DNA from: Dictyostelium discoideum
Taxonomy: Eukaryota
Direction of reading: 5' to 3'
Assembly (NCBI GenBank): GCA_000004695.1
Contig: CM000152.2
Location: 5,312,001 to 5,376,000 of the forward strand
Length of the DNA stretch: 64,000 nucleotides
In this document: positions 1-64,000 of the stretch, one piece after another
How the letters are laid out: every line of letters starts with the position of its first letter
How positions within the stretch are numbered: position 1 is the first letter of the stretch
Notes under the pieces: generated by a model
Told to the model about the DNA's origin: nothing
Seen by the model: the letters and a program-made list of their open reading frames with translations, nothing else
The model's database searches: none
Position numbers and translations under genes: made by a program

Positions 1-2598
<2,598 letters not shown>

Positions 2599-2739
2599 TT
2601 ATATTCATTTATTGCATATTTTTTTTTTTTTTTTTTTTTTTTTGCATGAGTTGTGTGATGAACAAAAAAAAAAAAAAAAAATGGTTTTAGAAAAAAAAAA
2701 AGAAAATCTGTTAAAAAAAAAAAAAAATTAAAATAAAAA

Positions 2740-2795
2740 TAAAAATAAAAATAAAAATAAAAATAAAAATAAAAATAAAAATAAAAATAAAATGA
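2740..2795. repeat. (AAAATA)n hexanucleotide microsatellite
   Basis: aaaataaaaataaaaata... run. Confidence 0.85.
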
Positions 2796-2938
2796 AAATA
2801 ATAAAAATATCTGAAAAAATAGATACTATCAAACAATTATTAAATTTAAATTATTTTGTTCAAAAATGAATAATTGATCATTAATTAATTTTTTTTTTTA
2901 TTTTTATTTTTTTTTTATTTATTTATTTATTTTTTTAT

Positions 2939-5427
2939 TTATTTATTTTTAATTGGATTTAATTTGGAGTCTACCATTTTTTTAATTTCATAGTCTTGAT
3001 CAATAAAACAAGGTAATTGAGATTTTTCAAAATTGATTGCTTTTTTAAACCATTCTTTACTTTGTTCTAAATCATTATTCATAATATAAATCAAAGAGAT
3101 AAAATAAGATAATTCAGGTACTTTATAAGTGAACTCTTCTTTTATACTTTTATCAATATATGATTTAAATATTTGAATGATACCATTACAATCAGATTCT
3201 GAAATTGAACCACAATAAAATCTATTTACACCTTTATAATATAAATATTTTAATGGATAATCAAGTTCACCATCGCCACTATTACATGATTCAATGATTG
3301 AATTAAAATGTAATTGTGCAGATTTTGGATCATTATTTAATCTAAAATTCATTGCACGATAAAAAATGAATTCTAATTCATTTGGGAACTGTTTAATTGA
3401 ATCATTAATGAATTGATTAAAATTTGAAATTGGTTTTCTAATTGTTAAACATAATAATACTAATCTTGCATTTTTAATATCGTCTTCATTAACTTTATTA
3501 TTATTATTATTATTATTATTGGTTGTTGAATTATCAATAAACTTAATTAAACTATTAATAATTAAATTCTCTTTTGTTAATGGTATTCTAATTGAATGAT
3601 ATTCTAATTTTAATGCTTCAATTAAAATTTTATTTGCTTGAGTTAATTTTTCAATGTTATTATCATTAATATAATTTTCAAATAAACTAAGGAATTGATT
3701 CTTTAAATCCAATGTTTTAATTAATCTATTAATTTGTTTCTTTGAACCTTTATTCAATCTTTTAATTGAATTATATTCATATTGTTTAATTTCAAAATCA
3801 TATCTATCATCATTTTGAATCTTTTCATTCATTCTTTTACTTTGAATCTCTTCAATTGATTCACTATTACCAATTGTTTTAAATGTTTTATTTAAATCTT
3901 TACCTGTAAGTAAACAATATAATTTTTGACATTTTAAATTACCACTTTAATAATAATAATAATAAAATTAGTATATAATAATAATATATATTAAACTTAA
4001 TAAATTTGTACACTTACACAGAAGAACCTTTTAAAAGCATTGGTAAAATTATAGTATCCAAGATTGGTTTTGGTATATTTCTATTTGGAAAACTAAACAT
4101 AAATGCTAAAGTTGTTAAATGAAAACAATTTGAATTAAATAATGTGAATTGCTTTGTAACTAAACCAAAATAATATAAAGCACAAACATTATCAGCATCA
4201 AGATAACCACAACCATTGAAATATCTATAACCAATCTCTAATAGTATATTTGTAAATGTTGAATAAAATCTCTTTTTTTCAATTTCATTATAAGTTTCTA
4301 ATGGTTTTAATAATGATCCATTATATAATAAATCCATTGATAATTTATAATTATAAACTTTATTTAAACTATCATTACCATCGTTTGTATTAATATTATT
4401 ATAATCACTTAATTTTAATGATAATTCGTAAATTTTATCAATATCATTACTATTAATAATTGATTGAAATTCTAATGGAATTGGATTACTTTTAACATAT
4501 TCAATTGCTTTTAATTCGAAATTATCCATTTCCTTTTCTTGTTTTTCTTTTTCTTTTTTTTCTTTTTCTTGTTTTAAAGATTTCTCTAAAATTGTTGATT
4601 GTAATTGTTTATATTTTTCATTGTTAATTGAATCATTTGTTGATAATAATAATATTGCAATTTCTAAATGATTTAATGCTAAATTATAAAATGAATTATT
4701 ATTTTTACAAAGTAAAAATGCAATTTCATAATAACATTCAGAATTGAATGGATCATATGATAATGAATACTTTAATTTGTCAAGTGATATTAAATCTTTG
4801 TATTCCAATGTAACGATTTCATTATCAATACTATTTTTCGATTCGGTTAATTCTTTATAAATTTCATAATCACATCTTGATGATCCTAAATATCCAAATG
4901 ATTTAATTTTAAATAATTTTGATTCATCACCATAATCACCACCATCATCATTATTATCATTATTATTATTATTATCAATATCGATATTTTTACATAAAAT
5001 TAATTTTGAATTATAATATTCTAATGATTCTTTGAATTTTCTATTTTTAAATAATTCATTTGATTCGTTTATTAATTTTTTTGTAAATTCTTGATTTTCA
5101 TCAAATTCTTTATTACCACCATTGATAATTTGTCTAACTCTTTCTTTTGTGAAATATCCTTTATTTGAATTATTTAAAATTTCAATATTTTCTAATAATA
5201 ATTTTTTAATATTTTCAAATGTATCTATTTTATCTATATATATATATATGTTTTTTGAAAATTAAAATTTTATTAATTTATTTATAATTAATATATATAT
5301 CTTTTGGTAATTGAATGTGTATGATTAATTAAACTTACTATTTCTATCAATTAATTTTATAATTTCAATTGCTTTATTTTCAATTATTAGTTGTTGAGCA
5401 GACGGTAATGTTGATTTATTTTTATTA

Positions 5428-5512
<85 letters not shown>

Positions 5513-5726
5513 TACTTAATAATAATTCAGAAGTTGAAGCAATTTGCCAAATACCATTTTTATTTATATTTTGAATTTGTGCTACCTCTAATTGTTTTAA
5601 GTATGATTTATTGGTAAATTGAGTTTTATTTCTATTTTTATAGGTATCCTTTAAAACGTGTGAACCTATATTGAGTAAACTTAATAATTGATAATCTTTA
5701 AAAATCTCTAATTCTTCAATATTCAT
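2939..5726 (-). CDS. Three-exon gene for a TPR/Sel1-like helical-repeat protein (hypothetical). Exon 1 is 5726 to about 5342, exon 2 about 5235 to about 4018, exon 3 about 3905 (or 3863) to 2939 with stop.
   Basis: ATG at 5726. GTAAGT donor lies inside the codons AAT A|GTAAGT just before the ORF-track stop at 5325. Acceptor ...atatag|AT restores an open frame that runs uninterrupted into the 264-aa ORF, whose track 'M' is a TTG. A second GTAAGT donor sits at 4017-4012 overlapping the TAA, and acceptors at 3905 or 3864 lead into the 297-aa ORF. TPR-like motifs present: FKNRKFKESLEYYNSKLILC, AQLHFNSIIESCNSGDGELDYPLKYLYYKG. Confidence 0.6.
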
Positions 5727-6370
5727 CCTCGTTGTATTTAATTATGTTTTTTTATGAAAAACGAACGAACGTGGTGGGGGAATTTTATGAAAATTAAATT
5801 TTATGTAAAAAGAAATTTTATTAAAAAATGAAAAGTTGGTGTAAAAATTTTTATTTTTTTATTTTTTTTATTTTTTTATTTTTTTTTTATTTTTTATTTT
5901 TTTATTTTTATTTGGGTTTATAACTTAACTATTAATTATCCATTTAAAAACTTTTTAATAAAAGAATAAGATTTCATTTAGTCAAAAAAGGAAAAATTAA
6001 AAAAAAAAAGTTAGAATAAATAAAAAAAAAAAAAAAGAGAAAAAAAAAAATTTAAAAATAAAAAAAAAAAGAGAAAAAAAAAAAAAAAAAATTTAATAAA
6101 GATAAAAACTAAAGTTTTATTTTATTTATTTGTGTCTTAATGTTGTATAATCAACATAAAACACCTTTACCCCAACCACATTGGAAGCATGTATTTCTTT
6201 AACATCTGAAATGTTGTAGTTTTCGGGGTATTCGTATTCTACAACTAAGTCAGATACTTCTTCTTTTAAATTTTTTTTTTTCTCTTTTTTTTTTTATTTA
6301 TTTTATAACTTTTTTTTTTTAATTTTTCCTTTTTTTTGACTACCAACTTTTCATTTTTTCATAAAATTTA

Positions 6371-6422
<52 letters not shown>

Positions 6423-6806
6423 ACACGATGGTCTTATGATTTTCACAATAATTTTTTTATGAAAAATAATATCAAAAATAAAAAAAATTAAATAATTGAT
6501 AGTTATATATTATTATAAACACATTTTTTATTTTTTTTTTTAAAAAGAAATTTTACAATTTTTACAATTTTTTTCAAAATCTAATTTAATAAATTGTTAA
6601 ATTAAATTACAATAAATGTGATAATTGATCGGTTTAATTAATTATTGTCAACTCTAAAATGAATAGGTATAAAGAATATTTCTGAATATATTATTTAAAA
6701 ATGTTTTTTAAAAAAAAAAAAAAAAAAAAAACTATAAATTAAAATTTTTTTTTTTTTTTTTTCATCAATTCAAATTAAAAATCATTAAATTGTATTAATT
6801 AATAAA

Positions 6807-7082
6807 ATGTCACTCTTTAGTAAGTAATTTTTAAAAATAATAAAAATAAAAAATTGACATTTAATTAATTTCTTTTTTTTTTTTTTTTTTATTTTAAAAA
6901 AAATAGAATCAATATCATCAATTTCAAAAGTTAACACTACATCTGCTAACAGTACCGTAACGTCATCCCAATTAAATAACCAATCATTTGGTGAAAACAA
7001 AATTTCTGCTGATCTTGTTACTGGTCTTGTCAGTGGATTATTATTTGGTCTTGCAAATGTAACACAAGGTTTGGGTCTTTAA
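6807..7082 (+). CDS. Small two-exon gene, 62 aa, hssA/2C/7E-like family. Exon 1 is 6807-6819, intron 6820-6906, exon 2 6907-7082.
   Basis: ATGTCACTCTTTA|GTAAGT ... aaaatag|AATCAATATC. Spliced product MSLFKSISSISKVNTTSANSTVTSSQLNNQSFGENKISADLVTGLVSGLLFGLANVTQGLGL*. Family resemblance (ISSIS.. N-terminus) is from memory only. Confidence 0.6.
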
Positions 7083-7204
7083 AAAAAAAAGAACAAAACT
7101 TTCACACCAATTTTTTAATTTATAAAAAAAAAATAAAAATGATATAGTTTAAATAACAATATATTTTTTTTCATTTTTATATTATTTTATTTTATTTTAT
7201 TTTA

Positions 7205-7235
<31 letters not shown>

Positions 7236-7633
7236 AATTATTTTTTCTTTTTTTTTTTTTTCTAATTATACTTAGTTTTATAAAAATTAAAAATCATATG
7301 ATTGTTCACAGACAGAATTGTTGTGATCGAAAGATTTGTGGGGAAAATTTTTTTAAAATCGTTGTAACCACTTTTTTAAACAAGTTTTTCCCATTATTTT
7401 TTTTTTTTTTATTTTTATTTTTTTTTACTAAATTTTTCAAAACAATCTACAAAATTAATTCTAATTCTTTACATATTTTTTTATTAATTAATTATTAATT
7501 ACATAGTAATTTAATTAAAAAATAAAATAAAAAAACATATAAAAGGAAATTGAAAAAAAAAAAAATTAAAGATATCAAACAAATAAAAACTTTAAAGTCA
7601 ATAAACCATAAAAATCAAAAAATCAAAACTAAA

Positions 7634-7904
7634 ATGTCTCTCTTTAGTAAATATCTTTAAAAAATTTAAAAAAAAAAATGATTAAATAGTTTATTTTATT
7701 AATTTTTTTTTTTAAAACAAAATAGAATCAATCTCATCAATTTCAAAAGTTAACACTACCTCTGCCAACAGTACTGTAACACCATCCAAATTAAATGATA
7801 ACCAATCATTTGGTGAAAATCAAGTTTCAACTGGTATTGTTAGTGGAATTGTCAGTGGATTATTATTTGATCTTGCAAATGTAACAAAAGGTTTAGGTCT
7901 TTAA
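7634..7904 (+). CDS. Tandem paralog of the previous small gene, 63 aa. Exon 1 is 7634-7646, intron 7647-7725 with GTAAAT donor, exon 2 7726-7904.
   Basis: About 85% identical exon structure and sequence to 6807-7082. Product MSLFKSISSISKVNTTSANSTVTPSKLNDNQSFGENQVSTGIVSGIVSGLLFDLANVTKGLGL*. Confidence 0.6.
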
Positions 7905-8047
7905 AAAAAAAATAATAATAAAACCAATATCATTCTTATTATCTTTTTTTTTAAAAAAAAAAAAAAACACTAAAATTAAAAAATAAATAAATAGAATCCC
8001 TTTAGAAACATTCTATATATAAATTATTTATATTATTATTTTTATTA

Positions 8048-9192
8048 TTATTTTCCAGATATTAATGGTGATGAAATTGTGGGTGATAAAGAATCAGAAG
8101 ATGTTGGTGGTGTACCACTACTTGATGACGATGAATCTGATGATGATGGAAATTCTGTATTTGTATTTGATGATGAAGATGATTCAATATTATTATTACT
8201 ATTATTACTATCATTATTTTGCATATATCTTTTATTTGCAGCCAATAAAATTCTTTTTCTTCTTTCATCTTCATTTTCATTTGATATAATTGGAGAATTA
8301 GTATTACTACCACTAGCACTACTACTACTTGTATCATTATCAGAACCATAAAAATTTAACCTACTACTTCCATCTTTATTATAATTGTCATCTGGTATAT
8401 AAATTGGCTTTGGACCACTATCATCTGCTAATGAATGTCCTTTACCTGAAAATGGTATTGTTGTACTACTACTACTATTATTACTACTTTTACCTTTACT
8501 ATCTACACTATTTGATGCTGATTCTTGTGGTATAAATCCAAATGATTTAGGTAAAAGACATGAAAAAAAGGTTCCTATAAATGCTAATCTATTTATATAA
8601 TTTGGAATTTCTCTATTTAATAATCTCTTTATTAATTCATTTGAGAATGTATTACAATTTCTTTTTTTTTTTTAAATAAAATAAAATAAAATTTAATTAG
8701 AAGAGAAAAAAATGAAAATGAAAATAAAAATAAAAATAAAAATAAAAATAAAAATAATATTATACTTTTTTAAAGGGTGGTAAGATTTACCAGGGAATTC
8801 TTCAGCAATATTATCAATTAATGATTGAATTTGTCTTTCTGATAATGTTACATCACCCATATATAATGATTCTCTAAATACAACACCTGTTGCTGTTTTT
8901 GGTTTTATTTCATATACACCACTAAAACTCCATTCATGTCCACTAAATCCAATTTCATTACCATTTATTTCAACTGCTGAATGAAATAATCCAACACCCA
9001 AACAATGTCCAAAATTATTTACTTTATAAAGTTATTTTTTTTTATTTTTTTTATTATAATAAATTATTTGATTAGTCTCTATTTAACAGTAATAATAAAT
9101 TAAATAATAAACATACTTGGATGTAAATCATATATATTTAAATAAACCTTTGTAATGTTTGGTCCTCTATTATTTATTGGTTTTAAATTCAT
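8048..9192 (-). CDS. DeSI/PPPDE-family deSUMOylating isopeptidase (PPPDE peptidase domain). Exon 1 is 9192-9117, exon 2 9021-8766, exon 3 8660-8048.
   Basis: MNLKPINNRGPNITKVYLNIYDLHP|...GVGLFHSAVEINGNEIGFSGHEWSFSGVYEIKPKTATGVVFRESLYMGDVTL...EEFPGKSYHPLKK|NCNTFSNELIKRLLNREIPNYINRLAFIG matches the DESI2/PPPDE1 domain. Donors GTATGT (9116) and GTATAAT (8765), acceptors ..aaag|TA and ..aaaaag|A, keep frame. Ser-rich tail with stop at 8048. Confidence 0.8.
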
Positions 9193-9302
9193 TTTTTTAT
9201 ATTTCTCTACTTTTTAATTTAAATAAATACATATACATATAAACATTAACAATGTGGTTTTTTGTTTTTATTTTTCTTTTTTTATTTTTTTTTTTTTGGT
9301 GT

Positions 9303-9336
<34 letters not shown>

Positions 9337-9662
9337 GTGTGTAAATTGTCTTTTTTTTTTTTTAAATTATGATGGTTTTTTATTAATATTTGAAAAAGAT
9401 GACGATTAGAAAAAACGACTGTTTGAATATTTTCAAATAATCATAAATATCTTCATTTTTTTTTTTTTTTTACAATTTTTCCATATTTTCATTTTTTAAT
9501 AAAAAAAAATAGAAAATTGTTTGGTTTACAATCAAATTTTTTTATTTTAAAATTGTCTATTTTTTTTTTTTTTTGAATTTGGTAACTTAGAAGTATACTC
9601 AGAATTTAAATTTAATATTTAAAGCAGGTTAATTTTGGTAAATAATGAAAAATTTCAACTAA

Positions 9663-9734
9663 TCCTCATTGGTGTAGTCGGTAACACTCTAGTCTCTCAC
9701 ACTGGTACCCCGGGTTCGATTCCCGGATGGGGAG
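9663..9734 (+). tRNA. tRNA-Glu (anticodon CUC)
   Basis: 72 nt. Acceptor stem TCCTCAT/ATGGGGA, D-arm GTGT-AGTCGGTAA-CACT, anticodon loop CT-CTC-AC, T-arm CCGGGTTCGATTCCCGG. Followed by T-run cttttttttt (Pol III terminator). Confidence 0.85.
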
Positions 9735-9772
9735 CTTTTTTTTATCAAAAAAATTTTAGATTACAGGTTCGA

Positions 9773-9785
9773 CTCCTTCATTAAT
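9773..9785 (+). promoter_or_regulatory. External B box (exB) about 40 bp downstream of tRNA-Glu
   Basis: aGGTTCGACTCC matches the B-box consensus GGTTCGANTCC outside the tRNA. Known peculiarity of Dictyostelium tRNA genes. Confidence 0.6.
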
Positions 9786-9789
9786 TATC

Positions 9790-10271
9790 CCAAAGGTTGT
9801 GAGAATTCAAATTAAAAATTAAGGAATATTACTCTACATTAAAGACCCACATATACCCAAAACAGAATTTCAAAAAGATCTATTCTTAAGAGGATATAGC
9901 TACAATCAACTATTCCCAAACATATTGAAGATAAGAAATCCGAACAAATTATTTTAATAATTTTAATATTACAAATATTAGAGAATCTTCATTAACTTTT
10001 AATTCAATTATTAATAATAATACCAATTCAATAATTTTAAATCCATTATGTAATACAAATATGATTAATGATCCATATGGCCATCTATTCTTTGATTGTC
10101 TTAAAACAAAATCATATATTAATGCATCCAAACTTAAAGAATTCATCTTCAAATCAACAGGAGGAAAAAATAATTGGTTACACGAAAGAACTACCAAAAA
10201 CAACAAAACAATAAACAAAATCACACCTATTACCTTCCAACAATAATTAAAAAAAAAAAAAAAAAAAAAAA
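9790..10271 (+). mobile_element. Possible 5'-truncated non-LTR (TRE3-type?) retroelement 3' fragment ending in oligo(A), downstream of tRNA-Glu
   Basis: Composition shifts to C/A-rich non-coding sequence from about 55 bp downstream of the tRNA and ends in a 25-nt A-run (10247-10271). No intact ORF. Placement matches the downstream-of-tRNA niche of TRE3 elements. Confidence 0.3.
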
Positions 10272-10859
10272 ATAACAAATCAAAATACAACAATATAACC
10301 AATTGTTACTATTCAAATAATTAAAATAAAATAAAATAAAATAAACATTATTATTGCAGAAGGTCTAACCCTTAGCAATTAATTAATTAATAACTAAAAA
10401 AAAAAAAAAATTCACATCATAATTAAAATTCAAAAATAAAATTGTAAATTATTGTTTATTCCATTTGGATAAACACTGGTTAACCGATTTTTTTTATATA
10501 AAAAAATCATAGTCTGCTCACGAATTTAGGTGACCTAACTTAACCTTGCAAGTTTTTTTTTAATTGCTAATATTTTTAAAATTTACAGTGCAAAAAATAA
10601 TAATACATAAAAATAAAAATTAAAAAAAATGGGAAAAAAAAACAACAATCTTATAATTTTTTTTTTAAATGGACAATATGTAAATCTTTAAAGATTTAAT
10701 CATAATAATTTATTATAATATTAGTTTAAAAATACTTTCTTGATGCCGACCGTTTCTTTATCATTTTATCTAATTAATCAGTATTTCTTTTCAGGCGACT
10801 GATTATTTGATTCTCTACCAGTAGTTCTTTTAAGGAGACTGGAAATTTCTTAATTCTAT

Positions 10860-11420
10860 TCATTTTAGTATCTATCCATGAATTTTTATTTGAACCAATT
10901 TACTTTACCATTATCAATAATTTCCAAACATTTTAGTATCCATTTTTATTACTATTTTTAGTTTTATAACTATTTCCAATCTGTAAAATATATTAATAGC
11001 AACCTTTCTTTATAATATTAAAACAATAATTTCTAAACATTTTAGTATCTATCCATATTTCAACCATATAAACTATTTCCAATTTCATTTTAGTATCTAT
11101 CCATTTATTACCATAATTTCAACTATTTCCAATTTGTAAAAATATTTAATATTACCACACAGTACATTTTAATTTGTTACTTTAACCAAATTCCAACCAT
11201 TTTTTAAACTATTTCCAATTTTTTAAAATTGATTGCTACCAATTAACAAATTATTATAACAACTTGTTTAATAGTAATGGTAATATAACAAGATTTCTTG
11301 AAATTTTAATATCTACCCACAAACATTTAAACCATTTTCTAATACTACTGGCCAAAATATTTAATATCAATCCATAACTATATTTACAAATTATTCAAAA
11401 TATTCTTTGATTTGGTAGTT
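10860..11420. repeat. Complex degenerate repeat block. Motifs cattttagtatctatccat (4x) and aactatttccaat (4x) are interspersed.
   Basis: Direct read. No ORF; likely decayed mobile-element sequence. Confidence 0.6.
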
Positions 11421-11508
11421 CATTGACATTATCCCAACAATGATTTATAAGTCCAAAACCAAAAAAATGAGATAGCCCCATAAACGTTACAAGTAACGGA
11501 GAAAATTA

Positions 11509-11803
11509 GGACTTTGTTCCACAGGACGATTTGAGATTAAAGAAAAACACTTATTTGGATTTGGTTCCACTGGGATGATTTGAGATTAAAGAAAAACATA
11601 AATTTGGATTTGGTTCCACAGGACGATTTGAGGTTAAATAAAAACACTAATTTGGACTTTGTTCCACAGGACGATTTAAGATTAAAGAACAACATTAATT
11701 TGGACTTTGTTCCACAGGACGATTTGAGATTAAAGAAAAACTCTAACATGGACTTTGTTTTACAAGGATGACACGAGATTAAAGAAAAACATTAATTTAT
11801 ATA
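11509..11803. repeat. Minisatellite of 6 tandem units of about 48 bp. Consensus ggactttgttccacaggacgatttgagattaaagaaaaacattaattt.
   Basis: Six head-to-tail copies with 85-95% identity. ORFs 11537..11749(-) and 11580..11771(+) are repeat artefacts. Confidence 0.85.
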
Positions 11804-12596
11804 GAACATTCGGGGCAAACAATAGTTTTATTACTTGTGAAACTGAAAAAATAACAAAGAATCTATGGGAATTAATAGTAGCAACCAATTGGTATACCAA
11901 TTAAAAGCAAAGTAAATGGATCATTTGCAAAAAATGGTCTTGGATAACGAAAAAATCAAAAGCATCCAACTTTGAAAATACCTACAACTAATTGGTATAC
12001 CATATTCATTAACATCCAAAGTAAACAAAATCATTTGCAAACGTGGAAATTGAAAAAAAGCAAAAAAAAGAAAAACAACCACCTACGGACAAGGAAAGGT
12101 CAATGAGTAAGACATTGACCACCTGCTTAAAAAATTTGTAGTATCCATAATAATTATTATATGTGTATTTAAAAAAAAAAATATTTAACAACATTACATT
12201 TACCATTAAGCTTTAAAGTTTGGGCGAAACTATTGAAAAACAATTGAGAGATCTTTGAAAACTATGGAAAATTCAATAAAAAAAAATCTTTAACGAAACA
12301 GAAGAATTCTATGAAAACACCTGAATACTTACAAACAGGTTACACTATTGAAATTCAAATAAAGTAAAAAATTAAACTTGAAAAATAGATTGTAACAATG
12401 AATTGAAGATTTCCAAAAAAAAAAAAAATATATTCAAAATAATAAAAAGGGTTAATCCAACACCACTATGTATATACCAAAACTATTATATATTTTTTAT
12501 AATTATTATTATTATTGTTATTATTATTATTAATAATATTATTATTTTAAAAAAATTAAAAATCACTAAAAAAAAAAAAAATATAAAGAGGTTATT

Positions 12597-12634
<38 letters not shown>

Positions 12635-12867
12635 AATTCTTGTTAATAATATTACCTTTAAAAAAAATTATTTATTCTTTATTTCTCTCAATTGTTAAAA
12701 AAAATGAATTAGTTAATATTTATCCACTTGATTTAAATTGGAACCGACATTTTAATATAGTTTATCTTTTTTTTTTTTTTTTTTTTTCTTTTTATATATT
12801 TATTTATTTATTTTTTAAAAATTAATGAACATTTTAGATAACAGTGGATTTTTTTTTTGTTTGTTTG

Positions 12868-13016
<149 letters not shown>

Positions 13017-13919
13017 TTTAATTTATTATTATTATTATTATTTATTTTATTTTATTTTTATTGAATAGTGAAATGAAAAAATCTATTTATACTTTTTTTT
13101 TTTTTAAAAGAAAATGAAAAATGTCTTTTATTTTTTATTTTTTATTTTATTTTTATTTTTATTTTATTTTTTTTTTTAAAAAAAAAAGGTAATTTTTCTA
13201 TTTTTGGAAAATTTTGTTTTTGGAAGGGGTTTAAAAAAAAACAAAAAATAATTTGGATCTTTTTTAAATAAAAAAAAGGTTTTTATTTTTACTTAATTTA
13301 GGAAAATCGCATATTGACATTCAGGAAGAAAATTTCAAGGCTTTTGGTTTTTTTTTTTTATAAAAAAGGTTTTTTTTTTTTTTATTTTTTTTTTTCAAAG
13401 AAAATTATTTAAGGAAATTTCTATTAAAAGTTAAAATTAATATTTTCATTATTATTATAGATGTTTTAGAATAATGTTTTTTTTTTATAAAAATTAACAG
13501 GGTTTTCAAAAAAAATTAAAAGATACATAAAAAACATTCAAGTTTGAGCATTTTTCGAAATTTAAAAATCTAAATAAATGTTTCAATAACAAAATGTGTA
13601 TGTAATATTGTTTTTGAGTTATTATAGCTTAAACAAATTGATCCACAATTACTCTAATTGATACAGCAGTCGTTGATTATTTGATTTTTAATATTTTAAT
13701 TTGTTTAATGTATTTGATTTTGTTGAAAATTTTTTATTATATTAGGCAGTCCAAGGTTGCATATGTATATCATTTTTTGAGAATATGGTAGTCTATTATT
13801 GTGTCTTGAATTTTGTCATCACTGTAGAGTGATTGTGCAAATATTAATTCTTTTAAAAATGTCTCCTATCAACACAAGAATTGAACATGCGACTATATAT
13901 TTACAAGAATAAAAATATT

Positions 13920-13990
13920 TGCGTATGCCGGGAATCGAACCCGGTTCAACTGCTTGGAAGGCAGCTATCATACCACTAGACCACATACGC
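13920..13990 (-). tRNA. tRNA-Gly (anticodon UCC)
   Basis: Reverse complement GCGTATGTGGTCTAGTGGTATGATAGCTGCCTTCCAAGCAGTTGAACCGGGTTCGATTCCCGGCATACGCA. Anticodon loop CT-TCC-AA. Near-identical to canonical eukaryotic tRNA-Gly-TCC. T-run follows on the minus strand. Degenerate exB-like GTTCAATTC about 30 bp downstream. Confidence 0.85.
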
Positions 13991-14466
13991 TTTGTTGATG
14001 ATAATTTAGGGTAAATGCTCGAATAAATTTTAATTATAATTTGTAATTTTTTAGTTATTTATTTTTATATAGAAGCAAAAATAAAGATTTTGTTCAGCAA
14101 AATTAAAGATTTTGTTCAACAAAATTAATATATTTAACCAGATATTCTAGATCTAGAATAATACCACCACGATCAGCGATGTATATTAGTCAACAATAAT
14201 TAAAAACAAAAAAAAAAAAAAAAACTCCTTGTTATCCAAACAAGGTTTGTAAATAAAATTTTAAAACAATTGGATCAAATTCAAAAAATATATATTTTAA
14301 TTAAATTTTATTAATCAACAAATATATTTATGTGGTATAATATATTACCTTCCACAGTTTCATCTCTACATAATTTTCCTAATTTTTCGCTTGTCTAAAT
14401 AAATAATTATTGAAAATGAATAGAAAGTTAGTTATTAAATATTTATTTTGATTATTAATTTTTCAT

Positions 14467-16458
<1,992 letters not shown>

Positions 16459-16695
16459 TGAAGTTAACTTTTAATGTGTTTTGAAAAGAAAATAAAACAA
16501 ATTAAAAATTTAAAAAAAAAAAAAATTTAAAAAAAAAAAAAAAATTAAAAATTTTAATACCATTTTTTTGACATTGTTCAAATAATTTTTTGGAGATATT
16601 TGTGGCCCAAAGTTAATTTAAAAAGGTAAAAAATCAAAATTTATTTGTGTCCTTTTTTTTTTTTTTTATTTTATTTTTTTTTCTTTTTTTTATTT

Positions 16696-16726
<31 letters not shown>

Positions 16727-16851
16727 GATTTCTTTTTTTAAAAAAACCAACGGGCTTATATAAATACACATAATTAAATTTTTTTTTTTTTATTTTTTTT
16801 ATTTTTTTTTAATATCCTTTCCTCTATAATAATTTAATTGCATATTATAAT

Positions 16852-18706
16852 ATGGAAGAATCAAATAACAATAATTTTTTATTTTCACCAGATTATATTT
16901 GGTCTCAATTACTTGAAAATAATAATAATAATTATAATAATAATTATAATAATATTAATAATAGCATTAATGAAAATTTACTAAATGAATTGAATAGTTT
17001 TCAAAATACAGGAGTATTTGATTTAGATACAAATATAGAACAGCAGCAACAACAACAACCAACTGAAATTCAACAACAACTACAAAACTATCAAGAATTC
17101 CAACAAAAAAAATATCAAGAACGTCAAGAACAATATCAAATTCAATATCAACAATCATATATAGAACCTTTAAATTTTAATGAAACATATAATAATGAAA
17201 CATATTGTAATATAATACCACAACCGCCCCAGGTTGAACAACAACAAGAACAAGAACAAGAACAAGAACAACAACAAAAACAACAACAACAACAATATAT
17301 TGAAAAACAAATACAAGAAATAATAAAAATACCAGAAAAAAGGCAAACACTTAACCAGATTCCTATTGAAATGATGCAACATAATTTCTTTAATACACCA
17401 AAACTTGATCAACAACTACTCTCAAATTATTCAGACTTTTTTAAAACAAATCCAATTTTACCTACAACCACAACAACAACAACAACCACAGCAATAACAA
17501 TAGATCAACAACAACAAAACCATATTGATAATCAGTCATTAAATAATTCAAACACAAAAACATCAAAGAACCAACAAAAAGATAATAATTTACCAAAAAA
17601 AAAGAATTTATCCTATGATATCACAAAAATAACATTTAATAATAATAATATAGAAAAAAAGAGAGACCAAACTGAATCAAGTAAAAATTTTAGAGAAAAA
17701 AAAAAGGAGTATGTAAAAGAAATTGAAAGTAAAATTTTAGCTCTAACCCTTGAAAATGATAAACTTAAAAAAGAAAATGATTCATTAAAAGTATTTTTAT
17801 AAAAATTAATAATTAATAATAATAAGAAAAAAAAAGAAAGATTATTAACAAAAAATACTTTATTTATTATATAATTAGACTATTAATGGATCAAATTTAA
17901 TGAGACCAGAACCAGAATCAATTAATATGATAATGGAATGTAAAAAAATTATAAAAAAACTGGAAAAAGCATTAATTGATAATGATGAAAGATCATTAAT
18001 TTATTTATTATATCATTATCATAGTGAAACATCAAAAAGGTATTCATTAGTAGAAATTGAAGTTGATAAAATTGCAAACCCATATTCACAAATAAAATTA
18101 AAGTTAGCAGGTTATATTCAAAATCCAACAACTTTAGATATTTTTGATGGTAATTTTAATAATAATAATAATAATAATGGTAATAAAGAAGAAGAAGAAG
18201 AAATATCATGGTTTATAAAATATAAAAATGAAGCAAATCTTACAATTGAACAATCAAATAAATTAGATTTATTACGTAATCAACATGGTTTAATTTTTGA
18301 AACCTTATTAAAAGAAAGAAAACAATTGGATAATGAAATTTTAAAAGTTTTTAATGAAATTATAATTGCTAGTTACGATGGTTCAAATGCAAATTTAATT
18401 AGTGATAAAGGATTTGAATTAAAGAGTAAATTGAAATCATTAAAAATGAAAATCATTTCAAGTTTAAATTTAAATTTAGATACATTCTCATCAATTAGTT
18501 CCATTTTATTACCAAAACAAGAAGCATTACTTTTGGTTAGAGCTCATTTATTTGGTTCAAGTAAATTAAATCCTCAAATGGATTTTTTAAATAATGTTTG
18601 GACAAATATAATCTCTTCAAATTCTTCATGTAGTGTTTTCGAAATTTTAAATTCTTTAAAGGAATTTTCCGATTTAGAAAATTTAGAATTAAATAAAAAT
18701 TCATAA
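16852..18706 (+). CDS. bZIP transcription factor, paralog A. Exon 1 is 16852-17790, intron 17791-17878, exon 2 17879-18706.
   Basis: Basic region plus leucine zipper at the end of exon 1 ([38 protein letters not shown]). Donor AAA|GTATTT, acceptor aattag|ACT, phase 0. Gln-rich N-terminal half. TATA-like tatataaata about 85 bp upstream. Confidence 0.75.
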
Positions 18707-19008
18707 TTAATAATAATAATAATAAATAATAATAATAATAATAATATAAAATAAATTTTTTTTTTTTATACAAACTCAAAATTAATTAGTAACTCTTTCA
18801 TTGAATAATGAAATTTTAACATAATGATTTGTTGTTTTAACCGAAAAATTGCGTGCAACTTTTTTTTTTTTTTTTTTTTTTTTTAATTTTTTTTTCTTTT
18901 TTTTTTTTTTTTATACACAAAATAAAAAAAAAATGAATCAGTTTATTTTTAGTTATCTATTTTTAAAATATTTAAACTATTCTGTAAATAATTGAATATA
19001 AAAAAAAT

Positions 19009-19421
19009 ATGGAAGAATCCAATAATTTTTTATTATCTCCTGATTCCATTTGGTCTCAACTATTAGAAAATTCATATGCATTAAATGAAATCAATTGTTT
19101 TCAAAGTTTTGGAACAATTGATAATAATAATAATAATTATAGTAATAATAATAAAAATGGTAATGAAGAACTCTCACAACCAACTGAAATTCAACAACAA
19201 TTACAAAATTATCAGGAATTACAACAACAAAAATATCAGGAGCGTCAACAACAATATCAAACTCAATACCAACAACCATATATAGAGCCAATTTTTGAAA
19301 TCGTAGTTACTCAACAAGATCAACAAGAACTAATTCCACAACAACAACAACAAGAACAAGATCAACAAGAAGATCAAGATCAAGAACAAGAACAAGAACT
19401 ACAACAACAACAACAACAACT

Positions 19422-19509
<88 letters not shown>

Positions 19510-19759
19510 AAACAACAAAAACAACAAAAACAACAGCAACAAGAACAACCGTCAATAATTAAAGAACAAGACCAAGAACAAAAGAAAATAATTCAAGAAC
19601 AACTATGTGAAAAATCAATACAAACATTAGAAAATCATTTTTTTAATACAAATACCCCAAAATTAGATCATCAAATACTTTCAAACTATTCTGAATTTTT
19701 CAAAATAAATCAACCAATAACAGATATACCTACAACTCTAAATACGAACTTACAAAGTG

Positions 19760-19842
<83 letters not shown>

Positions 19843-20438
19843 TTATTAAATGAAAAACAAATTGAATCAACATCAAAAATAAAAAGAATTAATTTAGGTT
19901 ATGATATTACAAAAATAACATTTAATAAAATTGAAAAAGGTAAAAGAAATCAAACTGAATCAAGTAAAAATTTTAGAGAAAGAAAAAAAGAATATATTAA
20001 AGATATTGAACTTAAATTAAAAGAATTAACAATTGAAAATGATAAACTTAAAAAAGAAAATGATACATTAAAGGTATATATATATATATATATTTATTTA
20101 TTTTTTAAAAATAAAAAAATATTAATTAACTTTTAATTTATTTTTTTAAAAAAAAAAAAAAAAAAGAAAATAGGAATTGAAATAATGAGATCAGAACCAG
20201 AATCAATTAATATGATAATGGAATGTAAAAAAATTATAAAAAAACTTGAAAAAGCATTAATTGATAATGATGAAAGATCATTAATTTATTTATTATATCT
20301 TTATCATAGTGAAACATCAAAAAGATATTCATTAACAGAGATTGAAGTTGATAAAATAATAAATCCATATTCACAATTAAAATTAAAATTAGCAGGTTAT
20401 ATTCAAAATCCAACAACTGAAATTTTAGATATTTTTGG

Positions 20439-20508
<70 letters not shown>

Positions 20509-21054
20509 GATGATAATGAAGAAGAAGAAATATCATGGTTTAAAAAATATAAAAAAGAAGCAAATCTTACAATTGAACAATCAAATAAATTAGATTTATT
20601 ACGTGATTATCATTGTTTAAAATTTGAATTACTTTTAAAAGAAAGAAGAGAACTTGATAGAGATATTAAAAAATTATATAATGGTATTGCATTAAGTGGA
20701 TTTGATTTAACACCAAGATCGTTAGCAAATTGGGATATTGATAAACAAATTGAAACTACAAATAAATTAAATCTATTGAAAATTAAAATCATTTCAAGTT
20801 TAAATTTAAATTTAGATACATTCTCATCAATTAGTTCAATTTTATCACCAAAACAAGAAGCATTACTTTTGGTTAGAGCTCATTTATTTGGTTCAAATAA
20901 AAAAAATCCTCATATTGAAATTTTAAATAATGTTTGGACTGGTTTAATTTCTAAATCTTCTTCTCCAAGTTTTTTTGAAATTGCAAAACTTTTAAAAGAA
21001 ATGTCAGATTCTGCCAATGCTAAAATTATGGAAGATTATTTATATAAAAAATAA
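19009..21054 (+). CDS. bZIP transcription factor, paralog B. Exon 1 is 19009-20073, intron 20074 to about 20166, exon 2 about 20167-21054.
   Basis: Same architecture as paralog A: [21 protein letters not shown]..., ...[38 protein letters not shown] | ...[38 protein letters not shown]... Long (CAA)n and (AAT)n tracts. Confidence 0.75.
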
Positions 21055-21061
21055 AATTTTT

Positions 21062-21095
<34 letters not shown>

Positions 21096-21540
21096 TTCTT
21101 TGTATTGTTTTAAAAAAAAAAATAATAATAAAAATTGGTGGTAGCCATATCAGACATCCTTATACAAAAAAAAAAAAATGGTTTAGATATTAATTAATGA
21201 AACTTGGGTCTTAAGCAATAATAGTTTAAGTTTTTTTATTTTTTTTATTTTACCTCAAGGTAAAATACACCTTTTGATTTGTGAATTATTGGGTATTATT
21301 TCTGGGTTTTTAGAGTGATTTTTGGTTTGGACTCTTTTGAGTGGTTTGATTGGTGTTTGGTATTTTTAGGTTGATGTGGGGTTAACTATAGCTAAGAGGA
21401 CCCTCTCCACCACCTTACAAATCTCTTTTAATCCGAAAATAACCAAAATTATAAAAAAATAAAATTAGTTTTGATTAATGCTTTATAGAATTCATATAAT
21501 ATTAATTGTGTTTCATTTTTTAATTATCAATTATTCAACA

Positions 21541-21551
21541 GGAATCGAACC
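21541..21551 (-). promoter_or_regulatory. exB box downstream of tRNA-Ser copy 1
   Basis: ggaatcgaacc is GGTTCGATTCC on the minus strand, about 30 bp past the tRNA 3' end. Confidence 0.6.
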
Positions 21552-21580
21552 TCTGATCTAATTTAGTTCTGTAAAAAGAT

Positions 21581-21661
21581 CGACACCTGCAGGGTTCGAA
21601 CCTGCGCCTCCGAAGAGAACGCCTTAGCAGGGCGCCGCATTAACCACTTTGCTAAGGTGTC
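21581..21661 (-). tRNA. tRNA-Ser (anticodon GCU), copy 1
   Basis: Minus strand GACACCTTAGCAAAGTGGTTAATGCGGCGCCCTGCTAAGGCGTTCTCTTCGGAGGCGCAGGTTCGAACCCTGCAGGTGTCG. 81 nt with long variable arm, anticodon loop CT-GCT-AA, A box TAGCAAAGTGG, B box GGTTCGAACCC. Confidence 0.85.
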
Positions 21662-22846
21662 ATCACAAAAGTTTTGTTTGACTCACTTTATTAAAATGTC
21701 ATCTCAAACTATTTGGGGTGATACACTTTGCTTAGGTGTCACCGTGACAACAACATCAAACTCAACCTTCAATTCAAACAAATTATCCAGAACAACAACA
21801 ACCAAAATTAACACAATTAACATCAATTGAGATCTCTGCAAACTTGATTTTAGTAAATTTCTCTAAAATTTTATTTTTTTTACTTTTTTTTTCCTAGAAA
21901 TTAATTTTCAAATTTTTTTTTTTTACCTTGGAGGTTACCAAGATTTATTTTTTGTAACCTTCCAGTTTTTTTGAGTTTTTTTGAGTTTTTTTTATTTTTT
22001 ATTTTTTTTTTTTCTTAGTGTGTGTTGTTATAAAACAAATGTGTTCATATTTGTTTTAATTTTCCTCTCTTTTTTTTTTTAGTGTTTATTTATTTTTATT
22101 TTGTGTTCATTCTAACCAAGTCAAATATAAAAAGAAAAGAAAAAAAAAAAAAAGAAAGAAATAGAAAAAAAGAAAAGAAAAGAAAAGAAAAGAAAGAAAT
22201 AGAAAAAAAGAATAAAAATAATAATAAAAAAACTTTACAAATCATGTGAAAATAATAATAATAGTAATAAATCTGCTTTTATAAATTTTTTTTATTAAAT
22301 TTAAATAAAAAAAACAAATTAAGAATATATTTTTTTTGTTTTATTTTTAATTTTGAAATTTCATTTGATTTTTTCTCAAATAAAAGTAAATTATTTTTAT
22401 TTAAAATTAATTATTTGTTATCGAATAAAAAAAAAATTTAATTCAAAATAAATGAAAGTGACAATTCAAATTTATTATTTTTAAATTTAGTTTATTTTTA
22501 AAATTTACTTTTATAAACATTAAAAAGACTTGTTTTCAATTCAATGTAAAAATTTTCAATAAAAAAAACATTCATAATAAATTTTAGATATTGTCGATAA
22601 CATCAACTTATTATTTAAAAATAATCATGTTAAAAATTTTAATGTCTATTAAATATTTATTTTATTGATGACCTCACTACTTTCAAAATTTAATGCAGTA
22701 AATGGAGATCGAAGTAATAAACAAACAATCTATAAAAAATCTTGTTCAGGTTTGTTAATCTTGTTAATTCGTATTTTAATTTAAAATAATATATTTGATT
22801 AATTATTTTTATTATTTAATACTTCCCTCAGAACATTTATCTACAT

Positions 22847-22885
<39 letters not shown>

Positions 22886-23079
22886 TGGATTAACAAGATT
22901 GATATATGTCCATCTGTGTTAATACGAGTTTTATTTAATATTTATTTAAAGGCTTATCATTTAAGCTGAAGGGTTATTTTAATCATATGAATTGATCAAA
23001 AGATATAATATTTGGGAGAGATGATTCTGGTCTACATAATGGTGATGTTTTTGTATTATTTATTTATTTTTTTACAACA

Positions 23080-23090
23080 GGAGTCGAACC
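23080..23090 (-). promoter_or_regulatory. exB box downstream of tRNA-Ser copy 2
   Basis: ggagtcgaacc is GGTTCGACTCC on the minus strand, 32 bp past the tRNA 3' end. Confidence 0.6.
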
Positions 23091-23121
23091 TGTTATTATG
23101 TTTTGAATTTTGGAAAAATTT

Positions 23122-23202
23122 CGACACCTGCAGGGTTCGAACCTGCGCCTCCGAAGAGAACGCCTTAGCAGGGCGCCGCATTAACCACTTTGCTAAGGTG
23201 TC
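23122..23202 (-). tRNA. tRNA-Ser (GCU), copy 2
   Basis: Identical 81-nt sequence to copy 1. Confidence 0.85.
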
Positions 23203-23250
23203 ATCGAAAATAAAATGGGAGATACACTTTCCTAAGGTGTCATTGAATCA

Positions 23251-23527
23251 AAAAATAATCAGATCGAAAAAAACAAACAACAACAACAATCTCTTTTTTT
23301 GATTATTTCATTTTTCATATAAAAAAGACTTAAAAAACAAATAAATAAATAAATAAACTATTTTAAAAAGCCATCTTTTTACTTTATTGTAATTTATTAT
23401 TTGTTTCGTTTTGAGAATTTTGCGTAGCAAAATTTTCAAAAAAAAAGCAAAAAATAATCAGATCGAAAAAAACAAACAACAACAACAATCTCTTTTTTTG
23501 ATTATTTCATTTTTCATATAAAAAAGA

Positions 23528-23535
<8 letters not shown>
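23251..23535 (+). repeat. Two 86-bp direct repeats (23251-23336 and 23450-23535) flanking a 113-bp spacer, followed by a 44-nt poly(A) (23531-23574). Begins exactly 48 bp upstream of tRNA-Ser copy 2.
   Basis: aaaaataatcagatcgaaaaaaacaaacaacaacaacaatctctttttttgattatttcatttttcatataaaaaagacttaaaaaa occurs twice. Position is the canonical TRE5 integration distance. May be TRE5 5'-terminal A-module-like repeats or an independent insertion. Confidence 0.5.
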
Positions 23536-23574
<39 letters not shown>

Positions 23575-23578
<4 letters not shown>

Positions 23579-25280
23579 GGAACCAAGTTAATTAGAAAAT
23601 TTCCAGATTTTTAACTTTTTAAAGAAAAATAAAAAAGATAGAAAGAAAATAAAATGAAAATCCCAAACAACACCCCAAATATTAAGCAACACAAATGCCT
23701 ACAAAAAATAAGCGAAATTGTGGATAAAACTCAATTAAAAAAAAAACAATTCAAATACGTCATAAACATCAATCACGAACCAGACGATAAAATAAAAAAA
23801 GATTTAGAAAAAAGTTTGGACAAAAAAGATGTTTTAATCAAAAGTAATAATACATTCAAAATTCTCACAGACAGTATTAGTACAGTAATCTATTTTGTAA
23901 ATATGTTTGATGCAGAATTAAAAGGACAATTTATAACCACTATAAGACCAAAAAATATGTATACAGATTTTGATTGGTATAAATCACTCACAGAAATAGA
24001 ATGGGTAATAGAAAATGAAGGATGTAAACTAATTAAATCAGAAATTAAAGGCGAAACTCTAATTATCAAAACAGTGAAAAGAGTCGTAGAAGAATTTGAC
24101 ACTATCATTGAACTAGACAATCTAACATTAATTGGACACTCCAACAAAGGATGGAGAGATCAAACCTCATTACCAGAAAATCAAGAAGAAAACAAAAATA
24201 AAAAACAATCAGATGAACAACAACCACAATCTACATCAGAACAAATACCAAAACAAGGAAAAAGAACAATCATTATCCCACCAATCACATCCTCATCTAA
24301 TGATAAAACATTTATGGCCCTAGATGATACAGCTCAAAAGGTAATAGAAGCATCACTAGAAAACGTAGATGAACTAACAAGAATAGAGAATGAGATCAAT
24401 ACACAATCGATAAACAATCAAGAAATTAAAACAAAATCAGAAAAACCTATCGAACCACCATCTCCATACAATACACCAATAAAACAACACGGCGAAACAA
24501 AGGGACTAACAACGGAAGAAAAACTTAGAGAGGCAAATGATATCTTCGACTTCACCAGCCCAAACACTGATGCAATAAGAAAAATAGAATTCCCACTTTC
24601 AATCCCTTCAAATCAATGGTTCTTCTCCTCTCCAATAAAACATATCATGAGTTTCAGCCCAACCTATGGGCACCATCGAAAATTATCGATTCACCAAGTA
24701 AATTGTTAAACACACCAAAAAAGAAACAACAAGACAAAACAAACAAGACCAACAAAACACCAGTCAAACCAAAATTGGGTGAATATGGACAAAAAAGCAT
24801 AAAAACAAAAATGGATGAAGATATAGACAACTTCAACAAGGAAATTCTAAAACAAATCAATAAATCAAAAAACCCCACAAACACACAAGACCAACAACAC
24901 AACGAACAAAGTAAAGATCAGTTAGAAGACAAAATAAACCAGAAACTTCAAAAGGTAGATAAAAATCTACCCCAAATAAAACTATAAAGAAAAACACAAT
25001 AAGAATAGGTGTTTGGAACGTCCAAGGATCCAACACCATCCAATCTGCCAGCATAATAAACACCGTTTTAGACAACAACAAGCTGGACGCAGCACTTCTA
25101 ACTGAAACAAATATAAAAACAAATAAAATTTACTCAATAAATCAACAATATAAAAACAAAATAACACACCACGCACCAATTGATAAAACAGGACAAGGGG
25201 TGTCACAAATCATCATCAACACCCGCAATAGAACTTCCTAAACATCTCAAAAAATACAATAATTCACTCAGTACTTTTTA

Positions 25281-25340
<60 letters not shown>
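23575..25340 (+). mobile_element. TRE5-type non-LTR retrotransposon fragment. Short 5' leader, ORF1 (23654-24709, continuing after a +1 frameshift to 24987, about 445 aa total), the start of the ORF2 endonuclease domain (about 25000-25250), then a 60-nt poly(A) 25275-25340.
   Basis: ORF1 MKIPNNTPNIKQHKCLQKISEIVDKTQLKKKQFKYVININHEPDDK... ORF2 begins RIGVWNVQGSNTIQSASIINTVLDNNKLDAALLTETNIK, an APE-like IGxWNVxG motif. Location and orientation relative to the tRNA-Ser genes match TRE5 (DRE-like) elements. Assignment to the TRE5 family is from recalled knowledge. Confidence 0.6.
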
Positions 25341-25341
<1 letters not shown>

Positions 25342-25665
25342 CAAGTTAATCAGAAAAATAAAAAAGATAGAAAGAAAATAAAATGAAAATCACAAACAAC
25401 ACCACAAATATTAAGCAACACAAATGCCTACAAAAAATAAGCGAAATTGTGGATAAAACTCAATTAAAAAAAAAACAATTCAAATACGTCATAAACATCA
25501 ATCACGAACCAGACGATAAAATAAAAAAAGATTTAGAAAAAAGTTTGGACAAAAAAGATGTTTTAATCAAAAAGACCCTGTAAAAAAAAAAAAAAAATAA
25601 AATGAGATCTAGCATCTCAAGGAGAAGCAAATAATAATTGCGTTATCCAATTCAAAAAAAAAAAA
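25341..25665 (+). mobile_element. Second, internally deleted TRE5-type copy. 5' leader plus the first 65 codons of ORF1 (25383-25577) are joined directly to a 78-bp 3'-terminal module and oligo(A).
   Basis: Leader and ORF1 start are over 95% identical to 23589-23850. Junction atcaaaaag|accctgtaaaa. 3' module ...tgagatctagcatctcaaggagaagcaaataataattgcgttatccaattc(A)13 is identical to the mini-element at 27501-27590. Confidence 0.6.
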
Positions 25666-25968
25666 AGGTGTCATTGAATAAAATGGGATGATACACTTTG
25701 CTAAGATGTCATCGAAAACCAAATGGGTAATACACTTTGCTAAGCTGTCATCGAAAACCAAATGGGTAATACACTTTGTTAAGGTGTCATCGAAAACCAA
25801 CGGGTGATACACTTTGCTAATCTGTCATCGAAAAATATTTGGGTGGTAAACTTTGCTAAGGTGTCCACACAAAATATTTGGGTGATACACTTTGCTAAGG
25901 TTTCGTCGAAAAATATTTGGGTGATACACTTCGCTAAGGTGTCATTGAAAAATAAACCACCACAAGAC
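25666..25968. repeat. Tandem array of about 7.5 units of 38-40 bp. Each unit holds the revcomp of the first 17 nt of tRNA-Ser (including the A box) plus its immediate 5' flank.
   Basis: Units such as gatgtcatcgaaaaccaaatgggtaatacactttgctaag repeat. The same unit is present in 1-2 copies directly upstream of each intact tRNA-Ser gene. No complete tRNA is attached to this array. Confidence 0.8.
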
Positions 25969-27311
25969 TAATTTTTTGATAAATAATTTTTTTTTTATAG
26001 TTTTTATTGTTTTTTTTATTTTTTTTAAGAAAATGTGGCTGAATAATAATTTTTGAAACTATATTAAAATAAAAAATAATTAAAAAAAATACAAAAAATA
26101 AAAATAATCAGTAAAGTGATTTATATTTTTAATTTATAAAAAAATATAAAAAAAATGAATATACATTCTGCAAACTCGATTTGACTCCATTTGGTTTCTA
26201 ATTGTCTTAAAAATTATTTTTTTTATTTTTCCTTTTTTTTTTTCTTAATTTTTTAAAAAATAACAATAAATCTTACCCTATCAAAATTGTTATTTTTTTT
26301 TCTATTTTAGGATTTATTACATATTTAATTAATATAATTACTTTATTACTATTGTATTTTACAGTTGTAGTTTTTTTTATATAAGATGGCTCGAGATGAG
26401 TAACTGGACTGTCTAATTTTAGGAATTTAAAAAAAAAAATAAAAACTATTCAGAGAACCCAATTTCATTTTTAATTTTTTTTTTTTTTTTAGGGAGTTTA
26501 ATTCAAGAACAATTATAAACCATTTTAACTAATAATAATATAAGTTTTTTTTTTTTTTTATAATATTTTATAATATAAGTTGTTTTTTTTATTTTATTTT
26601 ATTTTTTTAATTATAATTAAATTTGTTTTTGAAATGCAGTTTTATTTAAAAATTCTAAGGTTTTTTCAATAAACTTTATTGAAAAATTTAGGGGAGTTAT
26701 ATGGCCATATATTTTCCTTAATGTCATGGTGCATAGATAAATCTTTCCTTTCTCTGACTTTAGATTAATATTGATTATTTTTATTTCCCTTTGGATATGA
26801 TAGTATTGATATGAACATTGATGTTTTAATAATACACATTTTTCAGCATTTCTATTGTAAAACAACACTTCTATTTAATTTAATGTCACATTTCATCAAC
26901 ACCAATATTTAACTTAAATTTTTTTTTTTTTTTTTTTTTTTTTGATTTTTTTTTTTTTTATAATTTTATTTTAATTTTTTTATATAAAAAGATATAATTT
27001 TTTTTTTTCATTTTATTATTAATTTAAAAAGGTAAAAAAAAAAAAAAAACATTTAGTAAAAACTTTACTTAAATAATCATGTTAAAAATTAATATCTATT
27101 AAATATTTATTTTATTGATGACCTCATTAAATTCAAATTTTAATACAGTCAACGGAGATCGAAGTGCCTGTATCTTAAATTGTGCTCATTAACAAACAAT
27201 TTATATAAAATCTTGTTCAGATTTGTTTATCTTGTTAATTCGTTTTTTATTTTTGTTACTAACATACTATTGATCTACAAATAGTAATAGTAAGCATTTT
27301 ATTTTTTCCAA

Positions 27312-27322
27312 CAGGAATCGAA
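27312..27322 (-). promoter_or_regulatory. exB box downstream of tRNA-Ser copy 3
   Basis: ggaatcgaacc is GGTTCGATTCC on the minus strand. Confidence 0.6.
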
Positions 27323-27365
27323 CCTGTTATTCAGCTTTGAATGTTGGGAAATTTTTGCAAAATTT

Positions 27366-27446
27366 CGACACCTGCAGGGTTCGAACCTGCGCCTCCGAAG
27401 AGAACGCCTTAGCAGGGCGCCGCATTAACCACTTTGCTAAGGTGTC
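27366..27446 (-). tRNA. tRNA-Ser (GCU), copy 3
   Basis: Identical 81-nt sequence to copies 1 and 2. About 170 bp of 3' flank (27066-27245) is homologous to the flank of copy 2 (22605-22770), so these copies sit in a segmental duplication. Confidence 0.85.
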
Positions 27447-27493
27447 ATCCAAAACCAAATGGGAAATACACTTTGATAAGGTGTCATCGAAAA

Positions 27494-27590
27494 ATCCAAT
27501 GACCCTGTAAAAAAAAAATAAAATAAAATGAGATCTAGCATCTCAAGGAGAAGCAAATAATTGCGTTATCCAATTCAAAAAAAAAAAAAA
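27494..27590 (+). mobile_element. Mini TRE5-type element (3'-terminal module plus oligo(A) only, about 94 bp). Flanked by a 13-bp target-site duplication gtgtcatcgaaaa (27481-27493 and 27591-27603), inserted 48 bp upstream of tRNA-Ser copy 3.
   Basis: Sequence gaccctgtaaaaaaaaaataaaataaaatgagatctagcatctcaaggagaagcaaataattgcgttatccaattc(A)14 is identical to the 3' module at 25574-25665. A perfect direct repeat of the flank sits on both sides. Confidence 0.75.
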
Positions 27591-27806
27591 GTGTCATCGA
27601 AAACCAAATGGGTGATAAACTTTGCTAAGGCGTCATTGAAAAATATTTGGGTGATGATTTTTTGTGAAATTTCGGCTGGAAGATAAAGAATTGCTTCATA
27701 AAATTTTAAATAAAAATGCTTTATTACCATTAATTAAAATTATAAATAAATAAAACAAATTTCAAAATTTAAATATAATATTACACTTTATTATTTTTAT
27801 TTTTAT

Positions 27807-29565
27807 TTATTTTTTTGATTTTTCAATTAATATCTTTGGTTCTTGTTTTTGTTGAGATAAAATTAATTGATATCTTGATAAAATTTCATCATTAAATTGA
27901 TTATCATCATTATCAATTAAATTTTGTTTTTTCTCTGAAATTAAAGTAATTATAGTATCTGTATATTTCATTAATAAATTTGAATCAATTTTTAAATTTT
28001 TAAATAGTTGTAATTCATTATTATTATTATTATTATCATTAAATGATGAAACTTCTTGAAGTATAATTTTAAAATCATCAAATCTTGAAGATATAAAGTT
28101 ATTAAAACTTGATAAATATTCTTCTTTACCACTTGAAAAAGTTACTTGATTTGAAATATTTTGAAGTATTTTACTCACTAGTGTTAAAGTTCTTCTAACA
28201 TTTGAATTTGGAGCAACTGAAATTAAACCCAATGCCTCTGGTGAAAAGATAGCAGGATTAACGAATCTAAGGAAAAAGAAACCACCAACTGATTTAATAT
28301 TATCATTTGGATATTTCTTTTCAACCAATTGATTAATGATTTGACAAATTTGACGAATTTCAATTGGTAATTGATCGGCTAACGATGCTTTAATAGCTGT
28401 TATGAATGATGAACAAAAGAATGATAATTGAATTGCATTTTGTTCGACTTCAGCCTCTGTTATACCACCTTTGCTTGGATCAACCTCCAAATTGATATCA
28501 TTTTTAATCATTGACATAATTAATGGACATAATGCCTCTTTTAAATAGCCAAATCCAATGGTTTTAAATATTGATACAATCACTTTAGTTGATAATGAAT
28601 CAGTTCTAAATAAAACTTTAGCATCATTAGTTTGTTCAATTTCAATCGATGCTAAATCTCTAACAATATCAATTAATTCTTTACCACTTTCACTACAATT
28701 TGAAAAATAATACATTATTGCTTTACCAAAATCATCTGAAATTAATTGTTTTGATAATTTTATAATTAAACTATGATTATTTTTAATTAAATACTTTTTT
28801 TAATAATAATAATAATAATAATAATAAAATTAATTAATTAAAAATCTAATAAAAATATATATATATATATTATTTATTTAAATTTAAAACTTACATTTGT
28901 TAATGAAGTAAATGAATAATAACAAAGTTGAATATGAATATCACCTCTTTTTTTTGCTTTTTTATTTGGATTTTTACCTTCAAGTGGTATCCAAATATCT
29001 CTTTGACCTTTAGTTTTATATTCATCAATATTAATTCTAACTAATCCCATAAAATCATCTTTACTAAATTTATCTTCATCATACATTAAAATTGAAATAA
29101 TTTGTGAATTTTCAATTACATCACTTTTATTTTTTTTTTTTTTTTTTTTTTTTGGAAAAATTAAAACATAATATTATGTTAAAAAATAAATTCAAGAGTT
29201 ATTTTTTTTAAGGGAGTCGCATGGAAAATAAAAAAATAAAGTAAAAAAAAAAAAGAGGCGACAAACACACCAGCGTCGCATAAAATTACTTTTCACCACT
29301 TTAATGCCAAAAAATTTTTACATCCAACCACCCTTAATTTTTTTTCAAAAATAAAATATATTATATAAATATATAAAAAAACTTACAAAACAAATTCTTC
29401 ATCTTTCCAAACTGGATTCAAAGTTTTATAAATAACTTCAGTTTTAAAAGTTTTTGAATCTTTTGTTGATATTAAACAATATGGATCACTTGTTGTTATA
29501 TCACATATTAATGTATCCCTTGCTCCTAAAATTTTTATTACTACTTTTCCAAACGGTATTGTCAT
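27807..29565 (-). CDS. C2-domain Ras GTPase-activating protein. Exon 1 is 29565-29387, a long intron 29386-29125, exon 2 29124-28897, intron 28896-28794, exon 3 28793-27807.
   Basis: Exons 1-2 form a C2 domain (MTIPFGKVVIKILGARDTLICDITTSDPYCLISTKDSKTFKTEVIYKTLNPVWKDEEFVF|DVIENSQIISILMYDEDKFSKDDFMGLVRINIDEYKTKGQRDIWIPL). Exon 3 is a RasGAP domain with the FLRFVNPAIFSPE signature. Donors T|GTAAGT and AAT|GTAAGT. Phases consistent. Confidence 0.75.
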
Positions 29566-29643
29566 TATTTTTTTAATTTTATCTTTTTATTTTTTTATTT
29601 TTTATTTTTATTTTTTTTTAAAAAAACTTATTAGCACAATAAA

Positions 29644-29678
<35 letters not shown>

Positions 29679-30032
29679 TTTTTTGTGCAAGTCGTTTTTA
29701 AAAATAAAAATAAAAAAATAAAAATAAAAATAAAAAAATTAAAAAAAAAATAATCAAAAAAATCAAAAAAAAAAAATCAAAATTAATCTGATTTTTATTT
29801 CAATCAAAGAAATATTTTATTTTTAAATTTTTTTTTTTTTTTTTAAGTTTTTTTTTTTTTTTTTTTTTTTTTATTTGTTTATTTTAAATAATTTGTTTAT
29901 TTTAAAATAAATTTTATTTTAAAATGTGAATTTTGACTATGATGTAATTAAATAAAATTAAAAAAAAATAAAAAATAAAAAAAAAAATTAAAAAAATAAA
30001 AATAAAAAAATTAGATTTAATGCCAAGGTATG

Positions 30033-30068
<36 letters not shown>

Positions 30069-30272
30069 TTTTTGTTTTTTTAAGAACAATTGTGTGTCAC
30101 CAAACCCACCTTTTTTTAATTTTTTAATTTTTTTTTATTTTTTTTTTTTTATTTTATTTTTTTTTTTTTTTTTTATCCTCTCCACACATTAATTTTTTCC
30201 CATATTTGCAATAACAAATAAACATTATTTCAATAATAATACAAATATTTTATTTTTTTATTTTTTATAAAA

Positions 30273-30335
30273 ACAAAAACAAAAACAAAAACAAAAACAA
30301 AAACAAAAACAAAAACAAAAACAAAAAAAAAAACA
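30273..30335. repeat. (AAAAAC)n hexanucleotide microsatellite, about 10 units
   Basis: aaaacaaaaacaaaaac run. Confidence 0.9.
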
Positions 30336-30486
30336 AAAAAAAAAAAAAAAAAAAAAAAACAAAACAACAAAAACAAAATTGTTATTTGTGGTTTTATTTG
30401 TGTTTATTGTATTTTGTTTGTACAAAATACAATAAAGGTTTAAAAACAACCTATAAAACATAATAATAAATAGTGAAAAGTCAAAA

Positions 30487-31086
30487 ATGAGCACCACCAC
30501 CACCACAAATTCATCCTCTTCTTCAATAACTTCATTTGGAATAGTTGACCAGGTTTTAAATAAAATTTTAAGATCATTAATTAATAAACATATTAAATCA
30601 TTATTAGTTAATCCAATTCAAAAATCAGAATTTGAAACTAGAATTTTAGAATCCCACAATGTAAAATTAAAGAATGTAGTGTTTGACCAAGAGAAATTAA
30701 AACCAAAGTTAGTTGGTCTACCATTTAGTTTTGGTATGATTAAAGTAGCAGAAATTGAATTAACTATACCATTGGATGATATCTATAATAAACCATTATC
30801 AATTAAAATTAATGGTTTAGAAATTGAAATTATGCCAGTTGATATAAACTTTAATAATAATAATAACAATAATAATAGCAACAACAACAATAATAAAAAT
30901 AATTCATCTTTAAATAATCTAGCAACAAGTATTTATGAAGATGATGACGATGATGAAATTGAAGTAGCACAAATGCATACAACTACAAGTTCACCACTTT
31001 TAAGTAAATTAGAATTATTATTAAAGAAAATTTTATATAATATTAATGTTGAAATTGAAAATTTATCAATATTTTTAATGGATCAA

Positions 31087-31162
<76 letters not shown>

Positions 31163-31225
31163 GTTTTGTTGAAATTAATATAATGAAATCAAATTTTAAA
31201 TATATTAAAGAAGAATTAAATGAAG

Positions 31226-31285
<60 letters not shown>

Positions 31286-32013
31286 GTATGAGTGATAGTT
31301 TAGTTGGTAGTATACAAAATGAAAAAATTGAAAATGATAAACCAAAATTATCATATTTTCAAAGTTTTTTAAATATGTTTTCATCACCACCACAAAGTGG
31401 ATCACCAACAAAGAATGGTAGTGATAGTGGTTCTGCAAATAAAAGTAGTGGTAGTAGTGGTAGTAGTTTTAGAAGTAGAATTAGTGGTGGTTTCGATTTA
31501 TTATCAATGATATCATTTCCAGAGATACATTTACCAAATCATATAGCCCAATTTTCATTTCAACAAATCTCTATAATCTATCATAAAGGTGAAGAGGATT
31601 TAACAGAAAAACAAAGATTCTATCTATTCTCTACGAAAAAAGATGATACTCATTATATAAGAATAGATGATAATCATCCAAATAATGATAGAATCAATAT
31701 TCAATGCGAATTTAAATCAAGTATATATGGTAATATTAATAGTGACCAATTATTAGGTTTAATTAAACATTTATCAAATATATTTTTAAATAATAATAAT
31801 AATAATAAAAACAATAATAATAACAATAATAACAATAGTAGTAATAATGATAATTTAAATTCATCAATTTCAAGTATTAATGGTTTTAATAATAGCGATA
31901 GTGGTATTGGTAGTAATGATATTACTGATATTGAAGATTTAAAGAAAGAAATTGATAATGATAAAGATGATAATAATAACAATAATAGTGGTATTAATAA
32001 TAGTAGTAATAGT

Positions 32014-32098
<85 letters not shown>

Positions 32099-32698
32099 GT
32101 AGCGATAAACCACAAAAAGATATTCATATTGATATATCAGTTCCAAGAATTTCGTATTATTTACATTTACCTTTACATGAAACTGATATGATTTTACCAA
32201 AACCAAATTTTGCAATTCATGTAAATGGTGAACAAATGCGTTGTTATGTTAGTAAAATTTCAGGTTTCTTAAATACTGATATTCATTTCGAAACAATTGA
32301 CATAGATATATTACCAAATGGTGTTATAAATAATAATAATAATAATAATAGTGATAGATATAATGGATTAAAAATTAGTGGTACACCAGCAATTAAAATA
32401 TCAAATAGATTAGAAGTACTAAGTGATAGTGAAATTCAAAGGTTATATCCAATCAATTCATCATTGTATACTGCAAATCCATTCTTTCAAAGTCATCAAT
32501 CATCTTATCATAATGATGAACATAGTATTGAAGAAGCAAATAGATTATCAACTTGTAATATCTCTTGTGTTTTACCAAATATTGATTTAAAATTAAAGAA
32601 ATCTGATTATGAAAATTTAATATCTTCCTTTGTTTTATCTTCAAGTGAATCAACTTCAACAAGTATTTTCACTTTATTTTCAACAAATGGTAAGGGTT

Positions 32699-32738
<40 letters not shown>

Positions 32739-33178
32739 TAATAGTAATTAAATTTAAATTTTTTACTAACATTTTTATTTTTTTTTTTTTTATTTTTTTT
32801 ATTTTGTTTTTTTAGCAACATTTCAATTATTATTTGAAGATATGGAAACTATTAAAGATGAAGATCCAATTGAATCATTTAATTTAGAAGTTAATAGATT
32901 TGATTATTTTATGGCAATTGGTTATCCTGATGAATTTTATAAACCAATTTCAAGTTTTAGTTATATTTCATTGGATAAGATAAGTTCATATGTTCATTAT
33001 TATCAAAGACCAAATTCAACAATACCATGTTTAAAACCTGAATTATTTTTAACTAATCAATTAATTGAATTAAAAAATCATCAATCTAAAAATCAATTTA
33101 AAATGTCAATTGAAATATTTGAAGATTATGGTGATCAAAATAATAATAATAATAATAGTAATCACAATAATAATAATG

Positions 33179-33248
<70 letters not shown>

Positions 33249-34342
33249 GAGCGAAGATGAAATTAATAATTTATTATCAAAAGATGATTTTTTATATACT
33301 TATTGTGATTCATTAGAATTTCAAGATTCAAAGAGTAGATTATTATTAGGTTCAATTTGTTTTGTACCTTCAATGTTATTTATAAATAGATTTATAAATT
33401 GGATAAGTTTACCTGACCCAACTACATTTGATCCTGAATTATCAACAAAAATATCATCACCTCAACAATTACAAGAACAAATGAAAAAACAACAACAAGA
33501 AGGAAAAGATCAACAAAAATCAAAAGAAAATAGTATAGTATCATTAAATAATTTAGTTATACATTTTGGTTCAAATAATTCACCAAGATTAAAGATATCT
33601 TCTAAATCATTGATTATATTTCAATTATTTGATTCTGGTGATGATGAAGTATTACAATTTCAAATGTATCAAACTAAAATATTGATGAGAGAAGTCGATT
33701 ATAAGAATCAAGATTATAAAACAATTGGTGAATCCTATAATTCAAAAGATTTATTATTCCTCTTAAAAATGAATCAAGATAAGAAATGCTCAAAGATTGA
33801 AATCATTGAACATTCCTATGATATTAGATTATCAAAAAAAGAATTTATCATCTTAAAATCATTATTCCCAAGATTCCTTCAAAAGTTAACTCAATTAATG
33901 GTCATAAAACAAGATCAAAATGATAAAAAAAATCCTGAAACTATTACAACCAAATTATTAGATAAAATTGATAGTGTTCATATAAATTATGATTATCAAA
34001 TTGATAATCAACAATTTAATAATAATAATGATAATAAAAGTAATAAATTTCAAACAACTACAACTACAACTACTCAACAACAACAATCTCAACCTCAACA
34101 ACAATCTCAACAACAACAAAAAGTTGAATTTTCAAGTGAAATACCAAATCATCAATCAAGTATACCGATTAATTTTCAAATTTATATTATTGATTTAGTA
34201 ATTTATTTTCATATAATAGGAAATGATAATAATAGCAGTATTGTATTAGAAGCAAATATATCTGAATTAGTACATACAACTTATCATCAAAATAAAAAGA
34301 AAAATCAATTAAATAATAGTTATCATCCACAACAACACCAGC

Positions 34343-34377
<35 letters not shown>

Positions 34378-34807
34378 AATACAGCATCATCTTCATCATC
34401 ATCAAGTGAACAACGTCAACAAAGAAGTATTAAAGATTATGATAATTTATTAGTAGTTAATATTAGTTCATTATTAATTAGAGATAATGTTAGTAATTAT
34501 TATCAAAATTTATTAGGACCTCTAAGTCATTTTCAAATGATTGCAATCGATGATTTTGAAATTGATGATAGTGAAAAAGAAAGAAAAAAGAAACATCAAC
34601 AAGAAGAACTTTTAAAACAAAAAGAAAATATACTTTCATTTATTTTTGCAACAAGAGTTGATATATTCAATAGAACTTTTCATAATTTAAAATTACATAT
34701 TTCACCTTTATTCTTAGAATTTCATCAAAAATCGGTTGATTTCTTATTACATTTCTTTTCAACTGATGATAATTTTAATAATTTTGATTTTAATGATACA
34801 AATAATC

Positions 34808-34899
<92 letters not shown>

Positions 34900-35862
34900 A
34901 ATAATCAACAAAATAATAATGAAACAAATGATGAAAATAATAATAATAGTAATAGTAAATTTTTAAATGATGAAAATGAAAATGAAATATTTTATGATGA
35001 ATTTGAAATTTATCCATTACAATTTAAAGTTGATTATAAACCTTCATCAATTTTAACAAATCATAGTTTTACAAAAGGTGGATTTGTATGGGTATTCCAA
35101 ATGATACCATTGAATGATGCATATTTTACTTTACCACATATTCATATTAGAGATATTGGTAGTAAAGCATTGTCAGAGAGTATAATGTCAATTTATTCAC
35201 CACATCTATTTGGAAAGAATATATTTCAATATTTAGGTGGTGTAACACCAATTTCAATTGGTATTGGTATTGGTAGATCAATTATGGGTTTAATCATTCA
35301 TCCAATTAAGGAAGCAAAAGATAGTGAAAATGTTATAGCAGGTCTAGGTAAAGGTTTAACAAAGGGTATGAAGAAAATCACTGTTGAACTCTTAACAACA
35401 TCTTCAAAGATGACAGGTTTCGCTTCGAAAATATTTGGTACTTTAAATAATCAAGCCTCTCATAATCAATCCATTTGGACAAGTCAACCAGAGAATTTAA
35501 CTGAAGGTGCCAAAAAGGGAATGTCAAAAATATTTGGTGGATTTTATAATGGTGTTAAAGGTGTGATCGATCCTTTCTCTCAATCAACTGGTCCAATCAA
35601 TTTCTTAAATAATATGTTTTGGGCTGTACCTGGTTTATTAGTAAATCCAATACTTGGTATTTCAGATGGTATCACCTTTTTTTCTTTAGGTCTTAGAAAT
35701 AGTTTAGATTATACTAAAATTGAAATGGAAAGAAAGAAATTTAAACCAAAAAATCTAATTTCCACTTCTCCAACTAGTAATAATTCACCTTTATTACAAA
35801 ATTCAAATAATGAAAATAATAGTGCTTTTTTAAGATCTTCAACAAGTAATATAAATATTTAA
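30487..35862 (+). CDS. Chorein-N family bridge-like lipid-transfer protein, ATG2-like, about 1760 aa. Exon 1 is 30487-32689, intron 32690-32815, exon 2 32816-35862.
   Basis: N-terminus ...LKNVVFDQEKLKPKLVGLPFSFGMIKVAEIELTIPLDDIYNKPLSIKINGLEIEIMPV fits the chorein-N pattern shared by VPS13/ATG2. C-terminus FVWVFQMIPLNDAYFTLPHIHIRDIGSKALSESIMSIYSPHLFGKNIFQYLGGVTP resembles the ATG2/VPS13 C-terminal (ATG_C) region. Donor G|GTAAGG, acceptor ttttag|CA, intron contains TACTAAC. Choice of ATG2 over other chorein-N proteins is tentative. Confidence 0.6.
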
Positions 35863-35996
35863 AAAAAAAAAAAAAAGAAAAAAAAAAAAAAAAAATTGAA
35901 AAAAAAAAAAAAAAGGAAAAAAAGATAATAAGGTACCTTAATAAATGTTGGTATATTAATATTTTTTTTTTGAAATAAAAAAAAAGAATATAGATA

Positions 35997-36030
<34 letters not shown>

Positions 36031-36779
36031 TAACAAGACTGAATTTTATTTTTTTTTTTTTTTTTTTTTCCAAATGATTAAAATTAAAATTAAAAAAAAA
36101 ATATATATATATCTCAAATAATATTTGTGCTAATCATTTTTTTTTTATAATTGATTTGAGAAAAAGGGGTGGCAAAAAAGGTTATTCAAATAAAAGTGTA
36201 TTTTTGTTCAAACGTAGCTACGTAAGTCAAGTAATTCCTCAATATTTTTTTTTTTTTTTTTCATAAGTCACAGCTTATCAGATCAGATCGGAATCGGTTT
36301 AAAATTTTTTCACAAAAAAAAAAATAAAAAATAAAAGAAAAAAAATAAAATTAAAAAAATGAAAATAAAAAAAAAATTAAACAAAAAGAAAAAAAAAAAG
36401 GAAGTTTTTTTTTTTTATTTTTGTTTTTTGATTGTAACCCCCATATAAATATTTCTTTTATATTTATTATTTTTTTTCTTTTTTACCATTTTTTTTTTTT
36501 TTTTTTTTTTCATTCACAAAAACAACAACATCACACCTCGTACAAAAATTTTATTATAATAAAATAAAAAAAAAGCAGTGTTGATTTGTTTATTTAAAAA
36601 TATACTTCATCTTTTTTTTTTTTTTTTTTTTTTTTGTACATAATTTATATATATATTGGATTTTTTTTTAATTCATCAATTGTAATATAGTAAATAAAAT
36701 TAATTTTAAAAATAAATAAATTTTAAAAATAAAAAATTGTTTACAAATCAAAAATTTTACTTTCACAAATTATTATAAT

Positions 36780-36812
<33 letters not shown>

Positions 36813-37086
36813 AATATCTCTCCCCTTTGTTTTTTTTAATTTAAAAATACAAATTTACAAAACGTCATTGTTTTTTTTTTTTTATGTACACACACCACAC
36901 ACAACAAAACCACACCAAAATAAAATTTTTAAACTCACTCATATTAAATAATAAAAAATAAAATAAAATAAAATAATAAAAAAAAAAAACAAACAACAAA
37001 CTATTATTTATAATATTAAAAAAATATAAATTAGATAAGCAAACAAAAAAAAAAAAAAAATAAAAAATAAAAAAAAGAAAAAGAAA

Positions 37087-37178
37087 ATGTCCACATTAAA
37101 AAAGTTTTCTATTAAAGGAGCGACAACAAGAATAAGGGATGGAGTTGGATTATATTTTGGTTTAAACGAAGAACAAAT

Positions 37179-37214
<36 letters not shown>

Positions 37215-38668
37215 GCAAAATAGTGATAATAATCAAGCCGACAATAACAATAGTAGTAATAGTAATAATAATAATAGTTATTATGAAGAAGATGAACCAT
37301 ATTGGATGAAAGATGATTTTTGGGAGAAAGCACCAAGATATAATAGAGGTAATGATATTGAGATGGATAGATATGAATCACCACCAGTTTATTCACCGCC
37401 ACAAAATAATCAAAACAAAGGCAATGGAGCAACATTAAATTCAACAGATTATTATCCAAGTGATGTGGTAACACCATCAGGAGAAACAGTAGCAAGTGGT
37501 GGTGGTGGTGGTGGTGGTGGTAATCCATATTTGGTAGGTGGCGATGATATGAATGATAAAATGATGATGGGTGGTGAAGGAGATGATGATGATGATGGAG
37601 CAACTCGTAGAGGTAGAGGTAGAGGTAGGGGTAGAGGCAGAGGCAGACCAGGACCAAATAATCAAGGAGGCGGTGGTGGTGGAGGTCGTACAGATGGCAA
37701 GAAACCATTCCGTCCATCAACATTAGGACGTGGTGTTTCATCATTATCATTGAAAGAAGATCACAGAGATATGGAACCACCAAAACAATTTGTACCATAT
37801 TTTATCATAGCGATCAGTTTAATTGATTTGGTAATGTTTATTTGGGAAATTATATACAATGGCGGATTTGAGCCATGGAAAACCAATCCATGGTTTGGAC
37901 CAAACTCTTACACTCTATTGGATGTGGGCGCAAAATATTCACCATTGATTTTGAATGGTGAATGGTGGAGATTCTTTACTCCAATCTTTTTACATGTTGG
38001 TATTTTCCATTATCTAATGAACATGGTCACTCAATTACGTGTTGGTATGCAATTGGAGAGAGCATATGGTGGTCATCGTATCGTGCCAATTTACTTACTT
38101 TGTGGTGTCGCTGGTAACTTGTGTAGTGCTATCATGTTACCAAATTCAGTTCAAGTAGGTGCTTCTGGTGCTATCTTTGGATTTTTAGGTGTACTTTTAA
38201 CAGATTTAATCAGAAATTGGAGTGTTTTAGCTAAACCTTGGTTAAATTTTGGTTCACTATTATTTAGTATTATAACTTCTTTTGCTGTTGGTTTATTTTT
38301 ACCAGGTGTTGATAATTTTGCGCATTTAGGTATGAATTTTCTAATTTTTTTTTTTAAAAAAAAAAAAAAAATGATTAAAGTTATTAACATCTCATTTTTT
38401 TTTTTAAAAAATAATAATAATAATAATAAAAACTACTAAAGGTGGTTTTATTGCAGGTATTTTAACAGCAGCAATTTTCTTGCCATCATTAACACCAAAG
38501 AGAGCAATTGGAAAACGTTTACTTTTACTTATGATTGTAATTCCATTGACTGTAGCATTATTTGTAGCATTATTTGTTGTATTTTATAAAAATATAGATG
38601 CAGATGAATGGTGTTTTGGTTGTAAATATATAACATGTCTTCAAGTATTAAGTTGGTGTAAGACTTAA
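37087..38668 (+). CDS. Rhomboid-family intramembrane serine protease. Exon 1 is 37087-38329, intron 38330-38441, exon 2 38442-38668.
   Basis: Catalytic GASGAIFG (GxSG) and, across the splice junction, AHLG|GGFIAG (rhomboid AHLGG histidine motif). Multiple TM helices. Long Gly/Arg/Gln-rich N-terminal region. Confidence 0.8.
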
Positions 38669-39023
38669 AAAAATTAAAGATATAACATTTAATTTTTACA
38701 AAAAAAAAAAAAAAAGGAACATAAAATAAAATTTAATAATTATTTATTTAGAAAAAAAAAAAACAAATTTAAAATTGTTGATAGTTTAATTTTTATTTTT
38801 TCTTGAACCCAAAAAGGAATATTCTTTGCAAGATGGTAATTTTCATTCTTTTTTTATTTTTTTATTTTTATTTTTAAATTTTTTAATTTTTTAATTTTTT
38901 TTTTTTAATATTAAATCAATTTCACACAAACAATTTTTTTTTTTTCATTTTTTTTTTTTTTTCTGGCCAATATATATCATTTTATTTTTAATTATATTTA
39001 ATTAAAAAAAAAAAAAAAAAGAA

Positions 39024-39505
39024 ATGACCGAAATTTTATCAAAAGAAATTTTAAAAGATATTAATGAGTTTATTGAATTTCAAATTAAAGATAAATCAAT
39101 TCCATGTATATCAGTATCAGTGGTTGCAAGGGATGATAGTAGTAAAAAGAAAGAATGTCATAACCTTTTTAAAAAGATTTTTCATCATAAAGATATTAAA
39201 ACACCAATTCCAACATTAGATAAAACATTATTTAGAGTTGCATCAGTTTCAAAATTATTCACATATGTTGCAATACTTCAACTTGTTGATAAAGGTTTAC
39301 TATCACTTGAAGATCCAGTAACTAAATATATACCTGATTTTCATCCAAAAAATCCACAATCAACAACTTATTCAAATAAAAAAGAATTTGAACCTGATCT
39401 TTATAAGAAAATTACAGTTTTTAATTTAATTAGACATACATCTGGTAAAGTATAATAGTTATTAATTAAACTATATTAAAAATAATATATATTATATTTA
39501 TATTA

Positions 39506-39557
<52 letters not shown>

Positions 39558-41834
39558 TTAGGATTAATTAGAGAACCAATTGAAGGTAATTATTTTAATG
39601 AAATTCAAAGTGATTTAATTACATTAGTTAAAACAATGAATGAATCATCATTGGTTAGTGAACCATGGACAGAACATAAATATTCAAATGCAGCAGTCGC
39701 AATTGCAGGTTATATTGTTGAAGTTGTTAGTGGTGAAACATTTCCAGATTATGTTGAAAAGAATATTTTAAAACCATTGGGTATGTTAAATTCTACATTT
39801 AAGAATGAATATGCTTATACAGAAGTAAAAGATGAAAATCAATTAAGAACAGCCACTGGACATATGTGGAGATATTGGGATGAGACTACAACCGATTTAT
39901 CAGTTTATAAAGAAGCACCATTAACTTATTTTGGTATGTTTCCAGCCGCTGGTCTTGCAACAACTGTTGATGATATTTCCAAGTTTTTACAATTCTTTTT
40001 ACAAGATGGTAAACCATTATTAAAGTATGATACTTTTGTTCAATTCCTAACTCAACAACCATTAAAGGCACCAATAAAACCAGAGAATATAGATACTTTG
40101 GAATTCCCATACGTTTACAACGAAAGTGCAGTTGCCCAAACACCAACATCAACTGGTACCTCAAGTTATGGTCTTGGTGTTGAAATTACTAATTTCTTTG
40201 GATACCAAATCGCAAGACATGGTGGTGCTGTCAATGGTTTTGCAACTGATTTTCGCGTATTACCAGAATTGGGTTTAGGTATATTCACTTGTTCAACTTT
40301 GGATGTATGTAATGCAGTATCACAACAAATCTCTGAATATATCACATGTCAATTGGCTAGTAGTTTTGTAAAGGAAACTCATAGTTTGGTTTCATTAAAT
40401 AAAGTTTCACTAAATAAAACTTTAGAATCAATTGAAAATAGAAAACAATTTTTAAATTCAACTTTACTTGCAACTGAAATTCCAGATTCACTATATGATA
40501 ATATTTCAGGTTATTGGTATTTACCAACAAGTGAACAACAACAAGAAGAAGAAACATTCAATGATAATGACTATGTTCAAATTATGAAATCTTATAATGG
40601 TATGGTTTATAGTAAAGATGTTGTATTATCAAAGTTGGCATTATTACCAATTGATAAAAAGACAGGTGAACAATTAATCATTACAGCTGATAGAATGTCA
40701 TGTGGTCAAGTGATGTTAAAAATTCCAAAGGATTTCAATTTCAATGATAAAGAAGAAGCAAAAAAATTGAAATTAAAGGATAAATACACCCGTGATTCTG
40801 AAGAGGCTCAACATAGTTTAATCTATTGTAAATATAAACCATTACCATTGAAATCTGAAATTACAATTCAACCACCTTTAACAGAGGAATTTAAAGATTT
40901 GATTGGATTTTATTCAGCTCGTGATCATATGGCAATTATTTTTGAAGAGAACGGTCATTTAAATTTCAATATTGAATGGTTATTCAATTATAAAATGAAA
41001 TTTTTATCAGCAGTACAACAAGGTGATACCTCAATTGTTCACTTTTTACTCTCACCAACTGCAATGTATAATAATGAAATCATTTCATTCCATATGAAAA
41101 ATGGTGTACCACTATTCTTATCACTTAGTGGTATTAAATTTAAATTTCAATCAATGTCAACTCAACAACAACAACAACAACCAGGTGTTTATCCAAAAGA
41201 TATATGTTCAAAAGCATTAGCTGAATCATTTAATACTCCATTCCCATTTGAGGATGAAAATGCAAGAATCAATCATAATTTAGTAGATTTATCAAGCATA
41301 TCACCAACTCTTAAATTTGATATTAAATATGCAACCACTGATAACTTTACAGGTATTCAACTTTATAAACAAGCAAAAGCATTTTTAAATAAAGATGCTG
41401 CTAAATGTTTATTATCAGCTCATAATTGGTTAGTAGAGAATTGGAATGTTGGTATTATAGTTTTCGATTCCTATAGACCATGGAATATCACATGGACAAT
41501 GGCAGAATCGGTTATACCAGAATTTAGAGGTCTATATGTTGCACCACCAACCAAAGGTTCAGTTCATAATCGTGGTGGTGCACTTGATATCTCATTATAT
41601 GATTTATCAAATGGTAAAGTAATTGAAATGGTTGGTGATTTCGATGAATTTAGTATTCGTTCTCATCGTTCTTATTTTGGTGGTTCAGAACTTCAACGTT
41701 GGTATAGAAAACTTTTAACAATTGCATTAATCAATAATAATTTCAGACCAAATGAACACGAATGGTGGCATTTTGATATAATTGTTGATAAACCATTAGC
41801 AGTTTTAAATTTACAATTTGATCAAATTAATTAA
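39024..41834 (+). CDS. Two-domain enzyme. N-terminal serine beta-lactamase/penicillin-binding-like hydrolase fused to a C-terminal VanX-type D-Ala-D-Ala dipeptidase (peptidase M15D). Exon 1 is 39024-39444, intron 39445-39561, exon 2 39562-41834.
   Basis: SxxK active-site motif FRVASVSKLF, and YSNAAVAIAGYIVEVVSGETF...LKPLGM typical of class C/PBP-like hydrolases. C-terminus DIKYATTDNFTGIQLYK...DSYRPWNITW...GSVHNRGGALDISLYD...EHEWWHFD matches VanX/DdpX zinc-dipeptidase motifs (HxxGxAxD, EWWH). Donor G|GTAAAG, acceptor tttag|GA; the intron carries (ATT)n. Confidence 0.85.
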
Positions 41835-41947
41835 AATATAAAATAAAATAAAATAAATAATTAATTTTTTTTATATACAAATTATTTTTTATTTTTTATT
41901 TATTATTTACAATTATTTTTGTATATATTATTATTTTTTTTTGATTA

Positions 41948-42760
41948 TCAATATTTTGATCTTTTTTTTAATTTTTTTTTATCTAAATTATCAGGTTCTT
42001 TTTTTATTGATTGAGATTGAATGATTGAAGTTATTGTTTTTGAAATTTCTGGAGGAAAAACCAATTTAGTTAGGGTACCATTTACTCTTTTAACTTTATG
42101 ATTTAAATAATCCAAATTACATAGATGACCTTTTCTATGAAGATAAATAAGTTTATCATTGTTTCTATCTTTTTGAACCAATAGATTAATGATTGATCTA
42201 CCAATAATAAATTTATTATTATATTCTGGATATAGAGATTCAATCAATCTAAATGAACCAATTGTTGATGCATTTAAAATTGATAAATGAACAAGATTTA
42301 ATTTCTTATCGATTGGATTTGAAAAGTATTTACTCTTAAAATTGATAATAATATTTTCAATCATAAATAATTTATCTTTTGAAATTAAATAATTCATTAT
42401 TGTAAAAGGTGATAATAAATCTGAACTTAATAAATGACTTATAATATCCAATCTATTAAATGTTATCGAATTATTTAATATTGCTATGGTTTCAAATTCC
42501 CCATCATCATTAATATCACCAATATTTGAATAGGTTATACCATTATTACTATCTAAACTTTCAGTTTCCATAATATCACCTTCATTCTCTCCAATTATTA
42601 CTTCAACATTTTCAAAAATTTCATTTAATTGTTCATTATTATTATTAAATTGTTGATTATAATTATTATTATGATTATCAATATTATTATTATTTTGATT
42701 TTCAATATTATTAACCATAACATTTGTAGTCGTAGTTGTTGTAGTTACTGCTGTTGTTGG

Positions 42761-42791
<31 letters not shown>

Positions 42792-45409
42792 GAATTTTGA
42801 TTCGATTGATTTTTAAATGATAAATGTTTTGAAATTTCTAAAAATTGATCAAGATTTGAATATTCAAAAATTCTATTTATAATTGCTTGATCTAATTGAA
42901 TTAATGGTGAACCCTCTTTGTGAGTTGATTTTAAATATTCTACCAAATAATTTGGTGAGCCAAAATGAAGGAATAACGCTTGACACTTTTCAAATGTATC
43001 AAATGATGTAACCATTTTCTCTGCACTATAATAATATTGATATTTGAAGTTAATAAACAATTGATCGATAGTACCATTATCAGGATCCAATGTTAAACCA
43101 ATTCTATTTTTACAAGAGTATAAAATTAATTCTTTATATTCTTTAAAAAAGTAATTCATTACTTGATATCTAGTTTGATCCAACAATGAATAAACAATTG
43201 AAAATGGTAATTTCAATTGAAATTTAATAATTTGTAAAACTAAATAAATAATAATTTCATTTGAATAATCATTATTAATTAAAGATTTTGTAAATTTTTT
43301 TAAAATATAGTGATTATTTAATAAAACAATTTTTTCTAATATTGATTTTTTTGATGATGAACAACAACCCAAAGGAGGTGAATTTGGTAATGATGATGAA
43401 GTTGTAGTAGATATATTTGAATTATTATTATTATTATTATTTGAATTTAAATTATTATTATTTAAAGTTAAAATTAATAAATCCATTGAAAAATAATCAT
43501 TTGATTCATAAATATTTAAAATAAAAGATCTAAATAAAAATGATTGAATTCTAAATTTTTCCAAATGTGATATTGATTTAAAATTTATTGATTGATATAA
43601 TTGAATTGTTTCATTAAATGTCATTGATGATAAATTTAAGTCATTAAAAAATTTTCTTTTACATTGATTTGTAAGAATTTGATTTATATCATTATTACAA
43701 ATTTGATTAAAAATATTTATTTTATCTTGATTTGATTTACTTGTGATTGTATTTGATTTTCTAGTTTTAATATCTTCAATTTTTTTAGTTCTAAATTTTA
43801 ATAATAAATTAATCTTTTCCATTGAAACCCTTGTTAATAGAAAGCAAAATGTTTCATTTCTTTCAGAGTTTATTTCTTTTTGAAATTTTATTTTAAAATC
43901 TTGAACATTCTCCAATAGTGATTCGATAGTTTCAATTGGATAATAGATGAACAATAATTTTACAATGTAACAATGAACGTCATATAGTGATGTAAATCTT
44001 TTTAGGAATTGAATTACTTGATCAGTTGGTACGATTATTGATAATGGTTCGATAACTGATTCTTTGTTTAAAAAGTGTAATGATATATTACTCTCTATAA
44101 CATACTCCAATGCCATTAAATTGAAATGTCTAATAGTTTCAACATAAAAGAAAATTTGCATATCATTATATAAAGTTTTATATTGATCACCAATGATTGA
44201 TATGGTTCTACTGAATTTAAGATAATGTATAATTCTATCGACTTGGTTTTGTTTGAAAAAGTAATCTATAAAGAATGGGAAATACTTATGTTCATATCCA
44301 GATTTATATTTCTCTAGTAACTCTTCGATTGTTAATCTTCTATTTAAAAGTTCATTCTTTTTTGGTACAGTATCCAATACCAAACATTTTAAATTATCCA
44401 CATCATATTTGAATGGGAAAACATAATGAAATGGTTTATCATATGAACAACCTTCATTGGCAGAATAATAAACTAAAGGTATTCTCTCGGATGATAATTT
44501 ATCCAAAACATTCATTAAAATATTGTAATGATTAATTTGTGGATACTTTTTAATTAACATTTCTAAATTTACTTCTAATTCTTGTTCAATATATTTTAAC
44601 ATTTTCTCTGGATCATTTGATTTACATGCATTTTGAATTAATAATTCTTCATTATAACCTGTTGATGGTATTGGTTTCTTGATTTTACTTGATAATAATG
44701 ATGATGATGATGTTGTTGTTGTTGATGAATTAATATATGAATCAACTTGATTATGTATAAATTGAACAAAATCTAGAACTTGAAAATTCATTGATATAAT
44801 TGCATTGTCAACAATTTCTTTATCAGATATTATATCAATTACACCACCAATTGAATTATAATTTATTATACCGATAACACCTCCATTATTTGTATGCCAT
44901 TTATAATACATTTTTAAACTTTCAATTGGTGCTCCAACTAAACATACTCTAATATCATCCATTTGAAGTTTATAATTAATATATAATCTTTCCAAAATAT
45001 TTAAATATTTATTTGATTGATAAAGTTTGGAAATTGATAAACTAGTAATATCCAATGGATAATGTGACTCTATCTTATCGGACAAAAGGTTCAATGCATT
45101 CTTTGAGATCATAATATCAATTGAAACTAAATTTTCAAATTTCATTCTATTACCCAAATATAATTCATCTCTATTTTTAAATACTAATGGTTTATCTAAA
45201 ACTCTGAATATTATATTTCTAAGATATAAATTTCTCCAAATTTTCCAAAATGATTTCTCCCCAATATTAAATCCAATATTAAGTTTTTTATTATTCTGAT
45301 GTTGTTGTCCCTCTTCACCATTATCTTGACCATTATCATTTCTTTTTCTTTTTTTATTTAACGGGTTCTCTCCATTAAAAAAGGTTTTTATTGTTTTTGT
45401 TGTTAACAT
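41948..45409 (-). CDS. Hypothetical protein, 1153 aa, single exon
   Basis: Long uninterrupted minus-strand ORF with Dictyostelium codon usage and internal poly-Thr/Asn tracts. I recognise no conserved domain. Confidence 0.6.
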
Positions 45410-46418
45410 TGTTCTTTTTTATTTTTTTTATTTATTTTATTTTTTTTTTTTTAAAAAAAAAATAAAAAAATATTAAAATAAAAAATGTAATATATATATT
45501 TAAATAAATAATATTTTCTTTTTACTTTTTTTTGATTATTTTTTTTTGATTATTTATTACTTTTTTTTTTTATTTACAATGAATAAAATATTGAAAAAAA
45601 AAAAAAAAAAAAAAGAAGAGAGATTTTTTTATTGTTTTTCTAAAAAGTATAGTGATAATTTATTTTGAATATATGTTTTGTTGGTATTCAAGTAATGCTT
45701 TAATAAAAATAAAAAAATAAAAAATAAAAAATAATAAAAAAAATAAAAAATTTTAGGTGGTTTTTTAAGGAATTATTATTATTAAAAATATTATTTATTT
45801 TTTTTTTTTTTTTTAATTGAAAATAATAAAATAAAATAAAAAATAAAATAAAATAAAATTTTTTTAATTTTAAAAAATTAAAATAAAAACAAATAATAAT
45901 AATAATAATAATAATAGATTATAAGATTATATATTTTTATATTTTTATTAAAAATATTAATTCGTATGTATGTATTATTTTCTCTATAATAGTTTATTTG
46001 TCAAATTTGTGCTTGTGTGTGGGTTTGTGTGTATTTATTATACTATACAAAGGGTTTTTTTAAAAGAAAAAAAACAAATAATAATTAAAAAATTAAATAA
46101 ATAAATAATTTTTGATATTTATAGTATTTTAATACATTAAATATTAATTTTTTAAAAAATTTAATAAAAAAAAATAATAATAAATTAAAATTGTTGATTA
46201 TAGGAGTCTTTGATTCATATAAAAAAACATAATGTGGGGATATACTCTTTAAAAATGGTAATTAATTTTAATAAAATATCAAATTAATTTTTATTTTTTT
46301 AATTTTTAAAAAAAAAAAAAAAATCTTCTTTCTTCCCACACAAAATAAAAAAATAAAAAAACAAATATTTAAATAATTAATTTATTTTTATTATTGACAC
46401 ACTTTATATATATATATA

Positions 46419-46453
<35 letters not shown>

Positions 46454-46456
46454 AAT

Positions 46457-47450
46457 TTAGGACATAATAACTAATGTTAAAACAAAGAATGTTACAATAA
46501 TTAATGTAGGTAAGATTGAATTACCGGTAGAACTATCTTTTGAACCAGTTGTTGAGGAAGTAGTACCAGTTGAACTGCCTGCAGTTGAAGTTTCAACACC
46601 ACCTGGATTCAATACAGTAGAATCGGTTTGTAATGAATCATTATCACTTTCTTCGGAATCATTTGGTGAGGGTGATGAAGATGGTGATGATGATGGTGAT
46701 GATGAAGCTGTATCAGTGGAGCTAGAATTGGAATTTGTAGAATCTGATGAGGAGATTGGACCGACAGTTGGAGGAACATCACTTGAACCATTTGGATTTG
46801 TACCACCACCAGAGTTTGGAGTATTTGAAGAACCGGTATAAAGCAATTGGGAACGACTAACTGGTTGTTGTGCTCCTTCGGTAAATGTTGCAACGGTTAT
46901 GTAAAATTGTTCATTGGCATAATTTGACTTTTCAGATGTAATATCAATTAAAGTTTGCCCAATATAAAAACTTGTTGGTGAATTGGGTGCAACAGCTTGT
47001 GAACCACCTCCGACAAATTTGGTTGAAGTTAAAACAGTTGAAGAATCAAATGGCAATGTTAATTTCAATTGACCACCATCAGTATTTGGTGCAGATGGAC
47101 CTAGTAATTTTACTTGTGAAACGTCAGTACCATCAATACCAGTCAATGAAATACTATAACTAAATTTATATCCACCATCAACTCTTGCTATTATTAAATC
47201 TGCAGAACCTTTAACTGAATTGGTTTTACTATTTGTTAAAGCACTTGTACCAAATGTACCTTTAAAAGTATATTTTTCAGTATCTAAAAATTAAAAATAA
47301 AAAAAAATAAAAAATTAATAATTATTATCTTAATTTTAATTTAAATCTTAATATATTTTTAAATTCTTACCATCTGAGAATGCCACATTATAAAATGAAA
47401 ATAAAATAATTAATATCTTAAAAATTGATAAAGTATTTTTAAATTTCATT
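46457..47450 (-). CDS. Secreted, GPI-anchored Ser/Thr-rich cell-surface glycoprotein (PsA/csA-like architecture). Exon 1 is 47450 to about 47371, exon 2 47283-46457.
   Basis: Exon 1 encodes signal peptide MKFKNTLSIFKILIILFSFYNVAFSDG with GTAAGA donor. Exon 2 has a globular region, then a long S/T/P/N spacer and a C-terminal hydrophobic tail ...GNSILPTLIIVTFFVLTLVIMS* (GPI signal). Confidence 0.65.
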
Positions 47451-48302
47451 TTAGGTATTATATTTATAATTTTAATTATTTTTAATATTAATTTTTTTTT
47501 TTTTTTTTTTTTTAATTAATTTTTTTTTTTTTTTTTTTTTTTTAAGGAAATAATTTAATGTGAATGTATATGTATAGCAATAATAAATAAATAAATAATT
47601 TTTTTTTTTGTTTTTTTTTTTTTTTAAGTATTAAATGAAAAAAAAAAAAAAAAGAAATCTTAAGGTTTATAAAAAAAAAAAAAAAATAAAAAAATAAAAA
47701 ATAAAAAATAAAAAAAAAATAAAAAAAAATTAAATGTTAATTAATTAAAACGTTTTAAAAAGGTCTTTTTAAAATCATCTTATCAAAAGGGACTCTTCAA
47801 TATTAATTTTCAAAAAAAAAAAAATAAAAATAAAAAAAAAATAACGAACTAAAATCTTTTTGGAAAGCCTTTTTGAGATATTGAGGGTTTTTACATGAAA
47901 ATTGAAGAAGTTGGGAAAATAACATATGTATTACGGCGAATCAATGTTTTTAAATTAAATAAAAAAATTTTTTAAAAGAAAACTTAATTAATTTTAAAAC
48001 CAAAAAAAAAAAAAAAATAGTAAATTAAATACTTTTAACTGGATATTATTATGAATTTCATATGACGCAACCATTTGGAATACAGTTTTTTTTTTTTTCT
48101 TTCTTTCTTTCTTTCTTTCTTTAATTATGTTATATTACTTTTTTTTTTTTTTTTTTTTTTTCTTATAATTTTATAATATATTGTTATTATATTATAGCCA
48201 TTATTTTTTATTTTATTTTATTTTATTTTATTTTATTTTATTTTATTTTATTTTATTTTATTTTATTTTATTATTATTGATAATTAAATTCCAATGATAG
48301 AA

Positions 48303-48340
<38 letters not shown>

Positions 48341-48344
<4 letters not shown>

Positions 48345-48867
48345 TCTTTTAATATATTAATTTTTATATCCATTGTATAAATATATTTTTCATTATTTCC
48401 ATTTGAAGTATTTAAATTTGATACAGTTTGTTTATGAGTACCAATTAAAGATATAGCATCGTCTATATTATTGGATGAATTATTATTTTTAACAATATTT
48501 AAATTATATTCGGATATAATTTCTACAGAATTATTGAATTCATCCTCAAAATGAGAAGAACCATACAATTGAATTGAGTTATCTTTTAATACACCACCAC
48601 AAACCAATGGTGGACCTCCCATTTGTAAATATAATTTAACAGCTCCTCCAAACATTAAACAATATTTAATTTCCCCTAAATCTATAAAAAATAAAAATAA
48701 AAATAAAAATACAAATAAAAATAAAAATAAAAATAAAAATAAAAAAACAAAAAAATAAAAAATAAAAATTATAAATTAATTAAATAAATAAAATAAAAAA
48801 AAATTAAAAATTAATAAACTACATTTTAAAAAATTTCTTAATTATAGTAGTTTTTTTATAAATATAC

Positions 48868-48931
<64 letters not shown>

Positions 48932-49121
48932 AATATTTATACATACTTGCAATAATATATTCATCTTGATCCATAATTTTTGATTTTAATAAATTCATTT
49001 CATCATAATAATTCTTTTCAGCAGTTTTAAAAATTTCCTCTGAAATATTTTCACCCATTATTTTATTATTTTTAAAACCAAGTGAATGAACATTATATTG
49101 AGTCCATGGTTGTATAAATGG

Positions 49122-49159
<38 letters not shown>

Positions 49160-49915
49160 CTTGGTTGATGTTGTTGTTATTATTATTATTTAATAATTCA
49201 TATATCTTTTTATAAGGGAAAAATTCATGTGAATAATAGGGTTCAGCATTTAATTGTTCAAAGATTTGTGGTGAAATCATTTTACCATATTTGATCATAT
49301 CTTGCCAACGTGATAAATGTGGTGATATTAAAAAACATTGTATTATCATTTTCTCTGATAATGTATTGATATCTCTATTGTTTATAATATCATCCATTAA
49401 TGGTATAACTTTATCAATTAAATATCTACTATGTAAACAAATGATTAATTGTTGAATTTCAATTGCTTCTTTCTCTTGTTTATTCTCTATATTTTTAATA
49501 TCTAAAAATGTCCAAATTTTATTTAATTCTTTTTTACCTAATGTCTATAAAAATATATATATATAAATATATTAGAAAATTCTATAAATTGGAAAAATAA
49601 TAATATAATAATAATAATAATATTTACATTTGGTGAAGAATTTGTTATACCTAGATATTTCCATAAAAAACTACTTGATAATAATCTTTGATTGTTATTT
49701 AACTCTTTTGGGTCACAATTTAATAATTCATCTTTAAATTCTTCAATTGATTTTGGTACTTTAGATAGAATTTCTAGTTTTTTAATCTCTGCTAAATTAT
49801 TTGAAATATTTGACTCACTTAAATCGATATTTTTTTTATTTGTAGTTGTAGTAGTAGTATTATTATTATTATTATTTAAAGTTGAATAGAATTTATTTTT
49901 ATTTTCAAATGAAAA

Positions 49916-49963
<48 letters not shown>

Positions 49964-50074
49964 TCCAAAACTAGTTAAAGTACCCCTACAATAAGTGGTT
50001 TGGTGGTGTGATTGAAATCTTATTAAATTTCTATATATGTTATTTCTTGTGAAAATAGAAACTTTTTTAAACAT
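48341..50074 (-). CDS. Hypothetical protein with an N-terminal mitochondrial-presequence-like region, about 460 aa. Three coding exons: exon 1 50074-49628, exon 2 49544-48947, a long repeat-filled intron, exon 3 about 48680-48341.
   Basis: MFKKVSIFTRNNIYRNLIRFQSHHQTTYCRGTL (Arg-rich, no acidic residues). Donors AAT|GTAAAT (49627) and A|GTATGT (48946). Acceptors ttttatag|ACA and ttttttatag|AT. Exon 3 contains GGPPLVCGGVLKDN. Frame bookkeeping near 48600 disagrees by 1 nt between my read and the ORF track. Confidence 0.5.
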
Positions 50075-50208
50075 TCTAAAAAGGCTATTTCATCCAATAA
50101 GAGATGCGATTCACAAAAAAGCAAAAAAATTTCTTTTTCTATTTTTTTTTATTTTTTATTTTTTAATTTTTATTTATTTTTTTTTAATTTAAAATTGCTC
50201 AACAATAG

Positions 50209-50239
<31 letters not shown>

Positions 50240-50722
50240 TTGACACACACAATTCAAAAAAAGGTATCATTTCTTTATTTAACTATTTCTTTTTGTAAAT
50301 AACACATTCAAAAAAAAAAAAAAATAAAAAAAAAAAATAAAAAATAAATAAAAAAAAATAAAAAAAAATAAAAAAAAAAAATTAAAATTAAAATTAAAAA
50401 ACAAATAGTGGTTTCCTTTTATAGCCCAAATTTTTCTTTTTTCTTTTTTTTTTTTTTTTTTTTATTTAAATAAATTATTTAATTCATATTCAATTAAATG
50501 TTTTAAAAATAATTAAATTAAATTAAATTAAAAAAAAAAAAAAAAAAAATATATATATAAATTTTAAAATCAGAAATTATTTTTGTTTTTTTTATTTTTT
50601 TATTCACTAATAATTAATCAACACAGTAATACTATAAAAAATATAATTTTAAAAAATTAAATTTTAAAATAATAATATTTTAAAAAAAAATAAAAATAAA
50701 AATAAAAAATAAAAAAAAAAAA

Positions 50723-51052
50723 ATGAAAAACTATAATTTTATATTAATTAGTCTTTTTATAATATTTTTCATAATATTAAATATATCAAGCAATAATAAT
50801 AATTTTACAAATGCTGAAGAAATGACAGGAATAAATGATATAATAAATAGACGTTACCAAGAGTATATGGAAAATAGAACACCAAATGAACAACAACAAC
50901 AACAACAACAACAACAAAATAATAATAATCCTCCACAACACATAGATCCTTTAGTTGGTAACCCCTGTAATCATGACCAAATAATGCAAGGAAGAATTTC
51001 AAAATTAAAAGAAAAATTAAAAAAAGATCAACAAAATCAACAACAAAATTAA
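50723..51052 (+). CDS. Small secreted protein, 109 aa (hypothetical)
   Basis: ATG followed by a strong signal peptide MKNYNFILISLFIIFFIILNISS, then a Gln-rich region. No intron obvious. Confidence 0.4.
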   Translation: MKNYNFILISLFIIFFIILNISSNNNNFTNAEEMTGINDIINRRYQEYMENRTPNEQQQQQQQQQNNNNPPQHIDPLVGNPCNHDQIMQGRISKLKEKLKKDQQNQQQN

Positions 51053-51273
51053 AATGAAAAATTAAAAAAAAAAATAAACAAAACCAACAAAAAAACTAAA
51101 ATAATATTAATAAAATAAAACTTGTACATATTTAAATTATTTCAACACTGTTTTTTTTTTTTTTTTTTTTAAAGTATCGATATGTTATTATTTTTATTTT
51201 TTTTTTATTTATATTTTTGTTTTTTTTTTTTTTTTTTTTTTTTTTTATATATATTTTTTTTCGATTTTGAAGT

Positions 51274-52995
51274 TTAAATGTCATTTATATCAACAATGTT
51301 TGAATTTTTTGAATTAAAATTTCTCATTCTAATACGATCAGCAGATTTTTTACAACACCATTCTTCTTCACAATCGTCAACACAATTTTGAATACAAAAG
51401 TTTGGATCAGAAGTGGCACCACCAGTGAAAGAATTAATTGGTAAGAATTCTGGTTGAATTGAAGTTGAGTGAATACCTTCTTTGTGGAAAATTTTTCTTA
51501 ATTTGGAAGCGATTGATTGGAATTCTCTACCTTGTTCAATACCGACATGGACTGAAGCGATGGTCATACCATCAACCAATTGCCAAACGTGAAGATCATG
51601 CTGACTAACGACACCTTCAACTTTTGCGATCTTGTAACGAATTGAATCCAAATCGATATCATCCGGTACCTTTTGTAATAAAATCATTGAACATCTCTTC
51701 ACCAATGGTGCTGATGTGGCTGCGATCATAATAACAATAATCAATGAAACTGCTGGATCAATATATTCTGTCCATTTACCATGGGTGAAATGAATAACTG
51801 CACCGGTAATCAATACGAATAACGATGAGATTGCATCACCCAAAAAGTGAAGGAAAACACCAAACATATTTAAATCCATTCCCAAACATGTACCACTTGA
51901 TTTCTTTTTCTTTTTCTTTTTCTCTACACCATCATGTGAATGACCATGTTTTTCTTTCTTTTTCTCTACACCACCATCATGTGAATGACCATGGCCATGC
52001 TTTTCTTTCTTTTTCTCTGAACCACCATGTGAATGACCATGATTTTCCTCTGAATGATCATGATGACCTTCGTGATCATGGTCATGCTCATCATTAATAT
52101 TTATACCTTCAGCAGCACCACCACCATGTGAATGACTGTGACCATGTTTCTTTTCTTTCTTCTTTTCACCACCATGTGAATGACCATGACTCTCTTCGGA
52201 ATGGTCATGGTGATCGTGGTCGTCATGATTATGTTCTTCGCTATTAATACCTACAGCAGTGGTAGCGGTACTATGTGAATGGCCATGACCATGTTTTTCT
52301 TTCTTTTTCTCTTTGTCTGCACCATCATGTGAATGGCCATGCTTTTCTTTCTTTTTCTCTTTCTCAGCACCATGTGAATGACCACCACCTCCGCCATGTG
52401 AATGACCACCACCACCGTGTGAATGAGCATGAGACATACCAGTACATGCAAATACTATAGTACCTAAAATATTAATTGCTAAACCAGAACCTGCAACAAT
52501 CATAAAGATTAGACCACTTTCCATTGGCTCAGGTCTGATGAAACGTGGAATTGCCTCCAATGCAACATAAAGACTCATCGATAGTAAAAAGCAACCGTTT
52601 GTTAAACCACCTAAGATTTCAGCACGTGCCCAACCATAAGACATGAAATTATCAGAGTCTCTCTTTGCTGCTTTTTGTGCCCACCATGCAATAACTAATG
52701 AAACTACATCTGATAAATTGTGAAATCCATCCGATAACAATGTTAATGATCCAACATATAATGCTGCCCCTAATTCAACAATAACATATAACAATGTCAA
52801 TGTACCAATAGAAATAAATGCAATTGATTTACTTAATGGTTCTTTCTCTAAATCTTTTTGTTTCTTTGTATCTTTACTAATTAAATTTTCATTATAATCA
52901 TAATTATTATTATTATAATAATTATAATCATCATCATCATCATCATAATCATTGTCATCAATTATATTATTATTATTATTATTTTTATTATACAT
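51274..52995 (-). CDS. Cation-diffusion-facilitator zinc transporter (ZnT/SLC30-like) with a very long His-rich cytosolic loop
   Basis: TM II/V motifs [11 protein letters not shown] and [11 protein letters not shown] (HxxxD), six TM helices, and a C-terminal CDF domain. The loop holds multiple [25 protein letters not shown] repeats. Confidence 0.85.
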
Positions 52996-53298
52996 TTTGT
53001 ATTATTATTATTATTATTATTATAGTATTATAATTATTTATTATTATTTATATTTATATTTTATTATTCCATATATTAATTATTAATTATTTTAATTTGA
53101 AAAAATAAAAAAAAAAAAAAAAAAACAATATTAATAAGAGGTATTAAAATAAAAAGATTTTTTGGAAAAAAAAAATAAATAAAAATTAAAATATAAAAAT
53201 AAAAAAAAACAATGATCCGTTTATTTATATGATTCAAATAAAAAAACTGCAAACGGGAGGGTTGTTTTTTGTTTTTTGGTTTTTTTTTTTTTTTTTTT

Positions 53299-53348
<50 letters not shown>

Positions 53349-53646
53349 AACAAAATAAAATTAAAAAAAATAGTTTAATAATTAACAATTGTTTAATTTG
53401 GTATAAAAAGAAGGAACGATGTGATTTGTTAAGTGGAAGTGAAGTGTTTTTTTTTTAAAAAATATAAATTTGTTTTTTTTTTTATTTTTTTTTATTTTAC
53501 CCTAACAACGACGAAGTTTCTGAACTGGCCATTTATTTTATCTTATCAAACACTTTTCTACTTTTTTTTTTTTTTTTTTTAGTTTTTAGTTTTTAGTTTT
53601 TATAGTATATAAATAATAATACAAAGATAAGTTTTATGAAAGATGT

Positions 53647-53688
<42 letters not shown>

Positions 53689-53700
53689 TGTGAAAATAAA

Positions 53701-53800
53701 NNNNNNNNNNNNNNNNNNNNNNNNNNNNNNNNNNNNNNNNNNNNNNNNNNNNNNNNNNNNNNNNNNNNNNNNNNNNNNNNNNNNNNNNNNNNNNNNNNNN
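53701..53800. other. Assembly gap of 100 N
   Basis: Run of n characters flanked by poly-T/poly-A. Confidence 1.
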
Positions 53801-54356
53801 AATAATAATTTTTTTTTTATTTTTTTTTTTATTTTTTTTTTATTTTTTTTATTTTTTTAATTTTTTTAATTTATTTATTTATTTATTTATTTATTTATTA
53901 ATTATTTCATTTTTATAAATTACAAAAAAAAAAAAATAAATAAAATAAAAATATGTCATCAATTTCTTTTTTATTTTTGTTTTTATTTTATTTTATTTTT
54001 TTTTTTTTTTTGACCATCTATTTTTAGTTTTTTACTTTTTTATTTTTTTATTTTTTATTTTTTTTTTTTTGTCCAAAAAAAGAAGATGAACTTATTTAAA
54101 GTATTTAATTGTTTAATTTTTTTTTTAAAAAAAAAATGGGTAGACTAAATTTAGAAAAAAAAAAAATAAACCCAATTATTAATGGTAATATAATATACAA
54201 AAAAATAAAATAATAAATAAAATCATTTTATCACTTTTTTTTTTTTCACTTTTTTTATTTTTTTTTTTCCAAAAAAACGAGTCATTTTTTCAATTTTTTT
54301 TTTTTAAAAATTTCACAAAAAAAGACGAAGAAAGAATTTTTTTTTTTTTTTATTAA

Positions 54357-54387
<31 letters not shown>

Positions 54388-54390
54388 TAA

Positions 54391-56196
<1,806 letters not shown>

Positions 56197-56451
56197 AAAA
56201 AATAATAATAATAATAATAATAATAATAGTAATAATTTATTGTAGAAAAAAATAATAATAATAATAATAATAATAAAATAATAAAAACAAACAAATAAAT
56301 AAAACAAATTATTTCTTTTTTTCTACAATATTTTTTTTTTTTTATTTTATTTTGTATTTATCTTATATTTCCTTAACAAAATTATTATTATTACTAAAAG
56401 TTTTTGATTTTAAAATTTTTTAAATATATAAATGATTGGCATTTAAATAAT

Positions 56452-56825
56452 TTAGATTTTATCTTTTGGTAATTGGTAGATTGGATCAGCATTGGTTTCT
56501 TTGGCATATGCTAAAGTTTTAGCTCTCCATTCTTTGTTATGAGTTGGGTATTCACCTATTTATATATATATGTAATAAATTTATATTTAATTAGTGATGT
56601 TTTTTTATATTAAAAACATAAAAAAAAAAAAAAATTTATATATTTACGTTTGTTGGATCTTGTTTTGGCAAAGAAGAGGCCACTAACAGTAAGGGTAGCA
56701 ACAACACCAATTAAAGTGATGTAACCTTTTGGTGTACCGTAACCCTCTAATTTGTACATGTTGTATGGGTAGCCTTTGAAGCCTTTTGGATATCTGAGAT
56801 TGTATGATTCGTTACCAGTGGACAT
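56452..56825 (-). CDS. Small single-pass membrane protein, about 93 aa. Exon 1 is 56825-56648, intron 56647-56556, exon 2 56555-56452.
   Basis: MSTGNESYNLRYPKGFKGYPYNMYKLEGYGTPKGYITLIGVVATLTVSGLFFAKTRSNK|REYPTHNKEWRAKTLAYAKETNADPIYQLPKDKI*. Donor C|GTAAAT, acceptor aaatag|GT. Possibly a respiratory-chain accessory subunit, but unassigned. Confidence 0.5.
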
Positions 56826-56840
56826 TCTAAAATTATAATT

Positions 56841-56963
<123 letters not shown>

Positions 56964-57529
56964 GAATAGTTAGTTATTTGATTAATTTAAATTTAAATTT
57001 CATTTTTTTTTTTTTTTTTTTTTTCACTGTTCACCACCAAAAAAAAAAATTGATGATAGTGTATAATCAAATATTTTTGTTTTTTTTTTTTTTTTTTCTA
57101 AATATAACCAACACATAAAAATAGTGAAAATCTTAATCACTTAATCACTTTTTACTTTTATTTTATTTAATATAATGTGCGTTGGTCCTAACTGACATTC
57201 CAGTTTTTTTTTTTTTATAATTTTTTGCGTTGAAACTTACTTGTTGTGTGTATGAAAAAAAGTAATATGAGTTGAAAAAAAAAAAAATTAAAAAATTATA
57301 AAAAAAAATCAAAAAAAAAAAAAAAAAAATTCCAATTTTTTTATTTTTTTTTTTATTTTTTTTTATATATATTTTATTTTATTTTGTTTTGTTTTCACAA
57401 ATCACTTTTTTCATCGTTTTTTTTTTTTTTTTCACAAAATTTCTTTTAAATTTTTCTTTCGTTTTTGAAATCTTTTTGTTTTTTTTTATTTTATTTTTTT
57501 TATAGATATAAATTTATTTAATTATTCAT

Positions 57530-57564
<35 letters not shown>

Positions 57565-57693
57565 TTTCAATTTATTGTTTTGTAATAAATCCAATTTTCC
57601 AAAGATTTGACAAATAAAAAAAAATAAAAATTAAAAAAATAAAAAAAAAAAATAAAAATAAAAATAAAGTAAACAATTTTATTTTTACAAATA

Positions 57694-60796
<3,103 letters not shown>

Positions 60797-60933
60797 AAAA
60801 AAAAAACGGATATATATATAAATTATAAAAAATAAAATTATTATCTTTTTTTTTTTTTTTTTTTATATATATACCAATCTTTTAAGATTGAAATAATTAT
60901 TTTATTTTATTTTATTTTATTTTTTTTTTTTTT

Positions 60934-63689
60934 TTATCTATATTCTCTTACTAAAAATCTTAAGAAAACATAAGCTAATAATAAATAACCAACAATCATA
61001 CCAAGCAAAACATACATATCAGTGAATAATCTATTTGGATTTGCACCAATAGTTGAAAGGAATTCTAAACCATCAGCATAAGTGGGTCTTGTGTTTGGAG
61101 GATTATATTCAATCCAAAGACCATTGAATTCATTGACAACAGGAATTTCCAAACCATATGACATAAAACTAATCCAAACCAAACCAATTAAATACTTGGG
61201 AATTGAACTTCTTGCCAAAAGGAAACCATCAAATAATAAAAATACAAAGAGTAACAAGATTGACACCATATTTGCAGTACCAAACGTTGGAGAGATTGTA
61301 CTGATTGCCATACACATTGATGAGGCCACTGTACTTGTTAACACCAAAGAGATGAGGAAATAGATGAAATGGAGGATACCAGGACGTAAACCAATCATAT
61401 AATAACAAATTGAACCCAAAATAATTGGTGGTATAACTCTCATTGGAATGATATCGGTTACTACTTTGGCTAAAAAGTATGCTGATGTTCTATAGAAACC
61501 ATTGGCTCTTTCACGAATGAAAATGATACGGTCATTGTAGAAAAGATCTAATGATGTAATACTTCCAAATGAGAGTAAAGCAGTCATGAAAAACATTGCA
61601 CCAAATCTATTTTGACAACCTGGTTCAAGATTGGCTGGTAATTTCCAAAAGAGATAACCTAATGTTAACCCAACAAAAATATGTACAAAGTAAGTGGTAC
61701 GCAAAAGGAAAGGATTTCTCATATAATTTAATAAAGAACGACGGCAAACTACAAAAAATTGTGTCCAAAATGATGTTGCATATTCTTCAACTTTACCAAT
61801 TTTAATATGACTTGCTAATGGTTCACCTTGATTACCAACTACAATAATTGGACTTGCTTCTTCAATATCTTCAACATCATCATCATTATTTTTATTATTA
61901 TTATCATTATTCTTTACTTTATTATTATTATTATTATTATTAATATTATCACTTGCTAATAAATGATCTCTTTCATCACTATCACTATCACTATCATTAT
62001 TATCAATTGATGGACCATTAATACCATATATATGACGATGATGATGATGATGTTGTTGATGATGAATATTTTGATTATGTGGATTATTAATGATACGATG
62101 ATGATTTAAATTAATATCACTATTATTACTATTTGAAGATAAAGCTGGTGAAGTAGATTGATAAAATGGTGAAGCAACACGAGAATCAACATAGGTTGAA
62201 TTAAATCTTTGACAATTTTTATCGGTGACCATTGAAATGATGAAATCTGCAGGATTTTTAAGATGCATTCTATAGTTTTGTTGTTCAAATTCAGTCATAC
62301 CAGCAATTTTCTGTTTAATGAAATAGTTTACAGAGTCCTCTCTTTTACCAGAGAAATAAGGATTACCTTGATGTAAGAGGATCAAATTATCAAATTGTTC
62401 AAAGAGTTCAGCGGAAGGTTGATGAATTGAAAAGATGATAGTACGTTGACCCTTTGTTGAATTGTTTGCCAATTGTTTAAGTTTAGTGATTAACTCTGAA
62501 GCGGAATGACTATCAAGACCAGATGTTGGTTCATCGATGAATAGAATACTTGGATCAACTATTAATTCGGTTGCGATCGATAGTCTTCTACGTTCACCAC
62601 CAGAGATACCTCTCTTCTCTGAGGTACCAATTGGGTTATCGGCCACACGAGTTAAGCCCAACTCCTCCAATACACTTGCGACACGTTGTTGTTTGATTTC
62701 CAATGACATATTCTCTGGAAGTTTTAAAAGGGCAGCAAACATCAAATGTTCACGACATGTTAAAGTACCAATTTGAATATCATCTTGAGTGACATAACCA
62801 GAGATTCTCTTAAAGTTTTTACCAACGGGTGCACCATTGATCAATACTTTACCATCGATGTTACCAACGTTCTTTCTACCCGATAGAATATCCAATAAAC
62901 TTGTTTTACCCGAACCCGATAAACCCATCAATGCTGTCAATTGACCGGGTGGACAAACACCATTGACATTATCTAAAATTTGTTTTCTCTTTACATCCTT
63001 ACCAAAGAATCCACTACGTTCATTAACGTAGCAACTAATATTATGAAAACTTAATTCACAAACTAAATGTGTATCTTCTTTAAAGTTTTTACGATCTTCT
63101 TGAAGTGAGAATATTAAAAAGATTGCACCAATCAATAGAGTCAACCCAATGAATCCAACACCTGACCCAACATAAATGTATAGGAAACTCATTGATGCCA
63201 CTGGTACCGGATAAATGGGTGGTGGTGTTGGTGCACCCGTTGCAACATCAATACATTCACCCGACATACATTGTAATGGAATGGCTGGTAACATTTGATT
63301 GATTGTATATTGTGAGAAAAGACAATTGCTAGTTCCATCTGGATTCGTTTGTGCTCCACATTCAAATGTTGCCTCACCTGTAACTGCACTAATTAAACCA
63401 TCCAATATGAATCCACAATAGGTAGTACAATTACAAACACTATTTTGACATACAATCGATTGATTTTGACCTGGTAAAATAGTACGATCACATTCTGTAA
63501 ATGAACAATTAAAATATAATGGTGATCCATGAATTCTATAATATAAATTCATTGAACAAACTCCTGTTTGTGTATTATAATTTCCACCTGGAAATTGACA
63601 ATCAATTGATGCTGATGCTGTTGAATTATTTAAATCACCATTAACTTCTGCACCTATTAAATTAAAATAAATAATTATTAATTTTTAAT

Positions 63690-63733
<44 letters not shown>

Positions 63734-64000
63734 AAAAACTTACTTGTTACAACACAGCTATAACTTTTTTCAAAATAAGTATAAGGTGAAGAATTACATT
63801 CAAAAGATGAAGAGTAATTACCTGTTAATGCTTGACAACCCTCATTATTTAAACAAACTGTACATTCTAAACCAGCTTGACCAGGTGGACAAACACATGA
63901 TCTTGGTGTTGGATAATTGTAAATTGGTGGACAATATCTACCACCATTACAATTCATTTTATCCCAATTATGTTGTGGATCTACATTCTCTGAACAATCA
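60934..64000 (-). CDS. ABCG-family (White-type) half transporter with an N-terminal Cys-rich EGF-like ectodomain and an extra TM helix. 5' end lies beyond the window. Exon 64000-63744 (partial), intron 63743-63654, exon 63653-60934.
   Basis: Walker A GLSGSGKTSL, ABC signature ISGGERRRLSIA, Walker B ILFIDEPTSGLD, then six TM helices (ABC2-type). Upstream Cys-rich region ...CPPIYNYPTPRSCVCPPGQAGLECTVCLNNEGCQ... and CQNSVCNCTTYCGF, followed by hydrophobic FLYIYVGSGVGFIGLTLLIGAIFLIF before the NBD. Donor A|GTAAGT, acceptor aatag|GT. Confidence 0.8.

Follow-up and report, generated by a model that had tools for sequence, protein, structure and literature searches.

A pair of small genes arranged in tandem within a 64-kb stretch of Dictyostelium discoideum DNA (the window, which denotes the whole of the DNA analysed) can with good confidence be explained as two spliced genes from a cysteine-free branch of the hssA/2C/7E group, which are held under purifying selection, are induced late at culmination (~18-24 h) and would act through the peptides they encode. 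The genes as such are already known, as hypothetical proteins of the reference annotation: the deduced product of copy 1 is 100% identical to AX4 DDB_G0282037 (P0001) and that of copy 2 reads the same as AX4 DDB_G0282039 (P0002), so the AX4 annotation already holds both gene models, and we take the two loci to be a tandem pair on chromosome 3. In NCBI and UniRef they are named 'hypothetical' or 'uncharacterized' and carry no precomputed match to Pfam, and a full-text literature search for the two gene identifiers returned no paper, nor did two other supplements contain them. What is added here is the assignment to a family, the evidence that the tandem pair is conserved and subject to purifying selection, and several cases in which sister genomes are wrongly annotated.

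The two gene models are composed as follows.

6807-6819, plus strand: exon 1 of copy 1 (DDB_G0282037), 13 nt consisting of ATG plus 10 nt and ending in phase 1; ATGTCACTCTTTA
6820-6906, plus strand: intron of copy 1, 87 nt, GTAAGT...TAG
6907-7082, plus strand: coding part of exon 2 of copy 1, residues 5-62, with the stop codon TAA at 7080-7082
7634-7646, plus strand: exon 1 of copy 2 (DDB_G0282039), 13 nt; ATGTCTCTCTTTA
7647-7725, plus strand: intron of copy 2, 79 nt, GTAAAT...TAG
7726-7904, plus strand: coding part of exon 2 of copy 2, residues 5-63, with the stop codon TAA at 7902-7904

Both copies lie head-to-tail on the plus strand at a start-to-start distance of 827 bp, begin in an AAAATG context and contain a single phase-1 intron. 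Spliced translation yields MSLFKSISSISKVNTTSANSTVTSSQLNNQSFGENKISADLVTGLVSGLLFGLANVTQGLGL (62 aa) for copy 1 and a product of 63 aa for copy 2. This agrees with the sequence-only reading of the same DNA, which had placed two copies about 830 bp apart and ascribed to them a common structure with a 13-nt first exon, the donors GTAAGT and GTAAAT and products of 62-63 aa; its intron range of 80-87 bp holds for copy 1 (87 nt), but not for copy 2 (79 nt), and its protein identity of about 85% has to be corrected to 51 of 62 aligned positions (~82%). The coding sequences are identical at 168 of 192 positions, with a single 3-nt indel. The introns share 65 of 87 positions, which is near the AT-rich background, and the 200-nt flanks plus introns of the two copies do not align any better than this background.

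There is hardly any doubt that both mini-genes are real. The frame of exon 2 contains no in-frame ATG downstream of the upstream stop codon, so that the protein requires splicing to the 13-nt exon; pre-mRNA splicing would join this exon to exon 2 and give a protein of 62 or 63 aa. A tblastn search of the 64-kb window with one product recovered, at E values under 1, solely the other copy (E=7e-24), a repeat finder independent of gene models reported positions 6875-7096 against 7694-7918 (87-88%) as the only repeats that are not of low complexity, and a pattern scan for genes with a 13-nt exon across the 64 kb found none besides copies 1 and 2. Two further open reading frames in this region, one on the minus strand (6785-7000) and one in the spacer on the plus strand (7298-7498), were judged to be chance products of AT-rich DNA. 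The A/T homopolymers pointed out earlier as flanking the pair are present (A45 at 6375-6419, A22 and several T18), but are ordinary, given that the window contains 138 runs of at least 12 nt, equivalent to 2.2 per kb. Its G+C content is ~20%, which is typical for Dictyostelium.

The pair is conserved in Dictyostelium firmibasis. The annotated orthologue of this species, P0003 (Df copy B), is encoded at L001 10001-10281. A second copy of the same structure, Df copy A, is unannotated and lies ~800 bp upstream of P0003, with exon 1 at L001 9109-9121, the donor GTAGGT, and exon 2 at 9216-9391. Unfiltered blastn of the AT-rich DNA between genes produced nothing but low-complexity noise. With low-complexity filtering, blastn returned a single collinear alignment of window positions 6462-9497 with L001 8751-11937 at 72% identity. 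In a global alignment the partner of copy 1 is Df copy A and that of copy 2 is Df copy B, and in both species a PPPDE / Peptidase_C97 gene follows downstream on the minus strand. The collinear arrangement of the pairs indicates that the tandem duplication is older than the split between the two species. Identity values of more than 85% are confined to the exons and to one block upstream of copy 1.

6595-6647, no strand assigned: conserved non-coding block ~170-210 nt upstream of copy 1, a candidate promoter element

This block is 87% identical over 53 nt to L001 8886-8937 within surroundings of ~63% identity, and may be a promoter element. A search for k-mers of at least 8 nt containing G or C and common to all four upstream regions found none.

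Comparison of synonymous and nonsynonymous changes shows that the encoded proteins are under constraint. The two window copies compared with each other give a dN/dS of 0.32 (Fisher p=0.015), and copy 1 compared with the D. firmibasis genes gives 0.25 (Df copy A, p=1e-4) and 0.20 (Df copy B, p=3e-5); for copy 2 and its positional orthologue Df copy B the value of 0.54 does not fall significantly below 1 (p=0.15). Within the first 14 codons pN/pS is 0.15 at a pS of 0.32, which corresponds to normal synonymous variation, while the remainder of the protein shows a pN/pS of ~0.6. As synonymous sites in the first 14 codons change freely, the constraint must act on the protein, and most strongly on its N-terminal 14-mer. 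All indels among the copies are multiples of three. The dS values between paralogues within a species (0.26 and 0.20) are similar to those of some cross-species pairs (0.25-0.62), which suggests some gene conversion, the number of sites being too small to decide.

Published transcript data place the expression of the pair at the end of development. DDB_G0282037 shows values of 0.6, 0.7, 10.1, 4.3, 34.1, 499.8 and 691.8 at 0, 4, 8, 12, 16, 20 and 24 h, respectively, equivalent to a ~1000-fold rise by 20-24 h, and a prespore value of 40.1 vs a prestalk value of 0.6 (PMC6198379, supplementary file 5). Its TPM values are 44.9 in cup, 7.1 in spore, 9.7 in stalk and 0.17 in vegetative cells, and Kin et al. 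list it in their 'Cup' sheet (PMC6198379). DDB_G0282039 does not occur in the searched part of these tables, and the filter_UP sheet of Rosengarten et al. (2015; PMC4403905, supplementary file 7) has it next to DDB_G0282037 in the same column. As judged from the layout of the sheet, this column appears to be UP_Hr20_gradual. The time course of DDB_G0282037 and the shared column indicate that both copies are transcribed and induced together at culmination.

These data bear on two other explanations of the pair. That the copies have no function, being duplicates in decay or artefacts of annotation, might be suspected from the very short reading frames, the low-complexity composition and the lack of a domain above threshold, yet this is extremely improbable and effectively refuted already by conservation and expression, as the frames are intact at orthologous positions in two species, purifying selection is evident, and expression is strong and stage-specific. 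The transcripts rather than the peptides might be the active species, a proposal made before for hssA, of which a construct with a shifted frame was still able to suppress the STATa culmination defect. Very high transcript levels late in development and a peptide with no recognisable fold would fit such an RNA function, which nevertheless seems quite improbable, because several comparisons give dN/dS values significantly lower than 1, the first 14 codons specify near-invariant amino acids while synonymous substitutions are free to accumulate in them (pN/pS 0.15), no indel disrupts the frame, and introns and UTRs are not conserved.

The family to which these genes belong can be approached from the N-terminus of their products, where the motif M-S-L-F-x-S-I-S-S-I-S follows the splice junction. 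The Pfam family PF05710 ('Coiled', HssA/B-related domain) has a gathering cut-off of 21.4 bits, and the following scores were obtained with it.

Window copy 1: 16.0 bits, below the cut-off
Window copy 2: 21.1 bits, below the cut-off
P0003 (Df copy B): 18.5 bits, below the cut-off
Df copy A (unannotated): 22.2 bits, above the cut-off
P0004: 24.7 bits, above the cut-off
P0007: 26.6 bits, above the cut-off
P0006: 26.8 bits, above the cut-off

The clade thus straddles the cut-off, with four relatives passing it and the window proteins and P0003 remaining below. The match covers the N-terminal 36-45 residues in all seven real subfamily members scanned and aligns residues 1-38 or 1-43 of the window proteins with positions 1-36 or 1-40 of the 90 positions of the profile. 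No match was obtained with any of ten composition-matched shuffles, nor with the 30-aa annotation of P0008, which lacks the N-terminus. Comparison by hhalign with a single hssA-type sequence gave an alignment of residues 1-17 only, with MTILASISSIGNIKSSS, at a probability of 59%, and BLASTP of a window protein against a single hssA-type protein was not significant. Note that the hssA probe was approximate and that P0009 was the sole database protein returned with it.

The gene structure agrees with this assignment. A gene of the hssA type from Dictyostelium dimigraforme (L004 9780, minus strand) reads ATGACAATCATGG|GTAAAT and encodes MTIMASISSIGNVK..., so that its intron lies at the homologous position, in phase 1 within codon 5 and just before SISSI. 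The sigN-like genes of D. discoideum comprise 96 members, all encoding fewer than 120 aa, and 89 of the 96 possess a 13-nt exon-1 ORF; within this family the N-terminus is conserved and the C-terminus divergent, and the genes sit as inverted pairs (Vicente et al., 2008; PMC2257962). The same exon-intron architecture has been described for hssA genes (PMC6198379). With 62 and 63 aa, the window proteins lie below the size limit of 120 aa, and they contain no cysteine, 12 serine and 6 glycine residues per 62-63 residues.

A profile search added a sister clade to the subfamily, which consists of the following proteins.

P0007: DDB_G0282399, 56 aa, on the same AX4 contig as the pair
P0004: D. firmibasis, 56 aa
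P0008: D. firmibasis, annotated with 30 aa and no N-terminus, the DNA showing a full gene for 56 aa
P0006: Dictyostelium citrinum, 58 aa

In D. citrinum an additional unannotated copy lies beside P0006 in divergent orientation. As read from the DNA, the genes of the sister clade all begin with ATGTCTCTCTTTG|GTAAAT, i.e., with a 13-nt exon, and such a first exon was present in each of the eight subfamily genes that were read at the DNA level. Exhaustive searching of 1.84 billion representatives with an HMM brought up nothing credible outside the clade; a 553-aa match, P0005, was discarded as a repeat-protein artefact. Going by annotated proteins, the clade may be confined to the D. discoideum species complex, which is a weak conclusion because such genes are often unannotated. 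The earlier statement that genes of this kind are easily missed applies to D. firmibasis, D. citrinum and D. dimigraforme, in which copies are unannotated, truncated or provided with a false N-terminus, but not to AX4, where both genes are annotated, though with no family label.

The window genes are therefore best viewed in relation to the hssA/2C/7E (sigN, PF05710) superfamily, of which they are probably divergent members forming a small cysteine-free branch together with DDB_G0282399 and its relatives from D. firmibasis and D. citrinum, as far as can be told from sequence. In our reading, this branch would have kept the 5' module consisting of exon 1, intron and N-terminal 14-mer, whereas its C-terminal half is different. 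The sequence-only reading had already proposed an hssA/2C/7E-type pair, which is borne out by the 13-nt exon 1, the intron and an N-terminal motif aligned to PF05710, but has to be qualified as the window proteins stay below the Pfam cut-off and have no cysteine in their C-terminal half. An independent lineage-restricted family, in which the 13-nt exon and the Ser/Ile-rich N-terminus arose convergently or through the capture of a 5' exon-intron module and the genes are not homologous over their whole length, would account for an hhalign match restricted to residues 1-17, the non-significant BLASTP result, a sub-threshold Pfam match reaching only from profile position 1 to ~40 of 90, a C-terminal half of other composition with no cysteine, and the absence of both genes from the sigN-like list. 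Indeed, the 96-gene sigN list holds no row fitting DDB_G0282037 or DDB_G0282039, and none of its chromosome 3 entries has a length of 62 or 63 aa, although sigN183 (56 aa, chromosome 3) may be DDB_G0282399; in a dictyBase-derived table the product field of DDB_G0282037 is empty, whereas other genes are labelled 'hssA/2C/7E family protein'. Such an origin is nevertheless unlikely: intron phase and position are the same, directly ahead of SISSI, exon 1 is as long as in 89 of the 96 family genes, four close relatives score above the curated Pfam cut-off and no shuffle does, and the superfamily itself is described as N-terminally conserved and C-terminally divergent (PMC2257962).

The window proteins can be divided into three parts. 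The N-terminal 14-mer is near-invariant (MSLFKSISSISKVN), the middle segment is rich in serine, threonine and asparagine and predicted to be disordered, and the C-terminal helix is rich in glycine and leucine. AlphaFold2, supplied with a six-sequence alignment, predicts a single helix at residues 39-59 and an otherwise unstructured chain, at low confidence (pLDDT 61.6). The N-terminus does not resemble a signal peptide (KD 0.13), and the C-terminal segment is borderline hydrophobic, with KD19 maxima of 1.39-1.46 (sister clade, 0.87); in the majority of members its middle carries D or E. An amphipathic helix was considered and rejected, since the last 22 residues show a hydrophobic moment no higher than that of shuffles (p=0.05-0.7). 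Selection at the protein level constrains the N-terminal 14-mer (pN/pS 0.15) much more strongly than the remaining residues (0.6), and VNTTSANSTVTSSQLNNQSFGENK may serve as an example of a tryptic peptide of the mini-gene proteins.

A tentative functional sketch, drawn by analogy, would regard the proteins as abundant small structural peptides of terminal differentiation that are adhesive or matrix-associated, or else weakly membrane-associated. The N-terminal 14-mer could act as a shared module for targeting, processing or interaction, and the variable C-terminal Gly/Leu helix could promote self-association or weak membrane association. The analogy on which the role in terminal differentiation is based is that with SigN, whose secretion and adhesion data, including the extracellular action suggested for SigN group 2, are themselves described as tentative (PMC2257962).

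A firmer association with membranes, by which the mini-proteins would be tail-anchored or inserted C-terminally through the Gly-zipper-like LVTGLVSGLLFGLANVTQGLGL, appears rather unlikely. The helix predicted at residues 39-59 does lie at the extreme C-terminus, copy 1 shows a GxxxGxxxG pattern, the mean Eisenberg hydrophobicity reaches 0.52-0.65 in four clade members, and for SigN itself a transmembrane segment has been predicted at residues 54-76 (PMC2257962), but the KD19 values of 1.39-1.46 fall short of the usual cut-off of ~1.6, position 52 is occupied by D or E in three of four clade members, and the sister clade is far less hydrophobic (<H> 0.29-0.39, KD19 0.87), yet keeps GLVSxLLF. 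A more far-reaching and distinctly speculative idea, which we consider improbable, is that the 14-residue N-terminus, encoded by the 13-nt exon together with the beginning of exon 2 and shared with ~100 hssA/sigN genes, serves specifically as a leader by which the proteins are exported unconventionally or processed. In that case the superfamily would combine a conserved leader with a freely diverging C-terminal peptide, and the cysteine-free clade would be a newly recognised class of late Gly-zipper peptides of the sorus or cup, serving, e.g., as matrix, adhesion or antimicrobial components protecting the spore mass.

The value of assigning the pair to a cysteine-free hssA/2C/7E branch lies mainly in annotation, as two 'hypothetical' AX4 genes and the DDB_G0282399 clade become tied to the hssA/2C/7E (sigN) superfamily. 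The conserved unit of this superfamily then appears to be the 13-nt exon together with the N-terminal 14-mer rather than the Cys/Gly-rich tail. Moreover, newer dictyostelid genome annotation misses or mangles such genes, with three clear cases and one probable case in 80 kb. The pair alone opens no new biology.

A view on related systems shows that the DDB_G0282399 clade is the closest relative found, with 48-57% identity over the full length. The first 14 residues are identical save for K5A, the ENK and GLVSxLLF motifs are kept, cysteine is likewise missing, and the D. firmibasis relatives lie on the same contig at a distance of ~265 kb. Both groups are induced late (16-24 h); DDB_G0282399 shows values of 0, 0, 0, 1.2, 284, 1413 and 556 over the same time series, with enrichment in stalk, whereas DDB_G0282037 is enriched in prespore and cup cells. 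The clade further differs in its protein length of 56-58 aa, four residues being deleted ahead of the helix, in a less hydrophobic C-terminus, in PF05710 scores of 24.7-26.8 bits above the cut-off, and in the arrangement of its genes as inverted (head-to-head) pairs, while the window pair is head-to-tail.

The bei genes (beiA, DDB_G0276063; beiE, DDB_G0276687) resemble the pair in being expressed very late and enriched in the cup of the mature fruiting body. They form a tight clade of their own among the labelled hssA/2C/7E genes, are compared here by expression and not by sequence, and have cup levels ranging from hundreds to tens of thousands of TPM, compared with 45 TPM for DDB_G0282037.

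The hssA/2C/7E (sigN) superfamily as a whole comprises ~96-100 genes in D. discoideum. It shares with the window pair the encoded size of less than 120 aa, the succession of a 13-nt exon-1 ORF, a short phase-1 intron and then exon 2, the motif M-[ST]-[IL]-[LF]-x-S-I-S-S-I straight after the splice junction, a low-complexity middle part rich in Ser, a C-terminal segment that is hydrophobic and contains Gly, very high and developmentally regulated transcript levels, and an occurrence in closely linked pairs. In contrast, SigN and hssA proteins contain 4-6 cysteine residues, including a C-terminal CGC[HN], where the window pair has none, and are mostly 75-100 aa long rather than 62-63 aa; the C-terminal half of the window proteins is not alignable and is not a Gly/Ser/Cys-rich tail, and the family pairs are inverted rather than head-to-tail. 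Finally, sigN and hssA genes are prestalk genes induced at 10-12 h, whereas the window pair follows at 20-24 h with prespore and cup enrichment.

Genes of the mini-gene type in the related species include unannotated, truncated and misread examples:

L001 9109-9391, plus strand (D. firmibasis CM069765.1): complete second mini-gene copy, absent from the assembly annotation
L002 about 9050-9307, minus strand (D. firmibasis): P0008 (RB653_006365), a truncated model of 30 aa
L003 9304, minus strand (D. citrinum): unannotated gene, the divergent partner of P0006
L004 10001-10727 (D. dimigraforme): locus of P0009, with its expected exon 1 at 10396-10409

The unannotated D. firmibasis copy at L001 has a 13-nt exon 1 followed by the donor GTAGGT, and its product is a 62-aa protein, MSIFKSISTISKVN...GLGL. 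The P0008 model, which belongs to the DDB_G0282399 clade, has been cut down from a 56-aa gene, the 13-nt exon 1 having been overlooked in annotation, and the head-to-head pairing of DDB_G0282399-type genes is found alike in D. firmibasis and D. citrinum. In the hssA-type protein P0009 of D. dimigraforme, the 23 N-terminal residues are artificial: the expected exon 1 reads ATGACAATTTTTAG, which is 14 nt long and carries an extra T relative to the 13-nt rule, so that the frame is broken. Either the assembly contains a homopolymer error at this point, or the frameshift is genuine.

The surroundings of the mini-gene pair in the window contain the following features:

6595-6647: non-coding block of 53 nt, 87% identical to D. 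firmibasis
8048-9001, minus strand: gene for a PPPDE/Peptidase_C97 protein
9663-9735, plus strand: tRNA-Glu(CTC)
13920-13990, minus strand: tRNA-Gly(TCC)
32842-35862, plus strand: gene for an Atg2-like protein
57758-60796, plus strand: gene for a Pet127 homologue
60934-63552, minus strand: gene for an ABCG-type transporter

The 53-nt block, located about 170-210 nt 5' of copy 1 (DDB_G0282037), is the sole conserved non-exonic block within the mini-gene locus and may be a promoter element. The PPPDE peptidase gene flanks copy 2 (DDB_G0282039), with tRNA-Glu(CTC) just past it, and the genes around the pair are ordinary chromosomal genes.

A further region of the window combines tRNA genes with an open reading frame:

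21580, 23121 and 27365 (region 21580-27447), minus strand: three tRNA-Ser(GCT) genes
23531-23574: A44 run
23654-24709, plus strand: ORF of 351 aa, some 450 nt away from the middle tRNA-Ser(GCT), on its 5' side
25287-25339: A53 run

No Pfam match was obtained for the 351-aa ORF. Both A runs lie in the region around it, which shows a raised G+C content (0.31) and a strong A-skew. By its appearance, the region may hold a TRE5-type, tRNA-targeted non-LTR retroelement.

Follow-up and report, generated by a model that had tools for sequence, protein, structure and literature searches.

Two neighbouring genes on the same strand, here referred to as copy A and copy B, raise the question of what kind of transcription factor they encode and of what the long second exon contributes to each product. 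The window, i.e., the whole 64,000-nucleotide stretch of Dictyostelium discoideum DNA that was analysed, has a GC content of 22%, and poly-Gln and poly-Asn tracts are present in coding sequence. The copy A start codon lies at 16852 and the copy B stop codon has its final base at 21054 (Table 1). We consider it very likely that the locus comprises the tandem, same-strand paralogs bzpM and bzpK, and that these encode four-part proteins whose exon-2 domain is predicted to be TGA-like.

Table 1. Coordinates of the features of the two genes, numbered from the first letter of the window.
Feature	Position	Strand	Details
Copy A (bzpM) exon 1	16852..17790	+	313 codons; N-terminal motif, Q/N/T-rich low-complexity region, bZIP; ORF and splice search
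Copy A N-terminal acidic/aromatic motif	16852..16920	+	23 residues; conserved in copy B
Copy A basic region and 4-heptad leucine zipper	17650..17790	+	Residues 267-313; Pfam, GCN4 alignment, heptad table
Copy A intron	17791..17878	+	88 nt, GT..AG, phase 0; read-through stops after 4 codons
Copy A exon 2	17879..18706	+	275 codons and stop; predicted TGA/DOG1-like all-helical domain, core ~17900-18604
Copy B (inferred bzpK) exon 1	19009..20073	+	355 codons; ORF and splice search
Copy B N-terminal motif	19009..19071	+	21 residues; counterpart in copy A
Copy B CAA-type (poly-Gln) array	19338..19549	+	212 nt; TRF score 298
Copy B exon 1 (AAT)27.7 poly-Asn array	19760..19842	+	Perfect; repeat scan
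Copy B basic region and 4-heptad leucine zipper	19930..20073	+	Residues 308-355; Pfam, heptad table
Copy B intron	20074..20166	+	93 nt, GT..AG, phase 0; (TA)n run at start
Copy B exon 2	20167..21054	+	295 codons and stop; predicted TGA/DOG1-like domain, poly-Asn loop insertion
Copy B exon 2 (TAA/AAT)25 poly-Asn array	20442..20517	+	Low-confidence loop of the predicted model

The spliced product of copy A is 588 aa long and is a 100% match to bzpM (DDB_G0282047; XP_640434.1 / Q54T17). Joining the two exons of copy B gives a product of 650 aa. No match was found in an exact-sequence look-up of copy B, using the spliced product, exon 1 or exon 2. The annotation of assembly GCA_054883475.1 contains a 650-aa gene adjoining bzpM with a span identical to that of copy B, and the supplement of Forbes et al. 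(2019) lists DDB_G0282049 as bzpK, beside bzpM. Copy B is almost certainly bzpK (DDB_G0282049), an assignment that is based on the order of the genes and on their consecutive DDB_G numbers rather than on a sequence match. The name bzpN, suggested by alphabetical naming, was considered for copy B and dropped, as BzpN is 999 aa long (PMC3131300) and DDB_G0282049 is given as bzpK in the Forbes supplement. The pair is thus already annotated and catalogued among the D. discoideum bZIPs. Both genes are recorded as 'only present in Ddis' in the same supplement, and the regulated expression of bzpM is given as prespore-specific in a published listing. The literature searched contained no function or C-terminal domain annotation for either gene, the only description being 'probable basic-leucine zipper transcription factor'.

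Splice searches supported two-exon genes with a phase-0 intron in both copies, as the first-pass annotation had proposed from the sequence. The donor at 20074 and the acceptor at 20166 are the sole frame-compatible GT..AG pair yielding a full-length copy B product, the equivalent pair in copy A being 17791/17878. The N-terminal motif said to be shared was present in both proteins, and the conservation claimed for the second exon extends to identity between the copies in the 35 residues after MR(P/S). Tandem paralogy on the same strand was borne out by the protein alignment (BLASTP with composition adjustment, E = 5e-155, 59% identity over 488 aa), and a gapped DNA alignment of 16689-18716 with 18860-21054 showed 70% identity. 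A comparison of the repeats agreed with the reported (CAA)n and (AAT)n expansion in copy B, as the corresponding sites in copy A contain only (AAT)15, (GAACAA)10 and (TAA)10. The duplication had also been called recent; the duplication itself stands, but not a very recent date, with an overall dS of ~0.43 between the copies and a separate ortholog for each of them in other isolates of the D. discoideum complex (94-97% identity). In exon 2, the paralogs are 73-74% identical, compared with 97% for orthologs from different isolates. The bZIP has a dN/dS of ~0.2 between the copies; in exon 2 the value is ~0.4 over the first half and ~0.9 over the C-terminal half (the last 168 codons), which could reflect relaxed constraint on one copy. 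The pair probably originated in the D. discoideum lineage, when a segment of ~2.2 kb was duplicated in tandem, and the later divergence would have come mainly from microsatellite expansion and, in the C-terminal half of exon 2, from substitutions.

The Pfam gathering cut-offs are 22.3 bits for bZIP_2 (PF07716) and 27.6 bits for bZIP_1 (PF00170). When the bZIP segments were scanned, both profiles scored above these cut-offs in copy A (31.5 and 30.2 bits, respectively) and in copy B (31.3 and 34.1 bits, respectively), and the detectable bZIP profile that the first-pass annotation expected was thereby found in both. On the full-length copy A protein bZIP_2 alone passed (26.9 bits), and the full-length copy B protein showed no Pfam match whatever, probably because of its low-complexity composition. 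The invariant Arg is present as the Arg of NFRE(K/R)KK, and it aligns to GCN4 Arg243 and to the CREB Arg. Counted from this residue, the zipper d positions are I, L, L and L at +10, +17, +24 and +31, as in GCN4, and the heptad table places Asn at the a positions +21 and +28. The zipper had been described as split by a phase-0 intron. The phase is confirmed but the split is not, since all four d positions lie in exon 1, which ends one residue past the fourth heptad Leu. The intron instead separates the bZIP from a domain of ~270 aa, and, judged from the gene models, this single phase-0 intron appears to mark the boundary between the two.

The basic region is divergent in both copies, as had been noted (14 residues in copy A; NFRERKKEYIKDIE in copy B). 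In the ungapped register, both copies, like the wider family described below, have Gln at the invariant-Asn site, eight residues before the Arg; the residue before this site is Asn in copy B and Asp in copy A. The other changes relative to the canonical basic region are Ala-Ala to Ser-Ser and Ser/Cys to Phe, and one family-consensus basic residue is missing. DNA binding by bzpM and bzpK is not assured, because the basic region is without the invariant Asn. It is also not of the canonical TGA type. Pap1/Yap-type fungal bZIPs resemble bzpM and bzpK in having Phe directly before the invariant Arg (..AFRxRK..); however, Pap1 retains the invariant Asn with the usual N-x7-R spacing and lacks a TGA-like domain, and an Asn-to-Asn alignment with Pap1 in HMMER requires a one-residue gap.

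Poly-Asn words dominated a word-indexed homology search, which returned three proteins per query, and it was an index-free HMMER scan of 1.84 billion proteins that uncovered a family for the exon-2 domain (46 relatives, E-values down to 2e-47). An amoebozoan (V/I)MRPEP bZIP family, with representatives in Tieghemostelium (KYR02069.1), Polysphondylium (KAF2076393.1) and Acytostelium (XP_012757770.1), has this C-terminal domain in common with bzpM and bzpK. Many of its members carry a FESFFSQL-type motif at the N-terminus, M(E/D)EFESFFSQL, which is related to the bzpM/bzpK motif, and the zipper pattern LxxENxxLxxEN and the Gln at the invariant-Asn site are likewise shared. The basic region reads QTESSKNFR in bzpM and bzpK but QNLASRNYR in the family; the two D. 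discoideum proteins also differ in having no P-rich linker within the domain and in their far longer Asn/Gln tracts. They represent a divergent, D. discoideum-restricted branch of the amoebozoan family.

The predicted models of the exon-2 domain had a pLDDT of 76 and 73 for the two copies. In Foldseek searches against the PDB, the best five matches were all TGA3 or TGA7, with a target-normalised TM score of 0.68-0.69 to the two TGA3/TGA7 crystal structures. The exon-2 domain is accordingly predicted, from these models, to have the fold of the C-terminal (NPR1-interacting/DOG1) domain of TGA3 and TGA7. The plant TGA factors are group D bZIPs, and their solved C-terminal domains are those of TGA3 (7TAE/7TAC/7TAD) and TGA7 (8GYZ). 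The C-terminal domain of TGA3 is helical and envelops palmitate, and it mediates dimerisation and NPR1 docking via two LTxxQ-containing segments, while DOG1 binds haem (PMC9360754). The amoebozoan domain has additional low-complexity loops relative to the plant domain. In reviews, both the TGA factors and the DOG1 domain are regarded as restricted to plants. No link between DOG1/TGA (PF14144) and Dictyostelium was found in the literature searched, which likewise held nothing relevant on bzpK. The first-pass annotation had not recognised exon 2 as a distinct TGA-like domain.

Whether this resemblance reflects descent is finely balanced: we give about even weight to the exon-2 domain of bzpM, bzpK and the wider amoebozoan bZIP family being a true TGA/DOG1 homolog, in which case the bZIP-plus-TGA-domain architecture would not be plant-specific. 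It is rather unlikely that the domain is instead a helical bundle confined to amoebozoans, whose resemblance to the TGA domain arose by convergence, with neither ancestry nor mechanism in common. All-helical folds can converge, and the Foldseek E-value (~0.03), the 13-14% identity of the structural alignments and the hhalign probability (30-37%, confined to the C-terminal half of the domain) would be consistent with this. The Pfam DOG1 profile (PF14144), which is found in all of the plant TGAs, matched neither copy A nor copy B even at E ≤ 10, none of 45 relatives at E ≤ 0.01 and none of 24 domain segments at E ≤ 10, and no plant protein, TGAs included, was among the HMMER relatives retrieved from the 1.84 billion proteins. 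Furthermore, when the family profile was compared with the whole PDB, TGA3 was the second distinct protein (E = 0.12) and was outscored by the STAT3 coiled-coil region, indicating that helical periodicity can yield profile matches. However, STAT3 was absent from the fold searches of both copies, in which TGA3 and TGA7 were the only PDB chains aligning over 177-190 residues and were separated from the next match by a structural Z gap of ~5-6. The sequence signal is also colinear and lies on two LTxxQ motifs, the hhalign pairs (P = 3.5e-4) being LTxEQ/LTDQQ and ILxPxQEA/ILTTRQAA. The family HMM scored up to 17.4 bits (median 10) on real TGA sequences; the signal was lost in the reversed sequences (≤0.5 bits), and only 1 of 1220 shuffles reached 10 bits. 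In addition, the domain lies directly after the bZIP, as in the TGAs, and begins 7-8 residues past the exon 1 boundary.

The other two explanations concern the gene models and the state of the proteins. If the exon-2 ORFs (starting at MRPEPES and MRSEPES) were independent genes, the locus would encode, besides two helical proteins, two short products (316 and 375 aa) that carry only the bZIP and terminate within the presumed introns. An in-frame ATG is present 7-8 codons into each exon 2, and in one public D. cf. discoideum annotation copy-B exon 2 is called by itself, as a protein of 278 aa (P0002). This Met, however, belongs to the conserved (V/I)MRPEP motif within longer relatives. The ORFs are separated by just 88 nt in copy A and 93 nt in copy B, these gaps have the canonical GT..AG ends and are in phase 0, the spliced copy A product is the accepted bzpM, and a 650-aa product is annotated for copy B. 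A bZIP is fused upstream of the domain in 28 of the 45 relatives scanned; the junction is located inside one uninterrupted exon in a Cavenderia relative (P0009), and the single intron of an Acytostelium relative (P0006) matches that of bzpM and bzpK in codon and phase. The separate second gene that the first-pass annotation had kept in view is hence barely credible. It is less far-fetched, but still quite improbable, that one or both copies do not bind DNA sequence-specifically and are instead decaying duplicates, or dominant-negative dimerisation partners by which other bZIPs are sequestered. Such a state would fit the altered basic region (invariant Asn to Gln, Ala-Ala to Ser-Ser, one basic residue lost), the restriction to D. 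discoideum reported by Forbes et al., the dN/dS of ~0.9 in the last 168 codons, the massive microsatellite expansion of copy B and the lack of any Pfam match to the full-length copy B protein. Against this, both frames are open throughout (588 and 650 codons) and the splice signals are correct, the bZIP has a dN/dS of ~0.2, each copy is conserved in other isolates at 94-97% identity, and bzpM expression is regulated and prespore-specific. The Gln at the Asn site is common to conserved members of the family (NQNLASRNYRQRKKEY), which makes it a family trait and not a sign of decay.

On the reading we prefer, that of tandem bzpM and bzpK genes with a predicted TGA-like domain in exon 2, each protein would run from an N-terminal acidic/aromatic motif through a Gln/Asn/Thr-rich spacer to the bZIP and, after a Gly-containing break, to the helical domain of ~270 residues. 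The N-terminal motif and the Q-rich region probably serve in activation. Judged from the interface residues, DNA would be bound by dimers. The zipper interfaces are near-identical (a = I/L, N, N; d = I, L, L, L; two attractive g-e' Glu-Lys pairs), and both homodimers and bzpM-bzpK heterodimers are therefore expected. Because of the Asn to Gln, Ala-Ala to Ser-Ser and Ser/Cys to Phe changes, the predicted DNA specificity is probably other than the classical TGACG/ACGT type. The TGA-like domain would most likely serve as an additional module for dimerisation or cofactor docking and, by analogy with TGA3, may bind a hydrophobic ligand.

The gene pair is known, and here the analysis mainly bears out the accuracy of the first-pass annotation; the assignment of a TGA-like domain represents a modest new lead. 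In practical terms, whole-protein Pfam scans overlook the copy B bZIP and one public annotation shortens the gene to exon 2. If the exon-2 domain is homologous to that of the TGA factors, the bZIP-plus-TGA-domain combination would either be older than the divergence of Amoebozoa from Archaeplastida or have passed from one group to the other by transfer, and the amoebozoan family would serve as an outgroup to the plant domain that docks NPR1 and encloses lipid. Homology would also supply a hypothesis, that of regulated dimerisation or of cofactor or ligand binding, for otherwise uncharacterised Dictyostelium bZIPs, and would draw attention to the family-wide change from Asn to Gln at the most conserved DNA-contact residue of the bZIP, which predicts unusual target sites. 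By analogy with the plant proteins, the domain could then sense a small hydrophobic ligand or cofactor and couple this signal to bZIP activity in Dictyostelium development.

The GC content of the window is 22%, and coding tracts of poly-Gln and poly-Asn are present. Four long open reading frames of 316, 268, 375 and 289 aa lie on the + strand between positions 16852 and 21054. An exhaustive search of every frame-compatible GT..AG pair gave a single full-length splice solution for the second pair of frames (copy B; donor 20074, acceptor 20166), with a 93-nt phase-0 intron and a spliced product of 650 aa. Its counterpart in the first pair of frames (copy A; donor 17791, acceptor 17878) has an 88-nt phase-0 intron, and the 588-aa product matches D. 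discoideum AX4 XP_640434.1 (UniProt Q54T17; 'Probable basic-leucine zipper transcription factor M', DDB_G0282047) at every residue. In GCA_054883475.1, the gene called next after bzpM encodes a 650-aa product, with a DNA span identical to the window. DDB_G0282049 (bzpK) adjoins DDB_G0282047 (bzpM) in the supplementary list of Forbes et al. 2019, and we infer that copy B is bzpK; its identification as BzpN was rejected, as BzpN has 999 aa. Both bzpK and bzpM were reported as 'only present in Ddis' among the five dictyostelid genomes compared, and bzpM is prespore-specific in Table 2 of that study. The first-pass annotation, which described two-exon paralogous bZIP genes here, was confirmed, and all of its quoted motifs were found in both copies; since both genes were already catalogued, the finding as first stated adds no novelty.

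The two proteins align with a BLASTP E-value of 5e-155 (59% identity over 488 aa), with 166 of 290 aligned residues identical in exon 1 and 201 of 274 in exon 2. A single gapped DNA alignment joins 16689-18716 with 18860-21054 at 70% identity; the duplicated unit is therefore approximately 2.2 kb and barely exceeds the gene itself. Extended poly(T) stretches, each 38-70 nt in length, bracket the duplicated units (16650-16730 and 18860-18912, 5' of copies A and B, and 21057-21094, 3' of copy B), and the flanks outside these stretches could not be aligned. The proposed repeat expansion in copy B was borne out: it has a CAA-type array of 212 nt together with a perfect (AAT)27.7 and also a (TAA)25, and the copy A counterparts are much shorter. 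Both tRNA-Ser(GCT) genes downstream lie within 141-nt segments of 84% identity spaced 1541 nt apart, which represents a second small tandem duplication beside the bZIP pair. The upstream EAP30/Vps36-family gene contains very long poly-Gln tracts, and the open reading frame listed is its last exon only.

Coordinates of the bZIP gene pair and neighbouring features in the window
Feature	Position	Strand	Remark
Copy A (bzpM), exons 1 and 2	16852-17790, 17879-18706	+	
Copy B (inferred bzpK), exons 1 and 2	19009-20073, 20167-21054	+	
N-terminal acidic/aromatic motif	16852-16920, 19009-19071		IWSQLL in pair
EAP30/Vps36-family (ESCRT-II) gene	15035-16249	-	Pfam E=1.4e-10; upstream neighbour
tRNA-Ser(GCT)	21580-21662	-	just downstream of copy B
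tRNA-Ser(GCT)	23121-23203	-	downstream of copy B

Nei-Gojobori analysis of copy A versus copy B gave an overall dS of ~0.43, and dN/dS was ~0.2 for the bZIP, ~0.4 for the first half of exon 2 and ~0.9 across the final 168 codons. P0003, from another D. discoideum isolate, is a copy A ortholog (94.5% identity), and P0002, from 'D. cf. discoideum', is an ortholog of copy-B exon 2 (97%). Because these identities compare with 66-74% across the paralogs, the duplication predates the divergence of the compared isolates. According to Forbes et al. 2019, it postdates the separation from D. purpureum. The duplication proposed in the first-pass annotation thus stands, but not its description as recent, and 'lineage-specific' is the better label.

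When the bZIP segments were scanned alone, both copies exceeded the gathering cut-offs of Pfam bZIP_1 and bZIP_2. The scan of full-length copy B (19009-21054) returned no Pfam match, although its bZIP segment alone scores 34 bits, and the Pfam field of the public record of the 650-aa product is likewise empty; low-complexity tracts appear to hide this bZIP from whole-protein scans. The basic regions were compared with GCN4 and CREB ungapped, counting positions from the invariant Arg, which is retained in both copies. Both carry Gln at the normally invariant Asn position eight residues upstream, Ser-Ser in place of the Ala-Ala pair, and Phe in place of the Ser/Cys preceding Arg, the last of these being shared with Pap1-type factors. 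In the zipper, four d positions are hydrophobic (I, L, L, L), Asn is found at two a positions, and two g-e' Glu-Lys pairs are attractive. With interface residues almost identical between the copies, both homodimers and bzpM-bzpK heterodimers would be expected under established bZIP pairing rules. The intron had been thought to split the zipper; it lies outside, as exon 1 ends one residue past the last Leu, with a Gly within the next three or four residues, and it marks the boundary of the bZIP with the next domain. With the intron position and duplication age so corrected, the earlier interpretation is supported.

A HMMER search of 1.84 billion representative proteins with the exon-2 profile identified 46 relatives, in the dictyostelids Tieghemostelium, Polysphondylium, Acytostelium, Synstelium and Cavenderia, in the protosteloid amoeba Clastostelium, and otherwise in environmental or transcriptome sequences; no plant proteins were recovered. 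The basic-region consensus of the bZIP-bearing relatives, NQNLASRNYRQRKKEY, has Gln at the Asn position, which marks this substitution as a family trait. Many members begin with M(E/D)EFESFFSQL, which looks like the counterpart of the ..IWSQLLEN motif of the pair, and FESFFSQL-type motifs were seen at the N-termini of the relatives P0004, P0006, P0007, P0010, P0012, P0014, P0016 and P0017. The conserved N-terminal motif may serve in activation, as a degron or as an export signal.

Exon 2 of each copy might instead be a separate gene, as copy-B exon 2 stands alone in one public annotation as the 278-aa hypothetical protein P0002 (corresponding to window 20185-21054). However, a Pfam bZIP lies upstream of the domain in 28 of the 45 relatives scanned, the Acytostelium subglobosum relative P0006 has one 74-nt phase-0 intron at the identical place (...ENETLK / ETGGV...; L003 2090-2163), and in Cavenderia fasciculata one unbroken exon runs from the bZIP through the first half of the domain (L002 2990-4210). 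On these grounds a separate gene is very unlikely, and P0002 is probably a truncated gene model of the copy-B ortholog. The boundary intron is thus present in the Acytostelium relative and absent from that of Cavenderia, whose gene model includes odd short 5' exons.

The exon-2 domain was modelled with AlphaFold2 from an alignment of 24 sequences (copy A, pLDDT 76 and pTM 0.69; copy B, pLDDT 73 and pTM 0.65). Both models showed long helices at good confidence and disordered poly-Asn loops. The top five Foldseek matches of copy A in the PDB were all C-terminal domains of Arabidopsis TGA3 or TGA7, with target-normalised TM-scores of 0.69 and 0.68 for the two crystal structures and at most 0.48 for the next best. 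The models thus make a TGA C-terminal domain fold highly probable, and the assignment is well supported. The sequence evidence agrees, at lower strength. TGA3 ranked second among distinct proteins when the family profile was searched against the PDB (E=0.12), and hhalign of the family and TGA profiles gave P=3.5e-4, pairing LTxEQ / ILxPxQEA of the family with LTDQQ / ILTTRQAA of TGA in colinear order. The family HMM scored 122 real TGA sequences at a median of 10 bits (maximum 17.4), versus at most 0.5 bits for the same sequences reversed and at least 10 bits in only 1 of 1220 shuffles. Counting against it, the Pfam DOG1 model never matched the copies or family members, and the HMMER search had retrieved no plant proteins. 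Shared ancestry with the TGA domain is probable but unproven. The same profile (17879-18703 / 20167-21051 plus relatives) matched the human STAT3 coiled-coil/DNA-binding boundary above TGA3 (E=2.6e-4); STAT proteins were absent in both fold searches, and this match is probably an artefact of helical periodicity.

In a review (PMC9360754), the TGA3 domain is described as helical with an enclosed palmitate; it mediates dimerisation and provides the docking site for NPR1, and the residues used for docking sit in exactly the two LTxxQ-containing segments. The review also describes TGAs as a plant-specific subgroup. A literature search found no paper tying the DOG1 domain to Dictyostelium. Two leads of modest interest emerge: the TGA-like domain and a non-canonical basic region shared across the family.

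Follow-up and report, generated by a model that had tools for sequence, protein, structure and literature searches.

External B boxes (exB), defined here following PMC3159450 as B-box cores situated tens of nucleotides downstream of a tRNA gene and past its terminator, have been found ~41 bp downstream of 66% of Dictyostelium discoideum tRNA genes (PMC3159450) and at ~80% of these genes in another study (PMC5911963). The same surroundings receive retrotransposons: TRE5-A integrates at -47 ± 3 from a tRNA gene (PMC5391098), and the published window for TRE3 is 40-150 bp downstream (PMC5911963). TRE5-A elements are composed of a 200-bp A-module, a 290-bp B-module and a C-module, and the TRE5-A.2 form has an AB-ORF1-BC architecture in which ORF2 is largely deleted and the BC junction carries a 72-bp deletion (PMC3159450). 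Tandem repetition associated with tRNA genes, in units of variable copy number, is known from Entamoeba histolytica. There, whole tRNA genes are arrayed, whereas at the locus described here only tRNA nucleotides 1-17 and a 22-nt leader are repeated beside one intact gene.

The window analyzed (64,000 nucleotides of D. discoideum AX4 chromosome 3) contains a tRNA-Ser(GCU) locus flanked by a bZIP gene on one side and a C2/RasGAP gene on the other. An open reading frame within it (23654-24709) is 100% identical to AX4 DDB_G0282051, located on a 6.36-Mb contig, and the gene neighboring DDB_G0282051 bears an adjacent accession. The genes, duplications and retrotransposons of this already annotated stretch are known Dictyostelium biology, and its 6 kb are a textbook case of D. 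discoideum tRNA gene multiplication through local duplication. Very likely, an identical tRNA-Ser triplet arose by duplication of local DNA and was then hit by tRNA-targeting retrotransposons, while the repeat array next to the genes is a minisatellite that formed in place.

Identical tRNA-Ser(GCU) genes and their external B boxes

ARAGORN analysis of the window identified three tRNA-Ser genes with anticodon gct, all on the minus strand. Rfam RF00005, searched with Infernal, placed them at 21581-21661 (copy 1), 23122-23202 (copy 2) and 27366-27446 (copy 3), each with 61.1 bits against a gathering score of 29 and over model positions 1-71, and the three 81-nt genes are 100% identical, in agreement with the initial annotation, which had called three identical minus-strand tRNA-Ser(GCU) genes. 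Their cloverleaf is intact, with standard pairs in all stems and no non-standard pair flagged, and the variable arm is long, the alignment having a 10-nt insertion in its variable region, which assigns them to class II. The genes contain an internal A box (TAGCAAAGTGG), a B box (GGTTCGAACCC) and a T4-5 terminator, with a Pol III T-run found 3' of every copy.

The perfect exB 11-mer GGTTCGANTCC occurs six times in the window (0 expected), and three of these occurrences are exB boxes on the minus strand: 21541-21551 for copy 1 (GGTTCGATTCC, 29 nt past the tRNA 3' end and beyond the T5 terminator run), 23080-23090 for copy 2 (GGTTCGACTCC, 31 nt past the 3' end) and 27314-27324 for copy 3 (GGTTCGATTCC, 41 nt past the 3' end). 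The wider spacing at copy 3 is due to a 10-nt indel. A perfect box per copy had been noted before and stands; the spacing of 30-32 given for it does not, as copy 3 falls outside this range. The B-box core GTTCRAnYC has 15 matches in the window against 4.2 expected, 13 of which lie in or just downstream of its five tRNA genes, and an exB was found at all five. With the same boxes and terminator and an exB 29-41 nt further on, the tRNA-Ser genes differ in nothing material from other D. discoideum nuclear tRNA genes with exB. Judged by their sequence, the exB boxes of the tRNA-Ser genes would be bound by TFIIIC.

TRE5-A and TRE3 insertions beside the genes

TRE5-A, formerly named DRE, is inserted twice in the cluster. 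The larger insertion is a 2.4-kb non-autonomous non-LTR retrotransposon (23249-25666, plus strand) that lies head-to-head with copy 2 at -47. It begins with an A-module of 199 bp, followed by a second, incomplete A-module and a B-module; after ORF1 and a short stub of ORF2 come another B-module, the 3' part of a C-module and A13. The A-modules repeat at 199-bp spacing, the two B-modules (23575-23850 and 25352-25572) are 99% identical, and ORF2 is reduced to a stub of ~90 codons. ORF1 (23654-24709) is frameshifted and continues to 24987; it shares 97-99% identity with at least 10 multi-copy AX4 paralogues, the full-length protein measuring 444 aa (51.4 kDa). As database names do not say "TRE5-A", the link of ORF1 to this family is provided by architecture and position. 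At the B/C junction, the element in sequence L011 has 70 extra bp between ...AATCAAAA and GACCCTG (TRE5-A.1 type), which the elements of the window and of sequence L012 lack. The L012 element is a second copy with the same B/C junction and lies 47-48 nt upstream of a tRNA-Arg gene, with a target-site duplication of ~14-15 bp.

Modular structure, B/C deletion, a ~51-kDa ORF1 family and integration site together identify the 2.4-kb element as TRE5-A.2. It resembles other members in its AB-ORF1-BC order, large ORF2 deletion, shortened B/C junction, C-module hairpin and oligo(A) tail, as well as in its orientation opposite to the tRNA gene, its insertion at -47 and its 13-bp target-site duplication (GGTGTCATTGAAT; 23236-23248 and 25667-25679). 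It differs from them in the second, partial A-module and in the ORF1 frameshift at about codon 340, owing to which this copy cannot supply intact ORF1 protein. The second insertion (27494-27590, plus strand), at -48 of copy 3, is an extremely 5'-truncated, C-module-only TRE5-A. It consists of 7 non-templated nucleotides (ATCCAAT) followed by the last 76 bp of the C-module (27501-27576) and an A14 tail, and it is flanked by a 13-bp target-site duplication (GTGTCATCGAAAA; 27481-27493 and 27591-27603). The two insertions are independent, each having its own target-site duplication. When the tRNA-Arg gene of L012 is included, TRE5-A was found at -47, -48 and -48, always in the opposite orientation to the gene.

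Downstream of copy 2, a 5'-truncated TRE3 (22849-23030, minus strand) consists of the 3'-terminal 150 bp and A32 (T32 on the plus strand). It has the orientation of the tRNA gene, begins 50 nt beyond the exB of copy 2 and 92 nt downstream of the gene itself, and is bordered by a 9-bp target-site duplication (TCTACATAA; 22840-22848 and 23031-23039). Both position and orientation agree with the published pattern (PMC5911963). A full-length, reverse transcriptase-bearing element in L011 has a 3' end with 100% identity to these 150 bp; it encodes two ORFs (351 and 1059 aa, with RVT_1) and starts 77 bp downstream of a tRNA-Asp gene; the genomes L003 and L002 have an empty site at the corresponding position. 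Sequence identity to the L011 element, position, orientation and target-site duplication thus assign the fragment to TRE3, with which it also shares the poly(A) tail and a downstream distance within the known range, although, unlike full-length TRE3, only the last 150 bp remain. Of the TRE3 subfamilies (A-D), the fragment probably belongs to TRE3-A, which is the most abundant.

Target-site duplications flank all three insertions, each of which is in the canonical orientation, and the same 6 kb illustrate the homing of TRE5-A (-47/-48 in 3/3 cases) and of TRE3 (~90 nt downstream). According to the targeting mechanism proposed in the literature, functional Pol III complexes on the real genes would attract such elements: TRE5-A, thought to home on TFIIIB, would have landed twice at -47/-48, head-to-head with the gene, and TRE3 ~90 nt downstream of it, past the exB and in gene orientation.

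A 39-bp minisatellite in register with the genes

The sequence upstream of the genes is repeated with a unit of 39 bp that corresponds to tRNA nucleotides 1-17 plus 22 nt of 5' flank (-22 to +17) and is in register with the gene (e.g., 23202 to 23241 and 27446 to 27485, each one 39-bp period). Where one or two upstream repeats of the 5' half per copy had been claimed, we instead found a 39-bp-period array with 2 units at copy 1, ~8.5 at copy 2 and ~2.5 at copy 3. Pseudo-units with at most 3 mismatches from a 21-mer number 11 (0 expected), and TRF reported a period of 39 bp with 7.5 copies at 25665-25956 (82% matches).

All units lie on the minus strand. The two pseudo-5' units of copy 1 (39-40 bp; 21662-21740) comprise a distal unit with 1 mismatch in 17 and a degenerate proximal one (12/17). 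At copy 2, the proximal unit (23203-23241) bears the left TRE5-A.2 target-site duplication at its distal end, and the distal block of 7.5 units (25667-25956), which starts with the right target-site duplication, belongs to the same gene and has been shifted 2.4 kb by TRE5-A.2. Likewise, the array of copy 3 is split into a proximal unit (27447-27485) with the start of the next (27447-27493 in total) and 1.5 distal units (27591-27653) beginning with the right target-site duplication of the truncated TRE5-A. The units end at tRNA nucleotide 17, have no B box and form neither a Pol III promoter nor a cloverleaf; the 3' end of their A box reads GTGT instead of GTGG, and a tRNA model search of the array gave no match even at E<=10. 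The pseudo-units do not behave as tRNA genes.

In its short head-to-tail tandem unit, variable unit number and unit homogenization, the array is similar to ordinary minisatellites derived from partial gene duplication. Unit number varies from 2 to ~9 among paralogues and genomes, and in L003 the pseudo-units have a common variant (A5) that is absent from the real gene, indicating that units copy one another and not the gene. We infer that the array originated by slippage or unequal exchange: the segment from -22 to +17 would have been tandemly duplicated in place and then expanded and contracted from unit to unit as an ordinary minisatellite does. No such repeats were present at six other tRNA loci (Glu and Gly in the window, Gly and Glu in L005, Asp in L011 and Arg in L012), and sister species with the same tRNA gene show at most a marginal trace of the unit (p about 0.03-0.04). 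A literature search returned no account of a repeat formed by tRNA nucleotides 1-17 and a 22-nt leader in register with one intact gene, and the 39-bp minisatellite appears to be undescribed in the searchable literature. It is most likely neutral and local, and would gain importance only if it proved widespread or functional in Pol III genes.

Probable stepwise duplication and alternative readings

Copies 2 and 3 have 3' flanking sequence in common that is absent from copy 1. Their similarity comprises 60 nt through the exB (83% identity) and a block of ~185-190 bp at 22600-22790 (copy 2) and 27071-27253 (copy 3), both on the minus strand, with 79% identity when gaps are counted and 88-89% in ungapped stretches; at copy 2, a 182-bp retroelement insertion lies between them. 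The ~170 bp of additional 3' flank attributed earlier to these copies is real, if divided in two. At orthologous loci, whose flanking genes are collinear in every case compared, a single tRNA-Ser gene is found in D. dimigraforme and D. firmibasis (L004 and L005) and two in four other discoideum-complex genomes (L002, L003, L008 and L009). Among the loci compared, three occur only in AX4-type sequence (the window and L007). Copy 1 is b-type and orthologous to the single D. dimigraforme gene. The two-copy relatives L002 and L003 lack the derived 3' block of copies 2 and 3, for which they have no alignable sequence. Spacer blocks 1 and 2, adjoining in L002, have the array, copy 2 and the flank of copy 2 between them in AX4. 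These copy numbers, together with three insertions with target-site duplications, bear out the initial view that duplication and retroelement activity remodeled the cluster.

The ancestor would have been a single Pol III gene with an internal A box and B box, ending in a T-run terminator and accompanied by an external B box ~30-40 nt downstream. A first DNA-level duplication, flanks included, would have produced a and b copies in the discoideum-complex ancestor, and a second in the AX4 lineage would have given rise to copies 2 and 3 from a unit of ~1 kb (array, gene, exB and ~400 bp of 3' flank). Purifying selection, possibly with gene conversion, would have kept the 81-nt genes identical while their flanks drifted to ~79-87% identity. 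The duplication of copies 2 and 3 was not a clean tandem event, since ~1 kb of spacer (block 1) lies unduplicated between them, and at least one further rearrangement is thus needed. Moreover, the flanks of copies 2 and 3 have diverged (79-87% identity) about as much as AX4 has from its two-copy relatives, which leaves an older duplication followed by loss in the other genomes as a possible alternative.

Several other explanations were weighed against this scheme. Being identical and close to retroelements, the copies could be SINE-like, tRNA-derived products of retroposition or else pseudogenes; alternatively, the triplication could be an assembly artefact. However, each gene retains a full-length cloverleaf scoring 61.1 bits without non-canonical pairs, homology between copies extends into both flanks (the upstream array and the downstream exB), the gene ends have no poly(A), and six other genomes have orthologues at this position. 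In addition, an independent assembly (L007), 99.5% identical to the window over 14.2 kb, recovered the whole structure with the same three genes, arrays and element. This explanation is effectively refuted. The array raises different questions. Its pseudo-5' units might be functional, either as A-box-like modules or TFIIIB-proximal sequences that tune Pol III initiation or as a selected neutral "landing pad" for TRE5-A and DGLT-A. In AX4, the 17 tRNA-derived nucleotides and the TATCACCC next to them are indeed 93% identical to the consensus, compared with 77% for the rest of the unit. Each discoideum-complex genome examined has some 5'-partial copy (in L008, a different unit of 82 bp), and the array contains every TRE5-A and DGLT-A-like insertion at the tRNA-Ser genes. 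In L002, moreover, one pseudo-unit has the gene-type AGTGGTTA restored, and a solo LTR is located upstream of it at a distance of exactly 13 nt. Yet recent amplification, or gene conversion by the real gene, could also explain why the 17 nt are better conserved, A-box positions are substituted and the B box is absent, and both AX4 TRE5-A insertions are phased to the real gene, not to a pseudo-unit. Combined with the variable unit number, the near absence of the unit from sister species and its absence from the six other tRNA loci, these observations make a function distinctly improbable.

We consider it very improbable that the units are by-products of integration, i.e., long staggered cuts filled in with no or a near-zero insert after abortive target-primed reverse transcription. 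The site is a proven nicking hot spot of the TRE5-A endonuclease, three stubs of only ~20-100 bp are present here and in relatives, and near-empty insertions do occur (the stub at L008 copy b is 6 nt plus an oligo(A) tail), but the TRE5-A target-site duplications observed here are 13-15 bp long, end 34-36 nt upstream of the gene and never reach into it. Furthermore, oligo(A)/(T) or element nucleotides are absent where expected at unit junctions, the T-run lies within the unit (-9 to -5), and the private variant common to the L003 units shows amplification from unit to unit. Another reading, unlikely but deserving mention, holds that 5'-partial copies arise repeatedly through instability at this gene's Pol III initiation complex. 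Unit end points differ by lineage, being -22..+17 (39 bp) in AX4, L002/L003 and L009 and ~-51..+31 (82 bp) in L008. In L002 and L003, two retroelement insertions are at the canonical phase to a pseudo-unit and whole unit numbers from the real gene. One is a solo LTR, situated 13 nt upstream of its pseudo-unit and 93 nt away from the gene, and the other is a TRE5-A stub ~144 nt from the gene. These positions would follow from recurrent instability if new gene-proximal units were templated by the gene's own 5' end; they count against an ordinary minisatellite, which needs later gene-proximal unit addition or some pseudo-unit activity to accommodate them. If instability were the cause, the arrays would preserve natural traces of replication-transcription conflict, or of misrepair of TFIIIB/TFIIIC-bound DNA, at a tRNA gene, and DGLT-A integration might even be redirected by pseudo-units whose A box has been restored.

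The initial annotation had left the mobile elements unnamed and the array at 25665-25956 unrecognized as the split-off upstream array of copy 2, and public databases label the TRE5-A.2 ORF only as "hypothetical protein DDB_G0282051". The practical value of the present analysis lies in annotation, with DDB_G0282051 being a frameshifted TRE5-A.2 ORF1 and 22849-23030 a TRE3 tail.

The tRNA-Ser(GCU) genes and the repeat upstream of them

Five tRNA genes were located in the window (G+C 22%) using ARAGORN, and three of these were tRNA-Ser(gct) genes on the minus strand: copy 1 at 21581-21661, copy 2 at 23122-23202 and copy 3 at 27366-27446. Each scored 61.1 bits against the Rfam tRNA model (gathering score 29) and aligned to it with standard pairs in all four stems and a 10-nt insertion in the variable arm, consistent with class II serine tRNAs. 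The genes are 81 nt long and identical at 81/81 positions, as the initial annotation had proposed. As read off the sequence, an A box (TAGCAAAGTGG) and an internal B box (GGTTCGAACCC) are present in every copy, and a T4-T5 run lies no more than 10 nt from the 3' end. The 11-mer GGTTCGANTCC occurs six times in the window against an expectation of zero, and three of these occurrences are external B boxes (exB) placed 29, 31 and 41 nt downstream of copies 1, 2 and 3, respectively. The spacing of 30-32 bp originally given for all three boxes could be retained for copies 1 and 2 and had to be corrected for copy 3.

Using the looser published core GTTCRAnYC, a downstream box was found at all five tRNA genes. 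The box lies 31 nt downstream of tRNA-Glu(CUC) (plus strand, within 9663-9776) and, as a core-only exB (GTCGCATGTTCAATTC), 33 nt downstream of tRNA-Gly(UCC) (minus strand, within 13878-13990); the 10 kb around these two genes (4808-15035) contain no ORF of at least 150 aa. A tRNA-Asp gene unrelated to copy 1 has a native 3' flank (L011:14666-14734) with 87% identity to a 69-nt stretch at 21453-21521, 60-128 nt downstream of copy 1; this stretch is possibly the remnant of an older element that targeted the downstream side of tRNA genes.

Within three mismatches, GACACCTTAGCAAAGTGTATC was found at 11 partial units ("pseudo-units") and at the three genes, all on the minus strand, where 0 matches were expected. 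Tandem Repeats Finder assigned a period of 39 bp and 7.5 copies to 25665-25956. In tRNA orientation, the unit consists of GACACCTTAGCAAAGTG (tRNA nt 1-17) followed by TATCACCCAAATATTTTTCGAT, which resembles the 22 nt directly 5' of each real gene. The array is in register with the genes, as the steps from 23202 to 23241 and from 27446 to 27485 are 39 nt each. Two units accompany copy 1 (one of them degenerate), one proximal unit and 7.5 further units (25667-25956) accompany copy 2, and one proximal and about 1.5 distal units accompany copy 3. No match to the tRNA model was obtained for the array even at E<=10. Such repeats were absent from all six other tRNA loci inspected, i.e., Glu and Gly of the window, Gly and Glu of D. 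firmibasis, Asp of L011 and Arg of L012 (the latter two carrying comparison retroelements). A metagenome scan with the unit core AGCAAAGTGTATCACCCAAA returned a single match (L010), which was attributed to chance as it falls within unrelated coding sequence with no tRNA. Low-stringency self-BLAST in sequence of 22% GC produced many spurious alignments of ~60% identity, which were disregarded.

The tRNA-Ser cluster is known biology and already annotated, and the literature gives good descriptions of external B boxes, of TRE5-A, TRE5-A.2, TRE3 and DGLT-A, and of the fixed distances at which these elements insert. A literature search excluding older subscription papers (e.g., a survey of tRNA gene flanks from 1991) returned no description of in-register 5'-partial tRNA repeats in Dictyostelium; the 39-bp minisatellite would be a minor novelty and is probably neutral.

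Retroelement insertions at the tRNA-Ser genes

The proximal unit of copy 2 is separated from its distal array by a 2418-bp insertion (23249-25666), on either side of which the 13-bp duplication GGTGTCATTGAAT stands without a mismatch. The element is oriented head-to-head to copy 2, with its 5' end at -47, and begins with a 199-bp repeat; about 280 bp of sequence recur at the two ends with 99% identity, and the 3' end combines hairpins predicted at -17 to -18 kcal/mol (22 C) with an A13 tail. ORF1 is 97% identical to multi-copy AX4 proteins (444 aa, 51.4 kDa) and carries a frameshift near codon 340, while about 90 codons are left of a second ORF; a Pfam search with ORF1 and the ORF2 stub gave nothing significant. 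This is the architecture of the published TRE5-A.2, described as AB-ORF1-BC lacking ORF2 and 72 bp at the B/C junction (PMC3159450). The B/C deletion of the window element was confirmed by comparison of junctions, as the junction of a copy in L011 has 70 extra bp and that of a second copy in L012 is short, as in the window. The papers searched for TRE5-A primer sequences or DDB_G identifiers linking the ORF to the name "TRE5-A" contained none. A TRE5-like element of D. cf. discoideum (L001, 65% ORF1 identity) was set aside, having no tRNA gene within 6 kb.

The annotated "hypothetical protein" DDB_G0282051 (351 aa) is the TRE5-A.2 ORF1 truncated by the frameshift, and the remaining ~100 codons run on in another frame to 24987 (23654-24987 overall). 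Internal homopolymers, A44 (23531-23574) and A53 (25287-25339), directly precede the two B-modules. Across 23654-24709, the ORF matches DDB_G0282051 of D. discoideum AX4 at 100% identity, and the neighboring C2/RasGAP gene bears an adjacent accession. A second D. discoideum assembly, made independently (L007, GCA_054883475.1), is 99.5% identical to the window across 14.2 kb, with the three tRNA-Ser genes, the repeat units and the retroelement all as in the window. Together, these matches indicate that the structure is real and already present in a reference genome.

At copy 3, a stub reduced to 76 bp of C-module plus A14 and 7 non-templated nt is inserted at -48, flanked by a separate 13-bp duplication (GTGTCATCGAAAA). 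A templated origin of the ATCCAAT at its 5' junction was ruled out, since neither TRE5-A.1 nor TRE5-A.2 has this sequence there. A single insertion predating the gene duplication could have given rise to both the stub and TRE5-A.2; however, the duplications are identical within each pair and different between pairs, which rules this out and shows that the two elements inserted independently. A further TRE5-A.2-type copy (L012) lies at -48 of a tRNA-Arg gene, and the three distances (-47, -48 and -48) match the published TRE5-A integration window of 47 +/- 3 bp (PMC5391098).

Another insertion, of 182 bp with an A32 tail and a 9-bp flanking duplication, lies downstream of copy 2 (22849-23030) and is absent from the orthologous site of two two-copy genomes (L002 and L003). 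Over 150 bp of unique sequence it shows 100% identity with the 3' end of a full-length element in L011. That element begins 77 bp downstream of the tRNA-Asp gene, shares the gene's orientation and has two ORFs, the second with an RT domain. Published criteria for TRE3 are a position 40-150 bp downstream of a tRNA gene and an orientation shared with it (PMC5911963), and by these 22849-23030 is TRE3.

Gene number and array history across Dictyostelium

Orthologous loci were fetched via the flanking C2/RasGAP gene and had collinear flanking genes. One tRNA-Ser(GCU) gene was found in D. dimigraforme (L004) and one in D. firmibasis (L005), two in each of the "D. discoideum" and "D. cf. discoideum" assemblies L002, L003, L008 and L009 (non-coding divergence about 6-14%), and three each in AX4 and GCA_054883475.1. 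No tRNA gene of any kind lies near the orthologous RasGAP gene of D. purpureum (L006), where synteny is lost; this locus is thus uninformative on the ancestral state and was dropped as a guide to it. These copy counts, together with the three insertions flanked by duplications, bear out the earlier proposal that the cluster was remodeled by duplication and retroelements.

Copy 1 corresponds to gene b of the two-copy genomes and has a 3' flank like that of the single D. dimigraforme gene, while copies 2 and 3 both resemble gene a. A block of about 185 bp (22600-22790 and 27071-27253) is common to copies 2 and 3, absent from L002 and L003 and without further copies in the window, and could be a small mobile element or lineage-specific sequence. 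Two spacer blocks that adjoin in L002 are separated in AX4 by array, copy 2 and flank, which identifies the third copy as a segmental duplication of about 1 kb, local but not in strict tandem. The flanks of copies 2 and 3 are only 79-87% identical and the genes do not differ at all, which indicates that the genes are under selection or subject to gene conversion. The single D. firmibasis gene (L005:12411-12491) has two changes (C5 to T and G68 to T) producing an acceptor-stem T-T mismatch, which could reflect decay, a mismatch that is tolerated or an error in the assembly. In D. cf. discoideum ACTFIY (L009:12019-16592), the whole two-gene segment is inverted relative to the flanking genes, with a Redoxin/AhpC gene in the spacer.

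Arrays of 39-bp units, up to about 9 and with a consensus (GACAACTTAGCAAAGTGTATCACCCAAAACTTTTGAGAT) differing from that of AX4, are carried by L002, L003 and L009, and only marginal unit traces were detected in D. dimigraforme and D. firmibasis (p about 0.03-0.04). The units could be envisaged as long target-site duplications around an oligo(A)-only insert, but this was ruled out as the T-run is internal to the unit. In L003, all but the outermost unit carry at position 5 an A that is missing from the real gene, which implies that units amplify from each other. Copy a of D. cf. discoideum ACTFIZ (L008, 11900-11984) has instead just one partial copy, which extends further (tRNA nt 1-31, 25/31 identical), with about 51 nt of leader repeated and a period of about 82 bp, so the end points of the partial duplication differ in that lineage. 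The simplest reading of these sequences would be an in-place tandem duplication across the gene's 5' boundary, followed by ordinary minisatellite turnover.

A solo LTR in L002 (11969-12110, 142 bp, TGTAATGAAT...GGTTATTACA, 4-bp duplication AAAC) lies 93 nt upstream of copy a and exactly 13 nt upstream of a pseudo-unit (12123-12163) bearing the real gene's AGTGGTTA. A related full-length LTR element of L002 stops at the canonical DGLT-A distance from the real copy b, 13 nt upstream of it. The solo LTR either inserted before some of the units were added or had a pseudo-unit as its target. About 144 nt separate copy b from an upstream 47-bp TRE5-A C-module stub (L003:14838-14915 and L002:14684-14730) with a target-site duplication of about 17 bp. 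The phase of this stub within a pseudo-unit is that of the AX4 insertions at -47, which suggests that units were added between insertion and gene, as may also hold for the solo LTR of L002.

Follow-up and report, generated by a model that had tools for sequence, protein, structure and literature searches.

TRE5-A.2, whose older name is DREb, is a non-autonomous, ORF2-deleted derivative (AB-ORF1-BC) of the Dictyostelium discoideum non-LTR retrotransposon TRE5-A, and descriptions of the element and of its structure date back to the early 1990s. The full-length form, TRE5-A.1, is organized as AB-ORF1/ORF2-BC, and in TRE5-A.2 (AB-ORF1-BC) a large deletion in ORF2 is combined with a deletion of 72 bp at the B/C junction, by which only the 3' part of the C-module, its 3'-terminal 87 bp, is kept (PMC3159450). 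The B-module of 290 bp holds the start of ORF1 and has a second copy in the 3' UTR; the A-module is given a length of 200 bp, and the 5' UTR is described as A plus 'about half of B' (PMC3159450). Integration of TRE5-A takes place 47 ± 3 bp upstream of tRNA genes in a strict orientation (PMC5391098), and mobilisation of TRE5-A.2 in trans by the ORF2 protein of TRE5-A.1 is known for the subfamily (PMC3159450, PMC5391098).

Compared with these systems, positions 23249–25666 of the window (the whole 64-kb stretch of D. discoideum AX4 DNA analysed here, numbered from its first letter) contain an element of 2418 bp on the plus strand, which is almost certainly one TRE5-A.2 copy derived from a single target-primed reverse transcription insertion. 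Its parts are arranged in the order A-repeat array, A44, 5' B-module, ORF1, ORF2 stub, A53, 3' B-module, C remnant, and A13, and every module of the published TRE5-A.2 order is found in it. The TRE5 type recognised in the preliminary description can be narrowed to TRE5-A on the basis of the ORF1 primer matches, Ile-10 of ORF1, and the C-module nucleotides T15, C26, A35, and C38 described below. The end set there at 25340 was wrong, since the element continues to 25666, and the 3' B-module, the C-module, and the tail fall outside the stretch marked there. As the comparison set we used four loci (L001–L004) from newer Dictyostelium assemblies, of which L004, from a D. discoideum isolate, holds a full-length TRE5-A.1 element of ~5.8 kb, inserted 49 bp upstream of tRNA-Asp with a target-site duplication of its own, AAATGATTTTCA. 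In a self-BLAST of the element against the 64-kb window, the only other element-derived piece was a C fragment at 27498–27624, the remainder being poly(A)/poly(T) noise. A 182-bp insert is located near the element at 22849–23030; BLAST against the L001–L004 loci gave nothing informative for it. The features of the locus are as follows.

23121–23203, minus strand: target gene, tRNA-Ser(GCU) copy 2 (ARAGORN).
23236–23248, no strand: left copy of the target-site duplication, GGTGTCATTGAAT (exact 13-mer).
23249–23530, plus strand: putative A-module region, in which a 199-bp repeat is present in 1.43 units (repeat identity; counterpart in L004).
23531–23574, plus strand: internal A44 between the A- and B-modules (L004 and L003 also have a poly(A) here).
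23575–23866, plus strand: 5' B-module, ~292 bp, in which the leader of ORF1 and its ATG (23654) are located; duplicated at 25340–25573.
23654–24987, plus strand: ORF1, which has 444 codons when intact; in this copy a 1-nt deletion at ~24669 interrupts it.
24984–25222, plus strand: ORF2 codons 1–79, the start of the APE endonuclease region (BLASTP against the L001 ORF2).
25223–25286, plus strand: deletion junction (ccg) and the last 20 ORF2 codons, out of frame with the N-terminal piece (L001 and L004 matches).
25287–25339, plus strand: internal A53 at the ORF2/B boundary (L002 and L004, both full-length, also have a poly(A) here).
25340–25573, plus strand: 3' B-module, the 'second ORF1 copy' of the preliminary description (identity to the 5' B-module; position as in L002 and L004).
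25574–25653, plus strand: C-module remnant, 80 bp (alignment with L002 and L004, where it corresponds to the 3' end of C).
25654–25666, plus strand: terminal A13 tail (direct reading of the sequence).
25667–25679, no strand: right copy of the target-site duplication, GGTGTCATTGAAT, directly after the A13 tail.

Three tRNA-Ser(GCU) genes were located by ARAGORN on the minus strand of the window, with copy 2 being the target of the insertion. Read on the reverse complement, the perfect 7-bp acceptor stem (GACACCT/AGGTGTC) places +1 of copy 2 at 23202, which is probably the +1 of the mature tRNA. Nucleotide 1 of the element (23249) is 46 nt apart from the 5' end predicted by ARAGORN (23203) and 47 nt from +1. 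The start given in the preliminary description, 23251 at minus 48 relative to tRNA-Ser copy 2, has to be moved to 23249 (46–47 nt). The element on the plus strand and the tRNA gene on the minus strand face each other with their 5' ends, and both the distance and the orientation are canonical for TRE5-A. The 13-bp sequence GGTGTCATTGAAT has two exact occurrences in the 64-kb window, both at the ends of the element; it sits within a 39-bp repeat family, and near-matches to it with 1–2 mismatches are found nearby. The hallmarks of target-primed reverse transcription, a 13-bp target-site duplication and a 3' oligo(A) tail, are therefore present, and because one such duplication is placed around the whole 2418 bp with its oligo(A) tail, the element is regarded as a single unit. 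The copy agrees with TRE5-A.2 in all these points: the site ~47 nt in front of a tRNA gene, the facing 5' ends, the duplicated target site, and the oligo(A) tail.

Two long and pure poly(A) tracts are located inside the element, and each is followed by the same leader sequence; the 44-nt tract reported previously corresponds to A44 and the second one to A53. Such an arrangement could also have arisen if three pieces (one short and with A44 as its end, one with ORF1 and the ORF2 stub up to A53, and a further 5' fragment of ORF1) had accumulated by repeated integration or recombination, and a composite of this kind, formed by tail-into-tail nesting or recombination, had been proposed in the preliminary description. 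As TRE5-A always inserts at about −47 and in one orientation (PMC5391098), repeated hits would indeed stack tail-to-head. This explanation is opposed, however, by the internal junctions, which carry no target-site duplications, one perfect 13-bp duplication being found around the whole unit, and by the third piece, which would be 3'-truncated and hence not a product of target-primed reverse transcription, and is followed by the C-module and A13. It is opposed likewise by L002, L003, and L004, in which identical internal junctions occur although the loci are unrelated. The L004 element opens, as the window copy does, with a partial repeat, the 113-bp spacer, and a repeat, followed by poly(A) and a B-module beginning with CTGGGA..., and at its 3' end the ORF2 end is followed by poly(A), B, poly(A), C, and A12. 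L002 has the same 3' end as L004, and L003 contains a 62-bp piece of the repeat followed by poly(A) and B. The junctions A-repeat/poly(A)/CCTGGGAACC... and ORF2 3' end/poly(A)/CCTGGGAACC... thus recur across L002, L003, and L004, which are independent loci, and an accumulation of three pieces in the window is considered highly improbable.

The equal layout of the 5' and 3' ends of L004 indicates that the internal poly(A) tracts belong, as judged from these alignments, to the architecture of the TRE5-A family and are conserved at its module boundaries. Similarly, the 'second ORF1 copy' that had been taken as a sign of nesting is the canonical 3' B-module of the AB-ORF1-BC structure (PMC3159450), followed by C and the tail. 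The single insertion of one TRE5-A.2 copy is therefore retained as the reading of this locus, and the long internal poly(A) runs and the repeated ORF1 start, being intrinsic to TRE5-A, ought not to be counted as evidence of nesting. The element is already known and well described, the reference genome carrying a slightly damaged copy of it, and the locus has little importance beyond its correct annotation.

The A-module region contains two direct repeats (23249–23337 and 23448–23536) that are identical at all 89 positions and separated by 23338–23447, with a period of 199. The repeats reported in the preliminary description are thus real and slightly longer than the 86 nt claimed, and the period of 199 was right. 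The 5' end of the full-length L004 element is built in the same way, with a partial unit, the spacer, and a unit at 49 bp from tRNA-Asp. Judging from its sequence, the 199-bp periodicity can probably be assigned to the 5' A-module region of the element, and not to host DNA, in agreement with the earlier remark that the repeats were reminiscent of 5' A-modules. For an A-module of ~200 bp at the 5' end, we found the period of 199 bp and the equal arrangement in L004, and its boundaries are provisional. The fit to the published boundaries is not a clean one, as 282 bp precede A44 and the ATG is located 80 nt into the duplicated segment, behind a 79-nt leader. By analogy, the array resembles the 5' monomer arrays of mouse LINE-1, in which promoter-bearing units of ~200 bp stand in tandem at the 5' end, the outermost one being incomplete. 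In both, the units are closer within an element lineage than between lineages, and homogenisation of the A repeat seems to proceed lineage by lineage, as for those monomers. The two systems differ in that their sequences and hosts are unrelated, and the window copy possesses only 1.4 units with a putative promoter.

The end of the 5' B-module was set at ~23866, because the 3' duplicate in full-length copies reaches the equivalent position. ORF1, which begins within this module, is split in the window copy into two pieces of 351 and 123 aa. The 351-aa frame (23654–24709) is 97–98% identical to four AX4 proteins of 375–444 aa (three of them 442–444 aa). In the DNA alignment with L004, the frame is broken by the loss of a single base at ~24669 (TATGG-GCACC), in good agreement with the ORF1 of ~445 aa with a shift near 24660–24710 that had been put forward from the sequence. 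At the frameshift site, all four annotated AX4 ORF1 proteins covering it read ...SPTYGTPSKIIDSPSK..., whereas the window ORF1 reads ...SPTYGHHRKLSIHQVNC*, and the normal sequence picks up in the next frame. Whether other copies share the frameshift, a point raised in the preliminary description, can be answered for these four annotated proteins, all of which are without it, and among the copies compared the frameshift appears to be private. Pfam gave no hit on ORF1. The primer Rep-109, published for TRE5-A ORF1 qRT-PCR, matches exactly at 24098–24126, and Rep-108 matches at 23759–23785, where the window has one extra base relative to the printed primer (PMC4559204); residue 10 of ORF1, which is named in PMC3159450, is Ile. 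It has been reported that a premature stop in ORF1 lowers, without abolishing, the mobilisation of a TRE5-A.2-like test element (PMC3159450). Based on this result and the private frameshift, we infer that the window copy is ageing and decaying and that, with ORF1 truncated at residue 351, it would be mobilised in trans inefficiently at best.

The N-terminal piece of ORF2 was found by BLASTP to be identical at 67 of 79 residues (85%) to residues 1–79 of the 1142-aa ORF2 of L001, consistent with the ~80 codons estimated previously, and the DNA collinearity with L004 stops at L004 position 4562, the end of this piece. The 61 bp at 25226–25286 represent the extreme 3' end of ORF2 and match residues 1123–1142 of the L001 protein and positions 7702–7760 of L004. 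In comparison with L004, ~3139 bp of ORF2 (L004 4563–7701) are absent, corresponding to residues ~80–1122 and including the reverse transcriptase. The ORF2 piece described as preceding the second poly(A) is therefore present, but it does not adjoin the tract directly, the 61 bp of the ORF2 3' end being interposed. The large internal ORF2 deletion of TRE5-A.2 is thus found in the window copy, and the ORF2 stub is the product of this subfamily-defining internal deletion, not of a cut-off by a poly(A) tail. In Pfam searches, the 85-aa ORF2 stub gave no hit, and the full L001 ORF2 gave RVT_1 together with a sub-threshold match to Exo_endo_phos.

The ORF2 breakpoints 25222/25226 were compared with full-length copies of other assemblies, which are 85–89% identical. 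On this comparison, they would also be compatible with the insertion of a full-length TRE5-A.1 element that underwent the ORF2 and B/C deletions later at the locus. Such a course would need two independent deletions of exactly the kinds that define A.2 (PMC3159450), and the B/C junction of the window copy is also carried by a separate 97-bp fragment at tRNA-Ser copy 3 (...ATC-AA-GACCCTGT). Moreover, TRE5-A.2 is mobilised about as actively as TRE5-A.1 (PMC5391098). We consider later deletions at the locus very unlikely and retain the insertion of an element that was already of the TRE5-A.2 type.

From 23623 on, the 3' B-module is identical to the 5' B-module at 220 of 222 aligned positions, so that the same ORF1 leader and start do follow the second poly(A), as had been noted previously; its leader is 36 bp shorter. 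L002 and L004 contain the end of B, a poly(A) tract, and the start of C; all three are missing in the window copy, where B is joined to the final 80 bp of C, and the deletion junction AATCAAAA/AGACCCTGT at 25565–25581 is of the TRE5-A.2 type. The B/C deletion is accordingly present with approximate lengths, 80 bp of C remaining against the published 87 bp, with the comparison copies coming from other strains. The C remnant ends with ...GTTATCCAATTC and is followed by A13. Counted from the 3' end of the C-module, T15, C26, A35, and C38 are all the bases named in PMC3159450. The 3'-terminal 54 nt have a predicted fold of −11.3 kcal/mol (z = −3.1), in which the four nucleotides fall pairwise into two predicted stems, and the hairpin region of the C-module is predicted to be intact. 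As in TRE5-A, each of the two UTRs has a B-module, and the 3' end bears a C-module. With TRE5-A.2 in particular, the window copy shares the AB-ORF1-BC order, the large ORF2 deletion, and the B/C deletion with only the 3' part of C left; it differs by a 1-nt deletion of ORF1 and two substitutions of the 5' B-module (P4 and P8 in ORF1), which are all private, as well as by the shortened leader of the 3' B-module and the length of the C remnant.

Following the published work on the family (PMC3159450, PMC5391098, PMC5633606), the insertion would have started from a plus-strand RNA transcribed from the A-module promoter. The ORF1 protein would contact TFIIIB, which occupies the DNA in front of the tRNA gene. 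The ORF2 protein, comprising endonuclease and reverse transcriptase and supplied in trans by full-length TRE5-A.1, would nick the DNA ~47 bp upstream of that gene and copy the RNA from its C-module/poly(A) end. As to further mobilisation of the window copy in trans, the ORF1 frameshift argues for a presumably reduced competence.

With TRE5-A.1 (e.g. L004), the window copy has in common the A-repeat/poly(A)/B region of the 5' side, ORF1, and the two remaining pieces of ORF2 (79 codons from its start and 20 from its end), and on the 3' side the poly(A)/B region and the terminal part of C. It lacks ~3.1 kb of ORF2 and the segment that separates the end of B from the final 80 bp of C. TRE5-B, TRE5-C, and the L001 lineage have related ORF1 and ORF2 and belong to the same tRNA-upstream-targeting group. 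TRE5-B and TRE5-C are without a 3' B-module, and TRE5-B is also without C (PMC3159450). At the protein level, ORF1 of the L001 lineage is 65% and the ORF2 N-terminus 85% identical to those of the window copy, but the L001 element differs in showing no match to A, B, or C and in having an ORF2 that runs directly into A17.

The poly(A)-marked module boundaries and the L001 lineage offer a mildly interesting thread, which is an evolutionary one. It is conceivable, although we hold it with less than even confidence, that the poly(A) at the A/B, ORF2/B, and B/C boundaries are fossils of an assembly of the TRE5-A family by stacking and capture. In such a process, repeated hits at −47 and in one orientation on one tRNA gene would give tail-to-head stacks, and read-through transcription across the stacks would capture the 5' B-module and a C segment of a neighbour behind the old tail (3' transduction). 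The A segment with its poly(A) would likewise have been placed before an ancestor beginning with B, and the ancestral 3' end would be that of the L001 sister lineage, in which ORF2 leads straight into poly(A) and neither B nor C is present. Acquisition of the C-module by 3' transduction is a published suggestion (PMC4559204); the boundary poly(A) tracts and the ending of L001 at the first poly(A) agree with a gain of the 3' modules by transduction (PMC4559204), and the idea would extend naturally to the 3' B-module. Tail-to-head joining may thus describe the origin of the TRE5-A family and not the present locus.

The two A-region repeats of the main element, the plus-strand TRE5-A.2 copy at 23249-25666, are located at 23249-23337 and 23448-23536 and are identical to each other. 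Those of the full-length TRE5-A.1 element at L004, a tRNA-Asp locus in another D. discoideum assembly (2494-2580 and 2683-2770), have lineage-specific variants common to both, examples being ATCAACAAACAAC against ACAAACAACAAC and TTTCTTTTTT against TTTCATTTTT. This sharing of lineage-specific variants within the main element and within the L004 element argues that the A-region repeat is either homogenised or re-created inside element lineages, in which respect it is much like the L1 5' monomers.

At the overlap between ORF1 and ORF2, both D. discoideum TRE5-A copies have ATAA (24984-24987 in the window, and about 4325 in L004). TAA is the ORF1 stop codon here, and an ATG for ORF2 is absent, whereas the related sister-lineage element at locus L001 has ATGA at the overlap (L001 7728-7731). 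From this difference, the ORF2 of TRE5-A seems to be without an AUG at the position where that of the L001 relative starts.

The loci of tRNA-Ser copies 2 and 3 are paralogous, with ~88-90% identity across several hundred base pairs (22634-23273 versus 27084-27517). The region common to both contains, on the downstream side, an external B-box-like motif, CAACAGGAGTCGAACCTGTT (23074-23093). The smaller features in and around these loci are as follows.

22840-22848 and 23031-23039, direct repeat TCTACATAA on both sides of a 182-bp insert
27481-27493 and 27591-27603, 13-bp duplication GTGTCATCGAAAA bracketing a 97-bp fragment
27494-27590, the fragment, in which the final 7 nt of B are followed by the C remnant and A14
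23204-23248, 27448-27493, 27591-27650, and 21663-21740, further sites of a 39-bp unit

Downstream of tRNA-Ser copy 2, at a distance of ~85-90 bp, lies the 182-bp insert (22849-23030), which has T32 at its start and resembles a minus-strand insertion of a 5'-truncated non-LTR element of the TRE3 type. It is missing from the paralogous locus of copy 3, and BLAST comparison with loci L001-L004, from four newer Dictyostelium assemblies, gave no informative match.

The 97-bp fragment, which lies upstream of tRNA-Ser copy 3 at a distance of 48 nt, is a 5'-truncated TRE5-A.2 3' end, the B/C deletion junction of which is that of the main element. The fragment may have been inserted independently at the paralogous site; possibly, instead, a deletion at a microhomology (AATCAAAAA) occurred in a formerly complete copy, common to the loci through local duplication of the tRNA-Ser locus.

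The 39-bp unit, which joins the initial ~20 nt of tRNA-Ser(GCU) to ~19 nt from its upstream flank, is repeated 7.5 times, with a TRF score of 323, in a tandem array at 25665-25956. Each of the three tRNA-Ser copies has one or two units of this kind upstream, and the main TRE5-A.2 element is located inside the second unit.

What the first reader, a model, noticed from the sequence alone, without database searches (positions are those of the whole stretch)
27481..27603. Textbook mini retroelement insertion 48 bp upstream of a tRNA gene with 13-bp TSD
A 94-bp element consisting only of the TRE5-type 3' module plus oligo(A) is bracketed by perfect gtgtcatcgaaaa direct repeats and lies exactly 48 nt from the 5' end of tRNA-Ser copy 3. 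Its 5' end faces the tRNA. The same 3' module terminates the internally deleted copy at 25574-25665, so non-autonomous, trans-mobilised copies are present.
Basis: partly seen in the sequence, partly recalled or inferred. Interest (0 to 1): 0.6.

Follow-up and report, generated by a model that had tools for sequence, protein, structure and literature searches.

The report
Severely 5'-truncated TRE5-A copy upstream of tRNA-Ser
A 97-bp stump of the known Dictyostelium retrotransposon TRE5-A (its 3' C-module plus an A-tail) lies at that element's usual landing spot 47 bp upstream of a tRNA-Ser gene; it is real and clean, but it is an ordinary dead-on-arrival copy and not a new kind of mini element.

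Summary
The window is Dictyostelium discoideum, AX4-type. Perfect 13-bp repeats (27481-27493 and 27591-27603) bracket a 97-bp insert made of 7 nt of filler, 76 nt of TRE5-A C-module and A14.

The C-module part has 1 substitution in 76 aligned positions against the 3' end of the neighbouring TRE5-A.2 (23249-25666). It keeps the predicted three-stem 3' structure.

The 5' end of the insert faces tRNA-Ser(GCU) (27366-27446, minus strand), with 47 nt between them. Position, orientation and duplication length all match published TRE5-A behaviour.

The repeats do lie inside a 39-bp tandem array. Removing the insert and one repeat restores an exact 39-bp unit, so they are a true target-site duplication.

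An independent AX4-type assembly carries the element identically. Two other isolates have the orthologous tRNA without it. Those isolates carry a second stump, cut at a different point and with a 15-bp duplication. This argues for random 5' truncation during target-primed reverse transcription and against a SINE-like family.

Verdict: a known kind, of low interest. The side observations are the 39-bp array of tRNA 5'-end copies, which varies between strains, and a truncation point that coincides with the TRE5-A.2 deletion breakpoint.

The parts
27366..27446 (-). tRNA-Ser(GCU) copy 3, the Pol III gene that targeted the insertion; +1 G is at 27446
   Evidence: Rfam RF00005 at 61.1 bits, 27366-27446. 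ARAGORN places it at 27365-27447. It is 81/81 identical to copy 2.
27314..27324 (-). External B box (GGTTCGATTCC), 42 bp downstream of the tRNA 3' end
   Evidence: Read directly. The same motif follows all three tRNA-Ser copies. PMC3159450 reports external B boxes about 41 bp downstream of 66% of D. discoideum tRNA genes.
27481..27493 (+). tRNA-proximal copy of the 13-bp target-site duplication GTGTCATCGAAAA (positions -35 to -47)
   Evidence: It lies in unit 2 of the 39-bp array.
27494..27500 (+). 7 nt (ATCCAAT) of filler at the 5' junction, origin unresolved
   Evidence: It matches neither the TRE5-A.2 B/C junction (AATCAAAAA) nor the full C-module of a relative (CTCTTTTAGA). The same 7-mer lies near the 3' end of the C-module, but the chance of such a match is 0.02-0.06. 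PMC5391098 reports frequent non-templated nucleotides at TRE5-A 5' junctions.
27501..27576 (+). 3' part of the TRE5-A C-module, the segment retained in TRE5-A.2, with the predicted three-stem structure
   Evidence: 75 matches, 1 mismatch and 2 indels against 25574-25653. The fold is -11.7 kcal/mol with z = -3.3, the same architecture as the TRE5-A.2 copy. PMC3159450 shows that the 3'-terminal 87 bp and its stems are essential for retrotransposition.
27577..27590 (+). Oligo(A) tail, A14, uninterrupted
   Evidence: It appears identically (as T14) in L006.
27591..27603 (+). Distal copy of the 13-bp target-site duplication
27429..27655 (-). Three 39-bp units forming the target context: 27429-27467, 27468-27493 plus 27604-27616, and 27617-27655. 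Each unit copies tRNA nt +1 to +18 plus about 21 nt of 5' flank.
   Evidence: Pre-insertion reconstruction prints three in-phase 39-nt units. TRF finds the same unit at 25665-25956 with period 39 and 7.5 copies.
23249..25666 (+). Neighbouring TRE5-A.2 (A-A-B-ORF1-ORF2 stub-B-C-A13), 46 nt upstream of tRNA-Ser copy 2. It is flanked by GGTGTCATTGAAT at 23236-23248 and 25667-25679, and it supplies the reference C-module.
   Evidence: The ORF1 is 97-98% identical to D. discoideum AX4 proteins. The B-module is duplicated, 23519-23843 matching 25286-25572, and the A-module is duplicated. The duplication was checked. The architecture matches the published AB-ORF1-BC layout (PMC3159450).

Best explanation
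The feature is a dead-on-arrival, extremely 5'-truncated insertion of the non-LTR retrotransposon TRE5-A (formerly DRE), made by target-primed reverse transcription at tRNA-Ser(GCU) copy 3.

Inferred sequence of events:
1. The TRE5-A ribonucleoprotein was positioned by the Pol III factors on the tRNA gene. The published mechanism is ORF1 protein binding TFIIIB.
2. The minus strand was nicked about 34 nt upstream of tRNA +1.
3. The exposed 3'-OH primed cDNA synthesis on the oligo(A) and C-module of a TRE5-A RNA.
4. Reverse transcription stopped after only 76 nt.
5. The plus strand was nicked 13 nt further out, at -47/-48.
6. The cDNA end was joined with 7 nt of filler.
7. Repair duplicated the 13 nt between the two nicks.

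The copy has no promoter and no ORFs, so it cannot propagate. It leaves behind only a C-module, which in the literature is a weak antisense promoter and the CbfA-binding module. Here the C-module points toward the tRNA.

Shown here: the identity of the module, the A-tail, the duplication, the position, the orientation, the polymorphism between isolates, and independence from the neighbouring TRE5-A.2. Inferred: the order of nicking, the cause of early termination, and the source RNA.
For: Module identity. The core has 1 substitution in 76 aligned positions against the C-module of a bona fide TRE5-A.2 in the same window. That element has an AX4-type ORF1 and the B-module duplication, which is specific to TRE5-A (PMC5006619).

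Insertion hallmarks match published TRE5-A values.
- The duplication is 13 bp. Published lengths are 10-16 bp (PMC9012585).
- There are 47 nt to tRNA +1. Position 47 is the published primary site, and 59% of genomic copies lie within 47+/-3 (PMC5391098).
- The 5' end faces the tRNA, as is always the case (PMC5391098).
- There is filler at the 5' junction, which is frequent (PMC5391098).
- 5' deletions are described as typical of TRE5-A elements (PMC3159450).

The duplication is real. Removing the insert and one repeat restores an exact 39-bp unit in phase with its neighbours.

The insertion is independent of the neighbouring TRE5-A.2.
- Flanks of copy 2 and copy 3 are only 74-83% identical, while the C-modules are 98.7% identical.
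- Each locus has its own duplication sequence, and the differences appear in both copies at each locus.

Presence and absence. The element is identical in a second AX4-type assembly. It is absent from the orthologous tRNA in two other D. discoideum isolates.

A second stump. L005 14821-14913 and L004 14662-14753 hold one with only about 38 nt of C-module, A15-17, about 8 nt of filler and a 15-bp duplication at the same unit phase. Its 5' end is different, as random truncation predicts.
Against: - The truncation point (GACCCTG at 27501) falls within 1-2 nt of the TRE5-A.2-specific B/C deletion breakpoint. Purely random termination would rarely produce this. It hints at a preferred stop or template-switch site, or at a later deletion.
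- The origin of the 7 nt ATCCAAT is unexplained.
- PMC3159450 notes that 5'-truncated de novo copies often come with target-site deletions rather than clean duplications.
- No TRE5-A.1 or TRE5-C reference from AX4 could be retrieved, so assignment to TRE5-A rather than TRE5-C rests on two comparisons: 98.7% identity to the neighbouring copy, against the published 78% identity between the A and C families.
Confidence: 0.8

Rival explanations
1. Deletion after insertion. A complete TRE5-A (for example an A.2) first inserted here with a 13-bp duplication. An internal deletion then removed everything between the extreme 5' end and the start of the 87-bp C segment, leaving a solo C-module.
For: The breakpoint coincides with the B/C junction of TRE5-A.2. 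In the neighbouring A.2, the motif AATCAAAAA occurs both at the 5' terminus (23246-23254) and just before GACCCTG (25565-25573), which could mediate such a deletion. The observed junction AATCCAAT-GACCCTG loosely resembles the predicted AATCAAAAA-GACCCTG.
Against: The junction differs from the prediction by 2 substitutions and 1 indel in 9 nt, while the adjacent 76 nt carry a single substitution. The second stump has a different endpoint and also carries filler, which fits truncation on arrival. 5' truncation is the documented common outcome (PMC3159450).
Confidence: 0.1
2. Pseudo-duplication. The two 13-mers belong to two different units of the 39-bp array, and the truncated element inserted with a target deletion of 26 bp (or 26 plus a multiple of 39). 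There is then no true duplication.
For: The repeats are inside a tandem array whose units share this motif. Target deletions are frequent with 5'-truncated TRE5-A insertions (PMC3159450).
Against: Neighbouring units are only about 82% alike. In the window's arrays, no adjacent pair of units is identical over these 13 nt. Collapsing the repeats gives exactly 39 bp. The apparent length of 13 lies in the canonical 10-16 range. The 5' junction is at the canonical position 47, whereas the published deletion case moved the junction closer to the tRNA, to 28 bp.
Confidence: 0.04
3. SINE-like mini element. The C-module plus A-tail is a self-standing non-autonomous unit that is transcribed and repeatedly mobilised in trans by TRE5-A.1 proteins.
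For: The piece retains the whole 3' segment and the stem-loops shown to be essential for retrotransposition (PMC3159450). Its 5' end matches the start of the minimal C segment kept by the mobile A.2. LINE-derived SINEs that share a 3' end with their LINE are known elsewhere, for example suffix and the F element (PMC1868783).
Against: No promoter module is present, and no A or B box is visible in the 97 bp (read directly). There is only one such copy in 64 kb. The only other stump found has a different 5' end and lacks the first stem. Omitting ORF1 from tagged elements cut their activity by 99.5% (PMC3159450).
Confidence: 0.04
4. Segmental duplication of an occupied site. The tRNA-Ser copy 3 locus was copied from copy 2 after the TRE5-A.2 had inserted there, and then lost the interior of the element.
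For: The two loci are colinear: tRNA, unit, duplication, element, duplication, units. BLAST joins C-module, tail and flank, matching 25571-25731 to 27498-27655 at 87%.
Against: The flanks are 74-83% identical but the C-modules 98.7%. The duplication sequences differ between the loci (GGTGTCATTGAAT against GTGTCATCGAAAA), and each difference is mirrored in both copies within a locus. That would require parallel mutations.
Confidence: 0.02

Closest known systems
5'-truncated genomic and de novo copies of Dictyostelium TRE5-A (DRE), an APE-type non-LTR retrotransposon targeting tRNA genes
   Same: C-module 3' end, oligo(A), a 13-bp duplication (published range 10-16 bp), position 47 upstream of tRNA +1, 5' end facing the tRNA, and filler nucleotides at the 5' junction.
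   Different: The truncation is extreme, with only 76 nt of element sequence. It comes with a clean duplication, whereas the literature stresses target deletions for truncated de novo copies. The endpoint coincides with the A.2 deletion breakpoint.
TRE5-A.2, the non-autonomous AB-ORF1-BC derivative mobilised in trans by TRE5-A.1
   Same: Shares exactly the roughly 87-bp C segment that A.2 retains. A copy sits 4 kb away at the paralogous tRNA-Ser, at the same relative position.
   Different: A.2 keeps the A-module promoter, the B-modules and ORF1, and it is demonstrably mobile. The 97-bp piece has none of these.
Dead-on-arrival 5'-truncated LINE-1, R2 and other non-LTR copies produced by abortive target-primed reverse transcription
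   Same: The same mechanism and the same hallmarks: the 3' end is retained, with an A-tail, a target duplication, a variable 5' endpoint and filler.
   Different: This one is site-specific (Pol III gene targeting) and not dispersed.
SINEs derived from a LINE 3' end (Drosophila suffix and the F element; eel UnaSINE1 and UnaL2)
   Same: A short unit consisting of the partner LINE's 3' recognition stem-loop region.
   Different: Those families have their own promoter or a defined 5' end and exist in many copies. No such evidence was found here.

Membership tests
TRE5-A (DRE) retrotransposon insertion | 3' end formed by the C-module | tested here: met
   27501-27576 against 25574-25653: 75 matches, 1 mismatch, 2 indels. 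It is 85.5% identical to the full C-module of a related isolate.
TRE5-A (DRE) retrotransposon insertion | Oligo(A) tail at the 3' end | tested here: met
   A14 at 27577-27590.
TRE5-A (DRE) retrotransposon insertion | Target-site duplication of about 10-16 bp | tested here: met
   A perfect 13-bp repeat. Collapsing it restores a 39-bp unit. The published range is from PMC9012585.
TRE5-A (DRE) retrotransposon insertion | Integration about 47+/-3 bp upstream of a tRNA gene | tested here: met
   47 nt lie between tRNA +1 (27446; Rfam) and the first element nucleotide at 27494. The published window is from PMC5391098.
TRE5-A (DRE) retrotransposon insertion | [quoted passage not shown] | tested here: met
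   The tRNA is on the minus strand to the left. The element is on the plus strand with its A-tail distal.
TRE5-A (DRE) retrotransposon insertion | Stem-loop structure in the last ~54 nt of the C-module RNA | tested here: met
   The predicted fold has the same three-stem architecture as the A.2 copy, with z = -3.3. The AAT deletion only shortens one loop. This is a prediction only.
TRE5-A (DRE) retrotransposon insertion | A- and B-modules, ORF1, and ORF2 (endonuclease and reverse transcriptase) | tested here: not met
   Nothing upstream of the C segment except 7 nt of filler. It is therefore a fragment of the family and not a functional member.
TRE5-A versus TRE5-C (both end in a C-module) | Closer to the TRE5-A C-module than to the TRE5-C C-module | tested here: inconclusive
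   It is 98.7% identical to the C-module of an element that carries the TRE5-A-specific B duplication. Published identity between the A and C families is 78% (PMC3159450). No TRE5-C sequence was available for a direct comparison.
SINE-like, trans-mobilised mini element | Own promoter (Pol III A/B boxes, or a Pol II module such as the A-module) | tested here: not met
   No A-module homology (BLAST). No A-box or B-box motif is visible in the 97-bp sequence (read directly).
SINE-like, trans-mobilised mini element | Multiple copies sharing one defined 5' end | tested here: not met
   There is one copy in the window. The only other stump, in L004 and L005, begins about 38 nt further 3'. A whole-genome census was not possible with these tools.

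The most novel reading that the evidence does not exclude
The truncation point of this stump coincides to within 1-2 nt with the 3' breakpoint of the TRE5-A.2 B/C deletion. This could mark a discrete stop or template-switch site for the TRE5-A reverse transcriptase at the 5' edge of the roughly 87-nt recognition module, in which case solo C-modules would be a recurrent product and not a random one.

A related possibility concerns the 39-bp array of tRNA 5'-end copies. Each unit recreates the -47 geometry, so the array could act as an expandable landing pad. The stumps at -47 (AX4) and -161 (other isolates) would then be records of how the array has changed.
Probability: 0.08. Interest if true: 0.4.

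Novelty: already known. Interest (0 to 1): 0.15.

Why it matters
As found, it matters little. It is one more truncated copy of a well-studied element in a model-organism reference genome, and it behaves exactly as published.

Its modest value is as a clean natural specimen. It shows the full set of target-primed reverse transcription hallmarks in 123 bp. It shows that two paralogous tRNA-Ser genes were hit independently at the same nucleotide position. Together with the empty orthologous sites, it dates the insertion to the AX4 lineage.

The surrounding 39-bp minisatellite of tRNA 5'-end copies varies from 3 to about 10 units between isolates. It is the more unusual feature and may deserve its own look.

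Tried and rejected
Look-ups that failed:
- Exact-protein look-ups of AX4 TRE5-A ORF1 proteins (window ORF1, P0001, P0002) found nothing on record. No AX4 TRE5-A.1 reference C-module could be fetched. A full C-module from a diverged isolate (L002) was used in its place.
- Four older papers could not be read: PMC311061 (requested as Glöckner et al. 2001, Genome Res, an id recalled from memory), PMC1636787 (Siol et al. 2006, Mol Cell Biol), PMC11147220 (Winckler 1998, Cell Mol Life Sci) and PMC1352341 (requested as the Eichinger et al. 2005 genome paper, id recalled from memory). Published counts of truncated genomic copies could therefore not be cited.
- Pfam found nothing significant on the 81-aa ORF2 stub or on ORF1.

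Origin of ATCCAAT:
- The same 7-mer occurs near the 3' end of the C-module (25645) and in ORF2 (25038). A random 7-mer is found in the 90-nt body with probability 0.02-0.06, so no template-switch claim is made.
- Reading ATCCAATG as a degenerate extension of the duplication (target CCAAATG) needs two indels and was dropped.

Hypotheses rejected:
- Segmental duplication of an occupied site, on the contrast between flank and element identity and on the locus-specific duplications.

Searches with nothing to add:
- Rfam found only the three tRNAs in 21-28 kb.
- A literature search for the 39-bp array found nothing relevant.

Full report
**What is in the sequence**

The window is Dictyostelium discoideum. 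An ORF at 23654-24709 is 97-98% identical to AX4 proteins. The RasGAP/C2 exon at 27807-28715 is 302/302 identical to AX4 XP_640438.1.

Three identical tRNA-Ser(GCU) genes lie on the minus strand. Rfam places copy 3 at 27366-27446. ARAGORN's ends are one nucleotide wider on each side, but the Rfam ends give a G1-C72 acceptor stem and U8/G10.

To the right of copy 3, which is upstream of the tRNA, the 13-mer GTGTCATCGAAAA occurs at 27481-27493 and again at 27591-27603. The 97 bp between the two copies are:
- ATCCAAT, 27494-27500
- a 76-nt block, 27501-27576
- A14, 27577-27590

The 76-nt block aligns with 25574-25653 with one substitution, a 1-nt difference in A-run length and a 3-nt AAT indel. 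No other copy of this block exists in the window.

**What the reference block is**

The segment 25574-25666 is the 3' end of a 2.4-kb element at 23249-25666. That element has:
- two A-module copies
- a B-module containing the ORF1 start
- ORF1 and a short ORF2 stub
- a second B-module (23519-23843 matches 25286-25572)
- the C block and A13

It is flanked by GGTGTCATTGAAT on both sides and begins 46 nt upstream of tRNA-Ser copy 2.

This is the published architecture of TRE5-A.2, AB-ORF1-BC. The B duplication is peculiar to TRE5-A (PMC5006619). The A.2-specific 72-bp B/C deletion leaves the 3'-terminal 87 bp of the 137-bp C-module (PMC3159450).

A related isolate (L002) carries the undeleted version. 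It has about 100 extra bp between the B end and ...TTTTAGAGACCCTG.

**Is the 13-bp repeat a target-site duplication or just the tandem array?**

All three tRNA-Ser copies are preceded by a 39-bp tandem array. Each unit copies tRNA nt +1 to +18 plus about 21 nt of 5' flank.

Four observations favour a true duplication:
- Deleting the insert and one 13-mer restores exactly three in-phase 39-nt units.
- Array units are only about 82% alike. No adjacent pair in the window's arrays is identical over these 13 nt.
- A length of 13 is inside the published 10-16 bp range (PMC9012585).
- The 5' junction is at the canonical position. A target deletion, which the literature associates with truncated copies (PMC3159450), would have shortened the distance.

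I therefore accept a true duplication and give the pseudo-duplication rival about 4%.

**Position and orientation**

There are 47 nt between tRNA +1 and the element. [quoted passage not shown]

PMC5391098 states the following:
- Position 47 is the primary integration site.
- 59% of the 98 genomic copies lie within 47+/-3.
- Orientation is strictly 5'-to-5'.
- Non-templated nucleotides at the 5' junction are frequent.

PMC3159450' deletion typical of TRE5-A elements. Every diagnostic feature that a 3' fragment can show is therefore met.

**Independent insertion, not a copied locus**

Copies 2 and 3 are colinear (tRNA, unit, duplication, element, duplication, units), which raises the possibility of a duplicated occupied site.

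The figures argue against this:
- The 47 nt upstream of the tRNA are 83% identical between the two loci.
- The distal flanks are 74-79% identical.
- The C blocks are 98.7% identical.
- The two duplication sequences differ at positions that are mirrored in both copies within each locus.

The targets had therefore already diverged when two similar elements inserted separately at the same relative nucleotide.

**Presence and absence**

An independent chromosome-level AX4-type assembly (L006, GCA_054883475.1) is 99.6% identical over 20 kb and contains the 123-bp structure exactly. The structure is therefore not an assembly artefact.

In two other D. discoideum isolates (L004, L005), the orthologous tRNA next to the same RasGAP gene has 9-10 array units and no C-module. 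Paralogue copy 1 in the window is also unoccupied at -47.

**A second stump**

Upstream of the second tRNA-Ser in L005 and L004 there is another tiny TRE5-A remnant. It has:
- a 15-bp duplication, GTTGTCATCTCAAAA, at the same unit phase
- about 8 nt of filler
- only the last ~38 nt of the C-module
- A15-17

It is 161 nt from the tRNA, which equals 47 plus about three array units. Either the array expanded after the insertion or a pseudo-unit was targeted.

Its 5' endpoint differs from that of the AX4 stump, and it lacks the first stem. Variable endpoints with filler are what abortive reverse transcription predicts. They are not what a mini-family with a master copy predicts.

**Mechanism**

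The best explanation is target-primed reverse transcription that aborted after 76 nt. This is the dead-on-arrival outcome known for TRE5-A and for non-LTR elements in general.

The stump keeps the three-stem 3' structure because that end is copied first, not because it is functional. It has no promoter or ORF, and I find no evidence that it can move.

The literature describes the C-module as a weak antisense promoter and the CbfA-binding module. Here it would point into the tRNA gene, and any effect of that is speculative.

**Loose ends**

- Homology starts at GACCCTG, within 1-2 nt of the A.2 deletion breakpoint. This may be coincidence, a preferred stop site, or a sign of a later deletion between the AATCAAAAA motifs present at the A.2 5' end and at its B/C junction. 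I give the deletion rival about 10%.
- The filler ATCCAAT is unexplained. Its match to the C-module's own 3' end is not significant.

**Verdict**

It overreaches in implying a trans-mobilised mini element. This is a known kind of feature in a reference genome, and its interest is low.

Noticed in passing
window 21645-21745; 23185-23248 plus 25667-25956; 27429-27493 plus 27604-27655; L004 11790-12202; L005 11790-12130 and 14899-15058: Every tRNA-Ser(GCU) gene is preceded by a 39-bp minisatellite. Each unit copies the first 18 nt of the tRNA (including a near-consensus A box, TAGCAAAGTGT) plus about 21 nt of 5' flank. Unit number varies from 2.5 to about 10 between paralogues and between isolates, and unit variants differ between isolates. 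Both TRE5-A insertions sit in unit 2. No description was found in the searchable literature.
   Followed up: partly
L005 14821-14913; L004 14662-14753: A second, even shorter TRE5-A stump in two other D. discoideum isolates. It has about 38 nt of C-module, A15-17, about 8 nt of filler and a 15-bp duplication. It lies 161 nt upstream of a tRNA-Ser, which equals 47 nt plus about three array units.
   Followed up: yes
window 27501 versus 25573/25574: The 5' end of homology in the stump coincides within 1-2 nt with the TRE5-A.2-specific B/C deletion breakpoint. The motif AATCAAAAA occurs both at the A.2 5' terminus (23246-23254) and just before that breakpoint (25565-25573).
   Followed up: partly
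window 24670 (TRE5-A.2 ORF1): The window lacks one base relative to the independent AX4-type assembly L006 (GG-GCACC against GGTACACC). ORF1 is therefore frameshifted to 351 aa here but is an intact 444 aa in L006. Several other differences, including A-run lengths, are confined to the element. This is either a repeat-assembly error or a strain difference.
   Followed up: partly
window 27314-27324, 23081-23091, 21543-21553 (minus strand): External B boxes (GGTTCGATTCC or GGTTCGACTCC) lie about 30-45 bp downstream of all three tRNA-Ser genes, as described for two thirds of D. discoideum tRNA genes.
   Followed up: no
window 22619-22782 and 27071-27253; 20000-21010 and 17717-18674: Further diverged repeats (78-79% identity) lie downstream of tRNA-Ser copies 2 and 3 and further left. 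They may be remnants of TRE3-type elements or part of the paralogous duplication. A T32 run at 22849-22880 may be the tail of a minus-strand element.
   Followed up: no
L004 11965-12105 and 14856 onward (gene 15417-19487): In one isolate the arrays are interrupted by sequences that begin CTGTAATGAAT. One of them leads into a Ty3/gypsy-type polyprotein gene (RVT, RNase H, integrase). This is probably a tRNA-targeting LTR retrotransposon and a solo LTR.
   Followed up: no

What the first reader, a model, noticed from the sequence alone, without database searches (positions are those of the whole stretch)
39024..41834. Fusion of a serine beta-lactamase/PBP-like hydrolase with a VanX-type D-Ala-D-Ala dipeptidase in a spliced eukaryotic gene
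Both halves carry the catalytic signatures of bacterial peptidoglycan-terminus enzymes: SVSK and YSN in the N-terminal domain, and DxxYATxDNFTG, SVHNRGGALD and EWWHFD in the C-terminal M15D domain. A roughly 300-aa linker separates them and one canonical Dictyostelium intron interrupts the first domain. This architecture is a candidate horizontally acquired module, plausibly used to digest prey-bacterial cell wall or to detoxify D-Ala-D-Ala. I know of no described eukaryotic protein with this fusion.
Basis: partly seen in the sequence, partly recalled or inferred. Interest (0 to 1): 0.8.

Follow-up and report, generated by a model that had tools for sequence, protein, structure and literature searches.

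The report
Bacterial D-peptide hydrolase gene in Dictyostelium
This is a real, already annotated but unstudied Dictyostelium discoideum gene: a bacterial enzyme with two active sites (a penicillin-binding-type serine peptidase and a VanX-type D-Ala-D-Ala dipeptidase) that social amoebae took from bacteria already fused, probably to break down D-amino-acid peptides from the bacteria they eat.

Summary
Joining 39024-39444 to 39562-41834 (117-nt GT..AG intron) gives an 897-aa protein. It passes Pfam Beta-lactamase (E=1e-45) and Peptidase_M15/VanX (E=5e-24) with every catalytic residue intact.

The interpretation needs three corrections.

1. The protein is 100% identical to RefSeq XP_002649152.1 / UniProt C7G020 ("beta-lactamase family protein"). 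Orthologues were found in nine named dictyostelid species spanning both orders.
2. The fusion did not arise in a eukaryote. At least 566 bacterial species genomes matched, and 71 of the 80 best loci match query residues about 2-16 to 879-897 (Gemmatimonadota, Planctomycetota, Acidobacteriota, Bacteroidota). So the already fused gene was transferred once, before dictyostelids radiated. No other eukaryote appeared in either listed top-120 set.
3. The "300-aa linker" is not a linker. It is a helical connector plus two conserved beta-barrels. Barrel 1 resembles the lipocalin-like domain of Pab87/DAP-type D-peptidases. Barrel 2 plus M15D also exists as a free-standing secreted bacterial protein.

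Most bacterial members carry signal peptides and all 12 dictyostelid proteins lack one. A cytosolic enzyme for small D-peptides is therefore more likely than a secreted wall-lytic one. Function is inferred, not shown. Interest is modest.

The parts
39024..39444 (+). Exon 1 (aa 1-140 plus the first base of codon 141). It holds the start of the S12 serine-hydrolase domain and has no signal peptide.
   Evidence: sequence, ORF, splice; 100% identity to XP_002649152.1; no N-terminal hydrophobic segment.
39243..39254 (+). Motif I, S74-V-S-K77 (nucleophile Ser and general-base Lys).
   Evidence: S74 and K77 are invariant in 82 sequences.
39445..39561 (+). Spliceosomal intron: 117 nt, GTAAAG...TTTTAG, 96% A+T, phase 1, splitting Gly141.
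   Evidence: The junction restores the conserved HTSGLIRE.
39562..41834 (+). Exon 2 (aa 141-897 plus the TAA stop), one uninterrupted reading frame through all remaining domains.
39681..39689 (+). Motif II, Y181-S-N183.
   Evidence: Invariant in the family alignment.
40218..40226 (+). Motif III, H360-G-G362. It is of the His type, as in Streptomyces R61 DD-peptidase (H298).
   Evidence: The R61 H298 comparison is stated in PMC12903863.
40317..40745 (+). Helical connector plus beta-barrel 1 (aa about 393-535), the lipocalin-like domain typical of S12 D-peptidases.
40746..40871 (+). Variable, dictyostelid-specific insertion between the barrels (aa about 536-577). Model confidence is low when the middle region is modelled alone.
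   Evidence: pLDDT below 50 at residues 163-172 of the sub-model (aa 557-566); alignment gaps here.
40872..41156 (+). Beta-barrel 2 (aa about 578-672), carrying the family signature (bacterial consensus LIGEYGWDH..LYI.E...L..LIEW).
   Evidence: G589, Y591, E602, E612, Y643, E646 and F667 are invariant. A profile of the middle region finds 637 cluster representatives. The same barrel precedes M15D in free-standing 342-347-aa bacterial proteins.
41157..41255 (+). Short connector with a Q6 tract (aa 673-705).
   Evidence: pLDDT dips in this region.
41256..41831 (+). M15D (VanX/DdpX-type) zinc D-Ala-D-Ala dipeptidase domain (aa 706-897).
   Evidence: PF01427 E=4.7e-24. DdpX model at 112 bits. VanX structure 1r44 at E=1e-15.
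41475..41477 (+). R779, equivalent to VanX R71.
   Evidence: Alignment to 1r44. Invariant.
41559..41588 (+). S807-VHNRGGAL-D816. H809 and D816 correspond to the VanX zinc ligands H116 and D123.
41760..41777 (+). E874-WW-H877-FD. E874 corresponds to the VanX catalytic base E181 and H877 to zinc ligand H184.

Best explanation
**What it is.** The gene encodes a four-module enzyme that dictyostelids inherited as one ready-made piece from bacteria. The order is: an S12 serine peptidase with a penicillin-binding-protein fold, a helical connector with lipocalin-like barrel 1, barrel 2, and an M15D zinc D-Ala-D-Ala dipeptidase.

**Shown.**
- The architecture, the intact catalytic residues of both sites, and the confident compact fold.
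- The same colinear architecture in many bacteria.
- Monophyly of the dictyostelid copies and their presence in both dictyostelid orders.
- Loss of the signal peptide, gain of an intron, and host-like codon usage.

**Inferred mechanism.**
- In bacteria the exported enzyme scavenges D-amino-acid peptides such as peptidoglycan stem peptides.
- The S12 module, whose closest solved relative Pab87 has D-aminopeptidase and DD-carboxypeptidase activity on muropeptides, trims D-residue-containing peptides through an acyl-serine intermediate.
- The M15D module hydrolyses free D-Ala-D-Ala with a zinc-activated water.
- In the amoeba the signal-less protein most likely sits in the cytosol. There it would finish the breakdown of small D-Ala-containing peptides released from digested prey, for nutrition or clearance. 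It would not lyse cell walls.
For: **Domains and residues.** Pfam hits. S74, K77, Y181, N183, H360, G362 and R779, H809, D816, E874, H877 are invariant across 12 dictyostelid and 70 bacterial proteins. The last five map onto VanX R71, H116, D123, E181 and H184.

**Fold.** The full-length model has pLDDT 91.7 and pTM 0.92. The best PDB relatives are S12-plus-barrel enzymes: IS11, the Lip3 DL-peptidase, Pab87, SurE and DAP.

**Pab87 activities.** D-aminopeptidase and DD-carboxypeptidase activity on muropeptides, and a proposed role in environmental D-peptides (PMC2651629).

**Bacterial family.** The listed bacterial hits carry both Pfam domains, and 566 of 600 candidate stretches in species genomes encode a relative. 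The middle domain is family-specific.

**Neighbourhoods lean towards peptide and D-amino-acid catabolism (of 85 loci).**
- Extra S12 paralogues in 29 loci.
- MR_MLE racemase/epimerase-superfamily genes in 14.
- Amino-acid permeases in 11.
- TonB-dependent receptors in 8.
- GNAT acetyltransferases in 7.
- Tricorn-type and S15 peptidases in 6 each.
- One locus adds Peptidase_S13 and a D-Ser-dehydratase-family gene.

**Single ancient transfer.**
- Dictyostelids are monophyletic in 30 of 30 bootstraps for each of the three regions.
- Only dictyostelids score high with a dictyostelid profile (at least 1301 bits, then 623).
- GC3 is 13%, like the neighbouring genes.

**Signal peptide.** Present in about 64 of 70 bacterial proteins and in 0 of 12 dictyostelid ones, by a crude hydropathy test.
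Against: - No biochemical, expression or localisation data exist for this protein or any member of the fusion family, and none was found in the literature.
- The bacterial gene neighbourhood is not conserved. The commonest non-paralogous neighbour occurs in only 14 of 85 loci, so guilt by association is weak.
- S12 enzymes also include esterases, and the top Foldseek hit, IS11, is one.
- The M15D domain scores below the NCBIfam equivalog cut-offs for DdpX (112 against 176) and VanX (69 against 320), so substrate identity is not guaranteed.
- Cytosolic location is inferred only from the absence of an N-terminal hydrophobic segment. The test was a crude hydropathy window, not a trained predictor.
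- The donor lineage and the rooting are unresolved.
Confidence: 0.55

Rival explanations
1. Same acquired enzyme, different substrates. It would act on bacterial non-ribosomal D-amino-acid peptides or lipopeptides, or the S12 module would act as an esterase. The role would be defence or detoxification rather than peptidoglycan-peptide salvage.
For: The third-best structural match is Lip3, an S12 DL-peptidase that cleaves lipopeptides in an amoeba-bacteria interaction. The top hit IS11 and EstU1 are esterases. Bacterial neighbourhoods are heterogeneous.
Against: - An intact VanX/DdpX-type site has been co-conserved with the S12 site in every one of the 82 aligned members. This is hard to explain unless D-Ala-D-Ala-like dipeptides are relevant.
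- Lip3 uses KGG in motif III and a different C-terminal domain, whereas this protein has HGG and Pab87/DAP-like barrels.
Confidence: 0.2
2. A secreted or phagosomal wall-degrading enzyme that attacks prey peptidoglycan directly.
For: Both domain families act on the D-Ala-D-Ala end of peptidoglycan precursors. Dictyostelium is a bacterivore. The bacterial homologues are exported.
Against: - None of the 12 dictyostelid orthologues has a signal peptide or an N-terminal extension.
- The upstream 355 bp are 11% GC, and no ORF of 50 aa or more that could supply one is listed there.
- M15D enzymes are dipeptidases, and S12 carboxy- and aminopeptidases do not solubilise sacculi (established knowledge, not tested here).
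Confidence: 0.1
3. The two catalytic halves were acquired or evolved separately and fused within the eukaryote. In that case the architecture would be a eukaryotic novelty.
For: Free-standing barrel 2 plus M15D proteins and S12-lipocalin proteins both exist, so a fusion event did occur somewhere.
Against: - Bacterial proteins of 770-830 aa are colinear with the Dictyostelium protein over 99% of its length. They share the family-specific middle-domain residues.
- All three regions give the same dictyostelid clade.
- The fusion therefore predates the transfer.
Confidence: 0.02
4. An artefact: bacterial contamination in the assembly, two separate genes, or a decaying pseudo-enzyme.
For: None beyond the bacterial affinities of the sequence.
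Against: - The gene has a spliceosomal intron, a GC3 of 13% equal to its neighbours, and typical AT-rich Dictyostelium flanks between a rhomboid gene and another host ORF.
- It lies on a 6.4-Mb contig, with near-identical cluster members (within 90% identity) in several D. discoideum and D. citrinum assemblies.
- There is no stop codon between the domains.
- All catalytic residues are kept in every dictyostelid sequence found, across both orders.
Confidence: 0.01

Closest known systems
Unnamed bacterial family of S12 serine hydrolase-barrel-barrel-M15D fusion proteins. Sources label them "serine hydrolase", or [quoted passage not shown]. An example is Zavarzinella formosa WP_020475192.1.
   Same: Same domain order and colinear alignment over 99% of the length at about 30-35% identity. 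Same invariant residues in both active sites and in the middle domain.
   Different: The dictyostelid proteins lack the signal peptide. They carry lineage-specific insertions (aa about 105-125 and 536-577, and Q-rich tracts) and an intron, and they sit on a long stem branch at 1.4-1.5 substitutions per site from all bacterial phyla. I found no characterised member of the family.
Pab87 / CubicO protease of Pyrococcus abyssi (PDB 2qmi) and D-aminopeptidase DAP of Ochrobactrum anthropi (1ei5).
   Same: Pab87 is the best solved sequence relative of the N-terminal part (E=2.4e-58). Both share an S12 catalytic domain, a connecting helix and a lipocalin-like beta-barrel. Both are D-stereospecific peptidases, and Pab87 removes the terminal D-Ala of muropeptide pentapeptides.
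   Different: Neither has an M15D module or the second barrel. Octamer formation, which defines CubicO, was not testable. Sequence identity is only 13-19% in the structural alignments.
VanX (Enterococcus faecium, PDB 1r44) and DdpX (E. coli) D-Ala-D-Ala dipeptidases, MEROPS M15D.
   Same: Pfam PF01427 is passed. R71, H116, D123, E181 and H184 are all conserved.
   Different: Here the domain is the C-terminal module of an 897-aa protein. It is about 15 residues shorter than VanX between R71 and H116. It scores below the DdpX and VanX equivalog cut-offs. It sits in an organism without peptidoglycan, so it has no link to vancomycin resistance.
Free-standing bacterial barrel-M15D proteins of 342-347 aa (P0317, P0323, P0326).
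   Same: They align with aa 584-896 (barrel 2 plus M15D) at 33-36% identity and carry the barrel-2 signature directly after their own signal peptide.
   Different: They have no S12 module.
Other bacterial peptidoglycan-peptide enzymes acquired by eukaryotes. An example is the D. discoideum Peptidase S13 penicillin-sensitive carboxypeptidase DDB_G0271902, which is in the published candidate list of horizontal transfers.
   Same: A bacterial cell-wall-peptide hydrolase retained in dictyostelids (PMC3188802).
   Different: It is a different family (S13). The present gene is not in Table 2 of that paper, as far as the passages retrieved show.

Membership tests
Pfam Beta-lactamase PF00144 / MEROPS S12 serine hydrolases | Profile match above the curated cut-off | tested here: met
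   156.4 bits against a cut-off of 27, aa 25-386.
Pfam Beta-lactamase PF00144 / MEROPS S12 serine hydrolases | Motif I SxxK, motif II YxN, motif III (K/H)(T/S/G)G | tested here: met
   S74-V-S-K77, Y181-S-N183 and H360-G-G362. S74, K77, Y181, N183, H360 and G362 are invariant in 82 sequences. The motif definitions are as given in PMC12903863.
Pfam Beta-lactamase PF00144 / MEROPS S12 serine hydrolases | Penicillin-binding-protein / class C beta-lactamase fold | tested here: met
   Model pLDDT 91.7. Foldseek gives E down to 2.6e-21 against S12 structures.
Pfam Beta-lactamase PF00144 / MEROPS S12 serine hydrolases | Acyl-serine catalysis and D-stereospecific peptidase activity | not testable with these tools
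   Needs an enzyme assay.
Class C (AmpC) beta-lactamase proper | NCBIfam bla_class_C equivalog score | tested here: not met
   50.5 bits against a cut-off of 415. It is not a true beta-lactamase by this criterion.
M15D D-Ala-D-Ala dipeptidase (VanX/DdpX), Pfam PF01427 | Profile match above the curated cut-off | tested here: met
   85.7 bits against a cut-off of 27, aa 713-881.
M15D D-Ala-D-Ala dipeptidase (VanX/DdpX), Pfam PF01427 | Zinc ligands His-Asp-His, catalytic Glu and transition-state Arg | tested here: met
   H809, D816, H877, E874 and R779 align with VanX H116, D123, H184, E181 and R71. All are invariant.
M15D D-Ala-D-Ala dipeptidase (VanX/DdpX), Pfam PF01427 | Equivalog-level identity to DdpX or VanX | tested here: not met
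   DdpX 112.3 bits against 176, and VanX 68.9 against 320. It is a member of the family, not an equivalog of either enzyme.
M15D D-Ala-D-Ala dipeptidase (VanX/DdpX), Pfam PF01427 | Zinc-dependent hydrolysis of free D-Ala-D-Ala | not testable with these tools
   Needs an enzyme assay.
Bacterial S12-barrel-barrel-M15D fusion family | Colinear full-length alignment with all four modules | tested here: met
   99% query coverage for many bacterial proteins. 71 of the 80 best genome loci match query residues about 2-16 to 879-897.
Bacterial S12-barrel-barrel-M15D fusion family | Family-specific middle-domain residues | tested here: met
   G457, G589, Y591, E602, E612, Y643, E646 and F667 are invariant. 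A profile of the middle region retrieves mainly 720-830-aa proteins, matching at about residues 350-600.
Bacterial S12-barrel-barrel-M15D fusion family | N-terminal signal peptide (exported enzyme) | tested here: not met
   0 of 12 dictyostelid against about 64 of 70 bacterial proteins, by a hydropathy test. I interpret this as secondary loss.
CubicO (Pab87-type) self-compartmentalising proteases | S12 domain, linking helix and lipocalin domain | tested here: met
CubicO (Pab87-type) self-compartmentalising proteases | Octameric cube with a central proteolytic chamber; CubicO-specific motifs | not tested
   Oligomer state cannot be addressed here, and the motifs were not compared. I do not file the protein as CubicO.
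Horizontally acquired bacterial gene in a eukaryote | Restricted eukaryotic distribution against a broad bacterial one | tested here: met
   Only the 12 dictyostelid-type proteins (10 named by a source, 2 unnamed) among eukaryotes appear in the top 120 of two searches. 566 of 600 candidate stretches in bacterial species genomes encode a relative. The searches are not exhaustive for unsequenced Amoebozoa.
Horizontally acquired bacterial gene in a eukaryote | Eukaryotic clade nested inside bacterial diversity in a rooted tree | tested here: inconclusive
   The dictyostelids are monophyletic but equidistant from all phyla, in unrooted NJ trees only.
Horizontally acquired bacterial gene in a eukaryote | Genuine integration in the host genome | tested here: met
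   Intron, host codon usage, host flanking genes and a location on a megabase-sized contig.

The most novel reading that the evidence does not exclude
**In the amoeba.** Dictyostelids would have kept, since before their radiation, a cytosolic enzyme with two active sites that disposes of D-peptides. This would imply that peptidoglycan-derived D-Ala peptides leave the phagolysosome and are metabolised in the amoeba's cytosol. It would be the first functional VanX-type D-Ala-D-Ala dipeptidase shown in a eukaryote.

**In bacteria.** The parent family, common in Gemmatimonadota, Planctomycetota, Acidobacteriota and Bacteroidota genomes recovered largely from metagenomes, would be an uncharacterised exported enzyme. 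Its compact multi-domain body would couple an S12 D-peptidase to a D-Ala-D-Ala dipeptidase to recycle cell-wall necromass.
Probability: 0.35. Interest if true: 0.55.

Novelty: new member of a known kind. Interest (0 to 1): 0.3.

Why it matters
If the inferred function is right, the gene is a clean and ancient example of a predator taking a ready-made bacterial tool for handling the D-amino-acid part of its prey. It is not on the published list of D. discoideum horizontal-transfer candidates, as far as I could read it.

It also points to a large bacterial enzyme family for which I found no characterised member. That family may contribute to turnover of peptidoglycan-derived D-peptides in the environments these bacteria inhabit.

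It is not a new principle. Both catalytic modules, the S12-plus-lipocalin arrangement and bacterium-to-amoeba transfer are all known, and the gene itself is already annotated.

Tried and rejected
**Literature.**
- Six searches found nothing on this protein or on a beta-lactamase-VanX fusion. The terms were C7G020, XP_002649152, EEU04100, Dictyostelium with D-alanyl-D-alanine dipeptidase, VanX, or "beta-lactamase family protein", and Peptidase_M15 with fusion.
- One candidate paper (PMC3220658) was irrelevant.
- The look-up I tried for the 2005 D. discoideum genome paper (PMC1352341) was not held. I used the 2011 update, whose retrieved table rows list Peptidase S13 and not this gene.

**Conserved operon in bacteria.** I clustered the ORFs of 85 loci. 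There is no conserved partner, only loose enrichment of peptide and D-amino-acid genes.

**Donor lineage.** NJ trees with named genomes leave the dictyostelids equidistant from all phyla.

**C-terminal domain search.** The 198-aa query returned only short proteins and not even the query's own full-length protein. It could not by itself test whether the halves had separate origins. A local BLAST over all fetched proteins showed fusion-type and free-standing M15D domains are about equally similar, at 49% and 48%.

**Other dead ends.**
- Pfam has no model that covers the middle region, only weak DUF7586 and DUF3471 hits in some bacterial members.
- The afdb50 fold library was unavailable.
- Model coordinates are not exposed, so I could not measure the distance between the two active sites.

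**Rejected readings.** A true beta-lactamase, contamination, two separate genes, a pseudogene, and an upstream exon supplying a signal peptide. The last was rejected on the 11%-GC intergenic region with no ORF of 50 aa or more, and because all 12 orthologues start at the mature domain.
Full report
**1. What is in the sequence**

The window is extremely AT-rich (22% GC; intergenic stretches 4-11% GC), as in Dictyostelium. Between 39024 and 41834 on the + strand lie two open reading frames in the same frame: 39024-39455 and 39636-41834.

Splicing out 39445-39561 joins them. The intron is 117 nt, GTAAAG...TTTTAG, 96% A+T and phase 1. The result is one 2694-nt coding sequence of 897 aa with no internal stop.

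Homology supports the splice site. It regenerates RHTSG|LIRE, which contains four residues invariant in the family (H138, G141, R144, E145). The product is 100% identical over its full length to the RefSeq model. Without splicing, translation would stop at 39453-39455.

- SVSK at aa 74-77.
- YSN at aa 181-183. A second YSN at aa 116 sits in a non-conserved insertion and is a chance match.
- DIKYATTDNFTG at aa 727-738.
- SVHNRGGALD at aa 807-816.
- EWWHFD at aa 874-879.
- In addition, the third S12 motif, HGG, at aa 360-362.

Pfam confirms both domains far above their curated thresholds. Beta-lactamase PF00144 covers aa 25-386 (E=1.4e-45, 156 bits against 27). Peptidase_M15 PF01427 covers aa 713-881 (E=4.7e-24, 86 bits against 27).

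**2. It is an annotated gene**

The protein is identical to XP_002649152.1 / EEU04100.1 / UniProt C7G020, [quoted passage not shown]. Both Pfam domains are already precomputed for it in the searched collection.

Full-length orthologues at 42-87% identity occur in D. firmibasis, D. purpureum, Polysphondylium violaceum, Tieghemostelium lacteum, Acytostelium subglobosum, Heterostelium album, Cavenderia fasciculata and Synstelium polycarpum (two copies). Two further sequences carry no species name. D. citrinum copies sit in the same 90% cluster as the query. From my knowledge of dictyostelid classification, these genera span both orders, so the gene was present in the last common ancestor of Dictyostelia.

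All 12 sequences keep every catalytic residue.

I found no paper that mentions the protein. In the passages I retrieved, the published table of D. discoideum horizontal-transfer candidates lists a different cell-wall enzyme, Peptidase S13 DDB_G0271902, and not this one (PMC3188802).

**3. The fusion is bacterial, not eukaryotic**

After the dictyostelids, the database search returns bacterial proteins that all carry the same two Pfam domains. They are mostly 770-830 aa long, and many align over 98-100% of the query at about 30% identity.

Of the 80 best loci, 71 match query residues about 2-16 to 879-897; the other nine are cut off or start later. My tally of 75 of the named loci by phylum is:
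- Planctomycetota 22, including Singulisphaera, Tautonia and Zavarzinella.
- Acidobacteriota 22, counting one Aminicenantes genome.
- Gemmatimonadota 20.
- Bacteroidota 6.
- Ignavibacteriota 2, Verrucomicrobiota 1, and two bins labelled Alcaligenaceae. A Candidatus Eisenbacteria genome is also among the 80 loci.

An 82-sequence alignment (12 dictyostelid, 70 bacterial) has invariant residues in both catalytic domains and also in the region between them: G457, G589, Y591, E602, E612, Y643, E646 and F667. The three parts are therefore colinear and homologous throughout, and the fusion predates the transfer.

In neighbour-joining trees the dictyostelids form one clade in 30 of 30 bootstrap replicates. 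This holds for the whole protein and separately for the N-terminal, middle and C-terminal regions.

A profile built only from dictyostelid sequences retrieves the same 12 proteins at 1301 bits or more, then drops to bacterial fusions at 623 bits. No other eukaryote appears in the top 120.

The clade sits on a long stem, 1.4-1.5 substitutions per site from every bacterial phylum against 0.72 among the bacteria. The donor is unresolved.

Three observations rule out contamination and show the gene is fully settled in its host:
- It has a spliceosomal intron.
- Its GC3 is 13%, against 12-20% in the neighbouring ORFs, and is uniform across the three regions.
- It lies between a rhomboid-family gene and another host ORF.

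**4. The "linker" is two folded domains**

The full-length AlphaFold2 model is confident (mean pLDDT 91.7, pTM 0.92), which implies a compact multi-domain body. Between the catalytic domains it shows a helical connector (aa about 391-455) and two all-beta domains (strands at aa 478-529 and 589-670).

A profile of the middle region finds 637 cluster representatives among 1.84 billion proteins. The full-length hits are mostly 720-830 aa, with the match at about residues 350-600, so the region is largely specific to this family. Pfam has no good model for it, only weak DUF7586 and DUF3471 hits in some bacterial members.

Complete bacterial proteins of 342-347 aa, each with its own signal peptide, consist of barrel 2 followed by M15D. 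They align with aa 584-896 at 33-36% identity.

The architecture therefore reads as [S12 + helix + lipocalin barrel 1], the arrangement described for Pab87 (PMC2651629), joined to [barrel 2 + M15D].

**5. Catalytic competence**

In the alignment with the VanX structure 1r44, R779, H809, D816, E874 and H877 fall on R71, H116, D123, E181 and H184. From the literature on VanX, recalled rather than tested here, these are the transition-state arginine, the three zinc ligands and the catalytic base. All five are invariant in the 82 sequences.

The S12 triad of motifs is also invariant. Motif III is of the His type, as in the Streptomyces R61 DD-peptidase (H298; PMC12903863).

By NCBIfam the protein is not a class C beta-lactamase (50 bits against 415). 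It is not an equivalog of DdpX (112 against 176) or of VanX (69 against 320).

The closest solved relatives of the N-terminal part by sequence profile are:
- Pab87, E=2.4e-58.
- IS11 esterase.
- Flp.
- Lip3 DL-peptidase.
- EstU1.
- Alkaline D-peptidase.
- LACTB.
- R61 DD-peptidase.

No match listed from the PDB search contains both modules.

**6. Where and on what it probably works**

The bacterial homologues carry on average 37 residues ahead of the mature domain, with a hydrophobic core in 64 of 70. The dictyostelid proteins start about 10 residues before the first helix and have no hydrophobic segment. The test was a simple hydropathy window, not a trained predictor.

The 355 bp upstream of the ATG are 11% GC, and no ORF of 50 aa or more is listed there. 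There is no evident C-terminal targeting signal: the protein ends QFDQIN. A cytosolic location is therefore the most likely one. This is inferred, not shown.

The bacterial gene neighbourhoods are not conserved, but they lean in one direction. Of 85 loci:
- 29 carry further S12 paralogues.
- 14 carry an MR_MLE-superfamily gene.
- 11 carry an amino-acid permease.
- 8 carry a TonB-dependent receptor.
- 7 carry a GNAT acetyltransferase.
- 6 carry a tricorn-type S41 protease.
- 6 carry an S15 peptidase.

In one locus (L002) the gene sits among the following:
- a SIS-domain regulator;
- an amino-acid permease;
- a GNAT acetyltransferase;
- an MR_MLE enzyme above the TIGR01928 cut-off (332 bits against 201);
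- a Peptidase_S13-amidohydrolase protein;
- a D-Ser-dehydratase-family gene.

TIGR01928 is the o-succinylbenzoate synthase model. From memory, that group also contains N-acylamino-acid racemases.

Pab87, the nearest characterised relative of the S12 part, has D-aminopeptidase activity and removes the terminal D-Ala from muropeptide pentapeptides. Its authors propose it processes environmental D-peptides.

Taken together, the best-supported mechanism is a bifunctional hydrolase for D-Ala-containing peptides. The S12 site trims D-residue-containing peptides through an acyl-serine intermediate. The M15D site splits free D-Ala-D-Ala with a zinc-bound water. The barrels shape or gate substrate access.

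In the amoeba this would complete the breakdown of small peptidoglycan-derived peptides from ingested bacteria. It would not attack walls. The architecture and evolutionary history are shown. The substrates, the coupling of the two sites and the location are inferred.

**7. Rivals**

- **Other D-peptides or esters as substrates.** Lip3-type lipopeptide cleavage and family VIII esterases are structurally close. However, the strict co-conservation of an intact VanX-type site argues that D-Ala-D-Ala-like dipeptides matter.
- **A secreted or phagosomal lytic enzyme.** This conflicts with the missing signal peptide in all 12 orthologues.
- **A fusion made in the eukaryote.** Refuted by the bacterial full-length homologues.
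- **Contamination, two genes or a pseudogene.** Refuted by the intron, the codon usage, the continuous frame and the conservation.

**8. Novelty and score**

Everything about the parts is known: S12, lipocalin-like barrels, M15D, and bacterium-to-dictyostelid transfer. The gene is already in RefSeq and UniProt.

Two things appear undocumented. One is that this particular gene is an ancient horizontal-transfer candidate carrying two intact D-Ala-directed active sites. The other is that the bacterial parent family, found in hundreds of species, has no characterised member that I could find.

I file it as a new member of a known kind, with modest interest (0.3). The most novel reading still open is a cytosolic D-peptide disposal route in amoebae together with an uncharacterised bacterial family that recycles D-peptides. 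I give that a probability of about 0.35 and an interest of about 0.55 if true.

Noticed in passing
window 37087-38668 (+): The upstream gene encodes a rhomboid-family protein (PF01694, E=8e-32) with long poly-Q, poly-N and poly-G/RG tracts in its N-terminal half. The ORF breaks near 38440, and a second ORF at 38480-38668 looks like a final exon, so there is probably a short intron at about 38300-38480. I did not define the splice sites.
   Followed up: partly
window 41948-45409 (-): A convergent downstream ORF of 1153 aa, rich in Asn and Thr homopolymers, has no Pfam match at E<=0.001. Only 113 bp (3.5% GC) separate its stop codon from the stop of the fusion gene.
   Followed up: partly
window 39369-39377 (aa 116-118): A second YSN tripeptide lies in a dictyostelid-specific insertion (aa about 105-125, block pLDDT 67) and is not conserved.
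   Followed up: yes
P0317, P0323, P0326 (bacterial proteins, 345-347 aa): These are complete secreted bacterial proteins consisting only of barrel 2 plus the M15D dipeptidase. The family signature (LIGEY..D.DTL.VLE) follows directly after the signal peptide. This suggests that barrel 2 belongs functionally to the dipeptidase module.
   Followed up: partly
P0013 (1350 aa); P0014, P0015, P0018, P0059, P0064, P0118 (1134-1139 aa): Longer bacterial variants of the fusion carry an extra Beta-lactamase2 (PF13354) or DUF3471 domain. With the dictyostelid profile they are the highest-scoring bacterial hits (623-548 bits).
   Followed up: no
L002 3650-15246 (metagenome contig ERZ25039470:contig_31095): A gene cluster that looks like D-amino-acid or peptidoglycan-peptide catabolism. 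It holds a SIS-domain regulator, an amino-acid permease, a GNAT, an MR_MLE enzyme above the TIGR01928 cut-off, the fusion gene, a 1090-aa Peptidase_S13-amidohydrolase protein and a D-Ser-dehydratase-family gene. A TonB-dependent receptor lies upstream.
   Followed up: partly
L004 4786-10337: Three consecutive beta-lactamase-family genes lie in one locus: 548 aa, 499 aa with DUF3471, and the 778-aa fusion. Extra S12 paralogues lie next to the fusion in 29 of 85 bacterial loci.
   Followed up: partly
P0008 and P0012 (Synstelium polycarpum); P0006: Synstelium polycarpum has two paralogues, the only duplication seen among the dictyostelids. P0006 carries a C-terminal extension of about 45 aa after the conserved PVLN end, probably read-through in the gene model.
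   Followed up: no
(tool behaviour): The word-indexed homology search with the 198-aa C-terminal domain scored only 185 candidates, all 347 aa or shorter. It missed the query's own 897-aa protein and all the fusions. Short-domain queries with this tool should not be read as showing that multidomain relatives are absent.
   Followed up: yes

Follow-up and report, generated by a model that had tools for sequence, protein, structure and literature searches.

We have found that the last part of the window (the whole stretch of DNA analyzed, 64,000 nucleotides of Dictyostelium discoideum) probably holds a Dictyostelium gene, cut to its 3' five-sixths, that codes for an ABCG half-transporter of the Adp1 type. 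The gene, which may be dictyBase abcG24, lies on the minus strand according to the list of open reading frames (ORFs) of the window. It codes for one polypeptide in which two EGF-like repeats, a disulfide-rich beta-barrel and a Pro-rich stalk are followed by an extra transmembrane helix (TM0), an ABC ATPase and a six-helix ABC-2 domain. The design has been conserved in Amoebozoa, in Heterolobosea, and in fungi together with their protist relatives, and the architecture had been described before in yeast Adp1 and related fungal proteins. The features of the locus, all on the minus strand, are as follows.

63744 to 64000, minus strand: exon 1, partial, from the frame-1 translation, with its 5' end past the window end; codes for the final residues of EGF-like repeat 1, then EGF-like repeat 2 and the beginning of the Cys-rich barrel module
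63862 to 63951, minus strand: EGF-like repeat 2 (CNGGRYCPP...CVCPPGQAGLEC), from a profile match and invariant Cys spacing
63247 to 63810, minus strand: modelled disulfide-rich beta-barrel module, with the intron inside its span
63654 to 63743, minus strand: intron of 90 nt (GTAAGT...TTTAATAG), read directly from the sequence
60934 to 63653, minus strand: exon 2, including the stop codon at 60934-60936, from the ORF list and codon-by-codon mapping; one open frame coding for the rest of the ectodomain, TM0, nucleotide-binding domain (NBD), linker and transmembrane domain (TMD)
63190 to 63246, minus strand: Pro-rich stalk (GAPTPPPIYPVPVASM) between barrel and membrane, read directly
63106 to 63189, minus strand: extra transmembrane helix TM0 (SFLYIYVGSGVGFIGLTLLIGAIFLIFS), from hydropathy
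62521 to 62976, minus strand: NBD (Pfam ABC_tran, E 6.9e-26, residues 312-463), which also contains the Q-loop YVTQDD
62899 to 62925, minus strand: Walker A, GLSGSGKTS
62584 to 62607, minus strand: signature, ISGGERRR
62512 to 62547, minus strand: Walker B, ILFIDEPTSGLD
62413 to 62430, minus strand: H-loop, SIHQPS
61852 to 62151, minus strand: low-complexity insertion, rich in His, Asn, Asp and Ser, in the linker between NBD and TMD, read directly
60937 to 61764, minus strand: ABC-2 type six-helix TMD, reaching the C-terminus (...FLRFLVREYR), from Pfam

Exon 1 runs past 64000, and the 5' end of the gene is outside the window, as a sequence-only reading of this DNA had stated. The missing part was gauged against P0026, a protein of 1145 aa from Dictyostelium cf. 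discoideum that is 97% identical and carries a signal sequence and a spacer ahead of the first EGF-like repeat. Residue 1 of the window protein is aligned with residue 168 of P0026, which puts the stretch absent from the window (signal sequence, spacer, EGF1) at about 167 residues. Downstream of the intron, the ORF listed at 60934..63552 (-) lengthens in frame to 63653. The intron itself, which went unmentioned in that reading, has canonical ends (GTAAGT...TAATAG) and is AT-rich and poly-A rich. Its 90 nt are a multiple of 3 and in frame, a Ser codon is split by it, and translation through it meets a stop. The resulting junction (...SYSCVVTS/AEVNGD...) is identical in the annotated P0026 protein, and the gene of a D. 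citrinum paralogue has a gap at the matching residue position. The intron falls within the Cys-rich region, not between this region and the ABC part. We looked for an intron or a stop separating the Cys-rich and ABC reading frames, which the sequence-only reading had named as grounds for refutation, and found neither. Exon 2 codes without interruption for about 155 Cys-rich residues, a 28-residue hydrophobic helix, the ABC ATPase and the six-helix ABC-2 domain, with zero stop codons in a single exon from ectodomain residue 87 to the end of the TMD. Joining the Cys-rich and ABC parts therefore needs no splice.

The part of the protein that precedes the helix comprises, inside the window, 240 residues with 22 Cys (at least 170 residues had been claimed before), while the other 723 residues have 9 Cys; the full ectodomain has 28, an even number. 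The three Cys motifs quoted in the sequence-only reading were all located on the minus strand, CVCPPGQAGLEC at 63862-63897, CQNSVCNCTTYCGF at 63409-63450 and CGAQTNPDGTSNC at 63322-63360. Seven N-glycosylation sequons are found in the window part of the ectodomain (3.6 expected from shuffles). The Cys pattern is not due to chance, because homologues retain it (HMMER E values down to 1e-148) and 16 Cys are invariant among the 36 diverse sequences of our broad alignment, A4.

The description of this region as EGF-like stood for its first part and failed for the larger remainder, which is modelled as a beta-barrel. Positions 4-90 of the A4 profile match EGF repeats of Notch1, Jagged and Delta (E 1.3e-6 to 3e-4), and the motif C-x-C-x5-G-x2-C is invariant in 36/36 sequences. 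With single ectodomain sequences every Pfam family, EGF models included, stayed below threshold, so the EGF likeness holds at the profile level only. For the non-EGF part, AlphaFold2 confidently predicted a disulfide-rich, roughly 8-stranded beta-barrel (pLDDT 85.3, pTM 0.76), and no close solved relative was found. Some weak likeness exists to APCDD1, which inhibits Wnt and BMP at the cell surface and has two beta-barrel domains rich in disulfides. APCDD1 has neither EGF repeats nor a transporter, and the ectodomain profile search gave no sequence similarity to it. It is a lead on fold class only and not on homology. A sterol-binding N-domain like that of NPC1 was also considered and dropped because Pfam gave no match. 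A Pro-rich stretch is kept at the position of the stalk across the family alignment.

The stalk leads to TM0 (SFLYIYVGSGVGFIGLTLLIGAIFLIFS, residues 241-268), the single strong hydrophobic segment in this area (Kyte-Doolittle 2.56), located 60 residues ahead of Walker A and predicted as one long helix in the AlphaFold2 model. A single helix 55-90 residues ahead of Walker A was present in 18/18 full-length homologues examined. The residues that follow it are K/R-rich in most homologues, but not net positive in the Dictyostelium protein (LQEDRKNFKED). As had been proposed from the sequence alone, the helix is succeeded by an NBD and a membrane domain, which Pfam finds as ABC_tran and ABC2_membrane (the latter with E 3.7e-44 over residues 716-928, hydrophobic segments reaching residue 988). 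The NBD is thus N-terminal to the ABC-2 domain (reverse topology), and both Pfam scores exceed the gathering scores by far. All five motifs of the ATPase (Walker A, Q-loop, signature, Walker B and H-loop) are intact. The His/Asn/Asp/Ser-rich insertion in the linker is shorter or missing in orthologues from outside Dictyostelium. Among solved structures the best match of the orthologue P0026 was human ABCG2 (E 1.6e-107), followed by Pdr5, Cdr1, plant ABCG16/25, ABCG1 and ABCG5/8, and the ABC core of the window protein has about 45% identity to ABCG2 in the NBD region. Like ABCG2, ABCG1 and ABCG5/8, the protein has the NBD-then-TMD order, an ABC-2 membrane domain and the full set of ATPase motifs. 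In contrast, these canonical ABCGs begin at the cytosolic NBD and are without signal sequence, ectodomain and TM0. The topology suggested earlier (ectodomain, TM, cytosolic NBD and six-helix TMD) is the probable one, in agreement with the one-exon frame, the signal sequence of the orthologues, the Cys, the sequons, the K/R-rich residues behind the helix in homologues and the fusion seen in transcriptome ORFs of relatives; the lack of net positive charge at that place in the Dictyostelium protein speaks against it.

The full-length orthologues (1128-1145 aa) have N-terminal hydrophobic signal sequences, and most homologues start likewise. The shared layout of signal sequence, EGF-like repeats, Cys-rich module, Pro-rich stalk, one TM helix, NBD and six TM helices is present in dictyostelids, Physarum, Pelomyxa, Naegleria, Acrasis, Mucorales, a chytrid, a nucleariid and an apusomonad. 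The fusion of ectodomain and ABC part appears in more than 50 proteins of many lineages, including complete transcriptome ORFs of relatives. Given its presence in Amoebozoa, Heterolobosea, apusomonads and nucleariids, the layout probably dates to early eukaryotes. A profile made only from Dictyostelium sequences matched the Syncephalis protein P0091 (24.9 bits, E 7e-8 within a set of 94 sequences) and the protein P0166 of the chytrid Hyaloraphidium (E 5e-6 library-wide). The iterated profile matched proteins of Mucor, Rhizopus and Pilobolus with E values of 1e-58 to 1e-67, which are inflated because the profile takes in TM0 columns, and the uniterated results are the safer evidence. In a neighbour-joining tree of 160 ABC cores, which is indicative only because it carries no bootstrap, all 52 N-domain proteins fell in one clade of 63, separate from the canonical, ABCG2-like proteins and from the YOL075C-like ones; the remaining 11 tips of the clade were cluster mates of P0169 or short proteins, most of them fragments. 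In two Dictyostelium species, D. dimigraforme and D. citrinum, the ectodomain also stands alone, as a type-I membrane protein. The family has read-through gene models as well, for example P0146, where a GDPD/CBM20 protein is joined to this paralogue.

The sequence-only reading had called this architecture unusual, which is an overstatement, since it matches the published layout of yeast Adp1, TMH1-NBD-TMH6 with a large N-terminal soluble domain that contains EGF repeats (PMC2848647, PMC6647914, PMC9426558). S. cerevisiae Adp1 (YCR011C) represents the fungal ABC-G group VII, or 'clade V'. Asn-165 of Adp1 is an occupied N-glycosite (PMC3433913), and therefore the N-domain is lumenal or extracellular in yeast. 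The protein is described as vacuolar and plasma-membrane located (PMC4225547). Adp1 and the window protein are both half-size ABCGs with one TM helix before the NBD, six after it and an EGF-bearing N-domain. Proteins of Adp1 layout from Mucor, Rhizopus, Syncephalis and Hyaloraphidium have N-domains that are homologous in sequence to that of the window protein. Unlike Adp1, the window protein is amoebozoan and has a long His/Asn-rich linker insertion, and the dictyostelid N-terminus has an extra spacer of about 100 residues. The PDB search with P0026 returned no Adp1 structure, and the protein search with A4 gave 6 matches, none of them named Adp1. Kinship with Adp1 is suggested by the identical architecture together with homology at the sequence level to proteins of Mucorales, Zoopagomycota and chytrids. 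Extensions anchored in the membrane ahead of the core are found too in the TMD0 of ABCC/MRP and in the ABCB protein HMT-1, but those are multi-helix hydrophobic bundles in proteins of TMD-then-NBD order, not a single helix with a soluble Cys-rich ectodomain (PMC3823996, PMC2944878).

In itself the gene matters little, the architecture having been described before and the dictyostelid orthologues already bearing the label of ABC transporter G family proteins in public databases. Slightly beyond the literature consulted go three points: the design is not confined to fungi, the greater part of the 'EGF domain' appears from the model to be a separate disulfide-rich beta-barrel without a solved relative, and Dictyostelium species have a standalone membrane-anchored copy of the ectodomain. 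Dictyostelium is genetically tractable, and therefore the gene could be a convenient entry to the function of the Adp1 family.

As for how such a protein may work, the signal sequence would send the Cys-rich domain into the ER lumen, and it would therefore end within an organelle or at the surface of the cell. TM0 would bring the chain back to the cytosol, placing the NBD where ATP is. Two chains would then pair as in ABCG2, and ATP hydrolysis would drive the export of a substrate, hydrophobic or amphipathic, from the cytosolic leaflet. The most speculative step is a further one, in which we tentatively see the barrel tethered above the exit as a substrate acceptor or lid, not as a signalling receptor. 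Other ABCG and ABCA exporters hand cargo to external acceptors. The more specific version, that the non-EGF barrel binds a hydrophobic ligand and is held by the short Pro-rich stalk over the exit of the ABCG pore as a built-in acceptor of lipid or sterol-like cargo, is a conjecture on which we would place rather less weight. If true, it would be a first mechanistic handle on the Adp1-type transporters, of unknown function since 1991, and would explain why dictyostelids retain a transporter-less copy of the ectodomain.

The ectodomain could instead, as the receptor-like architecture of the sequence-only reading would have it, bind an extracellular ligand or partner by its EGF-like repeats or its barrel and control the ATPase or the transport through TM0, making the protein a ligand-gated pump or a signalling device. 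Repeats of the EGF-like kind typically occur in extracellular recognition proteins, and the standalone ectodomain proteins of D. dimigraforme and D. citrinum suggest an autonomous binding function. However, no ligand, partner or signalling output is on record, and in the 36-sequence alignment the conserved portion of the ectodomain is the barrel plus the last EGF-like repeat, not an array of repeats. A lone flexible Pro-rich stalk plus one helix would moreover be a poor allosteric link, and we regard such a receptor-like ABC protein as improbable.

Equally improbable in our judgement is that the ectodomain serves mainly in folding, trafficking or dimerization, for example as an ER-exit or sorting signal or as a covalent dimer clamp, and takes no direct part in handling the substrate. 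In ABCG2, Cys in the loop between the last two helices form intra- and intermolecular disulfides. This loop has no Cys in the window protein, and therefore the disulfide-rich N-domain could take over the stabilizing role. A trafficking role would also find some backing in the double location, vacuolar and plasma-membrane, described for yeast Adp1 (PMC4225547). Nevertheless, a domain that spans about 250 residues, has 16 invariant Cys and is kept in lineages as far apart as Amoebozoa, fungi and Heterolobosea is large for a sorting signal, and the existence of paralogues without any transporter speaks against a mere folding or trafficking module.

Finally, an annotation or assembly artefact, in which the gene of a Cys-rich surface protein and a neighbouring ordinary ABCG were read as one, has in its favour that standalone Cys-rich paralogues are real and that read-through models such as P0146 exist, but it was rejected because the ORF is continuous and is effectively refuted, given the stop-free exon, the recurrence of the fusion in so many lineages, complete transcriptome ORFs among them, and the helix ahead of the NBD, which an ordinary ABCG would not have.

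The sequence-only reading had described an ABCG half-transporter in which a Cys-rich region and an extra hydrophobic helix precede the ATPase domain. Our analysis confirms this observation and supports its structural interpretation, but such an architecture has been described before. The elements of the gene in the window (G+C 22%) are as follows.

60934 to beyond 64000, minus strand: transporter gene, from the ORF and its translation
61852-62151, minus strand: low-complexity insertion of 100 residues, His/Asn/Asp/Ser-rich and including HHQQHHHHHRH, in the linker between the ATPase domain (NBD) and the six-helix ABC-2 domain (TMD)
63106-63189, minus strand: single, strong hydrophobic segment of 28 residues (residues 241-268)
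63654..63743, minus strand: poly-A-rich intron of 90 nt with canonical ends, GTAAGT...TTTAATAG
from 63744, minus strand: upstream exon, in the same frame as the downstream one and running off the window at 64000

The mechanical ORF listing gives 60934..63552 (872 aa), and the frame is open upstream up to 63653. Splicing yields a partial protein of 991 residues, all of whose codons were checked against the window sequence. The junction (...SYSCVVTS/AEVNGDL...) is the same in P0026, the independently annotated full-length orthologue of Dictyostelium cf. discoideum, to which the partial protein is 97% identical across its full length. As had been anticipated, the 5' end lies beyond the window, the upstream exon being unfinished at 64000. 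Since residue 1 of the window protein is the counterpart of residue 168 in P0026, about 167 N-terminal residues are absent from the window; judging from P0026, these would comprise the signal sequence, a spacer and most of the first EGF-like repeat. The sole intron lies within the ectodomain, the Cys-rich region ahead of the helix, and a single exon holds about 155 Cys-rich residues, the helix and the whole ABC core without a stop. Thus, what the sequence-only reading had named as counting against it, an intron or stop between the Cys-rich and ABC parts, does not occur in this shared exon. No protein labelled D. discoideum was among the matches listed in the protein searches, the closest being from Dictyostelium cf. 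discoideum (97-98% identity); the gene may be abcG24.

The three Cys motifs originally quoted were all found at the expected positions. Ahead of the helix (TM0), 240 in-window residues hold 22 Cys, against 9 in the other 723 residues. The helix is followed by Pfam ABC_tran (E 7e-26) and then ABC2_membrane (E 4e-44), and none of the ATPase motifs (Walker A, Q-loop, signature, Walker B, H-loop) is disrupted. The insertion in the NBD-TMD linker is shorter in D. firmibasis and missing in non-Dictyostelium orthologues. The extracellular loop joining the last two TM helices (EIPVVNEFNGLWIEYNPPNTRPTYADGLEFLSTIGANPNRLF, window 61000-61130, minus strand) has zero cysteines; the corresponding loop of ABCG2 bears the Cys that make its intra- and intermolecular disulfides.

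We infer, with good support, that the ectodomain is exoplasmic, because orthologues have signal sequences, the full P0026 ectodomain has an even number of Cys (28), the part of the window protein's ectodomain inside the window carries 7 N-x-S/T sequons versus 3.6 expected from shuffles, EGF-like repeats as a rule fold only in an oxidising compartment and basic residues directly follow the helix in most homologues. N-out is the sole orientation leaving the NBD in the cytosol. The same signals favour the topology first suggested, i.e., ectodomain, TM, NBD and six-helix TMD. Experimental backing comes from the literature: in yeast Adp1, Asn-165 is an occupied N-glycosite (PMC3433913), and its N-domain is therefore lumenal.

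With the ABC core of the window protein as query, full-length dictyostelid orthologues were found in D. cf. discoideum (1145 aa), D. firmibasis (1128 aa) and Tieghemostelium lacteum (1139 aa). Further orthologues of about 1000-1050 aa came from Polysphondylium, one EukProt gene model and one metagenomic protein, and those from Heterostelium and Acytostelium are truncated models. Matches of 900-1090 aa, several of them complete ORFs from transcriptome assemblies, were found in Physarum, Pelomyxa, Naegleria, Acrasis, Mucorales, Syncephalis and the opisthokont protist Nk52. Every full-length homologue examined has one hydrophobic helix 55-90 residues ahead of Walker A, with 23-33 Cys before it (counted over everything ahead of Walker A), and most have a hydrophobic segment at the N-terminus. 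A profile of Dictyostelium ectodomains only, run with HMMER against 1.84 billion representatives (E up to 1e-3), matched 38 proteins, many of them ABCGs of 800-1800 aa, including those of the chytrid Hyaloraphidium, the nucleariid Lithocolla and the apusomonad Thecamonas. Over the 36 sequences of the family alignment (A4), 16 Cys are invariant and 3 nearly invariant; after the core pattern, C-x-C-x2-G-W-x-G-x2-C-x2-C ... F-x-C-x-F-x2-C ... C-x-A-G-E-C, come a Pro-rich stretch, the helix and, in most cases, a segment rich in K and R. We built a neighbour-joining tree of 160 ABC cores, without bootstrap support, in which all N-domain-bearing proteins (52/52) share a single clade with 63 tips; its remaining 11 tips are short, mostly incomplete proteins or belong to the same cluster as the library protein P0169. 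Among the matches outside this clade are ABCG2-like half-transporters and both halves of two-NBD ABCGs of 1250-1290 aa, which we take to be YOL075C-like.

The architecture had been considered unusual, but is already known as the Adp1 layout (PMC2848647, PMC6647914). Adp1 of S. cerevisiae has one central NBD flanked by two transmembrane domains, and its relatives form group VII, which most fungi, even chytrids, possess and whose function is enigmatic (Kovalchuk & Driessen 2010, PMC2848647). A Candida auris inventory gives a TMH1-NBD-TMH6 topology plus N-terminal EGF repeats (PMC6647914), and in one report Adp1 is connected with the uptake of quantum dots coated with glutathione (PMC4225547). 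The window protein has all architectural features of group VII, and its N-domain is common by sequence to early-diverging fungal proteins of this layout. On these two grounds, it is very probably an Adp1-type member. Within this ABCG group the gene is ordinary and conserved, and its organism is well studied. ABCG2 and other canonical ABCGs have the same core without an ectodomain or TM0. ABCC and HMT-1, which are transporters of forward topology, have N-terminal extensions that are bundles of several helices and are not comparable.

No Pfam family matched the ectodomain above threshold. Against PDB sequences, the first 90 positions of the A4 profile match EGF repeats of Notch1, Jagged and Delta (E 1.3e-6 to 3e-4), and the positions beyond gave zero matches. 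The AlphaFold2 model (input A4, target P0026 residues 112-462; mean pLDDT 85.3, pTM 0.76) has these parts.

two small EGF-like units
model residues 120-277: beta-rich module of about nine strands, mostly pLDDT > 90
Pro-rich stalk, of lower confidence
model residues 292-327: one long helix

From this model we take the ectodomain outside its EGF-like units to be a disulfide-rich beta-barrel without a close solved relative; this fold class would be compatible with ligand binding.

The ectodomain also occurs by itself, in two standalone paralogue genes.

L001:10001-11226 and L002:10001-11497: standalone ectodomain paralogues of D. citrinum and D. dimigraforme

One product, P0001, has a signal sequence, an ectodomain 64% identical to that of the window, a stalk rich in Ser and Asn, a single TM helix and, as its tail, a short basic KKRK stretch; P0002 is similar. 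There is no ABC sequence within 10 kb on either side of these genes. They are syntenic in both species, between the gene of a 787-814 aa protein and a FNIP/RING gene, then two P450 genes. A gap in the D. citrinum paralogue falls at the residue position of the window's intron and suggests that the transporter gene was partly duplicated. In the representative library, P0146 (1011 aa) is a gene model fusing a CBM20 and GDPD (glycerophosphodiester phosphodiesterase) protein to a standalone Cys-rich paralogue, probably a read-through of two adjacent genes, because the upstream neighbour at both loci is of 787-814 aa.

Beside the observed domain order, intact ATPase motifs and conservation, a mechanism can be proposed in which the protein would be inserted co-translationally with its N-terminus outside, would form a homodimer as ABCG2 does and would use ATP to export or flip a hydrophobic substrate. 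That a standalone paralogue exists speaks for an ectodomain able to work on its own. Tentatively, the ectodomain might serve as substrate acceptor or lid, a role that we rank first although below even odds. That it is instead regulatory or a receptor seems to us unlikely, and we have similar doubts about a part in folding or sorting or as a dimer clamp. Previous knowledge is extended modestly, in three respects: the family reaches beyond fungi, most of the "EGF domain" is modelled as a barrel, and a standalone paralogue exists.

The convergent neighbour gene (window 57758-60796, plus strand) ends 138 nt from the transporter stop codon. Its C-terminal 612 residues contain the domain of Pet127, a mitochondrial RNA-processing protein (E 3e-83), and near 58650-58880 about 60 Asn codons follow one another without a break. 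Elsewhere, five tRNA genes lie in about 18 kb (window 9663-27447), Glu(CTC), Gly(TCC) and three Ser(GCT), the latter at 21580, 23121 and 27365, all on the minus strand.
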